From the NCBI GenBank assembly GCA_014905635.1, contig JABVCE010000016.1, positions 496,001-560,000 of the forward strand: a stretch of 64,000 bases of DNA. The letters run 5' to 3'. This stretch comes from Scenedesmus sp. PABB004 (Eukaryota). Shown here piece after piece: positions 1 to 64,000 of this stretch. The notes beneath the pieces are model-generated. The model was given only the letters and a program-made list of their open reading frames with translations, was not told the DNA's origin and made no database searches. Position 1 is the stretch's first letter. Every line of letters starts with the position of its first letter. A program made the translations under genes and the position numbers.

Positions 1-96
1 GGCGGCGCGGCGGCGGCGGCGGCGGCGCGGCGGCGGCGGCGCGGCGGGCCGGCGCGGGTGCGGGTGCGAGGCGCGCGCGACCACCACGCCGCGCAG

Positions 97-1034
97 TCGG
101 CGGCAACCACGAGGCCACCAACTACCTGTGGGAGCTGCACTACGGCGGCTGGGCGGCGCCAAACATCTACTTCCTGGGCTATTCCGGTGCGCCGCGTGCG
201 CCGGGCCCCCAGTGGTCGAGCCGCGCCGGGCTGAGCGGCCGGGCGCGGCGGCCGCGCGCCACGCCGCGCGCCGCGCCGCCATGCCGCGCGCCGTGCTGCC
301 ACGCGCCGCGCCGCGCCGCAGGCGCGGTGCGCTTCGGCGGGCACCGCATTGCGGGACTGTCGGGCACGTTTGTCGCGCCCCACTTTGGCTGGGGGCACCA
401 CGAGGCGCTGCCGTACGACGAGCGGTGCGTGAAGAGCGCTTACCACGTGCGCGCACTGCACGTCCACCGCCTCATGCAGGTGCGCCCGCGCGGCCGGCCG
501 CCCGCGCGGCCGGCCGCCCGCGCGGCCGCGCGCCTGCTGGTGGCGGCTGCTCCGGCGCGGGCCCGGCACGCCGCGTGCCGCTCGCTGAGCCGCGCCTCGC
601 CGCGCAGCTGCGGGAGCCGACGAGCGTGTTCCTGAGCCACGACTGGCCCAACCTCATCACGCGCCACGGCAACGCGGCGTGGCTGTTCAAGAAAAAGCCC
701 TACTTCCAGAAGGAGGTGCGCCCGCGGCGGCGCCTGCGGCGGCGCGCGCGGCGGCGCGCGCGACGGCGGCGCGCGCGGCAGCGCCCGCGGCGGCGGCGCG
801 CGGCGGCGGCGCGCGCGGGCGGCGCGCGGGAGGAGCAAGCCCGCCGTGCGGCGCGCCGCGTCCGCAGGCGGAGCGCGGCGACCTCGGCAGCCCGCCCAAC
901 CAGGCGCTGCTGGAGGCGCTGCAGCCGGACTACTACTTTGCGGCGCACCTGCACGTCAAGTTCCCCGCGGTCGTGCGCCACGGCGGCGGCGCCGGCGGCG
1001 GCGTGCCGGGCGCGGCGCAGCCGGCGCCGGGCGC

Positions 1035-1072
<38 letters not shown>

Positions 1073-2342
1073 CGGCGGCGGCGGGCGCGGGGCAGCAGCA
1101 GGCGGCGGCGGGCGCTGGCGGCGGGGAGCGGGTGACGCGCTTCCTCGCGCTGGACAAGTGCCTGCCGGGGCGCGACTTCCTGCAGGCGAGCGCGCGCGCC
1201 GCACGGCGCGTCGCCGCGCGCCGCGCCGCGCCGCGCCGCGCTGCGTGGGCGGGCGCGCGCTCACGCGCTGCCTGCGCGGCGCGTTGCGCGGTGGCGCTTA
1301 GGTGGTCGAGCTCGAGGCGCGCGGCCCGCTGGAGCTGAGCTACGACGCCGAGTGGCTCGCCGTGCTGCGCAGCACGCACGGCCTCATGTCGACCAGCAAG
1401 CACGCGCCGCCGCTGCCGCCAGACTGGGGCGGCCGCGCGGGTGCGGCGCGGCGGCGGCGGCAGCGGGCGGCGCGGCCGGGGCCGGGCCCCCATTGCTAGC
1501 TCGGCCCGCCGGCCGCTCTCCCCCGACGCTGCGCCGCCGGCGCCGCCGCGCCGCGCGGCGCGCGCAGGGCCGGCGCCCGAGGACGTCGCGCACGTGGAGC
1601 GCCTGCTGTCCGAGCGCGGCAGCGCGGCGATTCCGCACAACTTTGCCCCGACCGCGCCGGCGTTCGACCCCGTCGCGGGGCGCGTGCGCGGCGCGATGCC
1701 GCGTTCCGACCTGCGCAACCCGCAGACCGTCGCGCTGCTCGACTGGCTGGGCCTGCCGTACAACCTCGACCACGCCGCCAACGCGCGCGGCGGCGGCGGC
1801 GGCGGCGGCGGCGGCTGGGCGCGGCGGCCAGGTGCGAGGGCGGGGCGCGCGGGCGCGCGGGCGCGCGGGCGCGCCGCGCCGCCGACGCGCCGCCGACGCG
1901 CGCGCGCCGTCGCCGCGCCGCCCGCGCAGCCGTCGCCGCGGCGGGGGCCGGCCCCGCGTACGCGGCGCCGCGCGGGCTGCTCTCGCAGCAGCAGGGCGGC
2001 GGCGGCGGGGCCAACCCCGAGGAGATCAACATTGACTCCGACTCGGACGGCGGCGGCGGCGGCGGCGCGCCCGCCGCGGCGGCGGCGCCGGCGGCCCTGG
2101 CGGCGGCGGACGCGTTTGAAATTGCGCTGGACGACGACGACGACGACGACGACGGGGGCGGCGACGGGGACGGCGCCGGCGCCGGCGGCGCGCTCGCCGA
2201 CGGCGCGCCCGACAGCGACGCGGACGCGGGCGGCGGCGGCGGCGACGGCGGCGCGGACGGCGACGCCGGGGGCGGCCGGGACGACGACCCGATGTTTGGC
2301 GTGGTCGACACGGCGCGCTTCCCATACTACACCTCCACGTGA
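97..2342 (+). CDS. DBR1: RNA lariat debranching enzyme, multi-exon, 5' end outside the window
   Basis: Spliced exons give [96 protein letters not shown] and an acidic NPEEINID tail, all DBR1 motifs. Stop TGA 2340-2342. Confidence 0.95.
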
Positions 2343-2921
2343 CCACGTGCGCGTGCGCGCGTGCTGACGCGTGGGCTCGCGCGTGAGAGCTCGCCGGGCG
2401 GTAAAGGCCTGCCTGCGCCGCGGGGCGTTACGCTCTCTCTCTCTCTCTCTCCCTCGTGCTGCGCGGGCGGCGGCCTGCACGGCCGCTGCCGTGGGCGGCG
2501 CGCACGCCCGCAGCCCCCTGCAGCCTCCCGCCGCCGCCGTGCCTGCCAGGGGAATAGGCGCCCAGCTGCGTGGGCGACCCCGTCGCCCCGCCTGCAGGCA
2601 GCTGCCTAGGGCCCCAGCCCTCCCTGCTCAGTCTCTGTCTCTCTGTCAAGCGCACGCGCGCCCAGGCCGCGCTCGCCGCCACGCGGCGGTCGCCCAGTCC
2701 CCAACGCGCACGCAGGCCAACTGTACACTCGCGGCTCCTCCCCACCCCCAAGTGCGCAATTCACGCGCGCGGCGAGGGGAGTGTCTCGCAGCCATCGAAG
2801 CAACGGCATGCCGGCGCCCCGGCGTGCGCTGCGCGCGCCGCTGCGCGCGCCGCCCCCGCCGCCGTCCGCGCGGCCGCGGCGCCGCGCGGCGCCAGCCCCC
2901 GGGCGGGCGCCGGCCCGCGTC

Positions 2922-3126
2922 GGCTCGGAGCAGCCGGCCGGCGCTCAGACGAGGCCGCCGAGGCTCAGAGCAGCCGGCCGGCGCTCAGACGAGGCCGCCG
3001 AGGCTCAGAGCAGCCGGCCGGCGCTCAGAAGAGGCCGCCGCGGCTCAGAGCAGCCGGCCGGCGCTCAGACGAGGCCGCCGAGGCTCAGAGCAGCCGGCCG
3101 GCGCTCAGAAGAGGCCGCCGAGGCTC
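2922..3126. repeat. 40-bp tandem repeat, about 5 copies, overlapping the GNAT stop codon
   Basis: Unit GGCTCAGAGCAGCCGGCCGGCGCTCAGA(C/A)GAGGCCGCCG(A/C) starting at 2922, 2962, 3002, 3042, 3082. Confidence 0.95.
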
Positions 3127-4574
3127 TTCTTCTCCTTGCGCTTGCGCGTGAAGGCCATGCCCCGCATGCCGTCGGGGTCGTCCACAAACCCCAGCTTCTT
3201 GTACAGGCCCACCACCTGCCGTGATCAGGCGGCGCGACCGGCGGGAGCGAGCGCGGCGCGGCGCGGCGAGGCGCGCGACGCAGTGAGCGAGCGGCGCGGC
3301 GCGGCGCGCAGTGAGTGAGCGGCGCGGCGCGGCGCGGGGCGCGTGCGTCGCTTGATGAACCGCCCCCGCCACGCGCCTGGGGCTCGGCGTAGAGCGTGAT
3401 CGTGCCGATGCCGTCCGCCAGCAGCGTTTGCGTGAGCCGCTCGATCATGGCGCGCCCCAGCCCGCTGCGCTGCCACGCCGGCGACACCGCGACGTCCCTG
3501 CGCGGCGCGGCGCGGCGCGGCGGGCGCGGCGCCGCGCGGCGCGTGGGCAGCTGCGGGCCGCTGGCACCGCGGCCGGGAGCCGCCGCCCCTCACCAGATCG
3601 TCGCGCTGAGCACGCCGTCGCTCGTCGCGCGCGCAAAGCCCAGCAGCTGCCCCAGCCTCGCGACGCGGCTCTGCTTCAGCGAGCGAATCCAGATGAGCCT
3701 GCCGGCGAGCGGCGGCGCCGCACGCGCGGCGCGTCGGCCGCGGCAGGCAGCACACAGCGGACGCTCCCAGCTGCCCCCGCGCGCGCTGCCCGGCGGCTGC
3801 GGCGCGGCGGCGCGCCCGCCGCGCCGCACCGGTGCGTGTTGTCCAGCGCCACCTTGAGCCGGTCAGGGTCGCGCCGGGGGAAGCCGACCTGCGGCGAGCG
3901 GCGGCGAGGGCGGGCGGGCGGCGACCGGTCGGCGGGCTCGCCCGGACGGGCCCCCCGCCCGGCGGGGCGCGCGCAGCTGCGCCGGGGCGCGCCTTCTCAA
4001 AGAGCTCGTTCAGCTCCGTTATTTTGATGCCGTCCCGCGCCTCGACGAACTCGACGCCGAGCGCCGCAAACTCGGCGTCGGCCTTGCTGATCGGCGGCGG
4101 CGGCGGCGGCGCGCCCGCGAGCCGCGCCGCCAGGGCCGCCTTGTCGGTGCACACGCCGTCACCGGTGGCGAGCTCTGCGGGCACGGCAGCCGGCGGGCGG
4201 CGCGCGCGTCGGCGGGCGGCGTGTGGCAGCGCCACGACCGCTGCGCGCCGCGCCGCGCGGCCGCCGGACGCCGCCGGCGCGCCCCGCCGCGGCACCGCGC
4301 TGGCCGGCCCGCGCTGTGGCGACGGGGCGACTGGCGCCGCGCAATTCGGGCGCCAGGCGGGTGTGGCGCGGCAGCACGCACTTGCGGTGGCCAGCGGCAG
4401 CCCCACGAAGCACAGGCGCGGCTTGTCGCGCCCCACCAGGCTCTCCGGCGACGCAGGAGACGTAGGGGCGGGCCGCGCAGGCCGCAGCGGCGCGCGCGGG
4501 GGCGCGACGCTCGCTGCAGCCCGCGGCCGCGGCGCGAGCGCCGCGCCCGCCCGCGGCTGCAGCCGCGTCTGCAT
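3105..4574 (-). CDS. GNAT acetyltransferase, NSI/SNAT-like, probably plastid-targeted
   Basis: Ala/Arg/Pro-rich N-terminus, then ELNELFEK|VGFPRRDPDRLKVALDNTH|...LLGFARATSDGVLSATIW|DVAVSPAWQRSGLGRAMIE (acetyl-CoA motif QxxGxG)...ITLYAEPQ|VVGLYKKLGF...KKSLGGLF*. Confidence 0.9.
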
Positions 4575-5089
4575 CTCGATCGGCGCTCCCTGCCTGCGGA
4601 GGCGGCTGCGGTCGAGGGAGGCTGCTCACGCGGCGAGCATCGGCGGCGGCGAGCGCTGGTGGCCAGGCAGCTGCAGCAGCCTCTGGCGCGCAAGCCAAGC
4701 GCCCTCGGCTAGCGCGAATGACCGGCTGTGAGGATGGGCAGGGGGCCGGGGGCAGCTACCACGGGGCGGCAGCGCGACGCCGCGAGCGGGTTGCGGCCGA
4801 GGGTTTGCCGCCGGGGCTTACCCGGGCGACCTCGCCACGCGGCAAAGCTCATTGCTCCAACCACTTGTGCCAATGAAATGTGCGCGGTTGCGCTGATGTA
4901 CAAGGCCGCCCGCCCGTCATTGCTCCCTCGCATTGCGTTGCCGCCTCGCCTATCCTAAAAAACGCGCCCACGCCGTCCGCCTGCTGCTGCTCCTGCTCCT
5001 GCTGCCAGGCGCGCCGCAGCGCTGCCGGTTGCCGCCGCCCCCGGCGGCGGCTGCGCTGCGCCGCGCGGCGCGCCCGGCGGGGGCCGGCG

Positions 5090-6615
5090 TTAGTGGCGGT
5101 GCGCCTCGCTGATGCCTGCGGCGCGGCGCGGCGGGCGGCGCGGCTCAAAGTGGGCAGCGCGGCGCGCGCCGGTCGCGCCCTGCCCTCCCTCGCTCCCTCC
5201 CTCCCTCCGTCTTTGCCACCCCGCCCGCCCGCGCCGCCCGGCGCACCGAGCATGAGCTTGGCGACGTAGAAGTAGACGACCAGGCCGGTGCTGTCAACGA
5301 TGGTCGTCATGAACGGCACGCTCGTCACGGCGGGGTCAAACCTGGGTTTGAAAACGCGTGGTCAAACGCGCGGTCAAACACGGGGTCAAACGGTGAGGAG
5401 GGGGAGGGGTCAGACGGCCGCGCGGCGGGAGAGCAGCGCGCGCGGGGCGCGCGGCGCGGCGCCGCGCACTTGAGGCGGTCGGCCAGCAGCGTCAGGAGCG
5501 CGCCGAGGCCGTTGGCCCACAGCGACACCAGCTGCGCGCGGGCGCGGCGCCGCGGGCGCGGGCGCGGGCGTGGGCGCGGCGCCGCGCCGCCGCGCGCGCT
5601 GCTGCCGCCGCCGCTCGCTCGCGCCGCGCCCGCCGCGCGCCGCGCGCCGCGCGCCGCACCGGCAGCGCGATCGCCACGGCCGCGCCGACCTGCAGCGAGA
5701 TGCCCGACCACACCCACGAGAACGCGAGGATGCAGAGCCCCAGCACCGCGCCCATCATGCACCCCGCGCCCGCCTCCTTGAGGCACACGCGCAGCATGTC
5801 GCGGCTGCTGACCTGCTTCAGCGCGAGCGCCCTGCGCGCCGGCCGCGGCGGCGGCGGTGGCGCGGCTCGGCGCGCGGCGCGGCGCGCGCCGCCGCCGCCG
5901 CAGCCGCGCGGCCGCCGCCGCACCGGATGACGGTCGTGACGCTCTGCGAGCCGGTGTTGCCGCCGTGGCCCATGATGAGGGGGACGAAGAAGCTCAGCTC
6001 GACGTGGTGCGCGAGCACGTCCTCAAACTGCTCCACCACGACCGCCGCGAGCAGCAGGCCGACGCAGAAGACGACGAGCCAGCCTGTGCGGCTGCGCGCG
6101 ATGTCCAGTATGCCCTCGCGCCTGCGCGCGGGCGCGGGGGCCGGGGCAGGCGACGCGGCGGGGGTGCGCGCGCGGTCGGCGCGACGGCGGGCGGCGCGGC
6201 CGCTGCTGCCACGCGCGGCGCGGGCTGCCGCCGCCGCCGCGCCGCGCGCGCCGCTCACGCGTAGTCCGGTTCGTCGAGGTCGTCCACGTCGTGGCTGTGT
6301 AGGTGCTTCCCGCTGCGGCGGCGCGGCGCGCGCGGCGCGCGCGGCGCGTCGGCGCCGGAGCAGCAGCAGCGGCCGCGCCGCGGCGGCGCATACGCGCCGC
6401 CGGCGGCGCCGCCGGGCCGGCTGGGCCGGCGCCCGCCCGAGATGCGTGGCCTCGGCCCCGCCCCGCCGGCGCTGGGCGGCGCATGGCCCCGGGGCAGCGC
6501 GGCGCGCGCTGGACATGCGCTGCCCCCGCCCGCCCAGCGCCGCAGCGGCGCGCCGGCGCCCTCACCGCTCCGAGGGCCGCTTTGTGCTGATCGACAGCGG
6601 CAGCCCCGGCGACAT
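5090..6615 (-). CDS. MgtE-family Mg2+ transporter (membrane domain only)
   Basis: RSRTGWL...FEDVLAHHVELSFFVPLIMGHGGNTGSQSVTTVIR|ALAL...KEAGAG...|FDPAVTSVPFMTTIVDSTGLVVYF. GGNxGxQ and DPA..P..TT..D are MgtE motifs. The start and last small exon are inferred. Confidence 0.9.
5334..5391. repeat. GGTCAAA/TTTGACC short repeats, 12-bp period, at an MgtE intron 3' end
   Basis: GGTCAAA at 5334, 5360, 5372 and 5384. Confidence 0.85.
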
Positions 6616-6987
6616 GGCGCCCGCGAGCGCAACGACCGAGTCGCCCGGGCTTGCAGGCGGCGTTGCGAGGCGTGGGGCGTCGCCCGGAAGGAGGGGGGCA
6701 AACGCCGGCGTGAACTGGGTCCGCGGCGCGCGAACGGCGGCGGCAGCGACGACGCCCACGCGGGACCCTGCTCTGCCCTCGCTGCGCCCTCCACGCGCCG
6801 CCGCCCGCGCTGCGCGCCCGGCCCCACACCCGTCTTGGCACCAGGAACGCTCCGTGCGCCTGCCTTGCTCGTGCAAGCCGCGCAGTCGGCACACGCGCTT
6901 GAATTTCTGCCGCCGCCCACGGCGCCCCCGCGGGCCCGCACCGCCCTCCGGCCGCCCGAGCGAGCGCGGCAGGAGGGGCGCGGCTGC

Positions 6988-7462
6988 ATGGAGGCCCAGT
7001 CCGGCGCGCCGGCGGCGCTGCCCGGCGCGCTGCGCGACGCAAACGCGCTGCTGCTGCGCGCGCTCGCCGCCGGCGCCGCGCCGCCCGCCGACGACGGCGC
7101 GCTGGTGGAGCAGATCGCCGCCTACCGCGCCAGCATACGCGGCCTCGCCAAGGCGCTCGGCGGCGGCGGCAGCGGCGGCGGCGGCGGCGCGGACGACGGC
7201 GCGGCGGCGCCCGACCAGGACGCCGGCGCCGCCGAAGCAGAGGCAGCAGCGGGCGCAGCGGCGGCGGGTGCAGGAGCACCGGCAGCACCGGCGGCAGCGG
7301 GTGGTGTAGCAGCAGCAGGGGCAGCAGCAGCAGCAGCGGCGGGCTTTGGCGGCCTGGGCGAGGAGGGCGTGGACTACACGGTGCGCCGGCGGCCGCGCGG
7401 CGGCAGCACCGCGCCGGCAGCAGCGCCGCGCGCCCGCCCGCCGCCGCGACCACGCCCCGAGC

Positions 7463-7493
<31 letters not shown>

Positions 7494-8631
7494 GGCGCAG
7501 GTCGCGGACGCGGAGGGCCTCGACCCGTCGGAGTGGCAGGTCCCGCCGCACTGCGTGCCGATACACGCCAACGTCACGACCTTTGACTGGCCCCGCCTCG
7601 CCGCGGCGGCGGCGTTTGACGTCATCCTCATGGACCCGCCCTGGCAGCTCGCGACCGCCAACCCCACGCGCGGCGTCGCGCTCGGGTACAGCCAGCTGAC
7701 AGACGCCGACATCGCGGCGCTGCCGGTGCCGGACCTGCAGGGCGCGGGCTTCCTCTTTGTCTGGGTCATCAACTCAAAGGTCAAGCTCACGCTCGACCTG
7801 TTTGACAAGTGGGGCTACACGTGAGCGCGGCGGTGCACGCGCGCGCGGGGAGCCAGAGGTTGAGGCGCCAGGCCGAAAAGGCGTCGGGCCGCCGCCGCAG
7901 CGGCCGCCGCCGCCGCCGATCGCCGCGCCGCCCGCGCCGCGCGCAGGCTGGTGGACGAGGTGGTGTGGGTGAAGATGACGGTCAACCGCCGCCTCGCCAA
8001 GAGCCACGGCTACTACCTGCAGCACGCCAAGGAGGTCTGCCTCGTCGGCCTCAAGCAGCCCCCGCCCGCCGGCGACGAGCGCGACGACGACCGCGGCGAG
8101 GGCGGCGGCGCGGCGGCCTGCAGCCCGCAGGCCGCGCAGCGCGCGCGCTGGCGGGCGCGCGGGCCGCTCGCGGGGCTCGCGCGCGGCGGCGTGTGCAGCG
8201 ACGTCATCTTCAGCGAGCGCCGCGGGCAGAGCCAGAAGCCGGAGGAGATCTACGAGCTCATAGAGGCGCTCGTGCCCGGCGGTGCGGCGCGGCGGCGGCG
8301 GCGCGCGCCTGCACAGGGCGCGGGCGGCCGGGCGCTCAGGCCGGCGGCCCGCGCGGCGGCGGGGCGGCGGCGGGGCGGGCAGGTGGCGGCGCCTGCGGGC
8401 GCGCGCGCAGAGGGGACGCCGCAGAGCGCGCGCGCCGCGCCCGCGCGCCCCGCAGGCACGTACCTCGAGATATTCGCCCGCAAAAACAACCTACGCGACT
8501 TCTGGGTGAGCGTGGGCAACGAGGTCACCGGCACGGGCCTGCCGAACGAGGACATGGCCGCGCTCGCCGGCGCTGGCGCCGTGCCGGGCGCCGTGTTCGG
8601 CCGCGGCGGCGGCGGCGGCGGCGGCAAGTGA
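6988..8631 (+). CDS. AMT1: MT-A70 adenine methyltransferase, AMT1/MTA1 (DNA 6mA) clade
   Basis: FDVILMDPPWQLATANPTRGVALGY, GFLFVWVIN, WGY|LVDEVVWVK, AKSHGYYLQHAKEVCLVG, SDVIFSERRGQSQKPEEIY, YLEIFARKNNL..WVSVGNE. These match motifs I recall for ciliate MTA1/AMT1 better than METTL3. Confidence 0.9.
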
Positions 8632-8891
8632 GGCGTGCTGACGAGCGGAACTCGCGGCGCGCGGGCGCTGAACGACGCTGCGCGCGGCCTTTTCCCGCGG
8701 ACGCACGGTCGTCGATGCCTCGCCCGCCCGAACCGCCGCGGCCCCCGCCAGCCTCGCGCGCGCCGCCCAGAGCTTTCCTGCAACTGCGCGCGCTCGAACC
8801 AGACCAAGCCGTCAGCTCCCGCCCCCGCGCCAGCCGGCGACCGCCGCCGCCAGACAGCGCTGCTGCCGCCGCGCGCAAGCCGCCGCGCGCC

Positions 8892-10307
8892 ATGGGCTCG
8901 ACCATGGAGGACCTGGTGCGTGTCGGCGGAGCTCAGGACGCCGCTCCGTGCGCCCTGCGCCGCGCCAGCTGCTGCGGCGCGAGCTCCGCCGCCGCCGCCG
9001 CCGCCGCTGCCGCGCGCGCCGCGCCAGCTGCGAGCTCCTCCGCCGCCGCCCCCGCCGGCCGCCGCAGATGCGCCGCCGCCTGGAAGAGAAGCAGGCCGCC
9101 TACGACGCGCAGTGGGACGGCGGGCGGGGGTCGCACCACCCCGACTACGACCCCGCCGCGCCCGGCGTCAAGGCCAGCCGCGCGACGGAGGAGCTCTACA
9201 ACGCCATCGTGGCCAACGACCTCGCCGAGGCGCGCACCACGCGGGTCTTGCGCCGCGCCGCCGCGCCGCGCCGCGCGGGCTCACTGCGCCGCGGTTGACC
9301 CGTGGAGGTCGTCTCCACTCCACCCTTGACTCCACTCCGCCCATCGCGGCCGGCCGCCCATCGCAGGTGTACGCCAAGATCGAAGCAGGCGCGGACGTCA
9401 ACTTTGTGTTTGGCCCCGCCTACGCCTGCCCCGAGGGCTACACCCCGCTCATGGTCGCGGCGCACCGGGGGCGGCTCGAGTGCGCCAAGGCCCTGCTGCG
9501 CGCGGGTGCGCGCGTGCGGGCGTCCCGCGGCCAGCCGCGCGCCGGCGCCGCGCCGCGCGACCGCCTGGCTCGAGCCAGCGAGCTCGCCGCCCGGCGCGCG
9601 CCGCCGCGCCCCGCCACCAGGCGCCGACCCCAACTACGTCAACGCGGGCGGCGACCTCCTGCTCTTCTGGGCCATCGACGGCGGCGCGGGCCTCATCAAG
9701 CTGCTCGCGCGCTACGGCGCGCAGCTGGACGCCGCGTCGCCCAAGGCGCGCGCGTGCCACGCGCCGCGCGCGCCGCGCCGCGCGCCGCCAGCGCCGGCCG
9801 TGCCGCCGCCGCGCGCAGCCAGCGGGCGCCGGTGCCGGCAGCCCCGGCTGCAGCCGGCCGGTGAGCGCCGAGCCGCCGCGCGCCGCCGCTGCCGGCCGGC
9901 CAGCAGGGCTGGACGCCCCTGAGCTACGCCAAGGCGCGCGGCAAGTACGGGCCGACGGAGGAGGCCGGCGTCTATCCAGAGGTGCGGCCGGCGCCGCGCG
10001 CGCGCAAATGGGCCAGCCGGCGCCCTGGTGCCAGTGAGCTGGCTCGCCGGGCGGCGGCCGTGCCCCTCGAGCTGGCTGCCGACCGGCGCCGCGCCTCGCG
10101 CGGCCCGGGCGCGCCCAGTTCCTTCCTCCCTGCCCCCGCGCCCGCGCCCGCGCCCGCCAGGACGTGCTGCTGTACCACGGCGCCACCAAGTACGGCAGCG
10201 GCCCGCCAGCGCTCGGCACGCGGTCGCCGCGCAACTCGTACGACCCCGCCGCGCCCAACTTCCGCCGCCAGCGCGGCACCTACCAGGAGGTGTTTGAGGC
10301 GCCCTGA
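8892..10307 (+). CDS. Ankyrin-repeat protein
   Basis: Seven exons: GADVN...GYTPLMVAAHRGRLECAKALLRA|GADPNYVNAGGDLLLFWA...GAQLDAASPK|GWTPLSYA; ends QEVFEAP*. Confidence 0.9.
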
Positions 10308-10446
10308 GCGGGCGGCCGTGAACCGCGCTGGCGCGGCGTGCCCAGCAGGCGCGCGCGTGGGGGCTGCCGTGCGGCGCGGACACCGGGCGCGGCCCCCGAG
10401 TTGCAAGCAGAGCCTGGCCGCGCAGCGGCGCTGCCCCGTCGCCCGC

Positions 10447-13393
10447 TCACTGCGCGGCAGCGCCGCGGGCCGAGCCGGCCGCCAGGCGCGCCGCCCAGTC
10501 CATCGCGCGCGCACGCTGGGCGCGGTAGCGCGCCTCCGCCGGCAGCGGGTTGGCCCAGTTGGCGACGTGCGTGTCTGCGGCGGCAGCGGAAGCAGGCGCG
10601 CGCGCTCGCGCGCCTCGGCCACGCCTGCACAGTGGCGCGGGCGCTCGGCGCGGCGGGCCGCTCGCACCCGTGCAGTGCGCGGCGCCTCGATACATGACAA
10701 AGCCCAGCCGCCGCCGCTCGTCCAGCCAGTCGCCGGCCGGCGGCACGCCGCCGCGCCTGCCGGCGAGCCGCCGGCTGGCGGCGGCGGCGCCGCCGCCACC
10801 GTCCTCCAGGTCGGCCGGGCCCCAGATGCTGCCGCCCGCCCAGCCGTCGAGCTCGCCTGCGGGAGCCAGCGAGGAGCGGAGCGCCGCGGCCACGCGCACG
10901 CGCGTGGCCGTGGCCGCCAGGCAGGCGGCGCAGCGCCGCCGTGAGGCCGCCGCGCACACCGTTTGTAAACACGATGCCACCATGCTGCAGCACCAGGCGC
11001 TTGATGTCACGCGCAAAGCCAGGCGCCCGCAGCGGCGGCACCGCCGGCCCAAACGTCGACGCGCACTCGGCGGCGAGCGCCGCGCGCGGCGCGCCGTAGC
11101 GCGGCGTGGCGCTGTCGGGCGCGCCCGTCGCCGGCAGCTCGCCGCTGGTCTCAACGCCCTGCGTGCAGCACTGCGCGCGGCGCGCGGCGCGCGGGCGCGG
11201 CGCGCCGGCGGCTGTGGGCCGCGGCGCCGGCGGGGCGGCTGCCCCGGCGCGCCGCGGCGCCGCGGGCGCCGCCGCGCTACCTGGTAGGAGTAGGCGCTGG
11301 GCGTGGCGTCGATCATCACGTGGCTGGGGTCGAACTCGTAGCACCAGGTGGCCGAGCCGTTGTGCGCAAAGTAGGCGTTGGCCGCCGCGAGCGCCTCGGC
11401 GGGGCCCGCGCCGCGCGCCGCCGCGCGCGCGCGATCGCGCCGCACGCGGCCGCGACGCCGTCGGTCAGCGGGGGCTGGCCGTTGGTCTGCGCCCAGCCGT
11501 GCGCGTTGCCGTACTGGTCGCGCAGCAGCGCGGCCGCGGCGCGCGGCCCGCCGGCCTCGAGCGCCGCGGCGCCGCGCGGGCAGAGGCCGAACGCGGCCGC
11601 GAGGCGGCGCCGCCCTGCGGCGCTGCGCCCGGCGGCGGCAATCTCCTCCAGCCCCGCGCGCATCGCGGCGCCGCACGCGGGGCCGCCCGAGTTGGCCGCG
11701 AGGCTGGCGGCGATGCGTTCGTGGTAGCGCTCCGCCGCGTCGGCCCACATGCGCGTCCCAAACACATAGTCGACTGGCGCGCTCGACGCGACCGCCGCGG
11801 CAAACACGTGCGGCGCGGCGACACGGTGGTACGCGGCCAGCATGCCGCCTGGCGGGAGGGCGAGAGCAGGAGAGGAGGAATAGTGAAGGTGGGCGGGGAG
11901 TCGCGTGGCGCTGGGCTCAGGGTCGAGGGCTCAGGGTCGGGGGCTCGGCCCGCGCGGGCGAGGCTGCGGCGAGCGCGCGGCCGGCGGCAGTGCCCGCTCA
12001 CCGTATGAGCCGCCGATGACGATCGCTGGCACGGCCTCGGGCACGGCCGCGGACGCGCGCACGTGCGCAAGCACGGCGGCGGTGTCAGCCACCACATTCT
12101 CGATGGTCAGCCAGTGATAATCCTCGGTCGACGGCGCGCGCCCCGCGCCGGCGGCGGCCGCCGTCGGCGCCCTGCACGTTCGGGACGCTCTCTCCGTAGT
12201 ACCTGGCGGTGGCGGCGGCCGCGGCCGCGGCGGCGGCCGTTATCAAGGCTGGCGCGCCCAGCGCCGCGGGGCCGGCCCGCGGCGCCCCCGGCCCCCTCCC
12301 TGCTGCGCGCGCGCGCGCGCGCGCGCGCGCGCGGCGTCACCGGTGCTCGACGAGCAGCACGAGCGCGTTGAGGCGCGCCGCGTTCTCAAACACGATCGGC
12401 TGCCCCGGCAGCCCGAGGGGCGACTCGTTCCCCAGGAAGACCAGCACGTGCCGCCCAGGCGCCCGCACAAGCGGCGGACGCGGGCGCGGCGGCTGTGCGT
12501 GGGCGGGCGCGTGGGCGTGGGCGCGGGCGTGCGCGTGCGCGCGCGGCGGTGCGAAGAGCGGCGGCCGCCGGCCCGCGCAAACCTGCGCGTCGCTGGCGGG
12601 GCCGCCGCGCCGCCACGCGGCGTCGCAGGTCCAGTAGGTCTGGTTGAAGCGACGGCCGTCAGACGCGTTGGCGTGGTCGAGGGGCTGCGCAAACACGTGC
12701 TGCACGCAGCCCGCGGCGACGTGCGGCGGCGGCGGCGCGGCGGCGCGGCCGCGCGTCGCGCGGAGCGCGTGGCGTCCGCCGCCGTGGTCGCGGCCAAACG
12801 CGGCGGCGCAGAAGCCCGGCAGCGCGGTGCAGAGCGCCGCCGGCCCGGCGTCCGCGGCGGCGACGAGCGCGCGCGCGAGGCCCCGCTCGCCGCCAGCGGC
12901 GGGTAGCCGACCGAGCAGCCGTGCGTGCAGTCGGCGCCGCGCTGCAGCAGGCGGCAGGCCACGCTGACGTTGCCGCGCCCCGCGGCGTGCCGCGCCGCGG
13001 GGGCGCTCGCGGAGACCGCGCGCGCCAGCCAGCGCGCCACGTGGCGCGGCGCGAGGCAGCGCGGCAGTCGCGGCGGGTCGTCAAAGGTCGGCGCCCGCAC
13101 GCGCAGCTCCAGGCTGAAGTACCTGGCTGGCGCCACCGCCGCCGCCGCTGCCGCCGGAGCTGCAGCCAGGCTCGGCAGCGGCGCGCTCGCCTCGCCGATC
13201 GCCTCGCCGGCCGCCCACCTGCGGCGCGGGCGGCGGTGGGCGTGAGGCGCAGGCCCCCGAGCTGTGGGGCAGCGCCCCCAGCGGCCAGCTGCACGCAGGG
13301 CGCCAGCGGCACGCACGCGTCCGTCAGCGGCGGCGCGGCCAGCGCTGGCGCGGCCAGCACGAGCAGCAGCACGGCAGCAGCTGGGCGCGACAT
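10447..13393 (-). CDS. Secreted serine carboxypeptidase, S28 family (prolylcarboxypeptidase-like)
   Basis: Signal peptide MSRPAAAVLLLVLAAPALA; QPLDH..RFNQTY; VFLGNE; LVEHR|YYGES; LTIENVVADTA; nucleophile GGSYG|GMLAA; AVASSAP; YQ|CCTQ; IVFTNG|ELDGW; GAAHC (catalytic Ser/Asp/His). Confidence 0.92.
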
Positions 13394-13742
13394 CGTGATC
13401 AGCAGCGCGGCGGCGGGCCGATCTGGCGGACCGACCGGGCGAACGGAGCGCTCGGAGTGTGTGAGGTCTGAGGTTTGAGCGGCCGCGCTCCAGCGCGCGT
13501 CTCGCGGGCCGCGAGACGCGAGTCGCGGCGCAGCCGCCGCCGCGCGGCCGCCGCCACCCAAATCGCGCTTCCCGGCTGTCCCGCCGCCGCCACACGCGTT
13601 CCTACAGGCCCCCCGCAGCGTGCTTGCACACGGCGGCGGCAGCAGCAGCGCGCCGCTCCGGCCGCGCCAGCCTCACACGGCCGCCGGCGATCCCCCCCCG
13701 CCAGCCGGCTCCCCAGCCTGCTCGGCCACCCACAGGCCGGCC

Positions 13743-15803
13743 ATGCTCGCGCTCACGCGGGCGCGGCCCGCTGCTGCCGGCGGCGCGGCGTCGCCGGCCG
13801 CGGCGCGGCATCGAGGCGCGGCGCTGCGCGCGGCCGCGGCGCCGGCGCACGTCGACGTGGCGGTCGTCGGCGGCGGGCCCGCCGGCCTCGCCGCCGCGGC
13901 GGCGCTGCGCGCGGTGCTGCCGCGCGGGGCGGAGGTGCGCGTGTTTGAGCGCACCGCGCGCACGGCGCGCGGCGAGGCTGTGCTGGTCGGCGTCAACGGC
14001 CTCAAGGCGCTTGCCGCGATCGACCCGGCCCTGACCGACGGCCTGCTGCGCAAGGCGATCCGCCTCGAGGGCAGCGACCGGTACGACAAGGACACCGGCG
14101 AGTGGATGGAGTTTATGCCGATGCGCAACGACGCTTTCAAGCAGAAGTATGGTTTCTCCAACGCCCTGCTCGGCTGGTCGGGTGAGGCGCCCGAGCGCCC
14201 ACGCGCGGCCGGCGGGCGCGCGCGCGCGCGCACGCGCCCGCGCGGCGCCGCATTGCCGCCGCCGCCGCCGCCGCGCCGCCGCCGCCGCCGCGCCCGCGCT
14301 CACGCGCCGCCGCCGCCGCGCCCAAGAGCCGCCACGCCCACGCGCCGCCGCGCCGCCGCCGCCGCGTCGCAGACATCACCGGCGCGCTTGCGGAGTCGCT
14401 GCCGCCCGGCTGCGTCGTGGCAAACTGCCCCGTCACCGGCTTCCGGCAGGAGGCGGGCAGGCCGATCGAGCTGCTGGCGCCCGCCGAGGGCGGTGACGCG
14501 CAGCGCGTGGTGGCGACCTGCGAAGGTGCGGCCGCGCGCGGCCCCGCGCCCCTCGTCGCCGCCGCGCCCTCGCGGCCCCCGCCCGGCGCCGCGCCGGCGC
14601 CCAGCCGCCGCCGCCCGCCGCCTGCCACCCGTCGGCGTCGCACGATGCACCTGCAGCCCTCATCGGCGCGGACGGCTGGTTCAGCGCAATTCGACAGCAG
14701 GCGCTCGGGGACGGGCCGCCGGCGTTCAAAGACGTCGTCGTCTGGCGGGTGCGGCCCGCGCCGCCGCCGTCGCCGCCGCCAGCCGCGACCCGCCGGCCCG
14801 CGCCTGGCAGCCGCCGCGCTGCGCCCTGCGGCCGCCCACGCCGCGCCGCGCGCCCGCGCCGCGCCGTGCGCGGCCGCGCAGGCGCGCATCCCGAAGCCAG
14901 ACTTCCTGCCCGCCGCGCGCACGATGTGGTGGGTGCCCCGCGGCGGCGTGATGCCCGGCGCCGTGCTGGCCGTGCTCATCCCAGTGCCCGGCGGCGACGC
15001 GGTCTGGCAGTGAGTGCCGCGGCGCGGCGGCCGCGGGCGCGGCGCGCGCGGCGCGCCGGGCTCCTGCCGCCGCCGCCGCCGCGGCAGCCGGCCGACGCCA
15101 CGCCGCGCCGCGCCCGCCTGCCTCGCACACGCAACCTTGAACAAACAGGTGCCACTGCCCCATCGACCTCATGCGCTCCAAGGGTCTTGCCTTCGACTCC
15201 GCCGTGGGCGAGGCCGCCTCCTCGCACGCGGCCAACGCGCGCGACGGCGGCGCGACCGCCAAAGAGCGCTGCCTGGCCGCGTTTGCCGAGCTGCCGGCCG
15301 CGTTCCGTGACGTCGTCGCCGCCACGCCCGCTGAGAGCATCACCGAGCACGGCCTCTATCAGCGCACCGCGGAGACCATCCCGGACGTCTGGGGCCGCGG
15401 TGCGCGGCGCGCGCTGCCTCTGCCCGCGCGGCGCGCGGCGGGGCCGCGCGCGCCGCGCCCGCGCTCACGCCCGGCCCGGCCGCCGCCGGGCGCAGGCATG
15501 GTGACGCTCGCCGGCGACGCGGCGCACACGGCGTACGTCGACGGCACGGGGCTCGCGCTGAGCCTGGAGGACGCGGCGGTGCTGGGCGCGTGCGTGCGGG
15601 ACGGCGGCCTCACCGAGGCCGCGCTGCGGTCGTACGAGGCCGCGCGCGTGCCGCGCGTGCGCGAGGTGTTTTCGCTCACCGGGCGCCACGCGGAGGCGAT
15701 GAAGGCGGGCGTGCCACAGCGCCAGCTGCTCGACGAGCGCGCGGAGCTGCTGTACTCGGTGCGCTTTGAGCCGCTCGCCGCGCCGGCGGCCGCGCCGGCG
15801 TGA
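13743..15803 (+). CDS. FAD-dependent monooxygenase (class A aromatic hydroxylase / zeaxanthin-epoxidase-like fold)
   Basis: Transit-like N-terminus; DVAVVGGGPAGL..VFER; LIGADGWFSAIRQ; VTLAGDAAH...GTGLALSLEDAAVL; LRSYEAARVPR. Confidence 0.9.
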
Positions 15804-16332
15804 GCGCGCGGGCGGCGGCGCTCGGCGGTCAGCGCGGGCACGCAGAGCGGGGGCAGGAGAGCGGGCGGGATCGGGCCCTCCGACGCAGGAGAGAGCGCTG
15901 GGAGCTGAGCAGCAGGGGAGCGGGGGAGAGAGCGAAGAGAGCGTCGAGAGCTCAGAGTTGCTGAGATTTGAACGCGCGGTACCCGCCGCGCCGGAACGCC
16001 CAGCTGCCCGCCGAGCCGCTCGCTCGTCGCTCGTCATCGTCGTGCGCTCAGGCCTAGTAGTAGAGTCTAACAGCGCGGGGTGACGACCCGGTCATGATCA
16101 AAAGCGCGGTCAAAGCGCTGGCGGCCTCGGCCAGCCCAAGCGATGCATTGCCAGCACGCACGCCGCCGCAGCCCCGGTCGAGTCATGTACAGGCGGCCGC
16201 CGCCGCCCTCGTCATCACGGGGGGCCCCCTGCCGCATGCGCGCGGGGCCCGCCCCGCCCCCAACTGTACAAAGCCGCGCACGCTCGCGCTCACCCCCCGC
16301 GGCGGCGGCGCCCGCGCGGGCCGCGCGCCCGC

Positions 16333-17578
16333 TCAGCCGCCGCCTGCGCGCGTCTCGCGGCCGTCGTCGAGCTCGCCGTCGTCGCCCGGCGCCTGCGCCT
16401 GCGCCTGCGCCTGCGCCTGCTGCTGCCGCGCGCGCTCCACCGCCTCGCGCGCTGCCTGCGCCGCGGCCTCGGCGGCGCGCGCCGCGCGCCCCGCCGCCGA
16501 GCGCCGCAGCGGCGGCGCGTCGGGGTGCAGCTGCTGGAACATCGACTCGCAGAACGGCGTGTACGCCTGCTCCACGGGCGGGCCGTTGGCGCCGATCACG
16601 CTGTCCTCAAGCTCCAGCAGCTCCTGCATCTTGCGGCGCTTGCGCTCCGCGCCCCAGTCGGCGCGGCCCGCGCCGCGCGTGCGCCCGCCCGCGCTCGCGC
16701 CGGGCGCGGGCCGCGCGGGGCTGCGCGCCGCGGCGGCGGCGCCGCCGCGCGGGCCGTGCGTGCGGCTGCGCGCCTCCGACGCGCGCCAGTCGGCGAGCTG
16801 CAGCTGCGTCGCGGCGTCGCGCGCCGACGCTGAGCGCATGTCCCACCGCGCGTTGCCGGCGGCGACCGCCTCTGCGTCGGCGCGGCCGCCGAGCAGCCCG
16901 CCGCCCGGCTGGAGCTGCTCCAGCATGGAGTTGCAGAACGGCTTGTACGCGGCGTCGCCCTCAAACAGCGACGCCTCAATCGCCTCCATGCTCGCCGTGC
17001 TCAGCGCGTTGCCGCCGGCCAGCGCGCCGTCGGCGCCCGCGAGCCGCGCGCCGCCGCCGCCGGGCGGGCGATCGCCGCGGCCGTCGACGTCGCCCGGGGC
17101 GCCGCTGCCGCGGTCGGCGGCGTGGTCCGGCGCAAACGCGCGGATCCACTCGGGCACGTTGTCGTGCACGTCGTCAAATGACATGAGGCTGCCCAGCGGG
17201 TACTCGGCCAGGTCAGCGAGGTGGTCGCCGTCTGCGCCGACGTCGTGCGCCGGCGGCGGCGCCCACTGCTGCTGCTGCAGCTCCAGGCCGAGCTGCTCGC
17301 GCTGCGCGCGGTCCGCCGCCGCCGCCGCCTCGAGCGCCGCCGCGTCGACCGGCTGCCCCGCCTCGCCGAGCGCCGCCGCGACGCCGGCCGCGGCGCCCGC
17401 GCCCGCGCCGGCCTGCTGCACCGCCGCGACCGCCGCCGCGGCGACCGCGCTCGACAGCCGCGCCGCGGGCTTGCCGCGGTCCGTCTCCAGGTCGACCCAC
17501 CGCGTGCCGGGCACCATGCGCTGCGCGGGCGGGGCGGGCGGGCCCCAGGCGCAGGCGCGCGGTGAGCCGCCGCCGCGC

Positions 17579-17617
<39 letters not shown>

Positions 17618-19911
17618 CCGCCGCAGCGCGCCCGCCGCCGCGGCCACGCAGCCCCGCGCCCCCGCGCCCCGCGGCCGGCAGCGCGCCGCACCATGATCTC
17701 GCGCTCAAGCCGGTCCACCTCGGCGCCGGTCGTGCTGACGATGACAGCAGCAAACTGCATGAGCAGCGCGTCCAGCGCGTGCGGGTCGTGGCGGCGCACC
17801 GCGGCGTCGAGCGCCTTGAACAGCCGCGTGCGCCCGCAGCGGTCGAGCGCGCGGCGCGCGAGCTCCTCGCCGTCAAACGCGATGTCCGCCTGGAACCTGC
17901 GCGGCCGGCCGGGGGGTGGGCGGGCGTCGCAAAGCGCGGGTGAGTGCGCGCGTGCGCGCGTGCTCTAAACCGCGCAGCGCCGCGGGGCGCCGCGCGCGCC
18001 TGTACTGGCGCACGCCGAGCTCCTCCGACTTGATGTTTGAGACCTGCCGGATGACGCAGTCGTTGGCGAGGTGGTCCAGGATGATGTCCTCCTGCGCCTG
18101 CCGGGCGCAGTTTGAACGAGCGGCGGCGCGTTAGATTCGGTTCAAATCCAGTTTAAGTCTGAGCGGCGGGCGGCGGGCGGCGGCGGCGGCGGCGCACCTT
18201 TGGCATGGACTTTCCGATGAGCCACTTGCGGTTGCGCTGGATGAGCGTGACGGCAACGACGCCGAGCAGGCCCGACACCGCGATCGACCCGACCGCGTCC
18301 CAGTACACCGCGCCCGTCACCTGCACGGCGCGGCGCGGACGCAGCGGCTGGCGTGTGAGTCGGCGGCGCGCGGCGCAGCGCGGCTGGCCACGCTGCGGCG
18401 GGCCGCGCCGGCAGCGTGCCGCGCGCCGCGGCCGCGCGCGCCTGGCAGAGCGCGAGGCAGCCGCCGGCGACGACGAGGCCCGCGACCGCGGCGCCGTCCT
18501 CCATCATCACCGCCACGGCCGCGGGGTCGGCGCCGGTGCGGACGTACGCGAGCAGGCCCATGCCCTGCGCGGCCGCGCGGCGCCGCAGCGTGCTGACCGC
18601 GACGTAGAGGCTGTGGCTCTCGAGCACCGCCGACACGCCCAGCACTGCGGCGCCGGCGGCGGCGGCGGCGGCGCGTGAGCATGCGCGCGCGCGGGGGGCG
18701 GGAGCGCCGGCCGGCGCCGCCCCGGCCGCCGCCTGCTCGCGTGCAGCCGCCCGCGCCAGCGCCGGCCGCCACACCGCCGCCGCACCGACAAAGTTCCAGT
18801 ACAAGTCGCCGAGCTCGCGGTGGCCCTCGAACAGCGCGGTGACGCCGTGCACGAAGCTCACGCCCGCGCCGCAGCAGAAGATGCCGACGGCGGAGATGAG
18901 GGGCCATATGAACTGGTCGCGCGCGTAGCCGTAGGGATGCATCTCGGTCGGCTGCCGCTGCGCCTTCATGATGCCCACGCGCAGCAGCATCTGGTTGGCA
19001 ATGTCCACCAGGCTGTGCACCGCCTCGGCGAGCATCGCGCTGCAGCGCGGCCGCGGGCGCGGCACGGGCGCGGGCGGGCGGCGGCGGGTGGGCGGGCGGC
19101 GGCGGGCGCGGCGCGGCGCGTCCGCCGGCGCCGCTCGACGCGCGCCCGCGCCCGCCGCAGGTCGCCGCCCGCCGCCGCGCGCGGCTGCGCTGCGTGCGTG
19201 CGCGCTGCGCCGAGGGCGCGCACGCGCGGTGTGTCACCTGCTGCTGCTGACGAAGAAAACGCCCAGCTTGGCGGCAAAGATGAGCGCGTTGGCGCGGATC
19301 GCCGTCTCGACCGCGTGCAGCTCGCCCTCGGGGCCGTCGTCGTCCGCCGCGCCCGGCGCGGCCTCGCCGCCGCCGGGCGCGGGGGCGGGGCCGGAGGCGG
19401 AGAAGCCCGCCGCCGCCGCGGCGGCGGCGGCGGCCCGCGGCGGCGGCAGCAGCGCGCCGGCCGCGGCGCCGCCGCGCCGCTGCCAGCCGGGCCGCGCCGC
19501 CGGCAGCGCCGGGCCGCGCCAGGGCTGCTGCCCCGCCGGCAGGGAGCAGAGGCCTCGGGCGCGGGGCGGCTGCTGCGGTGGCGGCGGCGGGCCGTCGAGC
19601 GGTGGCGCGGCCGCGCCGCCACCGCGTGCGTGGGCGAGCGCCGCGCCGCACGCCCGCGCCGCGCCTGCGGCGGAGCACCTGGCCCCGCCGGGCGGCCCGT
19701 CGCGCGGCCACGCCCGCGAGGCGCCCGGGGGCGCCCGCCCCGCGCCCGCCGGCGCGCCGGTGGGGCCGCGGGGCGCCGCGGGGTGCGCTGCTGCTGCTTC
19801 CGCCCACCACGGCGCCCCGGGCCCGCCCCCGCCGGGCGCGCCCCTGCCGCCAAGCCGCGCTCTGAGCGCCATGAGGCTCCTCGCCAGGCGCGCGGTCTGG
19901 GGCCGGCTCAT
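16333..19911 (-). CDS. Cation diffusion facilitator, MTP7/SLC30A9 (ZnT9)-like, with long C-terminal extension
   Basis: AIRANALIFAAK..SSS|SAMLAEAVHSLVDIANQMLLRVG...HPYGYARDQFIWPLISAVGIFCCGAGVS; DPAAVAVMMEDGAAVAGL; VTGAVYWDAVGSI; NRKWLIGKSM; IKSEELG; GAEVDRLEREI; RWVDLE. Confidence 0.92.
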
Positions 19912-20517
19912 GCGGGGCGTGGGCGCCGCATTCACGCGTCGCTGCTCACAAGCTGCTGCGCGCCACGAAAACGTGCTCAGCGAGCTGCATTGGCGACGCC
20001 GAGACCGGGGGCGCTGTCGTGGGCTGCTGTTCGAGCGCGCCCGGCAAGTAACACAGCGGAGTGACAACGCTTTGGATCGCCCCGTGCCGCGATCGCACAC
20101 TTGCAAGGTCGCCGCGACTGCCACGGGCCGCGGACGGCGAGCCGAGCGCGCGCGGGCGAGCGCGGGCTCGGCAACTCGCGCCGAGGCAGCCGCCGGCCGC
20201 AGCTGGCCCTCGTCGTGCGCCGCGACAAACTCACCAGCGTCGGAGCGGGGCGCGCGGACCTGGGCGAGCCCCAGCGGCACGCGCCGACCTGACGCGACCG
20301 CGCGCGCCCACCACGTCGCCAGGGCGCCCAGGCGCGCGGCGCCGCGCGGCGCATCGGCCCTGTCGCCCCGCCTCGCAGCTGCGGGCCGCGCCGGCCGGGC
20401 GCCCTGCGCGCGCCAGCGCGCGGCGCGGTCGCAGCAGCGGCGGCGGCCCCGCGCCCCGCGGCGCCGCGCCGAGGCCGCCGCCCGCCGCCCCGCGCGCCGC
20501 CGCGGACGCAGGGCGTG

Positions 20518-23218
20518 ATGACGGACGCGCTGCCGCAGCAGGCGGACGGCGGCGGCGGCGGCGGGGGGCCGGCCGGCGCGCGCAGCGACGCGAGCACGCG
20601 CTGGGGCGGCGGCGCCGGCGGCACGGGGCGCTGGAGCCGCGTGCGCGACGCGGCGCAGATGCAGACGCTGGACCTGCGGCAGCGCGTCGCGCAGGCGATG
20701 GACCGCAGCGGGTGGACGACGGTGCTGCTGCTGCTGGACGTCGTGCTGTCGCTCATCTCGGTCGCAGTCTACATCGCGGTCACCTACCCGCCCCCGCCGG
20801 TGCGACGCGCCGCGCCGCGCCGCGCCGCGCAGCCTCCCCCTCCCCCTCCGCTTTGCCCCCGCGGCCCCGCGCCGCGCCGGGCGCGTCGCTGACGACGGCC
20901 GCGCCGCCGCCGCCTGCCCGCGCGCCGCCCACACAGGGCATCAACCCCGGCGTGAGCACGCGCCGCGCCCGCGCGGCGCCGCTTCCCGCGCACCCCCCCC
21001 CCCCTCCTCCCCTCCCGCTCCCCGCCCGCCCACCCGCGCCTGCCTCCCTCCCCGCCACCCACACGCACACACGCCCGCCCCGGTCCTCCCCGTGCCCGCA
21101 GGCTCTGTTCCAGTTTGACCTCGCGCTCGCGAGCGTCTTTGCCGCCAACTGGTTCCTCTGGCTCTGGCTGTCGGAGGACCGGCTGCGCTACGTGTTCAGC
21201 CTCTATTCCTTCATTGACGCGGTGACCATCATACCCGCGTTTGTGCTCTACGCGCTCCAGGCCCAGACCGGCTACGCGCTGCCGGGGCTCAACTTCCTCC
21301 GCGTGCTCAGGCGCGTGCCGCGCCGCGCCGCGCCTGCGCAGCGCACGCAACGCACGCCGCACGCCCCACACTCAAAAGCTCGCCTCGATCGCGCTCTGAC
21401 TAACCCACCCTTGCTCATGACGCAGTCAACTCTCACACCTCCCGCCATCTGTTGACTGACTGACCAAGCTGTTGACTGACTGACCGCCCACCTCCCCCAC
21501 AGGATCCTGCGCATCCTCAAGGTCTTCCGCATGAAGCACGTCATGGCGCGCCACATGGAGGGCGCGGTCGTGGAGGCGGGCGGCAAGCTCGCGTTCAGCC
21601 TGCTCTCCATGCTCTTCATCGCCGCGGCGCTCTTCTTCGAGCTGGAGAAGTACGGGGTGCGGCGGCCGGGCGGGCGGGCGGCGGCGGCGGCGGGCACCGA
21701 GGAGGAGGGACCTCGGGGCTGGCTGGGCGGGGACCGGCACCGAGGGCAGCGCCGGGCGGGGCGCGCCGCCGCGCTGCGCGCGCGCGACACGGCGCCGACG
21801 CCCCCACCCCTCCGCGCCCGCGCCGCAGCCGGCCAACCGCGAGCGCAGCTACCCGGAGCTCACCTTCCACGAGTCACTCTACTGGGCCGCCGTCACGCTC
21901 ACGACCGTGGGATACGGTGCGCGCAGCGCGCGAGCGCGGCGACCAGGCCGCACCGCGGGCCGCTGCCGCCGCCGCCACCACCACCGCGCGCCCGCGCCCG
22001 CACGCCCGCGCGCCGCGCCCGCACGCCCGCCCGCACACACGCCCGCTCACCCCAACACACATCCACACGCGCCTTAACCCCTACACCCTGACCCTAGGCG
22101 ACTTCAGCCCCACGTACTGGGCGACGCAGATGATGCTCATAGGGCTGCTCATGTTCACATTCACCCTGCTGCCCTACCTCACCGGCGGCCTCATGGACGC
22201 GCTCACCGCCTCCAGCCCCTACCAGCGCAAGCGGTGCGTACGCGCGTGCGTGTGCGTGCGTGTGCGCGTGTGTGCATGGAGGGGGGGGGGGGGCGGTGGC
22301 AGGGAAGGCCGCGCGGTCGACGCCCCGCCGCCGCCGCGCCGCCGCCGCCGCGCCGCCGCGCAGCTTCAAGTTCAGCCGGCGGCAGGAGGACGGGCACGTG
22401 GTCTTCATGGGCGCGCTCGACGGCCCCACCATGGAGGGGGTGCGCGCCGCCTCCCGCGCGCGCGCCGCCGCCGCCCTCCCTCTCCCTCCCGCTCGCGCGC
22501 CGCGGCGCGCGAGCGCGCGCCACCCAGCACAACCCACCCCGGGCCGCGCGGGCGTCAGACGTTGCAACTCTCTCTGCCGCAGCTTGAGCCCAGCTCCAGC
22601 GTGAGCCTGATGTGGCTTAAACCACCGCCGCCGCCTCTCTGCCGCATCGGCAGATTCTCGACGAGTTTTACCACGAGGATAAGGGGTTCAACCACCAGCC
22701 CTCCGTTTTCCTCTCCCCGTCGCCGCCGAGCCTCGACATCCTCCACCTCCTCGCGACGCACCCGTCGGCGCTGCAGCTGACCTACCTGCAGGGCTCGCCC
22801 TTCCGCGCCGAGGTGCGCGCCGCGGCGGCGGCGGCCGCGCCGCGGCGCCGCCCCGCGCGCGCGCGCCGCGGGCGCCGCGCGGGGACGGCCGGCGCGCGCG
22901 GCCTGCTCCGCCCCGCCGGCGCGCGCCTCTGCGCGAGCCCGCGCGCCCGCCCGCCGCCCGCGCGCCGCGCACCGCGCGCGCCAGGACCTGAGCCGCGCCG
23001 GCGTGGAGTACGCGGCCGCTGTCTTCATCATCGCGCCAAAGCACTCGCCGGTGGGCGCCCCCGCGCGCCGCTGCGCCCCCCCCCCCCCCCGCCGCGCCGC
23101 CGCGCACAGCGCCGCGCACAGCGCCACGCAGCGCCGCGCCGCCGCGCCGCGCCGCGCAGCGCCGCCGCACGCGCACAGCCCGCCGACGCGAGCGCGCCTG
23201 CGCGCGCCGCCACCGCGG

Positions 23219-23249
<31 letters not shown>

Positions 23250-26200
23250 GAGCCGATGATGGCCGACCGGCACGTGGTCATGATGACGCTCGCGCTGGGG
23301 CAGTACCTGCAGGAGACGCACGTGCGGCTGCGCGAGCAGCTCAGCCACCTTCCCAACAAGATCGCGCACTGGTACCGCCACGGCCGGGTGGGTGCGCCGC
23401 GCCGCGGCGTCGCGCCGGCCGCCGGCGTGCAGCGCGCGCCCCGCGCGGCGCGGCGCGCCGACGCGCGCGCGCCCGCCGCGCCGCCGCCGGGGAGCGCAGG
23501 TGCAGCCGCCGTGCGAGCTGCCGAGCGTGTACGTTCAGATCGTGCTGCCGGAGGGCCGCGTGCGGCTGTTCCAGGTCATGCACAGCCTGCAGGAGACGCT
23601 CGCAGGCCGGGGCACCGCCGCGGCGGCGCGCTCCGCGGCGGCGGCGGTGGCGGCGGACGGCGCGCGCCGGCGCGAGGCCGCGCCGGCCGGCGGCGGCGAC
23701 GCCAAGGCCGCGGGCGGCGACGGCCACGCGTCGTCGTTCGTTGCCGCGGGCGGCGCCGCGTACGACAGCTTCTGCGCCGGCGGCGCGCCGAGCAGCGCCG
23801 ACCTCGCCGCCGTGCGCACGCGCGGCGGCGGCGGCGGCGGCCGGCGCAAGCGCCGCGGCGTCGGCGTACCCACAGGCGCGGCGTACTGGCGGAGCTTCAT
23901 GGCGAGCGTGCACGTGCTGTGCGTGGGCGAGGTCAAGCACGCGCTCATGGCGCACAGCGTCGCGGGCGTGCCGGGCGTGCTCACGCTGCTGTCCAACCTC
24001 TGCTCCACGAGCGACTTTGGCGTGAGCGGGTCCGAGGTGCTCGACGGCGTGCCCGCCTGGCTGCGGGACTACATGGTGCGCGCCACTGCGCCGCGGCGTC
24101 GCGGCGCCGTCGCTGCCGCTGCGCGCCCGCCCCGCGGCGGCCGCGCCGTGCGCCGCTGGCGCGCCGCGCGCCGCGCGCCGCGCACGCGCACGCGCCGCCC
24201 CCGCCCACCTGCGCCCGCCCGCGCCCACCTGCGCCCGCCTGTCGCCCCCCGCAGGTCGGCGCGAGCCAGGAGCTGTACGAGCTCGCGGCCTTCCCTGCCG
24301 CGCTGCTGGGTCGGACCTTCCGCGAGGCCGCGGCGTTTGTGTTTGACTCGGCGCACGCGGTGCTGCTCGGCGTCGAGCCGGCGCGTGGCCCGCACAAGGG
24401 CCAGCTGCTGCTGGGGGAGCTCGACCTGGTGCGCCGCCCGCCGCGCCGCTGGGGCGCGCCGGGCGACCGGCCGCGCCCGGCGCCGCCCGCGCCCGGCTCC
24501 GCTGCGCGCTGCGCGGCTGGCGCCGCCGGGCAGCGCCTGCCCGCTGAGCCCCGCTGCCGGCTGTCGGGCCGTGCCCGTCCCACGCCTCGCGCCCGCGGCG
24601 CTGCTGCTGCTGCCAGGTGATCAGTGATGACATGACCGGCTACCTAGTCAGCGATGACATCAGCGCCAGCGTGCTCGTCGCGGGCGTCACGCCCGCCGAC
24701 TTTGCGCGCTGGGCGGAGCACCGCCAGCGCGCCAACGCGCGCGCGGCGGCCGAGGAGGAGCAGCGCGCGCGCGCGGCGGCGGGCCCGGGCGGCGCGGCGG
24801 CCGAGGGCGGCAGCGCCTCGGGCAAGGGCGAGCACCGTGGCCACCTCCTGAGCCTGGGCCACCACGGCGAGCGGCGCTTTGACAAGCAGGCCAGCGGCGG
24901 GGAGCTCGACCTGCGCCGCGGCCACCGCGCAACGCGGACCGTCGTGGTTCCGCGCGCCCAGCAGAAGGTGCGCCGCGGCGCGCCGGCCGCGCCGGCCGCG
25001 CCCGGGCCGCCGCCGCTCAGCCAGCGCGCGCGCCGTGCGCGCGGCGCCGCCCACAGCACGGCCTAGACGAGGAGGACTGCTCGTTCTCAAGCAGCGACGA
25101 TGACGACGAGGCGTACGACGGCGCCGGGCCCCGCAGCCCGTCGTCCAAGGCGTTTGGCCTCGCGCCCGGCGCGGCGCACGGCGGCGCGGCCGACGCGGCC
25201 GCCGCGAGCTCGGCGGTCGCGGCGGTCGCGGTCGGCCTGGGCGACAGCGTCCAGCGCGACCGGCACGGTGCGCGCCGCCCCGCCCGCACCGCCGCCCGCC
25301 CCGCCGCCAGGCGCCGCCACCCGCGCCGCCTCACTGCTGCCCGCCGCGCGCGCCCGCCTGCCGGCCGCGCGCCGCAGGCTACAGCGCGACGCTGGCGGCC
25401 GTCATCCACCTGCTGCGCAGCCCCAGCCGGCAGATGCGGGACTGCGGCGAGTCGTTCATGCGGCAGCACTACCACCTGCGCCCGGCCGGCGCGGTCGCGG
25501 TGCGGCGCCGCGCCGCCGCCGCGCAGCCCGCAGCGCCGCCCCGCCCCGCGCGGCCCGCAGCGCCGCCCCGCCCCTCGCGGCGCGCGCCGCCCGCTGCCTC
25601 ACGCGCCGCCGCGGCCCGGCCGCACACCGCGCCGCGCGCGCGCGCGCAGAGCCCCGCCGACATGGTCGTGGACAGCGTGCCGCCCGGGCTGCACGGCCAC
25701 ACGCTCGTCGTGGGCGTGCCGCGCAGCCAGGAGTCGCTGCTCGCGCTGCTCGCGCCGCTGCGCAGCCGGCGGCTCGCCGACTGGCGCCCGCTCGTGATCA
25801 TCGACGCCGCGCCGCCGGGCGCGGGCGGCTGCTGGGCCATCCTCGCGCAGTTCGCCCACACCTTTTTCATCCTGGTGCGTGGGGCGCCCTGCTGCCGGGC
25901 GCCCCGGCGCCCCGGCGCGGCCGCGCGCCCGCTCGCCCCGGCCGCCGCGCCGGCCGCGGCCGCCGGCGCGCCTGCCCGCCTGCCCGCCCGCCGCGCCGCG
26001 CCGCGCGCACCCACGGCCCCGCCCGCCGCGCCGCCGCCAGATGGACGACGGGCTCAACGACGCGCTGCTGCGCGCCAACGCGGAGGCCGCGCAGCAGGCC
26101 ATCCTGCTCAGCCCCCTGACCGTGAGCGAGGGCGACAGCGAGGACGCGCGCCTCGCCAGCAAGGTCATGACCGGTGAGCGCCGCCCGCCGCGCAGCGCCG

Positions 26201-27836
26201 CGCGGCGCGAGCCGCCGCCGCTGCGCCGCGGCCGTGTGGCACGGGGCGCGCCCCCTCTCGCCGACGCGCCGCCGCCGCCGCCGCGCGGCGCGCCGCCAGA
26301 CGCGATGGTTGTGCACATGTACCAGATGCTCCGCTCGCTCAACCCTGAGATGCAGCTGCTCACTGAGCTCATGCTGCCGCACAACACGGCCTACCTCGCG
26401 CCCTCGCCGCCGCTGCGCCGCGTGCCGCGGCGCATGGCGCCGCTGCTCTCGCCCGCGTACATCAGCGGCAGCGTGTTCATGGCCCACACGCTGGACGACC
26501 TCATGGTCGCCAGCTACAGCAACAACGCGAGCGACCGACTCATCCTGGCGCTGCAGCACCGCTGGCACATGCCCTCGCACGGCGTGCCCGCGCTCGGCGG
26601 CGGCGTGCCGGCGAGCGGCGCCGCCGCCGCCGCCGACGCCGACGCCGGCGCGGCGGGGCCCGACCAGGGCGCGCGCGGCGCCGGCGCGCCGCGGGCGCAC
26701 CGCCACCACAAGGCGGGCGCGCCGACGATCGTCCAGATCCGGGTTGATCCCGCCGCGGTGGGCGGGAGCTACGGGCGCTACTTCCACGCGCTGCTCTCGC
26801 GCCGCGGGCTGCTGCTGCTGGGCCTGTACCGCCCCGTCAACGCCGACGGCCTGAGCTTCCGCGCGACGATCACCAACCCGCCTTATGTGAGCGCCGGGCC
26901 GGGTCCTGCAGGGGCGGGGCGGGGCGGGGCGGGGCGGGGCGGGGCGGGGCGGGGCGGGTCGGGGCGGGGCGGGGCGGGGCGGGGCGGGGCGGGGCGGGGC
27001 GGGGCGGGGCGGGGCGGGGCGGGGCGGGCGGGGCGGGCGGGGCGGGGCGGGGCGGGGCGGGGGGGCGGGGCGGGGCGGGGCGGGGCGGGCGGGGCGGGGC
27101 GGGGCGGGGCGGGGGCGGGGCGGGCGGGGCGGGCGGGGCGGGGCGGGGCGGGGCGGGGCGGGGCGGGGCGGGGCGGGGCGGGGCGGGGCGGGGCGGCGGG
27201 GCGGGGCGGGGCGGGGCGGGGCGGGGCGGGGCGGGGCGGGGCGGGGCGGGGCGGGGCGGGGCGGGGCGGGGCGGGGCGGGGCGGGGCGGGGCGGGCGGGG
27301 CGGGGCGGGGCGGGGCGGGGCGGGCGGGGCGGGGCGGGGCGGGGCGGGGCGGGGCGGGGCGGGGCGGGGCGGGGCGGGGCGGCGGGGCGCGCCGGCGATG
27401 CGTGCGCAGGGCACTGGGCGCTGACGTCCGCCGCCGCCGCCACCGCCGCCGCCGCGCCGCCCGCGCGCAGAGCACGGTGCTGCGGTGCGGCGACCACGCG
27501 TTTGTGCTGACGAGCCTGCGCTTCCCGGACGCCTTTGGCGACAGCGAGGCCGCCGCCGCGGCGTGGCCGGCGGAGACGCTGGGTTTCAACAACCTCACGC
27601 CCCCGCCCAGCCGCGTGCCCGACCCGCTCGCCGGCGTCGGCGGCGGCGGCGACGCCGACCCCGCGCCGAGCGACGGCGGCGGCGCGCTCGCAGCGCTGCT
27701 GAGCGCGCGCACGCGCAGCCGCGGCGGCGCCGGCTCGCGCTCGCGCTCGGCGCGCGGCGGCGAGGTCGGCGCGGGGGTGCCTGCGGGCTACGGCGAAGCG
27801 CCGGCCTCCTTTGCCCCCGCCGACGACGCGAGCTGA
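20518..27836 (+). CDS. BK/Slo-type (RCK-domain) potassium channel
   Basis: TM segments (FIDAVTIIP; S4 LNFLRVLR|ILRILKVFR); pore FHESLYWAAVTLTTVGY|GDFSP; RCK1 GHVVFMG, FLDEFYHED, TYLQGSP..DLSRA; SVAGVPGVLTLLSNL, WLRDYM|VGASQELY; RCK2 GHTLVVG, LLAPLRS, LRANAEAA, LLTEL, PAYISGSVF, LLLGLYR, ITNPP. Confidence 0.92.
23219..23246. repeat. (TG)14 microsatellite directly before a CAG acceptor
   Basis: TG run followed immediately by CAG|GAGCCGATG. Confidence 0.9.
26911..27388. repeat. (GGGGC)n pentanucleotide array, about 480 bp, inside the last K+ channel intron
   Basis: Near-pure GGGGC units with occasional GGGC/GGGTC variants, within intron 26887-27470. Confidence 0.97.
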
Positions 27837-28441
27837 GCTCAGGCCTGAGCTGACCTGAGCTGAGTTGAATTGAGTCGAGCCTGCAGGTCCCACGCACGTG
27901 CGGCTGCCAGGGGAAGACGCGGGGACGGTGGGGAGGGTGGGCGGGGGCAGGGGCGACACTGCCGGCGCCTGCGGCCTCCCGCGATACAGTCTGGTCGCGG
28001 TGCTGTCTGTGATCGCTGCACGCGCGGGGTGGGGTGGGTTGAGCAGCTCGCCGCGACACGCACGGGGTGACCGGCCGACGACCACCAATGCCCGGGCACA
28101 CCCACACACGCACTGCGGCGGGCGGGGGGAGGAGACGTGCACGCGGCGGCGGCGCGCGCACGGCACGCGGCACGGTGGCGGGCGACGAAGAACGCGCGCG
28201 CGGGGCTTGCTGAAAGATCATTTCGTGTGCTGCGCTCTGATGATGACGATCAGGGGCTGCCTGTGGAACACTTGATGGCGCGGCCGTGACCGCTCAGGTC
28301 ACCGCGCACAGCCGCGGCGGCGCCGCCGCGGCGCGGGGTGCGGCGGCGGCCTTGATCGCGCCGCATCATCAGGCCGCCGCGCATCGGGCTCGCCGATCGG
28401 GCCGCAGGCAGGCTGTCGGGCCCAGGCCAGCAGCCAGCGAG

Positions 28442-30360
28442 ATGGCCGACAGCGATGCCGAGAGCGCGGGTCCGGACTGGGTGTCGGACGAGGATGAGGA
28501 GCCGCTGGCCCTCGTTCAAGGCAGCGGAGGCGCTGCGACGGTGGCTGGGCGGCGCCCAACCCCCGGCATCCCGCCTCCGACCGCCCCGCAGCGCCCGCCA
28601 GGGCCGCCGCCGGGCGCGGGGCGTGGCGTGGCGGCACCACCACCGCGCCCTGCCGGCGTGATCGCGCCGTCGCGACCGGGCGGCGCCCCAGCGGGCGGGG
28701 GCGCGGCGGCAGCAGCGGCGGCGCAGCGGTTGGCGCCGCCCGGCGCGCCGCCGCTGCTGCGGCCGCCGGGCGTGCGGCCGGTGCTGGTGCGACCGCCGCC
28801 GCTCGTGGCGGCGCCGCCGCTGCGCCCGCCGCCGCTGCGTCCGCCGCCGCCCGGCCACCCGCCGCCGTCGCTCGGCGTGTCGGGCGGCGGCACGCCGCGG
28901 CCGGTCGGCGGCGGGCACCCGCCGCTGCAGCGGCCACCGCCAGGGGCGCCTGCCGCGCCAGCGGGCGCGGCGCCACAGCGGCCACCCCCGCCGCCGCGGC
29001 TGCCCGTCGCGCCGCCAGGCGGCGCACCCGCAGCGCCGCGTGGGCCCGGCGCGGCGCAAGGGGCGACGGCCAACGGCCACCCAGCGCCGCCGGCGCCTGC
29101 AGCAGCAGCAGCCACTGCTGGAGGCGGCGCCCAGGGTGAGCGCGCCGCCGGAGCCGGAGCCGACGGCAGCGCAGAGGTCGCGGCCGTGCAGCAGCAGCAG
29201 GCACAGCAGGAGCCGCAGCGGCCCGAGGCGGTGCCGCACCAGCCGCTGCAAAAGCACGAGCTGCCGCCGCCCCTGCTGGTACAGCAACCGGAGCCGCCGC
29301 AGCCTGGGGCGCCGTCGGCAGTGGTGGCACAGCAGCCGCAGCAGTGGGGCGAGCAGCCCTGGGCGGCTCCGGCGCCGCCGCCGGCAGAGACCGCGCCGCA
29401 GCCGGCGCCAGCGCTTGCGCCAGAGCCCGCGCCAGAGCCGGAGCCCGCGCCAGAGCCGGCGCCGCCGCCCGCGCCAGAGGCCTCGCCCGGCTACGTGGCG
29501 GCGGCAGCCAGCCCCTTCGCATCGGCGGCAGGCGCTGGCAGCCTAGACGACGAGCTTTTCGGCGGGACAGACAGCAGCGCAGGCCCAGCGGCGCCTGGCG
29601 CTTGGCCCGGCGGCGCGGTGCAGCAGCCGGCGGTCAGCAGCAGCAGCGCGGCCCAGCCGGCGCGTGAGTGGCCGCAGCAGGGGCAGGAGCACCACCACCA
29701 GGAGGCATGGGGCCAGCCCGCCGCGCACTGGGGCCCGCCGCCGCCCTTGGCGACCGCAGCTGCTGGCACGGGCGAGGCGCTGGTCGCCTCCGCCGGCAGC
29801 AGCACCGGCAGCACTGCCGGGCTGGGCGCCGCGCCCGCAGCTGCGACCGCTGCGCCCGGCAGCGGCTTTGAGGCCGCGTCGCACCTGCCGTGGCACGCGG
29901 CCCAGGCGGTGGAGCCGCAGGCCGACGCCCACCGCCCGCCGCAGCCGGCGGCGGACGGTGCGGCGGTCACGGAAGCAAGACCGCCCACGCAGGCTCAGGC
30001 GTGTGAGTTCAGCGGCGGCGTCGCGGGCACGGCGCCTGAGCCCGTGGCGCCCCCGCTGGGCCATGCGGCGGCTGGCGGCGGCGGCGCGGCAGTGCTGGAG
30101 GCCGAGTGGCTGTCGGGCGGCGCAGCGGCGCCGGCCGCAGGCGCAGGCGCGCCGGGGCCGCTCCACCACGATGTGAGCCTGGGCACCTGGGCCGCCCCGG
30201 ACGGGCGCAGCGGCGGCGCAGCCGCGCACAAGGCGGTGGCCGAGGCGGAGCAGTGCGTGCTGCCGGCGGCCCCCGAGGTGGGAGAGCTATGCGCGCCCGC
30301 TGCAGCGCCGCCGGCCGGCGCCGAGGGCGGCGCCGCGCCGCCGGTGGTGCAGCAGTGGGG

Positions 30361-30394
<34 letters not shown>

Positions 30395-30956
30395 GAGGAG
30401 CCGGCCGCAGTCGGCGGCTTCAAGCTGGTCGCTGCCCCGCTGTTTGCTGACGACGGCGACGACGAGGGCAGTGCGTTCTTCGCCAGCCCGCGGCACACTA
30501 AGCCGCCCGCTGCGCCGGCGCCCGCTGCGCCGGCAGCCGCTGCAGCACCGGAGCCGCCGGCGGCGTTTGCCATGGCGAGCGGGCCGCTTTTTGATGCCGA
30601 TGACGACAGCTCGGCCTTTTTCGACGACCCTGACAGCAGCGCGGGCGGGCCCTTCGCTGCGGCGCCGCTGCCGCACGCAGCAGCCCCTGTGGCGCAGCCC
30701 TGGGAGCAGCCGCAGACGGCTGCGGGCGGCCCGGGGGTGGCGGGCTTTGGAGCAGCCAGCGACGACGCCAGCGCGTTTTTCGAGGATGCAGGCGCCGCGG
30801 CCTCTGTCGCCCACCAGCCGCAGGAGACGCTGCCCGTGGCTGTTGGCGCGGCCGCACAGGGCGCCACCGCCTGGCAGCAGGAACAGCAGCAGCCCTGGCA
30901 GCAGCAGCAACAGCAGCAGGAGCCCTGGCAGCAGCAGCAACAGCAGCAGCAGGAGC

Positions 30957-30991
<35 letters not shown>

Positions 30992-33900
30992 CAGCAGCAG
31001 CAGCAGCAGCAGCACGCTGCCGCCGCAGCGCAGGCCTCTCACGTCCACACCGACGAGCACGGTCAGCAGTGGCTCTGGGACGCCGGAGCGCAGCAGTGGC
31101 AGCCGTGCCAGCCGCAGCAGCAGCTCCCAGCGGTGCCAGCGCAGGACGCCGGCGCAGCGCACGCCCCACAGCCGTCGCAGCACGATGACGGCAGCGCGTT
31201 TTTTGACGACGGGGGCGCCGGCGGCGGCGGCGCTGCCCCGCCGCTGCCCGCCCGCCCCACGGACGACGGCACGTCGTTTTTCGGCGACGGCGCGACGGAG
31301 GGCGGGGCGAGCCTGCCGGCGCCGGCGCCCTTCGCCGCGGTCGCACCTGGTGCGGCTGCGGCTGGGCGAGGCGAGGCGCCAGCTGCAACTGCGGCTGCTG
31401 GCCCGCCAACTGCGGCGGCGCCGCCTGCAGACGACGACGGCAGCGCGTTTTTTGCGGCCGACGGCCCGGAGCACGCGGCCGCAGCCGCGCCTGTGGCTGC
31501 CGAGGCTGCACCCGGCGCAGCCGCCGGCCCGCAGCCCGAGCAGCTGGCAGCGCCGGCGGCGCCGCAGCCGCAGCACGCCTGGGGCGGCGAGCCCGCGCAG
31601 CAGCAGGCGGGCCACGAGCAGCCGTGGACCGCAGGCCAGGCGCAGCAGCAGGCGCTGGGGGATGCGCCATACGGCGGGCAGCCGCAGCAGGACGTGGCCC
31701 CGCAGTGGGGCCAGCCCGACGCGCACCACCACTGGGAGCAGCAGCAGCCGCAGCAGCAGCAGCAGTGGGGCCAGCAAGAATGGCAGCAGCAGCAGCAGCA
31801 GCAGTGGGGCCAGGCGGACGCGGCGCAGGGGCAGGCGCAGTGGGGCCAGCACGCGGGCTGGGGCGCGCAGCCGCAGCCGTACGACCCCGCCGCGGCGGCG
31901 CAGCAGGCGCTGCCGTCGCACGGCTCGGGCGGCGGCGGCGCGTACGCGCTCGGCCTCGCCCCCGGGGCGGCGGCGGCGGCCGACCAGCTGGCGGGCATCC
32001 CTGGCAGCCACCGCTTCAAGCGCGCCTCGGCCGCGGGCGCCGCCGGCGCCGCCGCCGGCCCGGCGGCGCACGGCTTCCTGCCGCAGCCCGCCGCCGGAGG
32101 CGGCCTGCTGCCAGCGCCGGGCGCGGCCGCCGCGGGCGCCGCGGGCGCGCCGGTGCCGGCCGGCGCGGTCGGCTTCTCGCCGTATGCTGCCGCCGCGCAC
32201 CCCGACGGCGGCGCGGGCGGCCTTGCCGCCGCCGTCCAGCCGGGCTATGGCGGCGCCGCCGCGCCGCCGCCAGGCCCCGGCGGCGGCTTTGCCCAGTTCA
32301 ACCAGCAGCAGCAGCAGCCGTACCAGCAGCAGCCGCCGCAGCAGCAGCAGTATGGCGCAGCGGCGGGGCCGTTTGCGGCCCCCGGCCCCAACGCCGGCTG
32401 GGGCGCGCCAGGCTTTGCGCCGGCGGCGCTCGGCGGCTTTGGCCAGCCCGCGCCCGATGCGTCGGCGGCGTACGCCGCGGCGGCGCCGCCGATGAACCAG
32501 CTCGAGGCGCGGCGCAGCCCGCACGGCCGGCCGCCGTGCTGCTTCGTGACGTTTGGCGTCGGCGGGCGCGCGGTGCTGCAGCAGCCGTCGGTGCACTCGG
32601 GTGGGCGCGGCGGCGGCGCGCAGGCGTGGGCTGGCTGCGTGCGGGGTGTTTTTGTTGGGGGCGGGGGGGGGGGAGCTCGCCCCCGCGCCGCTCACCGCGC
32701 CCGAGCTCGCCCTCGCCACGCCCGCTCCTCTTGACCCCCGCCGCCGCGCCACCACCACAGACATGGACATAAGCTTTGCCACCATGGGCGCCGGCGCGCT
32801 GCACCTGCTGTCGCTCGGGCAGCTGCCCGCCGCGCTGCGCGCCGTGTGCGGCGCCAGCGCGCGCGAGCTCCACCAGCAGCAGCAGTCGCAGGCGCCGGCG
32901 TCGGCGCAGGCGCCGGCGCCGGGCACGGTGAGCCTGGCGGCGCTGGAGCGGCTGTTGGAGAGCTACCCCGGCCCGCTGGGGCCCGGCAGCGCGCGGGACA
33001 GGGTCGTCAAGTTTGTCCAGGCGCGCGCCGCGGCGGTCGCGGGGGACGAGCTGGGCCCCGATGCGCCGGCGTGGGCGGTCGAGGCCCGCGCCGCGCTGTG
33101 GGAGCTGCTGCTGATCATGGCCAGGAACCAGGGCCAGCTGCGCGCCGGCGGCGGCAGCAGCGGCGGCGGCGGCGGCGCGGGCGCCAAGGCCGCGGCCGCG
33201 GTCGGCGGGCTGCTGCGCAGCGCCGTGGGCGGCGGCGGCGGCGGCGGCTCGGGCGCGGCGTCGCCGACCGCTGCGGCCGGCGACGCCGTGGCCGGCGCGT
33301 GGGCCGGCGGCGCGGCGGCGGCCGGCGGCGCTGCCGGGGCGGATGACGAGCTGCTGCGTGTGATCGCGCCTGGCGCGGCGGCGGCGGCCGCCGCCGGGCA
33401 GCGCCTGCTCGCGCCACAGGTGGCTGAGATGGAGCTGCAGGCCACCGCCGCGGAGATGCAGGTGCGCGGCCCGTGGCGCGGCTGCAAACTGTGCTGGGCC
33501 TGCGCGCGCCACGCGCTCGGCGGTCGGCTGGCGCCGCCGCACGCGCGGCCGGCTGACGCCGCCGCCGCCCGCGCCGCAGCGCCTGCTGCTGCTGGGGCGC
33601 CGCGAGCAGGCGCTGGGCGTCGCGCTCGCGGGGCAGCTGTGGGCGCCCGCGCTGCTGCTGGCGCACGGCTGCGGTGAGCGGCGCACGCGGCCGGCGGCGC
33701 GCCGCCGGCGCGCCAGCCCACAGCCGCCGCCCGTGAGTGCGGCGCTGATCCCCCCACCGCCGCCCTCCCTCTCTCACCCATCAGGCGAGCGCCGCTTCCT
33801 GGAGGTCGCCGCCAGCATGGCGCAGCGCGGGCTCGTGCGCGGCACGCCGCTGCGCACGCTCGCGCTGCTGCTGTCCGGCCGGCCCGACCTGGTGCACGAG

Positions 33901-36900
33901 GGGAGCCTCGCGCAGCTCCACCTCGCGCCGGCGGGCGGCGCCGGCCCCGGGCTGGCGCCGGCGCCGGCGGCGGGCGGGCCCGGCCCCAGCCCGCTCGGCC
34001 CGCACGGCCAGCCGCTGGCGCCCGGCGCGCTCGGCCTGCCGGGCGTGCGCGTGCCGGCGCCGGGGCTCGTGCCCGCGCCGGGCTCGGGGCCGCTGGCCTT
34101 TGGCGGCGGCGCCGGCGGCGGTGGCGGCCTCTTCTCGCCCGCCGCCAGCGCCGGCGGCGCCAGCGTGGGCGGCTTTTTCACACCTGGCGGCGGCGCCGGC
34201 GCCGGCGCGCACGGCGACGCGCTGCTGGGCGCGTGGCGGGGCAACCTGGCGATCATCGCCGCCAACCGCACGCCCGGTGACAGCGAGGCGGCCATGCAGC
34301 TCGGGGACCGCCTGCTCGCGGAGCAGGGCCAGGTGGGTCCAGCAGCAGCGACGCACGCGGCGGCGCGCCCGGGGCGCAGCCGGGCCGCGCCGCACTCCAC
34401 GGCGCGCGCGCGCCGCACGGCCGACGCGGCGCCGCCGCCTCCGCGCCGCGCCGCCGCCGCCGCCGCCGCACCGCAGCTCGACGCCGCGCACCTGTGCTAC
34501 CTGGTCGCGGGTTGCCTGCCGGCGCCGTACGACGGCGGCCCCGCGGCGCGGCTCGTCGCGCTGGGGGTCGACCACAGCAGCGCCGCGGGGCGGCGCGGGC
34601 TGGCGCAGGCGCTGCCGCTGATGCGCACCGAGGTTTACGAGTGGGCGCGCAGCCTCGCGGGTGCGCCGCGCGCACGCGCGGCCGCGCGGCGCCGCCCGCG
34701 CCGCCCGCGCTTGAGGGCCGCCCGCGCCGCCGTCGCCCTCCTGACGAGCCGCCCCGGGCCGCCGCGGCCGCGCGGCGCGGCGCTCGAACGCGCAGGCGAC
34801 CCCAACCTGCCCTGGCTGCCGCTGCTGCCCTACAAGCTCCAGCTCGCGGCGTTGCTCGCTGACTTGGGCCAGGTGTCCCGCGCGCTCGCGTACGTCGGCG
34901 CGGTCGAGGCCGCGCTGCGCCCGCTCGCCGGCGGCAAGCCTGGCGGCCCCGGCGGCGCGCTGCCGCCGCTGCTGCTCGTCGCGGCGGCGCAGGCCGACGC
35001 GCTGCGTGAGCGCCTCGGCGTGCACGCGGCGGCGTTTGGCATCCGCGTGAGCAGCAACGAGTCTGCGCTCGGCAAGCTGGGCCGCTTCCTGGACAGGTCG
35101 ATCAACAAGCTCATGTGGGGCCAGGACCAGCCCGCCGCGCCCGCCGGCGGCGGCGTGGCGCCGCTGCCGCCGCCGCCGCCGGGGCCGGGCGGCGTCCCGG
35201 GCAGCGGCCCGCGCTCGGTGGGCGCGCCGCTGGCCGCCGGCGACGGCGCCGGCGCGCCCAGCTGGGTGGCGCAGCAGCACCAGTATGTGCACCCGCACCA
35301 GCAGGTCGGCTCGCCCGGCCCGGGGCCGCCGCCCCCGCCGGTGGGACGCAAGGCCAGCTGGGGCATGTTTGGCGGTGCCGGCAGCGGCGCCAGCGGGCCG
35401 GCCTCGGCCATCAACAGCCCGGGCAGCGGCGCGCCGCTCAGCAACGAGGGCTCTGCTATGGCGCTCATGGCCGGCGCCGGCGTGCTGCCTGGCGCCGGGC
35501 CCTGGGGCCCGCCCTCGGGCGGCGCCGCGCCGGCGGCGGGGCACCACCAGCAGCGCAGCGCCAGCACAGGCAGCTTCAGCGGCGGCGCGGCGCACTCGCG
35601 CACGCCGAGCAGCGCCGACGTGAGCGGCGCGGCGGCGGCTGCAGCCGCCGCTGCGCCGCCAGGCGCCGCGCCGCCGGACGGCACCGCGCCGCAGCCGCCG
35701 CCCACCGGGGGGCCAGGGGGCCGGGCGGCCGCCGACGCGGCCGCGGCCGCGAACGAGCGCAGCAAAGGCGGCAACGGCGGCGGCGGCGGCTTCCTGCGCG
35801 GAGCCATCGGCAGCCTGCTGGGGGCCAAGCAACCCCCGACCGCAAAGCTGGGGCTGCAGAATGAGTTCTATTACAACGAAGAGGCCAAGAAGTGGGTGCT
35901 GCGGGGCCAGGAGGACGCCGCCGACGCGCCCGCCGCGCCGCCGCCGCCGCCCACGGCGTTCGGCCCGGGCGGCGCCGGCGCCGGCGCGGCGGGCCCGCCG
36001 CCGCCGGCGCCGCGCGCGGGCGGCGGCGCGTCGGGCCCGCCCTCGGCGTCCGGCCCGCCGTGCGCGTCGGCGGGGCCGCCGGGCTCTGGCCCGCCCAGCT
36101 TCAGCCTCAAGCGCGGCGCCGGCGGCGTGGGCAGCCGCTACGTGTCAACCTTCAGCGCCGCGCCCAGCCCCGGGCCCAGCAGCACGAGTGGCGGCCTGCT
36201 GCCGCCCGGCGCCGGCGGCACCCCGTCCAGGCCGGGACCGCCCTCGGGCAGCGGCTTCCTGCTGCCGGGCGCCTCCGCCGGCGCTGCGGCAGAGGGCGCG
36301 GGCCCAGCGGCGGCGCCGGGCGCGGCGGTGCCGGCGGCTGCCGGTGCCGGCCCCGCCGCCGCGAGCGGGGCGCAAGCGGAGCAGCTGACGGCCCCCAACG
36401 CGCCGGCGGTGGCGGCGGTGCCCACGGCGCCCGTCGCCGCGCCGCCGCCGCCGCCCGGTGGCGCCCCGCAGCAGCAGCCGAGCGCGGCGGCGCCCGCCAT
36501 GGCGGCGCCGGCACAGCCGCAGGTCTGGGCGCCGCCGCCGCCGCAGCAGCAGCAGCAGGAGCAGCAGCAGCAGCAGCAGCAGCAGTCCGGCGCAGCTGCG
36601 CAAACGCCCTCGAAGAACCAGCAGCAGCAGGGCTGGGAGCCACAGGGGGTGGGCGCGGAGCAGCAGCAGGCGGTGTCGAGCGAGCTGGCACCCGTTGTGG
36701 CGCCGAGTGTGTCGTACGACGCTGCCTTTGCCGCGCAGCCGGCGCAGCAGCATGGCTACGGCCAGCAACCGGCGCAGCAGCAGGGCTACGGCCAGCAGCC
36801 GGCGCAGCAGCATGGCTACGGCCAGCAGCCGGCGCAGCAGCAAGGCTACGGCCAGCAGCAGCCGGCGCAGCAGCACGGCTACGGCGTGTTTGGGGCCCCG

Positions 36901-37128
36901 CCGGCGCAGGCGGGCTACGGCCAACCCCCACCGGCGGCTGTGCAGCAGTGGCAGCAGCCGCAGCCGCAGCAGCAGTGGGGCCAGGCGGCGCAGCCGCAGC
37001 AGCAGTGGGGCCAGGCGGCGCAGCAGCAGCAGCACTGGGGCCAGGCGGCACAGGCGCAGCAGTGGGGCCAGGCCCAGGCCCTCGGCGGCGGCGAGTCGGG
37101 CGGGCAGCTGACGGACGTGGCTCTGTGA
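28442..37128 (+). CDS. SEC16: COPII scaffold SEC16 (plant MAG5-like)
   Basis: Long disordered N-terminus; SPHGRPPCCFVTFGVGG; YPGPL; LLLLGRREQAL..GQLWAPALLLA; GTPLRTL; WRGNLAIIAANRTPGD; LGDRL; AAHLCYLVA; RTEVYEW; PYKLQLAALLADLG; C-terminal AKLGLQNEFYYNEEAKKWV and SRYV. Confidence 0.92.
36736..36885 (+). repeat. Coding 30-bp tandem repeat, QPAQQ(H/Q)GYGQ x5, in the SEC16 tail
   Basis: CAGCCGGCGCAGCAGCA(T/G/A/C)GGCTACGGC recurs five times. Confidence 0.9.
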
Positions 37129-37556
37129 TGACACCCTGGGCCGCGCGCGCTGCACGTGTCGACGAGAGTAACAGTTCTGGCGCCGCCCTTGCACGCCGCC
37201 TGCACAGCGTGCGCCGGCAGCGCTGACCGCGCGCAGCAATCTTGAGAGCTGCGCCCACAAGCCAGGCCACAACTCAGACCACCCAACAGGCCGCCAGGTT
37301 CGCCGTTGCCACACCGACTCGTAATGCAGAACGACCACAAAATGCAAGGCGCCGCCGCTCCCACGGTTCGGGATAAGTTGAGCCGCAGTGCCGCGCGTGA
37401 TCATGATCGCGCCCCGCAAGCGTTGCCCACATGGTGTGCCCACCTTCGACGGCCCACATCAGTGCTGCAGCCCGCAAACGCTCTGGTCAGGGGTGGGTTG
37501 GGGTTGCTAGAGCGGACCGGCGCACTAGTCAAGAGGAGCCGCGCGCCACTCACACG

Positions 37557-39133
37557 TCAGCACGCGCCGGCCGAGGCCCACACGCAGGCACCCCTGCCAT
37601 CGTACAGCGCCACCCGCCCGCCGCCCACGGCCTCGACCACCAGCCTGAACGGCCGCGCATGCCCCGCGAGCGCGCTGGCATTGTACATGCCCCGAAGCGC
37701 GGCGCCGGTGCTGTCCCGCACTGCGCGGCAGCAGCGGGCGGCGGCGGCGGCGGCAGCGAGGCTGAGCGGCGGGGCGCGCGGCGCGCCGGGGGGCGCGGCG
37801 GGCGGCGGCGGCGCCCGCGGGCGAGCGCGCCGCGCTCTCACCGCGCAGCAGGCCGGAGGCCGCGAGCGTGGCCGTGAAGGGTCCCTTGCTCGACGCGCGG
37901 CGGATGCCGTTGCCCCAGAGCTTCACCAGCGATCCAGGCGCGCACGCGACCGAGCCGTCCGCGGGGCACACCTGCCGCAGCATGAGCTCACCCGTGCGCG
38001 CGACACCAAACTGCAGCCGCGGGTCGTCGGGACAGCACCAGCGCACGTCGTTGCCACTGTCCGAGTGCAGGCTCGCGCCGGCGCGCAGGATGCTCTCCTC
38101 CGCGGGCTCAGGGATCTCCTCGCCGGGGCTGGGGCTGGGGTTGGGGCTGGCGCGCGGCGGCGCGGGCGAGGGCGAGGGCGGGGGCTCGCCGCCGGTGGGG
38201 CGCAGCACGTTCTCCCTGAAGAACGGCGTGATGTTGCCGGGGGGCTGGTAGTTGCAGACGACAAAGTCGGCGGCCTGGTCGCCCCACAGCGCGAGCTGCG
38301 GGCAGGTCGTGATCCAGCACCCGACGCGCGTCGTCGACTTCCACACGAGCGCCGTGAAGTGCCCGGCCGCAGGGTTCCACACGGCCGCCGCGTAGTCGTA
38401 CAGCTTCTCCTCGCTGTACCACGCGCCGACGGCCCAGTCGAGCGTCTTGGCAAACGACTTCATGCCCGCCGTCATGCACGCCAGGTTCTTGCGACGGCGG
38501 CGGCGCGGCGCGCGCGCGCGCGCGCGGAGGGTCGGCGCCTCCCCGGCCGGCGCCGCGCCGGCCAGCCCGGCTGAGACCGCCGCGCGCGCGGGCCGGCCGA
38601 GCACCCGCACGGCACGGGCCCCGCGCTGCGCCGCGCCGCACCTGGCCGTACTCGTACTTGTTGGTGTCGTGCTCCCACCGGCACTTAAGCGCCACCCTCT
38701 GAGCTTGCTCCATCAGGTAATCGTCCCACTGGGCGGCCGGGCGCGCCCGCGAGGCAGGGCGCGTTTGCGGGCCGCGCGGGATGGCGCGGCGGGCGCGACA
38801 CGGTGCGCGGCTCGGCGCGGGAGCGCCCCCCCCCCCCATTGAGCCCCGCACCTCTAGCGCGGGCGAGCCGTGGAGGCGTCGGTACGCGTTGTGCTGCGCC
38901 ACGATCGCGGTGTAGAGCGCCGGCGGCGCCACCGCGGGCGCAGCGCCGGCGGCGGATGCCGCGGCGGCGCCGGATGCCGCGGCGGCCGCCTGCTCGGCCG
39001 AAAAGTGCGGCGGCGGGTAGCACACCGCGCCCGTGGGCTCCGCTTGGCGCAGCTCGCGCGCGGCGGCGACGGTCATCGCGGTGAGCAGCAGCGCCGCCGC
39101 CTCGCGGCGGAGCGGGTGGTGCCTCGGCGCCAT
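37557..39133 (-). CDS. Secreted CAP/SCP (PR-1-like) protein with Ser-Pro linker and C-terminal bulb-lectin-like domain
   Basis: Signal-like AAALLLTAMTVAAA; HNAYRRLHGSPALE|WD; YGQ|NL; AVGAWYSE; GHFTALVWKSTTRVGC; FVVCNYQPPGN; PPPSPSP linker; tail SILRAGASL...GELML...LW...SGLLR|VRDSTG...VALYDGRGACVWAS. Confidence 0.88.
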
Positions 39134-39952
39134 GCCGCGCGCCAGCCCGACGTGTGCTTCTGCTGACGCCTCGACACTCACGCGCGCTGCACGGCCACGC
39201 CTGCGGGCAGCGCAGCGGGCCGGGGCGGGCGATTGCAAGGTCGCGGCGGTGGTGCCGCACTGCTCGACGCCCGACGCCGTCCTGTACGGTCGTGAGCCTT
39301 GCCACGATGCTGTGAGCTTTCCACGGCGGCCAGCAAGCCACAGGGCCCCGGCTCGCTCGCTTTGGGTGCCCGAGAGTACTCGCCGGTGCCGTGCGCCGCG
39401 CCTGCTGCGCTGCACGTCCTGCCCGTGGCGCAGGGCGCTCACCCAGGCAACGTGCTTCCAAGGAAGAGTCAGGGCACTGCGGGGCTGAGGCTGCAGCAGA
39501 GATCGGCGCGTCGGTGCGGCGGCAGGCCAGGGGGAGGGCGCAGGTCGGTCGCTTGTGCGAGACCAGAAGCGCCTGAGCTGCTCCCGCGGCGGCGCGTGAG
39601 AACCCCCGGCGGCAGGCCGCCGGGCGCGCCGACGCTCCGCCCGCGCGGCCGCCGCTGCGCGCGCGCCGGAGCCAGCCGCCGGCCTGCCACGCTTGGTGAG
39701 CTTGGTGTAGCTCTGAACGCGTGCGGTGAGCTCGCCGCCAGCTCAAGGCCGCGGCCGCGCGCACGGGGGCCGGTGACCCCTGCAACGCAATCGGCCTCCC
39801 CCGCGCCGCTGGCTGCACTGACGCCGTTCGGCCGCGCTTAAAACCTCCGAGCCTCTCTTATTATTATGATGAGCTCGGCAGAACAGGCCCTGGATGCGCC
39901 GCCGAGCCGGGGCGCCGGTCGCGGCGAAGTCCATTGCGAGTCGGCTCCGGCC

Positions 39953-40104
39953 GCGTCCAATTGGACGCAACCCCCGCCTGCACAGCCCGCCCGGAGCCGC
40001 GGCACCGCTACAGACTGCTCGACAAGCACCGACCTTTAGCATGCGAGCAGCGCCCCTAGTTCGCAGACTCCTAGGAGTCGAGCGGCTAGGCCTAGCCGCT
40101 CGAC
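39953..40104. promoter_or_regulatory. Three perfect palindromes in a divergent intergenic region
   Basis: GCGTCCAATTGGACGC (39953-39968), GACTCCTAGGAGTC (40066-40079), GTCGAGCGGCTAGGCCTAGCCGCTCGAC (40077-40104). The palindromes are seen directly; a regulatory role is inferred. Confidence 0.45.
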
Positions 40105-40189
40105 CCGCGAGCCGCGAGCCTGCGCTCCGCGCGCGAGCCAAGACGCGCGGTCGCCGGTTTTAGATAACCCCTCCGTCGGCTCCACCTTG

Positions 40190-43100
40190 ATGGCCCGCGC
40201 GGCGTGCGGGAGCCGGCTGGTGCTGGGCCTCGCCCTGCTGGCCGCCGCGGTCGCGGGAGCGCAGGCGACGAACGGCACGGCGTGCCGGTGCACGGGCTAC
40301 CAGATCCCCAGCATCACCGACTGGCTCTGCACGCCCTGCGACGAGTCGATCTCGCAGACGTTCACGCCCGACCCGTGCTGCACCGAGACGGCGGGCTGGC
40401 AGTGGCGGACCGCGGCCTGCATGGTCAAGTACCGGTGGGAGGCGCTGGTCGCGGCGCAGGGCATCGGCGGCGCCGCGGACTTTCTCGAGATCGGGACGGC
40501 CAACCGCACGATCCAGCTGACCAAGACCGCGCTGGGCTGCCTGTGCGACGCGTACGCGATCGCCACCAACAACGTCAACATCACGATGCCCGCCACCGAG
40601 TCGCCCAAGCGCAGAGCGTGAGTGGGCGGGCAACGCGCGCAATGCACGTGCAATCCACATGCTCGGCGGGTCCAGCGTGTGCGCCGCACGCTCACACGCC
40701 CCGCCCGTCCGCGCAGCGACCCCAAGGCGGGCTGCCCGGGCAAGGGCCGCAGCAAGCACAACGCCGCCGACGACCCGGACGAGGAGTGCCTGCTCAAGAC
40801 GTGGCGCGTGGGTGGCCTCAGCAGCCTGCCCGGCTTTACCGGCTGCGACGGCTGCTGGGGCCGGTGCAACAGGGCCACCGGCGCCTGCCCCAGCTCCAGC
40901 TGCCAGGCCAACATGCTCGGCACGGAGGAAAACTCCTGCCCGCACAGCGCCAACGTGAGCGGTGCCGCGCCGGCTGCGGCGGCGTGGCTGGCAGCGCGCG
41001 GCACCGGGCAGCAGCCTCCGCAGGGGCGCCACGTGCGGCCTCGCCCACCGCCCGTCCCCGCCCCGCGCGCAGTGTCCCGTGGCCGGAAAGGGCGCCACGT
41101 GTGAGCCTCTCGTTCAGAGCTGCGCCGGCGACAAGTGCCTTGGCACCGTGCGGTGCGGTGCCCACAGCGACTGCGGCGAGTGGGAGGGCGTCGCGTGCTT
41201 CTTTGACGGCGCCAGCGACAACTGGAAGGTCTGCTCGTCGGACGCCTGCACCACCGGCCCGGCGCCCGCGGCCACCGACTTCCCAGACGCCTGCACGCTG
41301 CCGACCTGGTACAACTACACCGTTCCAGCCGGCCACCAGGGCCCCGGCTGCAAGACCACCAGCGGCGGCGCCTGCACTCACTGCGCCGGCAGCTGCTGCC
41401 TGGACAACGGCACGTGGTGAGCGAGCGCCCCCGCGCGCGAGCCGGTGCCCGGCCGCGGCCGCGCGTTGGCGCGCCCGGGCTGACGAGCGCCGCCGCCGCC
41501 GCCGCCGCCGCCGCAGCCCCACCAGCAGCTGCGTCGCCAATGGCCTCGGCACCGACTCTGCGACGTGCCCGCGCTCTGACAGGCGCGCCCACCGTGCAGG
41601 ACAGGGGGGGGGGGGGGGGCTGTCAGCTTGCCGCGCGCAGCCGTCGCCCCCGCCGTCCCGCGAATGCATGCCGACCGCCGCTCCGGGCGCAGGTGCCCGC
41701 TGAAGAATGGCGCCCAGTGCGTCAAGGCCGCCAACTGTGGCCAAAACGTCGACAACTGCCTTGGCAAGGTCCACTGCAACGGCAACGGCTGCCCGGGCTG
41801 GGAGGGCTCGCCCTGCTTTTACCTCGGGAGCAGCAACGTGAGCGCGCCCCCGCGCCGGCAGCACGCGCTGGCGGCGGCGCGGCGCCGACGCCCCGCCCCC
41901 GCCTGGCCGCCGCGCCCGCCGCGCCCGCCGCGCCCGTGGGATGCGCACAGAACTGGAAGGTCTGCTGGGACCCTGCCTGCGACGCCGACGACGGCAAGGC
42001 CAAGGACAAGGCCGCCGTCGTGGACAAGTGCTCGGGCAAGGTCGGCGCGCGCGGCGACGCGCTGGCCTGCAACTACCCGAGCTGGCGCCTGCGGCCGGAC
42101 TTTAGCGGTGTGTCGCTGGCAGGCTTCCCCGGGCGCTGCACCGACCTGGGCGGCCCCACAACCAACGAATCAGCGTGCATCGGCAACTGCGACCCGCTCG
42201 GTGTGTGCAGGTCCAGCAGCTGCGTTGCAAATGCTCTTGGAGATATGGAGCTCTCCTGCCCGCATTCGGCCAACTGGTGAGCACGTGCTCGGCGTGCACA
42301 CCGGCCCCGGCCGCACGCAGCGGCGGCGGCACGGGCCCGCGAGGCGCATCAGCGCCGGGCTGGCCCGAGCACCGCCCCCGCCCGCCCGCGCGCGCGCAGC
42401 CCCGTGCGCGACGTCGCCGGCGTGGAGTGCAAGGCGACGGCGGGCTGCGCGGGCCCGCACTGCTTCGGCTGGGTCAAGTGCCCCAGGGAGACCTGCGTCG
42501 TCGACGGCGTCGAGTGGCACGGCCGGCCGTGCTTCTACGACGGCCTGTCCCGCAACTACAAGGTCTGCGTGTCGCCCAAGTGCGACGAGCTGCAGCGCCG
42601 CAGCCCCCTCGCCACGTCGGGCACGGGGACGCGCAGCATGCCGGCGCCGGCGCCGGCGCCCAAGCCGCCCGGCCGGGGGCGGCGCCCGCGCGCGCGCCCG
42701 CGCGTGCTGCTGGCGTCGGGCGGCCGCACGCTGCTGACCAACACCAACGTCAAGGGCCGCGGCAAGGGCCTGGCCGTGGCAAAGCTCAAGAAGAGCTTCC
42801 CCAAGGCCGAGGTGCGCACGCGCTCTGTCTGAATGGTCGCTGGGGCCGGTCCGCAGCCCGCAGATGCCGTCGTGCTGCCCCCCCCCCCTTGCGCCGCCCA
42901 CGCCGCCGCGCGCGCCGCGCCTCGCGCGCCGCCGCCGCCGGCCAGGTCGACAACATCTGCGGGCTCCGGACCAACCCAAACGACGCGAGCGCGCCGTCGC
43001 TCGAGGACCTGGGCGGCGAGGCCTTCCTGCGCACGGTCGCGCTGAAGCTCTCGGTGCTCAAGGATCGCATTGAAAACAAGGCCTGCGAGGACGCGGGCCG

Positions 43101-46100
43101 CACCGTGACCTACCTTGACGAGCTGGTGAGCGCGGCGCGGCGCCGCGCGCCGACAGCGCCACGCACCCGCCCGCCGGGGCGGCTCGAGCCGCCGGCGCCG
43201 CCGCGCGACGCGCGACGCGCGCCGCCGGCGCCCGCGCCCGCACGTCGCAGGCGATCAGGGCGGTCAACGGCAGCGGCGCCGCGCCAGAGTGCGACTGTTA
43301 CACCGCGTCGTTGCTCCTGCGCGCGCTAGACGCAAACCTCGCCGACGTGACCGTGGCCGCGTCGTCGGTCTCGGCCGAGCTCGGGCTGCCGCTCGACTGG
43401 TGCACGTTTTGCGCGGAGATGGTGCAGCAGCTCTCGCTCGCCGGCTTCACGCCAGCCTCCACCGGCCGCCGCCTGCTCGGCGTCACGCCCGCGGGCGCGG
43501 GCGGGGGCGCGCGGCGCCTGCTGGAGGTCACGTCAAACGGCTACATCATCCTCGATGCGACCCTCGGCGACGCGCAGTGCACGGTGGGCGAGGCGGCGCA
43601 GGCGACGGCCATGCTGGTCTGCGATGCCGGCGCTGCCGCGCGCTGTGCGCCGCGCCGCGCACCGCGCCGCCCGCGCGGCTTGCGCCCCCGCCGACGCGCA
43701 GCGCCGCGCCGCGCCGCCCGGCGCGCAGGCCGTGGCCAACGTGGAGTCCAACTTCAGCGTCCCGGCGGCGGCGGCCGCGGTGGCGTCGTCGCTCGCGCTG
43801 GCGCCGAGCCCGAGCGCCCACGAGCCGGTCGACACGGCAATAACGATCACGGCCACCTACCAGGAGGGCACGCCGCTGGCTGCCGTGGCGGGCCGAGCCG
43901 TCCGCTTCACCATCGTTTACAGCGGCGGCGGCACCGCGACGGTCAACGCCACCACCAACGCCGCTGGCACGGCGAGCGTGCAGCAGCTGACGCGCAGCGC
44001 GGCGGAGCACGCCAACGTCACGGCCGCCACGACCGACAGCCAGGGCAACGCCGTGCGGGCGACCACGAGCGTGGATTGGTTTGGCACGCACACACTTTTG
44101 ATCAACGTGCCGGCGCCGACCACGCGCACGGTGGGCGAGGCGGCGCAGGCGTCGGCCAAGCTGGTCTGCGCTGACAGCGGCCCCGGTGTGGGCGCCAACA
44201 TCAGTTTTACCTTCTCGGCGCCCAGCTCAGCCACTCTGACGGCTTCCTGCCTCACCAACGCGGCCGGCAGCTGCACCGCTGTCGTGCCTGCGAGCGCGAC
44301 GGCCGTCACGCTCGCCACCCAGGCATCGACCACCAACGCCTGCGGCCGCGCGGCGGCCATCCCCGGCACCTGGACCAGCAGCCAGCCCAGCATCACGTGG
44401 ACGGCACCCGCAGCGCCCTCGTCGCCCCCGTCGCCCCCGACGCCCCCGTCGACCCCGCCGCCCCCGACGCCCCCGACGCCCCCGCCGCCACCACCGGAGC
44501 ATTCCTCCCCGTCGCCGGCGCCCGCGCCTGCCGATGGAGAGGACATCCCAGTAATCGCACCGACCCCCAGCCCATCGCCCGCACCGCAGCCCTCGCCCGC
44601 GCCCGAGCGGCCCCCGGGCCCGCCGGCGGGCGCTGACCTGGCGCTGGCGCTCGCGCCCGCGCCTGCGCCGCGCGTGCGCGTGCGCGAGACCATCACGGCG
44701 ACGGCGCTCCTCACCTCAGGCGGCGCGCCGGTGGCCGGGGCGCCTGTGAGCTTTGCCGTGGCCTTTGCTGACGGCGCGACCACCGCCTACACGCGCACCA
44801 CCTCGGCCGCCGGCGCGGCGAGCCTGGAGCTTCTGCAGCCCTCGCCGCGCAACGCGACCGTGGCCGCGAGCGCGGCGCTCGGCGGCGCGGCGGCGTCCGC
44901 GGCGCCCCTGGCGCTGGAGTGGGCGGCCGACGGCGAGCCGATTGAGGCCACGGGCGGGCAGGAGCTGCTGCTCTCGGTCCTGGACCCGCTGGTGCAGGTC
45001 GGGAGCCAGGCGGCCGTGCAGTGCTTCTACACAATCGACGGCAGGCCCCAGGCGGGCGCGCTAGTCAGCTTTGTGCTGACCCACCCCGACACAGGCGCGC
45101 CCGAGGGCCGGACCTACTCGGCGCTCACAGACGCCCTCGGCGTCGCGCGCGTGAGCGTAGACGCGAGCGCCGCGCCGCTCGTGCGCGCGCCCGCGTGCTC
45201 GGCGGGCGAGACGCGGCACCTGCTCAACGCGGGCAGCAGCCGCACGATCCGCTGGGCGGAGCGGCGCCTCGCGCTGACGACCGACAACGCCCGCCTGCCC
45301 GCCGGCGTGGCCGCCAACCTGTGCGCGCGCTTCGTCGAGGATGCGGCGCCCGCGGTCGGCAGGGCCGTCACCTTCAGTGTCGCTTGGGCCGACGGCACCA
45401 GCGACACGCCCGTGGCCACGACCGACTCGCGCGGCGCCGCCTGCGTCCCCCTCGTCGCGCAGCGCGGCGGCGACGCCGCGACCGTGACGGCACGCGCGCC
45501 CGGAGCCGACGGCGGCGCCGTGCGCTCGGTGTCGCTCGGCCTCGGCGCCAGCCCGGATGGCGCCGCGACGGCGGTCAGCTGGTACGGCGAGCGGCAGGAC
45601 AGCCTCGTCGTCGTCGTGCTCACGCCTCGCGTTCCCATCGGGGAGCCTGCGACAGTAGAGGCGGAGATGCGCGACGGCGCCGGCGCACCGCGCCCCGGGG
45701 AGGAGGTGACCTTTCAGCTCTCCGACCTGCTCACGGGCGCGCCGGAGGGGCCGACGCTGAGCGACACGACTGACGCGGGCGGCCGCGCGCGCGTCGACAT
45801 CGTGCTGGACGGGGGCGGCCGCAAGAACGTGGTCGTCACCGTGCCCGACCCCGAGACGGCGCTGCCCCTGACCGCGTTCAACGACCCCAGCGGCGGCGGC
45901 GGCGGCGACGTCACGTGGTCGCGCGAGCTGCTCACGCTGCGCCTCGCGCCGAGCGCGCGCGTGCGCATGGGCACGCCCGTCACGCTGTCGGCGACGTACG
46001 AGGAGGACGGCGCGCCCGTGGCCGGCGCGGCGGTCAGCTTTTCGGTCGCCTTCTCTGACGGCACGCACGACCTGCGCACCGCGTCGACCGACCGCCACGG

Positions 46101-47974
46101 CGTCGCTGCGTTGTCGCTCGTCCAGCCGCTGCCGGCGCTCGCACGTGTCGTCGCGCGCGTGACCAGCAGCCGCGGCCACGTCCGCAAGTCGGTGTCGGTG
46201 GGCGACGGCGCCGCCGCAGGCGGGGACGCCACCACGGTGGAGTGGTACGGGGACGCCTCTCCGCCGTCGCCGTCGCCTGCGCCGGTCAAGGGCCCGGAGC
46301 TGCTGCTCTCGCTGCAGCCCAGCGCGCGCGTGCCGGTCGGGACGCCGGTCGTCGTGGCTGCCCAGTACACCGACCTCGCGGGCACACCCGTGGTCGGCCG
46401 GCCTGTGGTGCTGTCTGCGGCGTTCACCGACGGCGCGACGCGCACCGTGCGGCGCCGCACCGACGCGCAGGGCCAGGCGAGCATCACGCTGGTCAGCCCC
46501 ACCATCACCGTCGCCAAGGTGGGCCGCAGGGTTCAGGGTTGGGGCCGGCGCGGCGCGCTCGCCCGCCTCGCGCCGCGGGGGCTGCGCCCGAGCTGCCGGC
46601 CCAGCCGGGTTGAACCCGCCCGCCTCGATGGCTCGCTGCCGCAGGTGACCGCCTCAGCCACCGCGTTTGGCGGCAAGCTGCCCATCTCGAGTACTGGCAC
46701 GCAGCTGACATCCCTGACCAAGGTGCGGGGAGGCGGCGGCGCCGGCCGCCCGCGCCGTGGCTGCCCGCACTCTGGCTGCCCCCGGCCCCTGCCGGCCGGC
46801 GCGGCGGCTCGGTGCTGCTGCCGGCTCGGCGGCCCTGCTGGGCAGGCGGTCACGCCCCGCCCGTCCGCTGTGCGCCGCGGCTTGTACACAGACTGTTGAG
46901 TGGTTTGCACCAGAGGTCAAAATCACCTCCGCAAGCTTCAGAGCCTCCCTGCTGCTCACCAAGGCCGTCCCCATCGTCGAGCTGACCTGCGCCTCGCTCG
47001 CGCGCACCGGCCTCGACGCCGCGCTCGCCGCCGGCGTGCAGCAGGACGTGTCGGCGTGCCTCGCGGCCAAGTCGGCCAAGCGGGCGCTGCCGAGGCGCAG
47101 CATCAGCGTCACACCTGGCGCGTGCGTCGACCAGGTGCGCGCCGGGCCCCGGCCGACCTGCCCGCGCGGCGCGGCTGCCCTGCGCCACAGCCGCCGCCGC
47201 CGCCGCCATCGCGCGCTCGGCTGAGCCCCGCCCGCCGCGGCCCGCCCCTCGCGCGCGCAGGGCGCCGACGGCGTGTCGGTGTGCTTCACCGTTAGCATTG
47301 ACGGCGTGAGCGCAGACCTCGAGGCCACGCTCCGCGCCGCAGTGCGCGAGCTCAGCACCGAGCTCACCGCTGAGACCGTGTGCGGCGTGCTGGGGAAGAC
47401 CTGCGCTGTGCTGCACAACAAGCTCGTCCACGTCGCCGGCAGCTGCGCCGCGCGCGCGGCGGCGGGGTGCTGCACGCCCGCGGCCTTCCCGCCGACCCCG
47501 GGCGGCCCGGGCGGCGTCTGCCCGCTCGGCCCCGCCGACGCGCGGCCCGCCGCGGGCGCGGTCCCCTGGACGGGCACGGCCGTGCCGGTGCCCGGCGGCA
47601 GCTGCACCGTGCTGTCCTGCGACGTGCTGCGCGGCGACGCGTGCTTCCCCTTTGTTGCTGACATCACGCAGCAGTCCAAGGTCGTCGGCGCCGCCACGGT
47701 GTCGTGCGTGGGCGGCAAGGTGGTCGGCTCCTTCGCCGCCGCGCCCGGCTTTGCGCTCTCCAACGCGCGCGTGCAGTCGGTCTGCGGCGAGGCGCCGACG
47801 TACTGCCCCACGCGCCTGCAGCACCGCCTGAGCGTCGGCGGCGGCGCCGCCCGTGCGGCGACGCCGCACTCCGCGCCGCTCGCGGTCACGAGCGCCGGCG
47901 ACGGCGGCTGCCTATGCCCGGATGGCTGCGCGCCCTTCATCTGGGTAGACGCGGACGTGGCCGCAGAGTGCTGA
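40190..47974 (+). CDS. Large secreted protein: 3 Cys-rich repeats, 8 bacterial Ig-like (Big_1/invasin-type) repeats, Pro-rich linker, Cys-rich C-terminus
   Basis: Signal peptide MARAACGSRLVLGLALLAAAVAGA; three SSCxANxLG...CP and CxGxVxC...WxGxxCF...N(W/Y)KVC units; eight about 100-aa repeats with PxxGxxVxF...T(D/N)xxGxA...VxW. The junctions checked join in frame to TGA 47972-47974. Confidence 0.8.
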
Positions 47975-49199
47975 GCGCGCGGCCCAGCGCGCCGGGCTGT
48001 CAGGCGGGACGAGGCGCGCCGCAGCGCGCTCGCTAGTGAACAGGAGCCGAACAGGGGCGGGGTGTGTTGGGCGGATCCAAATATCAGAGGCGGCGCCATG
48101 TGCGCGGGTGGGAGCCCCGCCCGCGGTGGGAACATGTGGACGGGCGGGCGGCCGGGGTCGGCGTATTTGTGTACTGCACTGGCTGCATCGTTGTTTGCAG
48201 CTCAGCACAGCGGCGGAGAGACCCTGCACTGAGCTGGCGCTGGCGCTGGTGTGCTCAAACCCATGAAGCGTGAACCCTAGTCAACCTAGTTAAGGCAGCA
48301 CGCAGCGCGCACGTGGCGTGCATTCGTCGGTGCGCACTGTCAAAGCGTCAAAGCACTGCACGTCCCTTCCACCCAGGCATGGGTCATCCCCTCGCAACAC
48401 CACCTTCCTTGGGCTGGGCGCTGCACACAAACCGCGCTGTGGGTTCAGCGCTGGCGTCACTGAACCCGATCCGGCCCGCAGCAGCTCCATCCATGCCTTG
48501 AGCCTACATCGACGCTCGCTCACTCACCTCTCACTCGCCGGCACTCACTCACTCACTCGTCTCTCACCAACTTGCACCACATCTCACTCAACGCCGGACC
48601 CTCGGCCCCGCAGTGGGGCCGCCCACCACACGTCCCCCATCCCTGCACCCACACGCCGGAGCGGTGGCCGCAGCAGCCGCCCCCGGCAAACTGCACTCCG
48701 AGAGCCTCCTCGCGCGTTCTAGAATGCACCTGCTTGTTCGCCGAACCGCGGCGCAGCCACCTTATCCGCTGGCGCCGTGCCTCCAACGCATGGCACCATT
48801 GTTCTGCACCCTTCTCCTGTGATAACAGCCTCGCAGCAGCACAACTTCAAACACGCGCCCGCCTTTGATCGGGCGGGCGGCGCGGGGGTGTGTGCGCGTT
48901 GACCAGATTGAACCGCAAGGCGCCAACTGGCGAAAAGGTTGGTTGGTATTTATTGGCGCGGCGGTCGCTGCCGCGTGTAACTTCAGCGGTCTCCGAGCCG
49001 CGGCCGCGCGCATGCGCAGCTGCGGTGCCCCGCGCTGCCGTGGTTCAGGGCATGGCACGCCGTTGCCGCGTGGCTACTGGCTCGTCGTGGCGCACGTCCT
49101 GACTCGCTGCAGACGCTCCCAGAGCGAGCCCAGGGCAGCAGCCGCCTCGCTGCAGGCGCCCGCGCAGCAGCAACAGCAGCGGCTCCGCGGCTGGCGGCG

Positions 49200-50739
49200 A
49201 TGCGCTCCTGCCCCGGCTCGGCTGCTGGAGTGCTCTCCAGCGCTCCCTTACACCGCCACAGCTGTTGGTGGGGCCGCGGCAGCAGGAGCAGCGGCGGCGG
49301 CAGCAGCGGCAGCAGCGGCGGGGGCGCAGCGGCAGCGGCGCCGCGCCGCAGCTCAGGCCGTGCCCCAGGCAGCGCAGCGGGAGCGTGCTTACGAGCCTAC
49401 CGCGCCGCCGCCGACCCCGTGGTGTCCACGGCCTGGCTCGCGGCGCGGCTCGGCGACGTCGCGGTGCTGGACGTGCGCGGCGAGGTCACAACGGTCGCCG
49501 CGGCGCCCGGCGAGGAGGAAAGCAGCTACGCCGCCGCCTACGCGGCCTACCTCGAGGGCCACGTCCCCGTGCGCGGCGGCGCAGGGCGCAGGGCGCACTG
49601 CGCGCTGCCGGGCCGCGGGCAGCCAGGGCCGCACGCCGCACGCCGCAGGGCGCGGTGTTCTGGGACTGGACGGCCACCGCCATCGACGCCGGCGCGGGCA
49701 CACCGCTGCAGCTGGAGACGGCGCCCGACCTGCTCGCGGCGGCGCTCGAGGCGAAGGGCGTGGGCAGCGACCGGCCGGTCGTGGTGCGGCGGGGCGCCGC
49801 GCCGCGCGGCCCCGGCCCCGGCCCGGCCCACGCGCACGCCTGGGACGCGCCGCCACGGCCCGCCGCCCGCGCGGCGCGGCCGGCAGGTCTACGACGGCGG
49901 GGACGGCATGCTCGCCGCGCGGCTGTGGTGGAGCCTCACGGTCGCTGGTCACCCCGAGGCGCTCGTCCTGGAGGGCGGCTGGGCGCGCTGGCGCGCGGAG
50001 GGCCGCCCCAGCGAGCTGCACGAGCCCTGCACTCTCAAGGCGCGGCGCGGCGGGGGAGGCTGGACGCTGGCCGCCGCCGCCCCTCGCGCACGGCCGTGCG
50101 CTGGAGCGCCGCGCCCGCGCGGCCAGCTGCCTGGCGCGCGACCGCGCGCCCGCGCGCCGCGCGCCGAGAGCAGGTGTACGCCACCTTTGAGGCAGAGATG
50201 CAGCCGCAGCTGCGCGCGACGCTGGACGACGTGGCCGCCATCGTGCGGGGCGAGCAGCAGCAGGGGGCGCTGCTGCTGGACACGCGGTCGGCGGCGCAGT
50301 TCAACGGCGAGGTGAGCCGCGGGCCCGGCGGGCTGCAGCCGCGCAGCGCGCCGTCCAAGGGCGAGCGGCGCCCACCCTGCCGCCCGCCGACCGCCGCGGC
50401 CGGGCGCGCCAGGTGCGGCGCGGCCCGCGCGGCGGGTGCGTGCCGGGCGCGGTCAGCCTGCCGCGGCCCGCGCTGTTGGGTGACGCGGACGGGTGGTTCA
50501 AGCCGCTCGCCGAGCAGCGCCGGCTGCTCGAGGCCGCGGGCGTGGTCTTCCCAGGCGACGGCGACGGCGGCAGCGGCGACGGTGCCGCCGTCGTCGCGTA
50601 CTGCAACGGCGGCGTCGCAGCGTGCACCGCCGCGCTCGCGCTGCACCGCCTCGGCCACCGCCGCTGGGCGGTGTACGACGGCTCATGGAACGAGTACTCA
50701 CGCGCGAGCGAGCTGCCGGTCGAGCGAGCGGAGCCGTGA
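49200..50739 (+). CDS. Two-domain rhodanese / sulfurtransferase (SseA/TST/MPST family)
   Basis: VVSTAWLAARL..VLDVR; YLEGHVP|GAVF; VV|VYD; AARLWWSL; VLEGGWARW; LLDTRSAAQFNGE; VVAYCNGGVAA; AVYDGSWNEY. Confidence 0.93.
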
Positions 50740-50757
50740 GCTTCTCCTCTGGGCCGC

Positions 50758-50789
<32 letters not shown>

Positions 50790-50804
50790 AGGTGACCGAT
50801 CGCC

Positions 50805-50824
50805 CCGTTACAGCCGTGTAACGG
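50805..50824. terminator. Bidirectional TGTAA poly(A) signals forming an inverted repeat between convergent genes
   Basis: CCGTTACA-GCCG-TGTAACGG, with TGTAA on + at 50817 and on - at 50812-50808. TGTAA is the established chlorophyte near-upstream element. Confidence 0.7.
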
Positions 50825-50863
50825 CGCAGCGCTCGTGCGCGCAGTGCGCACGCGGCCCGCCGG

Positions 50864-51841
50864 TCAGCCCATCTTGCTCGCGACCTTGCTCAGCAGGCCC
50901 CCCGGCGCGCCCGCCTCGGCGTCGGCGTCGGTCACGGGCAGCAGCGCGTGCCTCGTGGCGAGGCTCTTGAGCGCGTCAAAGCCCTGCAGCACGCGGCTGC
51001 GGTGCTGCTTGCCCGCGGGCGCGGCGCCGCTGCCGCCGCGCTGCAGCCGCGCCGGCAGGCCCATGAAGCCCGCGCCGCCGCCGGCGGCGCCGCCGTCGAG
51101 GCCCGTCAGCGTGAAGCTGCCGTGCGCCTGCTGGTCCGGCAGCGGGCCGCGCACGTCGCGCGCGCCCGGGCGCGCCCAGTGCGCCGGGCCGCCCGCCGCG
51201 GGCGGCGGGCCGCGCTTGAGCAGGCCCGCCGCCGCTGCGGCCGCCGCCGCGGTCGGCGTGACCGCGGGCGAGCCGCACGACCCCGCGCTGCCCTGCGAGC
51301 GCAGGCCGAGCATACCCGCGCCGCCGCCGCCGCCGGGCGGCGCCGCGAGCGGCAGCGAGTCAGTCGCGCTGCTCAGCAGGAGCATGCACGGCACCGGCCA
51401 GACGAGCGCGGCGAGCGTGCACGTGAGCTGCGTCGTCGACGCGCCCGCGTCAAACATCGTCCAAACCCAGGCTGTCTGGTGCGCGAGGAGCAATATCACC
51501 GCCCCAATCGTCAACGGCAGGTTCTCCTGGTGCCGCGGGTGGTGGCGCAGCAGCGCCCACGACACGGCGTGCGAGAGCAGGCCCACGGCGTTGGGCAGCG
51601 CCGCGCCGCGGTCGCAGAGCAGCCACATCGCCTGCAGGCCTGCGCACGCGAGCGTGGCCCGGCGGATGAGGCGGTAGCTCGTTTTTACGTGGTCTTCCAG
51701 CCACTCCGCCGCGATGTAGAGCCCGCTCGCGAGGCACGCCGTCGCGGCCAACAGCAGCACGCACGCGCCCGCCCCCTGCGCGAGCCGCGCCGGCGCGGCG
51801 GCGAGCAGCGCGCCAGCGCTGCGCATCGCCAGCTCCGGCAT
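50864..51841 (-). CDS. TEX261/Svp26 (Erv26)-like ER-Golgi membrane adaptor, single exon
   Basis: TACLASGLYIAAEWLEDH...RLIR...WLLCDRG....VGLLSHAVSWALLRHHP...HQTAW...LVWPVPCMLLLSSATDSLP resembles the Erv26 pattern; several hydrophobic segments. Confidence 0.75.
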   Translation of the reverse strand: MPELAMRSAGALLAAAPARLAQGAGACVLLLAATACLASGLYIAAEWLEDHVKTSYRLIRRATLACAGLQAMWLLCDRGAALPNAVGLLSHAVSWALLRHHPRHQENLPLTIGAVILLLAHQTAWVWTMFDAGASTTQLTCTLAALVWPVPCMLLLSSATDSLPLAAPPGGGGGAGMLGLRSQGSAGSCGSPAVTPTAAAAAAAAGLLKRGPPPAAGGPAHWARPGARDVRGPLPDQQAHGSFTLTGLDGGAAGGGAGFMGLPARLQRGGSGAAPAGKQHRSRVLQGFDALKSLATRHALLPVTDADAEAGAPGGLLSKVASKMG

Positions 51842-52633
51842 GGCTGCTGCTCTTGGCGCTGCTCCTGCGCTGCTGCGCCGCCAGGCGCGGCGGCGGCGCG
51901 GGCGTGGACGCCGCCGCTGCTGCTGGTCGTGGCGCTTCCGGGATGTCCCCCGCTGCAGCTCGTTCGACGTTTAGGCAGCTGGCGCGTGCGGGCAGCGCGC
52001 GCCGGCGAGCACGCAGGGCTGTGGCGGGCGGTGCGCGCGGGCCGAATGAATGCGGTCTCTCGGCTGCGCCCTGGGGCGCGGAGGGGGCGCGGGCAGCTCG
52101 CGTGTGGATGCGCGCAAATGCATGCGATCGCCTGGGCGGCCTGCCAGGACCGCTGCATGCTTTGCCTGGAGCTGAGCCCGCGCTCGAGCCTGCGAGTCTT
52201 CCTCGGCACGCGCGCATCCGTTCTTGGGCGCCAGCGCGGCCCTGCACCGATCGGGCCGGCCTGACGCCAGGGGCGACGCCGACGCGAGGGGAGGCCACGC
52301 CGAGCAGCAGCAGTCCAGCACCTGCGCCGCCGCCGCTCGCTGCCGCGGGCAGCTGCTCTCGCCCCGCGCCCGCTGCTCCGGCTCAGGACACTCCGTGCAC
52401 CTCGTCTGCCTCGGCCGCCGGAGCGGCGCACGCGGCGGGGCGCAGCAGCGGCGGCGGTTGCAGCAGCTGCTCGCGCGGCGCATGCGGCGGCGCCCCCGCC
52501 GGCTCCTGCCGTCGCGGCGCGCCTGAGGCAGGTGCGCCGGAGCCGCCGCCCCGCGCGGGCGCCGCCCCGCGCGCGCCGATCGTTGCTGCGCGGCTGCCTA
52601 CGCCGCCGATCCACCGGAGGCGGGGCGGGCGCG

Positions 52634-55600
52634 ATGCCCGCGCTCGCGCGCGCGCCGAGCGCGGCGCTGGGCGAGGACGAGAAGCTCGCGGCGCTGACGA
52701 GCGCGGCGGACGTGCACCGGCTGCTGCACGAGACGGTCGCGCGGGAGCGTGCGATTGAGGCGGCGCTCGACAAGCAGCTCGCGCGCCGCGGCGAGCTGCA
52801 GCGCGCCGTCGCGGGCCTGCAGGCGGGCACGGCCGAGGTGCGCGGCGGCGCGGCGCGGCGGGCTGCGCACGCGGCGGCGGTGCGGCGCGGCGGGCGGCGG
52901 GCCGTCGCCAGCGTCGACGCGGGCGCCGCCGCGCCGCCGCCGCGCCGCGCCGCGCCGTGCAGGTGCTCGAGCTCGCCCGCGCCGACGCGGAGCAGCTCGC
53001 GCGCGGCGTCGCGGCGACCGCGGCGGCGGCGGACCGCATCGGCAGCCGCGTGCGCGCGCTCGACGCGCAGGCGGGCGCGGTGGGCGAGACGCTGGAGCTG
53101 ATCGGGCTCATCCTCGATCGTACGCACTGCGTGAGCGGCGTGCAGCAGGCGATGGCGGCGGGCGACTACGACGCCGCGGCGGGGCACATCGCCACGTTCC
53201 TGGCGCTCGAGGCTCGCCTGGCCGCGAGCGGCGCGGCGGCCGCCGGCGGCGGCGCCGACGCGGGGCAGGCGGAGGAGCAGCGCCAGGTGCGGGCGGCGGC
53301 GCCCCCCCCCCCCCCCCCGCGCCGCGCCGGCGATCCGCCGCCGCGCGGCGGCGTGGCGGCGCGGCGCGCAGCAGCACCGGCCCAGCGCCGCGCCGCACCG
53401 CGCCGCGCGCAGCTGCTGCTGTCGGCGAAGGCGCAGCTGGAGGGCGTGGTGAGCCAGCGCCTGGAGGACGCGGTGGGCGCGCGCGACCACGCGGCGGTGC
53501 TGCGCTTCGTGCTGATCCACAAGCCGCTGGCCGCGCCGGAGCGCGGCGTCAGCAGGTGCGCGGCGCGCGCGCCTGCGGCAGCGGCGGGCGCGTCGGCGCG
53601 CGCGCGCGGGCTGTCAACGCGGCCGGCGTTGACCGCGCGGGGGCCCGGTCAACGCAGGTACGTCGACTACATGCGCCTGGTGCTCGGCGCCCAGGCCCGG
53701 GAGCTCTACGCCTCGCTTGACGCCGTGCTGGACGCGCGCGGCGGCGCCGGCGCGCCGCCCCGCGCGCGCGGCGGCGCCGCAAAGGCGGCCGCGGCGCCGG
53801 CGGGCGTGGTGGACGTGCTGAGCGCGCTGTTCCGGTCGGTCGCGATGGCGGTGGAGGCGGACGAAGCGGCGCTGGTCGGCGCGTTTGGCGCGCGCGCGCT
53901 CGCCGACGTGGTGGTGGGCGTGCAGGCGGAGGTCGACGCCGCGGGCGTGCGCATGCTGGATCGCTTCCTTGAGGCGCGGCGCGTCGCGGCGCTCATCAGC
54001 GTGAGTGGACCACCGCGCGCACACGCCGCCGCGCGGGGCGCAGGGCGCAGGGCGCCGCGGGGCGGCGCCAGCCCGCCGCGCGCGGCGCTCGCCCCGCCAA
54101 CCATGTGCCGCGTGCCGTGCCGCGCCGTGCCGCGCGCAGGACGCGCAGGGCCGCAAGCGCGCCTCCCCGCTGCCGCCGGGCGGCGGCGGCGGCGACGCGG
54201 TCGCCGCGACCAAGTGCGGCGCTGCGCCGGCGGCGCGCGCCGCCCGCCCGCCGCGCCCGCCGCCCTCTCGGTCGGGACTGCCGCCGCGGCCAGCCCCCGC
54301 TGATGCTGCCGCCCGCTATTCGCCGCCCCGCGCTGCAGGCAGGTCGAGGCGGTGATCCAGGAGCTGGTGCTGCTCGTGGCGCGCAGCGAGGAGTACTTTG
54401 GTTTTATGTCCTCCCGCATGGCCGAGGCAGTCGCGGCCGAGGTCGCCAGCATGGGCGCGCCCGCCGGCGGCGCGGGTGGCGCGGCGCGGCGCGCCTCGGC
54501 GCCCGACGCGGCCAAGGACAGCGGCGGCGGCGGCGGCGGCGCGGGTGCGTGCGGGGGCGCCACGCCGCGCCGCGCCGCCCCCGTGCCCCGCCTCACACTC
54601 CGCCCCCGCGCCGCCGCCCCCGCCCCCGCGCCGCCGCCCCTACGCCCGCCGCAGCGCTCGACCCGGCCGCCGCGGCGCTGCAGGCGCACCTGGGGCAGGC
54701 CGAGGCGGCGCTGCGGTCGGGGCCGTTTGCGGTCGCGGTGCGGCAGCTGCTGGGGCAGTACCTTGCGCTCGAGGAGCTGTACCTGGAGGACACCACCGAC
54801 ATGGCCATCCGCATCGACGAGGTGGTGCGTGCGCCCAACGCATGAGCCACGCAGGGCGGCAGCGCGGGGCACAACGGGCGTCGGACGCTGCGGCCGCGTG
54901 CGCCGGCGCGCGGCGCCGAGGCGCGGCGGGCGGCTCGCCGAGGCGCGCCGCGCCGCGCGCCGCGGCCGCCGGCGCAGGTCGCGGGCGCGCTGACGTCGTC
55001 GGTCGTGGACGACGCGTTTTTCATCCTCAAGAAGTGCGGCGGCCGCGCGCTCGCGACGCGCAGCGTGCAGTGCGCCGCCGCGGTGCTTGGGCAGCTCAAC
55101 GACCTCGCCGCGAACAAGCTCCGCGCCGCGCTCGCGGCGAAGCTCGGCGCGGGGCCGGGCCGCCTGCTCGCGGCGGCGCCGGCGCTCGACGGCAGCGGTG
55201 CGCGCAGCCCGCGGGGGCGCGACGCGCAGGGACAGCGCGCGCGCGCGCGTGCCTCTGCCGCTGGCGCAGCCGCCGGCCGCGACGACGACGCCGCGCGCCG
55301 CGCGCCGCGCGCCCGCCCGGCCGGCCGCAGGCGCCGCCGGCGGCGCGCCCGACGCCGGCGCGGTGGGCCACGCGGTCGCGATCAACAACATCGACGTCGC
55401 GGGCGAGTACGTGCGCAAGCTGCGCGGCGAGCTCGAGGGCCACGCGGAGCGCCTCTTCCCGCGCGCGAGCGAGCTCGACCGCCTGCGCAGGCGCGGCGCA
55501 TGCCCGCCCGGGCCTGGCGCGCGCGCGGGGCGCGGCGCGCGCAAAAGGCCCCGGGGACACGGCCCCGGCGCGGCGCCCCGCCGCCGACGCCGCCGCCCCG

Positions 55601-56620
55601 CCCGCCGCCGCGCCGCAGCGTGCTGGTCGACATGACCAAGACCGCCGGCGACTTCCGCGGCGCCGCGGGCAAGGCGCTGGAGGCGGTCGCGGACGGCCTG
55701 CTGCCGCGGCTGCGCCCCATCCTGGACGAAGTCGGCACGGTGCGCCGCGCCGCGCCGAGCTCCTGGCCTGCCGCGCCGCGCCGCCGTCCGCGGTCCACCG
55801 CGTTCACACGCGCCGCGCCGCGTCGCACGCAATGCGCCCCGCCGCGCCGCAACGCGCCCCGCCGCGCCGCAGACGAGCTACCAGCTGAGTGAGTCTGACT
55901 ACGCTGGCGGCGAGCTCGGCGGCGGCTGGGTGATGCGCCTCGCGGTGGGCCTGGAGCTGCAGCTCTCCTGGCTGCAGCCGCTGCTCACGCCCGGCTGCTG
56001 GGAGAGCCTCGCGCTGCTGCTGCTCGACAAGCTGCTCACGCGCCTGGAGGTGCTGCTCGGCCGCAAGGTGCGGCACAGCCGCGGACGTCGCCGCGGCGAC
56101 GCGATCGCCCGGCCGCTGCGGCCGGCCGCGGCGGCAGCGGCGGCGGCCGACCTCCCCACCACGCTCACGCACACGCGCGCACGCCGCGCGCCCCGCCCCG
56201 CCCGCGCGGCGGCGCCGCGCAGACGTTCACGCAGCTCGGCGGGCTGCAGCTCGACCGCGACGTGCGCAGCCTCGTCGCGGCGGCGGGCGAGCTCACGACG
56301 CGCCCCGTGCGCGACAAGTTTGCGCGCCTCACGCAGGTGCGGCACCGCCGCACGTCCCCCGCGCGCGCCCCGCACCCGCCCCTTCCGCCGCCTGCCCGCG
56401 CCGTGCTCACGCGCGCGCCGCGCCGCGGCCGCCGGCGCCGCGTGCCCCGCATCGTCAGATGGCCATCGTGCTGAGCCTCGAGTCGGTCGAGGAGTTCCTT
56501 GACTATTGGGGCGACGACACGGGGCACATCACATGGCGCCTCACGCCGAGCGAGGTGCGCGGCGTGCTGGGGCAGCGCCCCGACTTTGCGCGCGACGCGA
56601 TCGCCGCGCTGCCGCTGTGA
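52634..56620 (+). CDS. COG4: Conserved oligomeric Golgi complex subunit 4
   Basis: RIGSRVRALD; GDYDAAAGHI; AIRIDE; LTSSVVDDAFFILKKCGGRALAT; FTQLGGLQLDRDVRSLV; VRDKFARLTQ|MAIVLSLESVEEFLDYWG...TWRLTPSEVR..L..RPDF. Confidence 0.95.
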
Positions 56621-56679
56621 GCGCCGGCGGTCGACGGTCAACGCCGGCGCGCGCGCGCTCGGGTTACCCGGGCGGACGG

Positions 56680-56684
56680 TGTAA
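56680..56684 (+). terminator. Candidate TGTAA poly(A) signal for COG4
   Basis: TGTAA 60 nt after the COG4 stop. Confidence 0.6.
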
Positions 56685-57003
56685 CGCTGCGGACGGGGAG
56701 AGGGCATGCAAGGTCGGCGCAGTGCTGGATCGAACGCGCCGCAGTGCTGGACACGGAAATCTCGAGCTCGTGCATTCGCACACCCTGCAGGCCGCTGCCC
56801 GCGCGCGGCGCCGCGGTCGCCGCCGCCGTCGCGGGAGCGTAGCAGGGCGCGGTGCTCTGTACAGGACGTGACTAGCCCGTCGCCCAGCGCTGTGCTGCAG
56901 CACACAGCAGAGCCCCCAGCCGCAGCAGGACGTCCTGCAGGCAGCAGCTGCTGCCGACAGCCCGCAGTCAAACAGGCCTAAGCGCCGCACAGCCGGATCA
57001 CAC

Positions 57004-58910
57004 TCACGCCTCTCCCTCGGACGCGCCCGACGTGGACGCGCCGGCGCAGGCGGAGCCCCAGCCGCCGCAGCCGGGCGCGGTGCCGCGGCTGTGCAGGCTG
57101 CAGCTGGGAGCAGGCCGCGCCGCACCGTCGCCGCCGGCACCGTCGTCGGCGTGCGGGGCGGCGGCGGTGGTGGCGACGGCCGGCAGAGACGCCGCCTCTG
57201 CCGCGCTGGCGCCGGGAGCGCCGGCTGGGCCCAGGCTGCTCACCGAGGCGCGGTCGCGGTCCTGCGACACCTGCAGCGCGAGCTGCTGCCCCAGGATCTG
57301 CAGCGCGCGCAGCTGCGCGCGGCGCGCCATCGCAGCCGACCACTCGCTGCCCTCGTGCTGCAGCACGGCCGCCAGCTCCATGTAGGCGCTGCCCACCTCG
57401 GGGGCCATGTTGCCCCGCGTGCGCTCGAGGTGCAGGATGTGGGCGCGGTGCGCGTTGATGCGCGCACAGTCCTCCTCGCCCGGCGCGGCCCGCGGCGCGG
57501 CGCGGCCGTCGCCGGCGGCGGGCGGCGCGGCGCCGCCGCTGTGGCTCGCCGACCAGCTGCCCGCGGAGGCCTGCGGCTGCGGCTGTGGCGGCGCCTGCGG
57601 CTGCGGCTGCGGCTGTGGCGGCGCTGCCGGGGCGGGCTTCTCCTTGGCGCCGCCGCCGCCGCTGCGGCCCGCAGCCGGGCTGACCATGACCCGGCACACG
57701 CCGTCCACGCTGCCCGCCTCCAGGAGCGCGCCCCACCACGCCGGCAGCGCCTGGGGCTGCGCCGCGGCGTGCGGCTGCGCGGCCTCGCTCGCAGCGCGTG
57801 CCTGCGCGTCCTGCGCTGCGCCGGGCATCGCGCGCGGCAGGCCCGCGAGCCCGCCGGCACCGCCCTGCAGCGGGGTCGCCAGGTCGGGCGGGCCGCCGCC
57901 GCAGCCGTCGCGGGGGGCGAGGCCCGTGCCGGCCGCCGCCGCGGCCGCCGCCATTTGGGCCATGACCTGCCCGGCCGCGGGCTCTGCGCCGGCGCCCGGG
58001 GCGCCGCCGGCGACGGCCGAGTACCCCGCCGCCACGCCCGCGGCGAGCTGGCGCAGGAAGGGCTGACACATTGCCATGAGATCGTCGGGCGTGACTGGCG
58101 ACGACGCCACGCCGCGCGGCGCGGCTGCGGCGAGCTCGCCCGCGGCGGGCCTGTGGCGCGGTGCGGCGGTGCGGCGGTGCGTGTCAAGAGCCGCGTGCGC
58201 GCGCCGCGCGGGCGCTGCCGCCTGCACGCCGCCGGTGCGGCGGCGGCTGTCCTGCAAGCCGTGCGCAGCGCCTCGCGGCGACGCACCCCCCGTGGGCGCC
58301 CGCCCGCCAGCCCGCGGCGACGGCGGGCGGGCTGATGACGAAGGGCTGCTCCGGGGTTGTGCCGTAGCCCGCCTGGCAGCGCAGGCAGAGCTCGAGCGCG
58401 CCGCCGCCGGAGCTGCACCTGCGCGCGCGCTCGCAGGACGGCGTCAGCGGCGCGCGGGGCGCGCGCGGGCGCGCCCCGCGGCCCGACGCGGCGGCCCTGC
58501 GCCAGCGCGCACCTGCAGGTGGTGCAGGCCTGGGTGTGGAAGGGGAGGCCCGGCTGCCAGGAGAGCTCGCTGAGGCCGCTCGACGTCTGGCGGCGCTTGG
58601 GCGCGGCGGCGGGCGCGGCGGCCGCGCCGTACTGGTGCCCCGGCCAGCCGCGCGTGGCCAGCACGTAGGCGTTGAGCTGGCTGGCGTCCAGCCAGTGCGG
58701 CGGCAGGCCGGCGACGGTCGCGTCCACGCCGCTGGCGTTGGCGCCGGACCTGCGCGGCGGCGCGTGAGCAGCGGGCGCGCGCAGCGGCGGCGTGCAACGC
58801 GCGCGGCGGCGCCAGTGGCGGCGGCGTGCAGCGCCCAGATCGGCAGCCGACCACACCCACCACGAGCGCTTGCCGCCGGCCGCCCGGGCGGCGCCGCCGC
58901 TCCACTGCAT
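57004..58910 (-). CDS. Hypothetical protein with Cys pairs and a C-terminal TPR-like helix pair
   Basis: Protein-like exons bounded by GT..AG: LPPHWLDASQLNAY, FHTQACTTCR|C...LCLRC, and HILHLERTRGNMAPEVGSAYMELAAVLQ. Exon structure is uncertain. Confidence 0.6.
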
Positions 58911-59588
58911 CGCAGCCGGCCGCGCTGCCGGAGCGCCGCGCCCGTCGGTCACCTGCGGGCGCGGGCCGGAGAGCGATGAGCGCTTGTAGCGGTGCGTCGC
59001 GCCGCGGGGCCGTGTGCAGCTCGGTCGAGCGAGTTTCCCGCCATCGGCTCGGCCCGCTCCTCCGCGCAGCCCTGAGCGCCCGACTGCCCGGAACCGATCG
59101 GTACCGAGCCCCTCGACCTGCGGGTACTCTGCGCGCGCCCGCCCGGCGCTCACCTGGGCGTGCGAGCCTGCGAAGAGTCCGGCGCCGCTGCTGCGCGTGC
59201 GGCCGCCACGACAGGAGCTTGCCAGCTTGCGCGGACGAGCCACGCGGTGCGCGGGGGATGCGGGAAGAGCGCTGAGGGCAGCGGCACGATCAGAGAACGC
59301 GTACCGTTACGGAGCGACCGCGCTGTCGGGTGGCGGCGCGCGCAGCCGTGCGCCCACAGGCGCGCACTCGACCACATGTGCACACAATGCAACGCTGCGA
59401 GAGAGGCCGACCGAGCATGATGAGGGGGAGGCCAAAGAATTTTCAGCGCCGCGCGCGCCGCTGCTCCTGCAGCGGCGGCGCCTGCCGCGCTGCGCGCGCG
59501 CCCTGCCCCGCGCCAGATGCCCCCTGCCCCTCCCTCCCCCCTCCCCCCAACCCCCCTCAACCGCCGCGCCCCCGCGCTGGCCCCTCCC

Positions 59589-60622
59589 TCACAGCTCCTT
59601 GGAAATGATGTTTTTGATGGTCTCCGCCGGCAGCAGCCCCTCCGTGCGCAGCGCGGGCTTGCCGTTGTCGGTGCCGATGAAAATCATCGTCGGCAGGCCC
59701 TGGATCTGCGGCGCGCCGGCGGCCGGCGCGGCGGCTCGCCCGGGAGAGCTGGCCGCGGCGGCGAGCGGGCAGCCGCGCGCGCCGCGCTGGCCGCGGCGCG
59801 CTGGGGAGGACGGGCGGCGGGCCCGCGGCGCCGGGCGCGCTGCAGCGCCGGCGGACCTGCAGGCGCGTGCTGAGGTCGGCGTTCTTGTCAACGTCGAGCT
59901 TGAGAATTTCCACGCCGTCGCCCAGGTCGGCGGCGACCTGGCGGCGGGCGCGCGCGGCGCCGCGTGTGAGCCCCCCGCCCTCCGCCACGCGACCTGGCCG
60001 CGCCGCGCCGCCGCTGCCGCCCGCCGCCGCGCGCCGCCGCACCTTCTCCAGCTCCTGCGCCAGCAGCATGCAGGGCCCGCACCAGGTCGCGTAAAAGTCG
60101 ACCACGATGGGCTTGTCGCGCGCCGCGATCGCGGCCTCCAGCTCCTCCGCGTTCACCTGCTTGATGTTGGCCGCCGTCGCCTGCCGTCGCGGCGCGGGGC
60201 GGGCGCGGGGGCGCGGCCGCGGGCGGCGCTGGGCGGCGGGGCGGGACGGGGACCGCGCGGGACGCGCCGCCCGGGCGGCGGGGCGGGCGGGCGCGCCGCG
60301 CGGCGCGCGCGCCGCCGCGTGGACAGCGGCGCGCGGCGGCGCGGGCGCCGCGGTCGCGCGACCGGACGCGGCGCTGGCCCCCGATCGGCGCTGAGGCGCG
60401 CGGCAGGCGGCCGGCTGTCGAACCAGCTGTCCAGGCAGGCCGTGCGGCGCCCCGGCGCGCGTGGCGGGCGCCCACCTGCGCGGCCACATGCCGGGACGGC
60501 CGCAGCGCGCCCGCGGGCTGCCGGCAGGGCGCCAGCGCCACTCCGGGCGCGCCAGCGGACCTGTGCGGCGCCGCTCGCCGGGCGGCGAGGCCGGGGCCGC
60601 CGCGCGACAGGCAGAGCTGCAT
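59589..60622 (-). CDS. TRXz: Plastid thioredoxin z (CITRX-like)
   Basis: Transit-like first exon; EELEAAIAARDKPIVVDFYATWCGPCMLLAQELEK|V...LKLDVD|IQGLPTMIFI...KPALRTEGLLP, the z-type pattern. Confidence 0.9.
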
Positions 60623-61238
60623 CGCGCTGTGCTGAGGCGAGGGCGAGGGGGCGCGTGTGGGCGGGGTGAGTGTTTCGCGAAATGGGCGAGAGCACTGAGC
60701 ACACGCGGGCACGCCGGGGCGGTCGCGGGGCCGCAACAGATCGTGCGGTCTTTGTGAGGTCTTGCACCGCAACAGCAACGGTGGACCGCCCCCGCCGGTC
60801 GCCCACGCCCACAAGGGCGATCCTCCCACCACTCCTGCGTGCTCGCTGCGCTCACCCGCATCCCCTGGCCTCCAGGCGCAGACCGGTTTGCTGTTGCTGC
60901 CCGCTCTCCACGCGCGCTCGACGCCCGCGTGCCTGGTCGGTGCCTCGTGTTGCAGGTGAGGGCGGGGGGCGGCGGCCAGGCGGCGCGGCACGCCCTGGCG
61001 CGGGCGCGCGGGGCGCCATCAGCCGGGAGCAGCAGCAAGCAACCGCCTGCAGCGAGCGGCCACGGCCCGGCGGCGCCCCCGTCATTGGCAGACGCGGGGC
61101 CCCTCCTCCGCACGGCGCCACGCCCGGCGCGGGGCGGCGCGGCGGCGCGGCGGTGCGCGGCGCGCCCCGCCGCTGCTCACGCGCGCCGCGCCGCGCCGCA
61201 GCGCCGCAGCGCCGCGCCCGTGGGTGGCCGCCGGCGCG

Positions 61239-64000
61239 ATGCTGTCGATGGCGAGCAGCAAGACGGGCTCCTGGCAGACGGTGAAGAACAAGAAGGAGGA
61301 GAAGGCCAAGGCCAAGGAGGAGCGGGCGAAGAAGGAGGTCAAGAAGGACCGCCTCGGCGTCGCGCTCGACCCGACCTCGGCCACGTTTGCCGCGTTTGAC
61401 CGCGCCTACGCGGACAAGGGTCGTGCCGCCGGCGCGGGCGCGGGCGCCGAGCCGGGCGACTACCGCGGCGCGTTCGCGGGCCTCGCCGACGAGGCGCCCG
61501 CGGCCGGCGGCGGCGGCGGCGACAGCGACGACGGCAGCGACGACGGCGCGCGCGCCTCGTCCTCGGCGCCCGCGGCGTCCGCGGCCAAGCCCAAGGCGCC
61601 CAAGGCGCCCAAGAAGCCCAAGCTCTCGGTCGCGCAGGTCGCGGCAGGTGCGGGCGCCGCGGCGGCGCGGGCCGGCGGCCTCGCGTCCGCGCGGCGCGCC
61701 CCGCGCTGCCGCCGCGGGGGCGCGACACGGCGCCGGCCGCGCGGCGCGGCGCAGGCCTGGACGTGGCGGCGCTGCAGGGGTACATGGCGGAGGTGCAGCA
61801 GCGCTACGCCGCCAACGAGACGGCACAGGCGCGGTCGCGGGCGCCGCGGCCGCGCCACCCCCCTGCCCCGCGCCGCGTGCCGCGCCCTGACCGCACCCCG
61901 CCCCGCCCTGCGCCGCGCCGCGCCGCGCCGCGCAGCTCGAGGCGCTCTCTGACCGGCTGCTGGGCGCGTTCAAGGAGGCCAGCCTGGACCTCGGCAAGCT
62001 GCTGGCCACAAAGGGCCTTGACGCGGTGCGCCGCCGCGCACCTCCTCGCTTTGCTGCGCGCCGCCGCCGCCGCAGCGCACACGCATGCGCGCGCGGCGGC
62101 CGTCCCTGCCGCCGCCGCGACCGCGGCCGACGCGCGCACCGCCGCGCCGCGCAGGCGAGCAAGCAGCCGCTGGCGGAGGTGCCCAACGCGTTGATGAACG
62201 CGCTCGCGAGCTTCGTCGCGTCGGTGAGCGAGGACGCGCTCGCGCGCATGACCGTGCCGCTCGTGGCCGCCGTCATCACGTCGGCCGCGGACGGCCCCAG
62301 CGGCGCCGCCAAGGGCAAGGCCGGCCTGCAGGTCATGCTCGCGGCCATGCTGCGCACGCGGCCCCAGGTGCGCGGCGGCGGCGGCTTGCGCCAGCGCGGC
62401 GGCGGCGGCGGCGGCGGCGTGCGCCCGGCGCCCGCGCGGCGGGCTCACGCCTGCGACGCCCGGCCGCCCCGCGCAGGCGCTGGTGCGGGCGGCGCCGGAG
62501 CTGCGCCTCGCGGGCCGCGCGCTCACCGGCGCGGGGCGCATGCCGCTGCTCCTCTGGGTGATCGACCAGGCGGCGACCGCCGACCCGGCCGTCGGCGTGG
62601 CGGTGTGGGTCCGCCTGCTGCTGCCGGCGATGCTGGGGCTCGTGGAGCTGCCCGCCGCCGGCGCTGCCGGCACCGGGGGCGCGCGGCAGCCGCAGCAGCC
62701 CGGCGGCGGCGCCAAGGCCGGCGGCGTCGCGCACGCGTCGCTCACCGACGACCTGCAGCGGCCGCTGGAGGCGGCGCTGCAGGCCCCCGCGCTCGCGTAC
62801 CTCGGCGCGCTGCTGAAGCAGCTGGGCGTGGCGGGCGCACGCACGGGCGCGGCCGCCGCGGCCGCCGGCGGCGACGTCACGCGCGGCGACGGCGAGGTCG
62901 AGCCCACCGTGCCGGGCGCGGCGGTGGAGCTGCTGTCGCGCCTCGCGGCCGGCAAGGCCTGGGCGCCGCCGCCGGCGCCCGCCGCGGGCGGCGGCGGCGG
63001 CGGCGCCGCGGCGGCGGCCACGGCGGCGGCGGCCGACACCAAGAAGGCAGCCGCGGCGCGCGCCGCGGCGGCGAGCGGGCTCGCGCCCATGCTGCCGGGG
63101 CTGACCGTGCTCGCGGCCAGCACCAGCTGCGAGCGCCAGTACCCGGAGTGGCTGCTGCTGGCGCTGGACAGCGCGGCGCAGTCGTCGGGTGCGGCGCGGC
63201 CGCGGCCGCGCCGGCCCGCGCGCAGCTGCGCCCGCGCCGCCGCTGACACCGCGCGCCGCGCCCCGCAGCCGAGCCTGACTGCCCGGACGACCTCGTGACG
63301 CGCAGCGCCTCCAACGTGGTCGCCTGCCTGTGCGGCAGGTGCGGCGTCGCTGCCGTGGTCGCCGCCGCGGCCGCCGCCGTGGCGTGCTCGGCTCGGCTGA
63401 CGTGCGCCGCGCCGCGCCCGCCCGCCAGCGACGCATGCTTTGCGCTGTGGGAGACCAAGCACAAGGGCGTGCTGCGCGGCAGCGCGCGCGTGCTCGCGGC
63501 CATGGCGCGCACGCCGGCGCTGCTGCAGCCCCTCGCGGCCGCCCCCGGCGGCGTCGAGGCCTTCCGCGGTCTGCTGGCCGCGCTGCCGGCGCGGCACCGC
63601 AGCCACCTCGCGGCCGGCAAGGGCTGGCAGGGCGCGTGCGCGCGCGCGGCCGAGGACGCGTGCGCGCGGCTGCCGCGCAAGCTGCCGCGCAGCGGCTGGC
63701 GCGGCGGCGGCGGCGGCGGCGCGGGCGGCGGCGCCGGCGGCGCCGCGCGGCGCGGCGGGCTCGCGCTGCCCCTGCTCGGCGCGGTCGTCGCGCTCGCGGG
63801 CTGCGCCGCGATGGTGGGGCTGCGCCGGCACGAGGTCGCGGGCATCGTACACGCGCACCTCGGCAAGGAGGCCGCGGCGCGGCTGGACGAGGCGGTGCTG
63901 GCGCGGCTGGAGGCCTGGGTCGCCGCGGCGGCGCCCCACGCGGCCGCCGCGCACGCGGCCGCCGCGCCGGCGCTCGCGCGCGCGGCCGAGGCCGCCGCGC
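61239..64000 (+). CDS. TMEM214: TMEM214-like ER membrane protein, 3' end outside the window
   Basis: GSWQTVKNKK; PKKPKLSVAQVA; PLAEVP; LQVMLAAMLRTRP; MPLLLWVIDQA..DPAVGVAVWVRLLLP; CFALWETKH...SARVL; late TM segment LPLLGAVVALAGCAAMV. Confidence 0.8.

What the first reader, a model, noticed from the sequence alone, without database searches (positions are those of the whole stretch)
40190..47974. Invasin-like giant secreted protein with an unrecognised Cys-rich repeat
Architecture: signal peptide; three Cys-rich units (SSCQANMLGTEENSCPHSANCP, SSCVANGLGTDSATCPRSDRCP, SSCVANALGDMELSCPHSANCP, each followed by CxGxVxC...WxGxxCF...N(W/Y)KVC); a middle region with RTLL/RRLL motifs (possible processing sites); eight Ig-like repeats carrying the PxxGxxVxF and TDxxGxA signature of bacterial Big_1 domains; and a Cys-rich end with no TM helix or obvious GPI signal. 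I cannot assign the Cys repeat to a known family. This is the best candidate for something undescribed.
Basis: partly seen in the sequence, partly recalled or inferred. Interest (0 to 1): 0.78.

Follow-up and report, generated by a model that had tools for sequence, protein, structure and literature searches.

The report
Algal secreted protein with uncatalogued domain
A green alga encodes a very long secreted protein in which three copies of a small cysteine-rich module, matching no family or structure we could search, sit on a stalk of bacterial-type Ig domains, and the same module turns up in other microbes' secreted proteins and probably in giant viruses.

The parts
40190..47974 (+). Whole gene, 13 exons: 40190-40617, 40717-40954, 41073-41416, 41517-41582, 41693-41837, 41951-42276, 42400-42811, 42946-43125, 43251-43583, 43729-46518, 46645-46722, 46892-47134, 47261-47974; 2098 aa
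   Evidence: NCBI model P0001 agrees except that it skips exon 4, uses another acceptor for intron 9 and runs on into the rhodanese gene. The C5 paralogue has exon 4 and the intron-9 position.
40190..40264 (+). Signal peptide (aa 1-25), probably cleaved
   Evidence: only hydrophobic window; similar N-termini in paralogue and T. obliquus; no predictor run
40271..40594 (+). Cys-rich N-terminal domain (aa 28-135), no Pfam match
   Evidence: 42% identical to T. obliquus, E 4e-26; in all 3 paralogues; Pfam none
40841..41249 (+). Cys domain 1 (aa 185-281; spans intron 2)
   Evidence: AlphaFold model
41370..41980 (+). Cys domain 2 (aa 322-417; spans introns 3-5)
42161..42583 (+). Cys domain 3 (aa 478-577; spans intron 6)
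42701..42736 (+). First pair of RxLL motifs (aa 617, 625), putative S1P-type cleavage sites
42755..43427 (+). Conserved, mostly helical linker domain (aa 635-772) with CxC motif and amphipathic helices
   Evidence: 53% identical to T. obliquus; also in Monoraphidium P0003 and P0008; low-confidence helical model of the T. obliquus orthologue
43467..43523 (+). Second pair of RRLL motifs (aa 786, 801)
43789..44400 (+). Ig repeats 1-2 (Big_1-like)
44401..44631 (+). Pro/Ser/Thr-rich stretch (aa 1049-1125), HRGP-like; glycosylation inferred
44632..46906 (+). Ig repeats 3-8 (Big_1-like)
46907..47392 (+). Weakly conserved segment before the C-domain (aa 1786-1905)
   Evidence: 30% identical to T. obliquus over 80 aa, E 1e-7
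47393..47974 (+). Cys-rich C-terminal domain (aa 1906-2098, 15 Cys) ending in Cys-stop; no family match
   Evidence: last exon 60-65% identical to paralogues; 43% to T. obliquus; Pfam, PHROG and PDB-sequence searches empty

Best explanation
A secreted, modular wall or surface glycoprotein of the 'binding tip on a stalk' type, with an uncatalogued disulfide-rich domain as the tip. SHOWN: one gene; layout conserved in three paralogues and T. obliquus; both ends conserved while the Ig stalk varies from 7 to 19 repeats; the Cys unit is a self-contained mobile domain with a confident model and no match found. INFERRED: (1) the protein enters the secretory pathway and its Cys domains form about six disulfides each; (2) the Golgi subtilase S1P cuts at RxLL on both sides of the helical linker; (3) the linker, with a CxC motif, amphipathic helices and an odd Cys count of 7, keeps pieces or several chains together by helix packing and disulfides; (4) the Ig repeats act as a spacer (about 35 nm here and about 80 nm in T. 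obliquus, using a recalled ~4.5 nm per domain); (5) the conserved C-domain, lacking a membrane anchor, binds the wall or another subunit; (6) the Cys domains bind an extracellular ligand, most likely a wall or mucilage glycan or glycoprotein, for cell-cell or cell-surface attachment or wall cross-linking.
For: Same layout in T. obliquus P0091 region by region and in three C5 paralogues. Ig counts: 8 here; 8, 7, 9 in paralogues (one repeat weak at 10.3 bits); 17-19 in five T. obliquus records. In Monoraphidium P0003 the Cys units and linker sit on a different stalk, Big_9/cadherin-like. In unnamed homologues the domain is joined to TSP1, SdrD_B, disintegrin, beta-helix, Big_9 and weak VWD domains, and it follows the signal peptide directly in P0028, P0031, P0040, P0046, P0050, P0052, P0055, P0070 and P0072 (by eye). 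Units 1, 2 and 3 each group with the same-numbered T. obliquus unit on starred branches, so the triplet is old and kept in order. RxL[LQ] lies on both flanks of the linker in all three paralogues and only there in T. obliquus; flank shuffles give P 0.006 and 0.003 in the window, 0.015 and 0.13 in T. obliquus. It fits the S1P motif R-X-aliphatic-Z, best RRLL (PMC8310232, passages). An S1P gene is in this genome.
Against: No ligand, location or expression data. Six peptides checked from an S. obliquus maternal-wall proteome (PMC11839794, supplement part 1 of 2) match none of these proteins; that study assigned under 0.1% of spectra. No anchor was identified. Two further RxLL motifs lie inside the window's Ig region, so the motif also arises by chance, and the flanks tested were chosen after seeing the motifs. 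Monoraphidium P0003 and P0008 show no RxLL after the linker. If both flanks are cut, the Cys tip could leave the stalk altogether. The linker model is poor (pTM 0.37).
Confidence: 0.5

Rival explanations
1. Structural subunit of an extracellular filament (bristle, spine coat or wall fibril), like Chlamydomonas MST1 in mastigonemes: the Cys domains and linker polymerise and the Ig rods project or pack along the fibre.
For: MST1 combines nine Ig-like domains, a disulfide-rich domain and a poly-Pro stretch and forms a filament (PMC11015965, passages). This protein has the same kinds of parts, no membrane anchor, four copies in a 40-Mb genome and a possible oligomerising linker. Coenobial algae carry bristles up to 200 um (PMC10598416, passages).
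Against: No sequence or fold match of the Cys domain to any PDB entry was found. The domain occurs singly in small proteins of 200-350 aa, which suits a binding module better than a polymer core. I saw no evidence that this strain has bristles.
Confidence: 0.2
2. A polyprotein precursor: S1P-type cuts release the N-terminal Cys-domain fragment as a soluble effector (antimicrobial, lectin, anti-grazer or signalling), and the Ig/C-domain part works separately.
For: RxLL lies between the Cys units and the rest in all four copies and in T. obliquus. In P0023, P0024, P0028, P0031 and the L024 gene an RxL[LF] motif lies just before the domain. Small secreted single-domain forms exist.
Against: Repeated fusion to different stalk domains in unrelated proteins is easier to explain if the domain stays attached. 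Cut chains can stay joined by disulfides, as in Chlamydomonas CAH1 (PMC4809292, abstract and passages).
Confidence: 0.2
3. A true invasin-like factor for entering or binding a host cell (that this strain was isolated from a ciliate is recalled, not seen in any call).
For: Big_1 repeats; three more copies on contig C5.
Against: Full-length orthologues in T. obliquus with a longer stalk; no invasin barrel or tip family; only weak intimin hits, E 0.18-0.3.
Confidence: 0.05
4. The Cys domain is a diverged member of a known small disulfide-rich family that these searches cannot see.
For: Small Cys-rich domains with few strands score poorly in fold searches, and the tools warn that a missing match does not show a new fold. 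No HHpred or AlphaFold DB search was available.
Confidence: 0.25

Closest known systems
Invasin / intimin (bacterial inverse autotransporters)
   Same: Tandem Big_1 (PF02369) Ig repeats as a stalk.
   Different: No outer-membrane beta-barrel or lectin-like tip family detected; eukaryotic gene with 12 introns; disulfide-rich domains at both ends; putative proprotein sites.
Fibrillar adhesins (binding tip + repeat stalk + anchor; concept recalled, PMC8877628 seen as search listing only)
   Same: Variable-length Ig stalk between conserved ends; tip domain found on different stalk families.
   Different: Eukaryotic; tip is of no catalogued family; no anchor identified; binding not shown.
Chlamydomonas MST1 mastigoneme protein (PMC11015965, passages)
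   Same: Secreted ~2000-aa chlorophyte protein with tandem Ig-like domains, a disulfide-rich region and a Pro-rich stretch.
   Different: Order differs (MST1: Ig N-terminal, Cys then poly-Pro C-terminal); no sequence or fold match found; this Ig type is Big_1.
Gralins / scale-associated proteins of Scherffelia (PMC4494055, passages)
   Same: Green algal surface glycoproteins with bacterial-like extracellular parts and disulfide links.
   Different: Gralins are type-2 membrane proteins of 750-1070 aa; this protein seems to have a cleaved signal peptide; sequences were not compared.
UniRef 'Big-1 domain-containing protein' of Tetradesmus obliquus (WIA17591.1, A0A383WCX9) and Monoraphidium neglectum MNEG_6122
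   Same: Orthologue with the same layout, and a relative with the same Cys units and linker.
   Different: Uncharacterised; the accessions searched occur in no paper of the library.

Membership tests
Invasin/intimin | Tandem Big_1 Ig repeats | tested here: met
   PF02369 E 6e-26, 90.8 bits against cut-off 34.9
Invasin/intimin | N-terminal outer-membrane beta-barrel | tested here: not met
   The N-terminal 800 aa are Cys-rich domains and a helical linker; no barrel family in Pfam or NCBIfam
Invasin/intimin | C-terminal C-type-lectin-like tip | tested here: inconclusive
   C-domain has no Pfam or PDB-sequence hit but was not folded
Fibrillar adhesin | Repeat stalk of variable length | tested here: met
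   7-19 Ig repeats across copies
Fibrillar adhesin | Cell-surface anchor | tested here: inconclusive
   No TM helix or hydrophobic tail; wall binding by the C-domain not testable
Fibrillar adhesin | Ligand binding by the tip | not testable with these tools
   needs binding assays
Catalogued Cys-rich domain families (Pfam, NCBIfam, PHROGs) | Profile match of the Cys unit | tested here: not met
   no family covers the unit
Solved folds | Structural match of the Cys unit model | tested here: inconclusive
MST1-like filament protein | Homologous Cys-rich polymer core | tested here: inconclusive
   no sequence or fold hit
MST1-like filament protein | Forms filaments | not testable with these tools
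   needs EM or biochemistry
S1P/SKI-1 substrate | R-X-aliphatic-Z motif in an exposed linker, conserved in position | tested here: met
S1P/SKI-1 substrate | Actual cleavage | not testable with these tools
   S1P gene present; cleavage not observed
SEA domain (considered for the linker) | Ferredoxin-like beta-alpha-beta-beta-alpha-beta fold | tested here: inconclusive

The most novel reading that the evidence does not exclude
The Cys unit is a new disulfide-rich fold and a general surface-recognition module of microbial eukaryotes. Sphaeropleales algae display it in triplicate on Ig stalks that assemble, through the helical linker, into wall fibrils or bristles, and giant viruses have captured it as a small secreted or virion protein to bind or mimic host surfaces.
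Probability: 0.2. Interest if true: 0.82.

Novelty: new variant of a known kind. Interest (0 to 1): 0.62.

Why it matters
The proteins that build the walls, bristles and adhesive surfaces of Scenedesmus-type algae are largely unidentified, although these algae matter for colony formation, grazer defence and harvesting. This gives a conserved, named candidate family with testable cut sites. Apart from function, the ~95-aa domain is a compact, confidently modelled extracellular module with no family or fold match in these searches, shared by green algae, other eukaryote-like sequences and probably giant viruses. It is a ready target for structure determination and ligand screening. The work also corrects a public gene model that misnames the protein as a sulfurtransferase.

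Full report
Setting. The window is ~79% GC and has short introns. The large exon matches a database protein of the green alga Scenedesmus sp. PABB004 at 100% (P0001, 2436 aa, named STR1). The window is G000:C9:496001-560000 of a 40-Mb assembly. Neighbours are a Sec16-like gene, a CAP gene on the minus strand, a rhodanese gene and an Erv26-like gene; nothing ties them to this gene.

Gene model. Splicing at 12 introns gives one frame of 2098 aa from 40190 to 47974. NCBI's model differs in three places: it skips the 66-nt exon 4, uses another acceptor for intron 9, and splices into the downstream rhodanese gene, hence the name. A paralogue on C5 has exon 4 with introns at the same positions (GT where this gene has GC) and fixes the intron-9 position. 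All three paralogues stop after the same final Cys, and the T. obliquus orthologue ends there too. No RNA run was listed, so the junctions rest on signals and homology.

Architecture. Signal peptide (aa 1-25, by hydropathy and eye); Cys-rich N-domain (28-135); three Cys units with cores at 185-281, 322-417 and 478-577; RxLL at 617 and 625; a linker domain (635-772); RRLL at 786 and 801; eight Ig repeats with a Pro-rich stretch after the second; a weakly conserved segment; and a 15-Cys C-domain. Only the Ig region has a Pfam match: Big_1, E 6e-26. No second hydrophobic segment exists.

Conservation. Three full-length paralogues lie within C5:869-900 kb. T. obliquus P0091 (WIA17591.1, 3037 aa) matches every region: N-domain 42%, Cys units 46-56%, linker 54%, C-domain 43%. 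Ig repeats counted with an HMM from the window's eight: 8, 7 and 9 in the paralogues and 17-19 in five T. obliquus records. Monoraphidium neglectum MNEG_6122 (P0003) has three Cys units, the first cut short, and the same linker, but on Big_9/cadherin-like repeats. T. obliquus P0093 has six Cys domains in a different Pro-rich protein.

The Cys domain. A profile of 8 sequences found 75 proteins at E<=0.001 (23 at E<=1e-10) among 1.84 billion. Most are exon-sized metagenome fragments, and at least one (P0067) matches only the linker part of the profile. Of 20 such hits looked up, one names an organism: Haematococcus lacustris KAL6746008.1. Of 29 hits scanned, 7 carry Pfam partners: TSP1 (2), SdrD_B, disintegrin, beta-helix, Big_9 and a sub-threshold VWD; the VWD protein looks diatom-like to me (recalled, untested). 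In 43 near-complete domain copies, 11 Cys are kept in at least 40 and a twelfth in 36; Gly246 is invariant and Ser204, Gly268 and an aromatic at 273 are kept in at least 41 (rows were chosen by an HMM containing these columns). An HMM from 14 single-domain homologues alone scores the window's units 70, 56 and 57 bits against at most 7.6 in 500 shuffles. On the tree, units 1, 2 and 3 each group with the same-numbered T. obliquus unit (support 95/91 with P0004 in the group, 99/97, 98/88).

Virus-like copies. A metagenome scan found an intronless 229-aa gene (signal peptide, RSLL, Cys domain, TSP1) on a 45-kb contig of ~36% GC (L024). Its neighbours include a SET protein, UDP-glucose dehydrogenase, an HNH nuclease, ornithine decarboxylase, a Dam-type methylase and a peptidase-S74 protein. 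Of three unnamed neighbours tested, two have relatives in IMG/VR (4 and 2 loci; two of these lie in giant-virus bins) and one has none. I put a giant-virus origin at about 75%; no hallmark gene was seen. Four IMG/VR scans found no Cys-domain gene itself, and the tree leaves the direction of transfer open.

Processing and linker. RxL[LQ] lies before and after the linker in the window, all three paralogues and T. obliquus. In the 3037-aa orthologue these are the only two occurrences. The motif fits S1P specificity (PMC8310232, passages) and the genome has an S1P gene (MBTPS1_4th, E 3e-20). Against: the window has two more RxLL inside Ig repeats, and P0003 and P0008 lack the downstream site. The linker of the orthologue models as helices, confident only over ~50 residues, with no significant fold match. 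It has a CxC motif, amphipathic helices with partial heptad character and 7 Cys in aa 630-825, one of them after the second cut site. That recalls disulfide-linked oligomerisation domains such as matrilin's (recalled), and cut-but-linked chains as in CAH1 (PMC4809292, abstract and passages). The multimer test was not available.

Reading. Conserved ends, a stalk of changing length and type, and a domain that is often N-terminal in unrelated secreted proteins point to a binding tip held away from the wall (0.5). A filament subunit like MST1 (0.2), a precursor that releases the Cys fragment (0.2) and a real invasin (0.05) are the rivals. None was tested by experiment. Six peptides from an S. obliquus wall proteome did not match (PMC11839794: passages, section 14 part 1, supplement part 1 of 2).

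Novelty. The overall design is a known kind. The Cys domain, and probably the N-, linker and C-domains, are in none of the libraries searched, and six accessions of its carriers appear in no paper of the library. Verdict: a real, conserved gene family carrying an uncatalogued mobile domain; function open; interest 0.62.

Noticed in passing
window 47974-50739: NCBI model P0001 fuses this gene to the downstream rhodanese gene (own ATG at 49200) and names it STR1; an annotation error.
   Followed up: yes
window 43579-43632 and 44126-44179: The start of intron 9 is a 54-nt, 91% identical copy of downstream coding sequence, perhaps a remnant of a partly duplicated Ig repeat.
   Followed up: partly
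window 41583-41692: GC-AG intron where the C5 paralogue has GT-AG at the same position.
   Followed up: yes
G000:C5:869000-900000 (L010-L015): Cluster of three full-length paralogues, one forward and two reverse; the last exons of two are nearly identical, suggesting recent duplication or conversion.
   Followed up: partly
G000 C6:~1002000, C37:~181700, C8:~155500, C77:~653300 (L020-L023): Other Big_1-like domains in unrelated genes; by eye one follows a subtilase-like C-terminus (C37) and one a Cys-rich segment with RRLL/RALL (C6).
   Followed up: partly
window ~37400-39140, minus strand: CAP/PR-1 family gene, transcribed away from this gene (Pfam CAP E 1.5e-8).
   Followed up: partly
L024:9995-10684: Intronless signal peptide + Cys domain + TSP1 gene on a giant-virus-like contig; its C-terminal ~50-aa segment recurs in P0028, P0031, P0052 and P0055 and has no Pfam match.
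   Followed up: partly
P0093 (T. obliquus WIA11284.1): 4172-aa Pro-rich protein with six copies of the Cys domain and other unassigned Cys repeats.
   Followed up: no
window 40271-40594 and 47393-47974: Two more Cys-rich domains (N- and C-terminal) with no family match, conserved in T. obliquus; neither was folded or searched widely.
   Followed up: partly
G000:C1:2413940-2415220: Site-1 protease (MBTPS1) gene, the candidate processing enzyme.
   Followed up: partly
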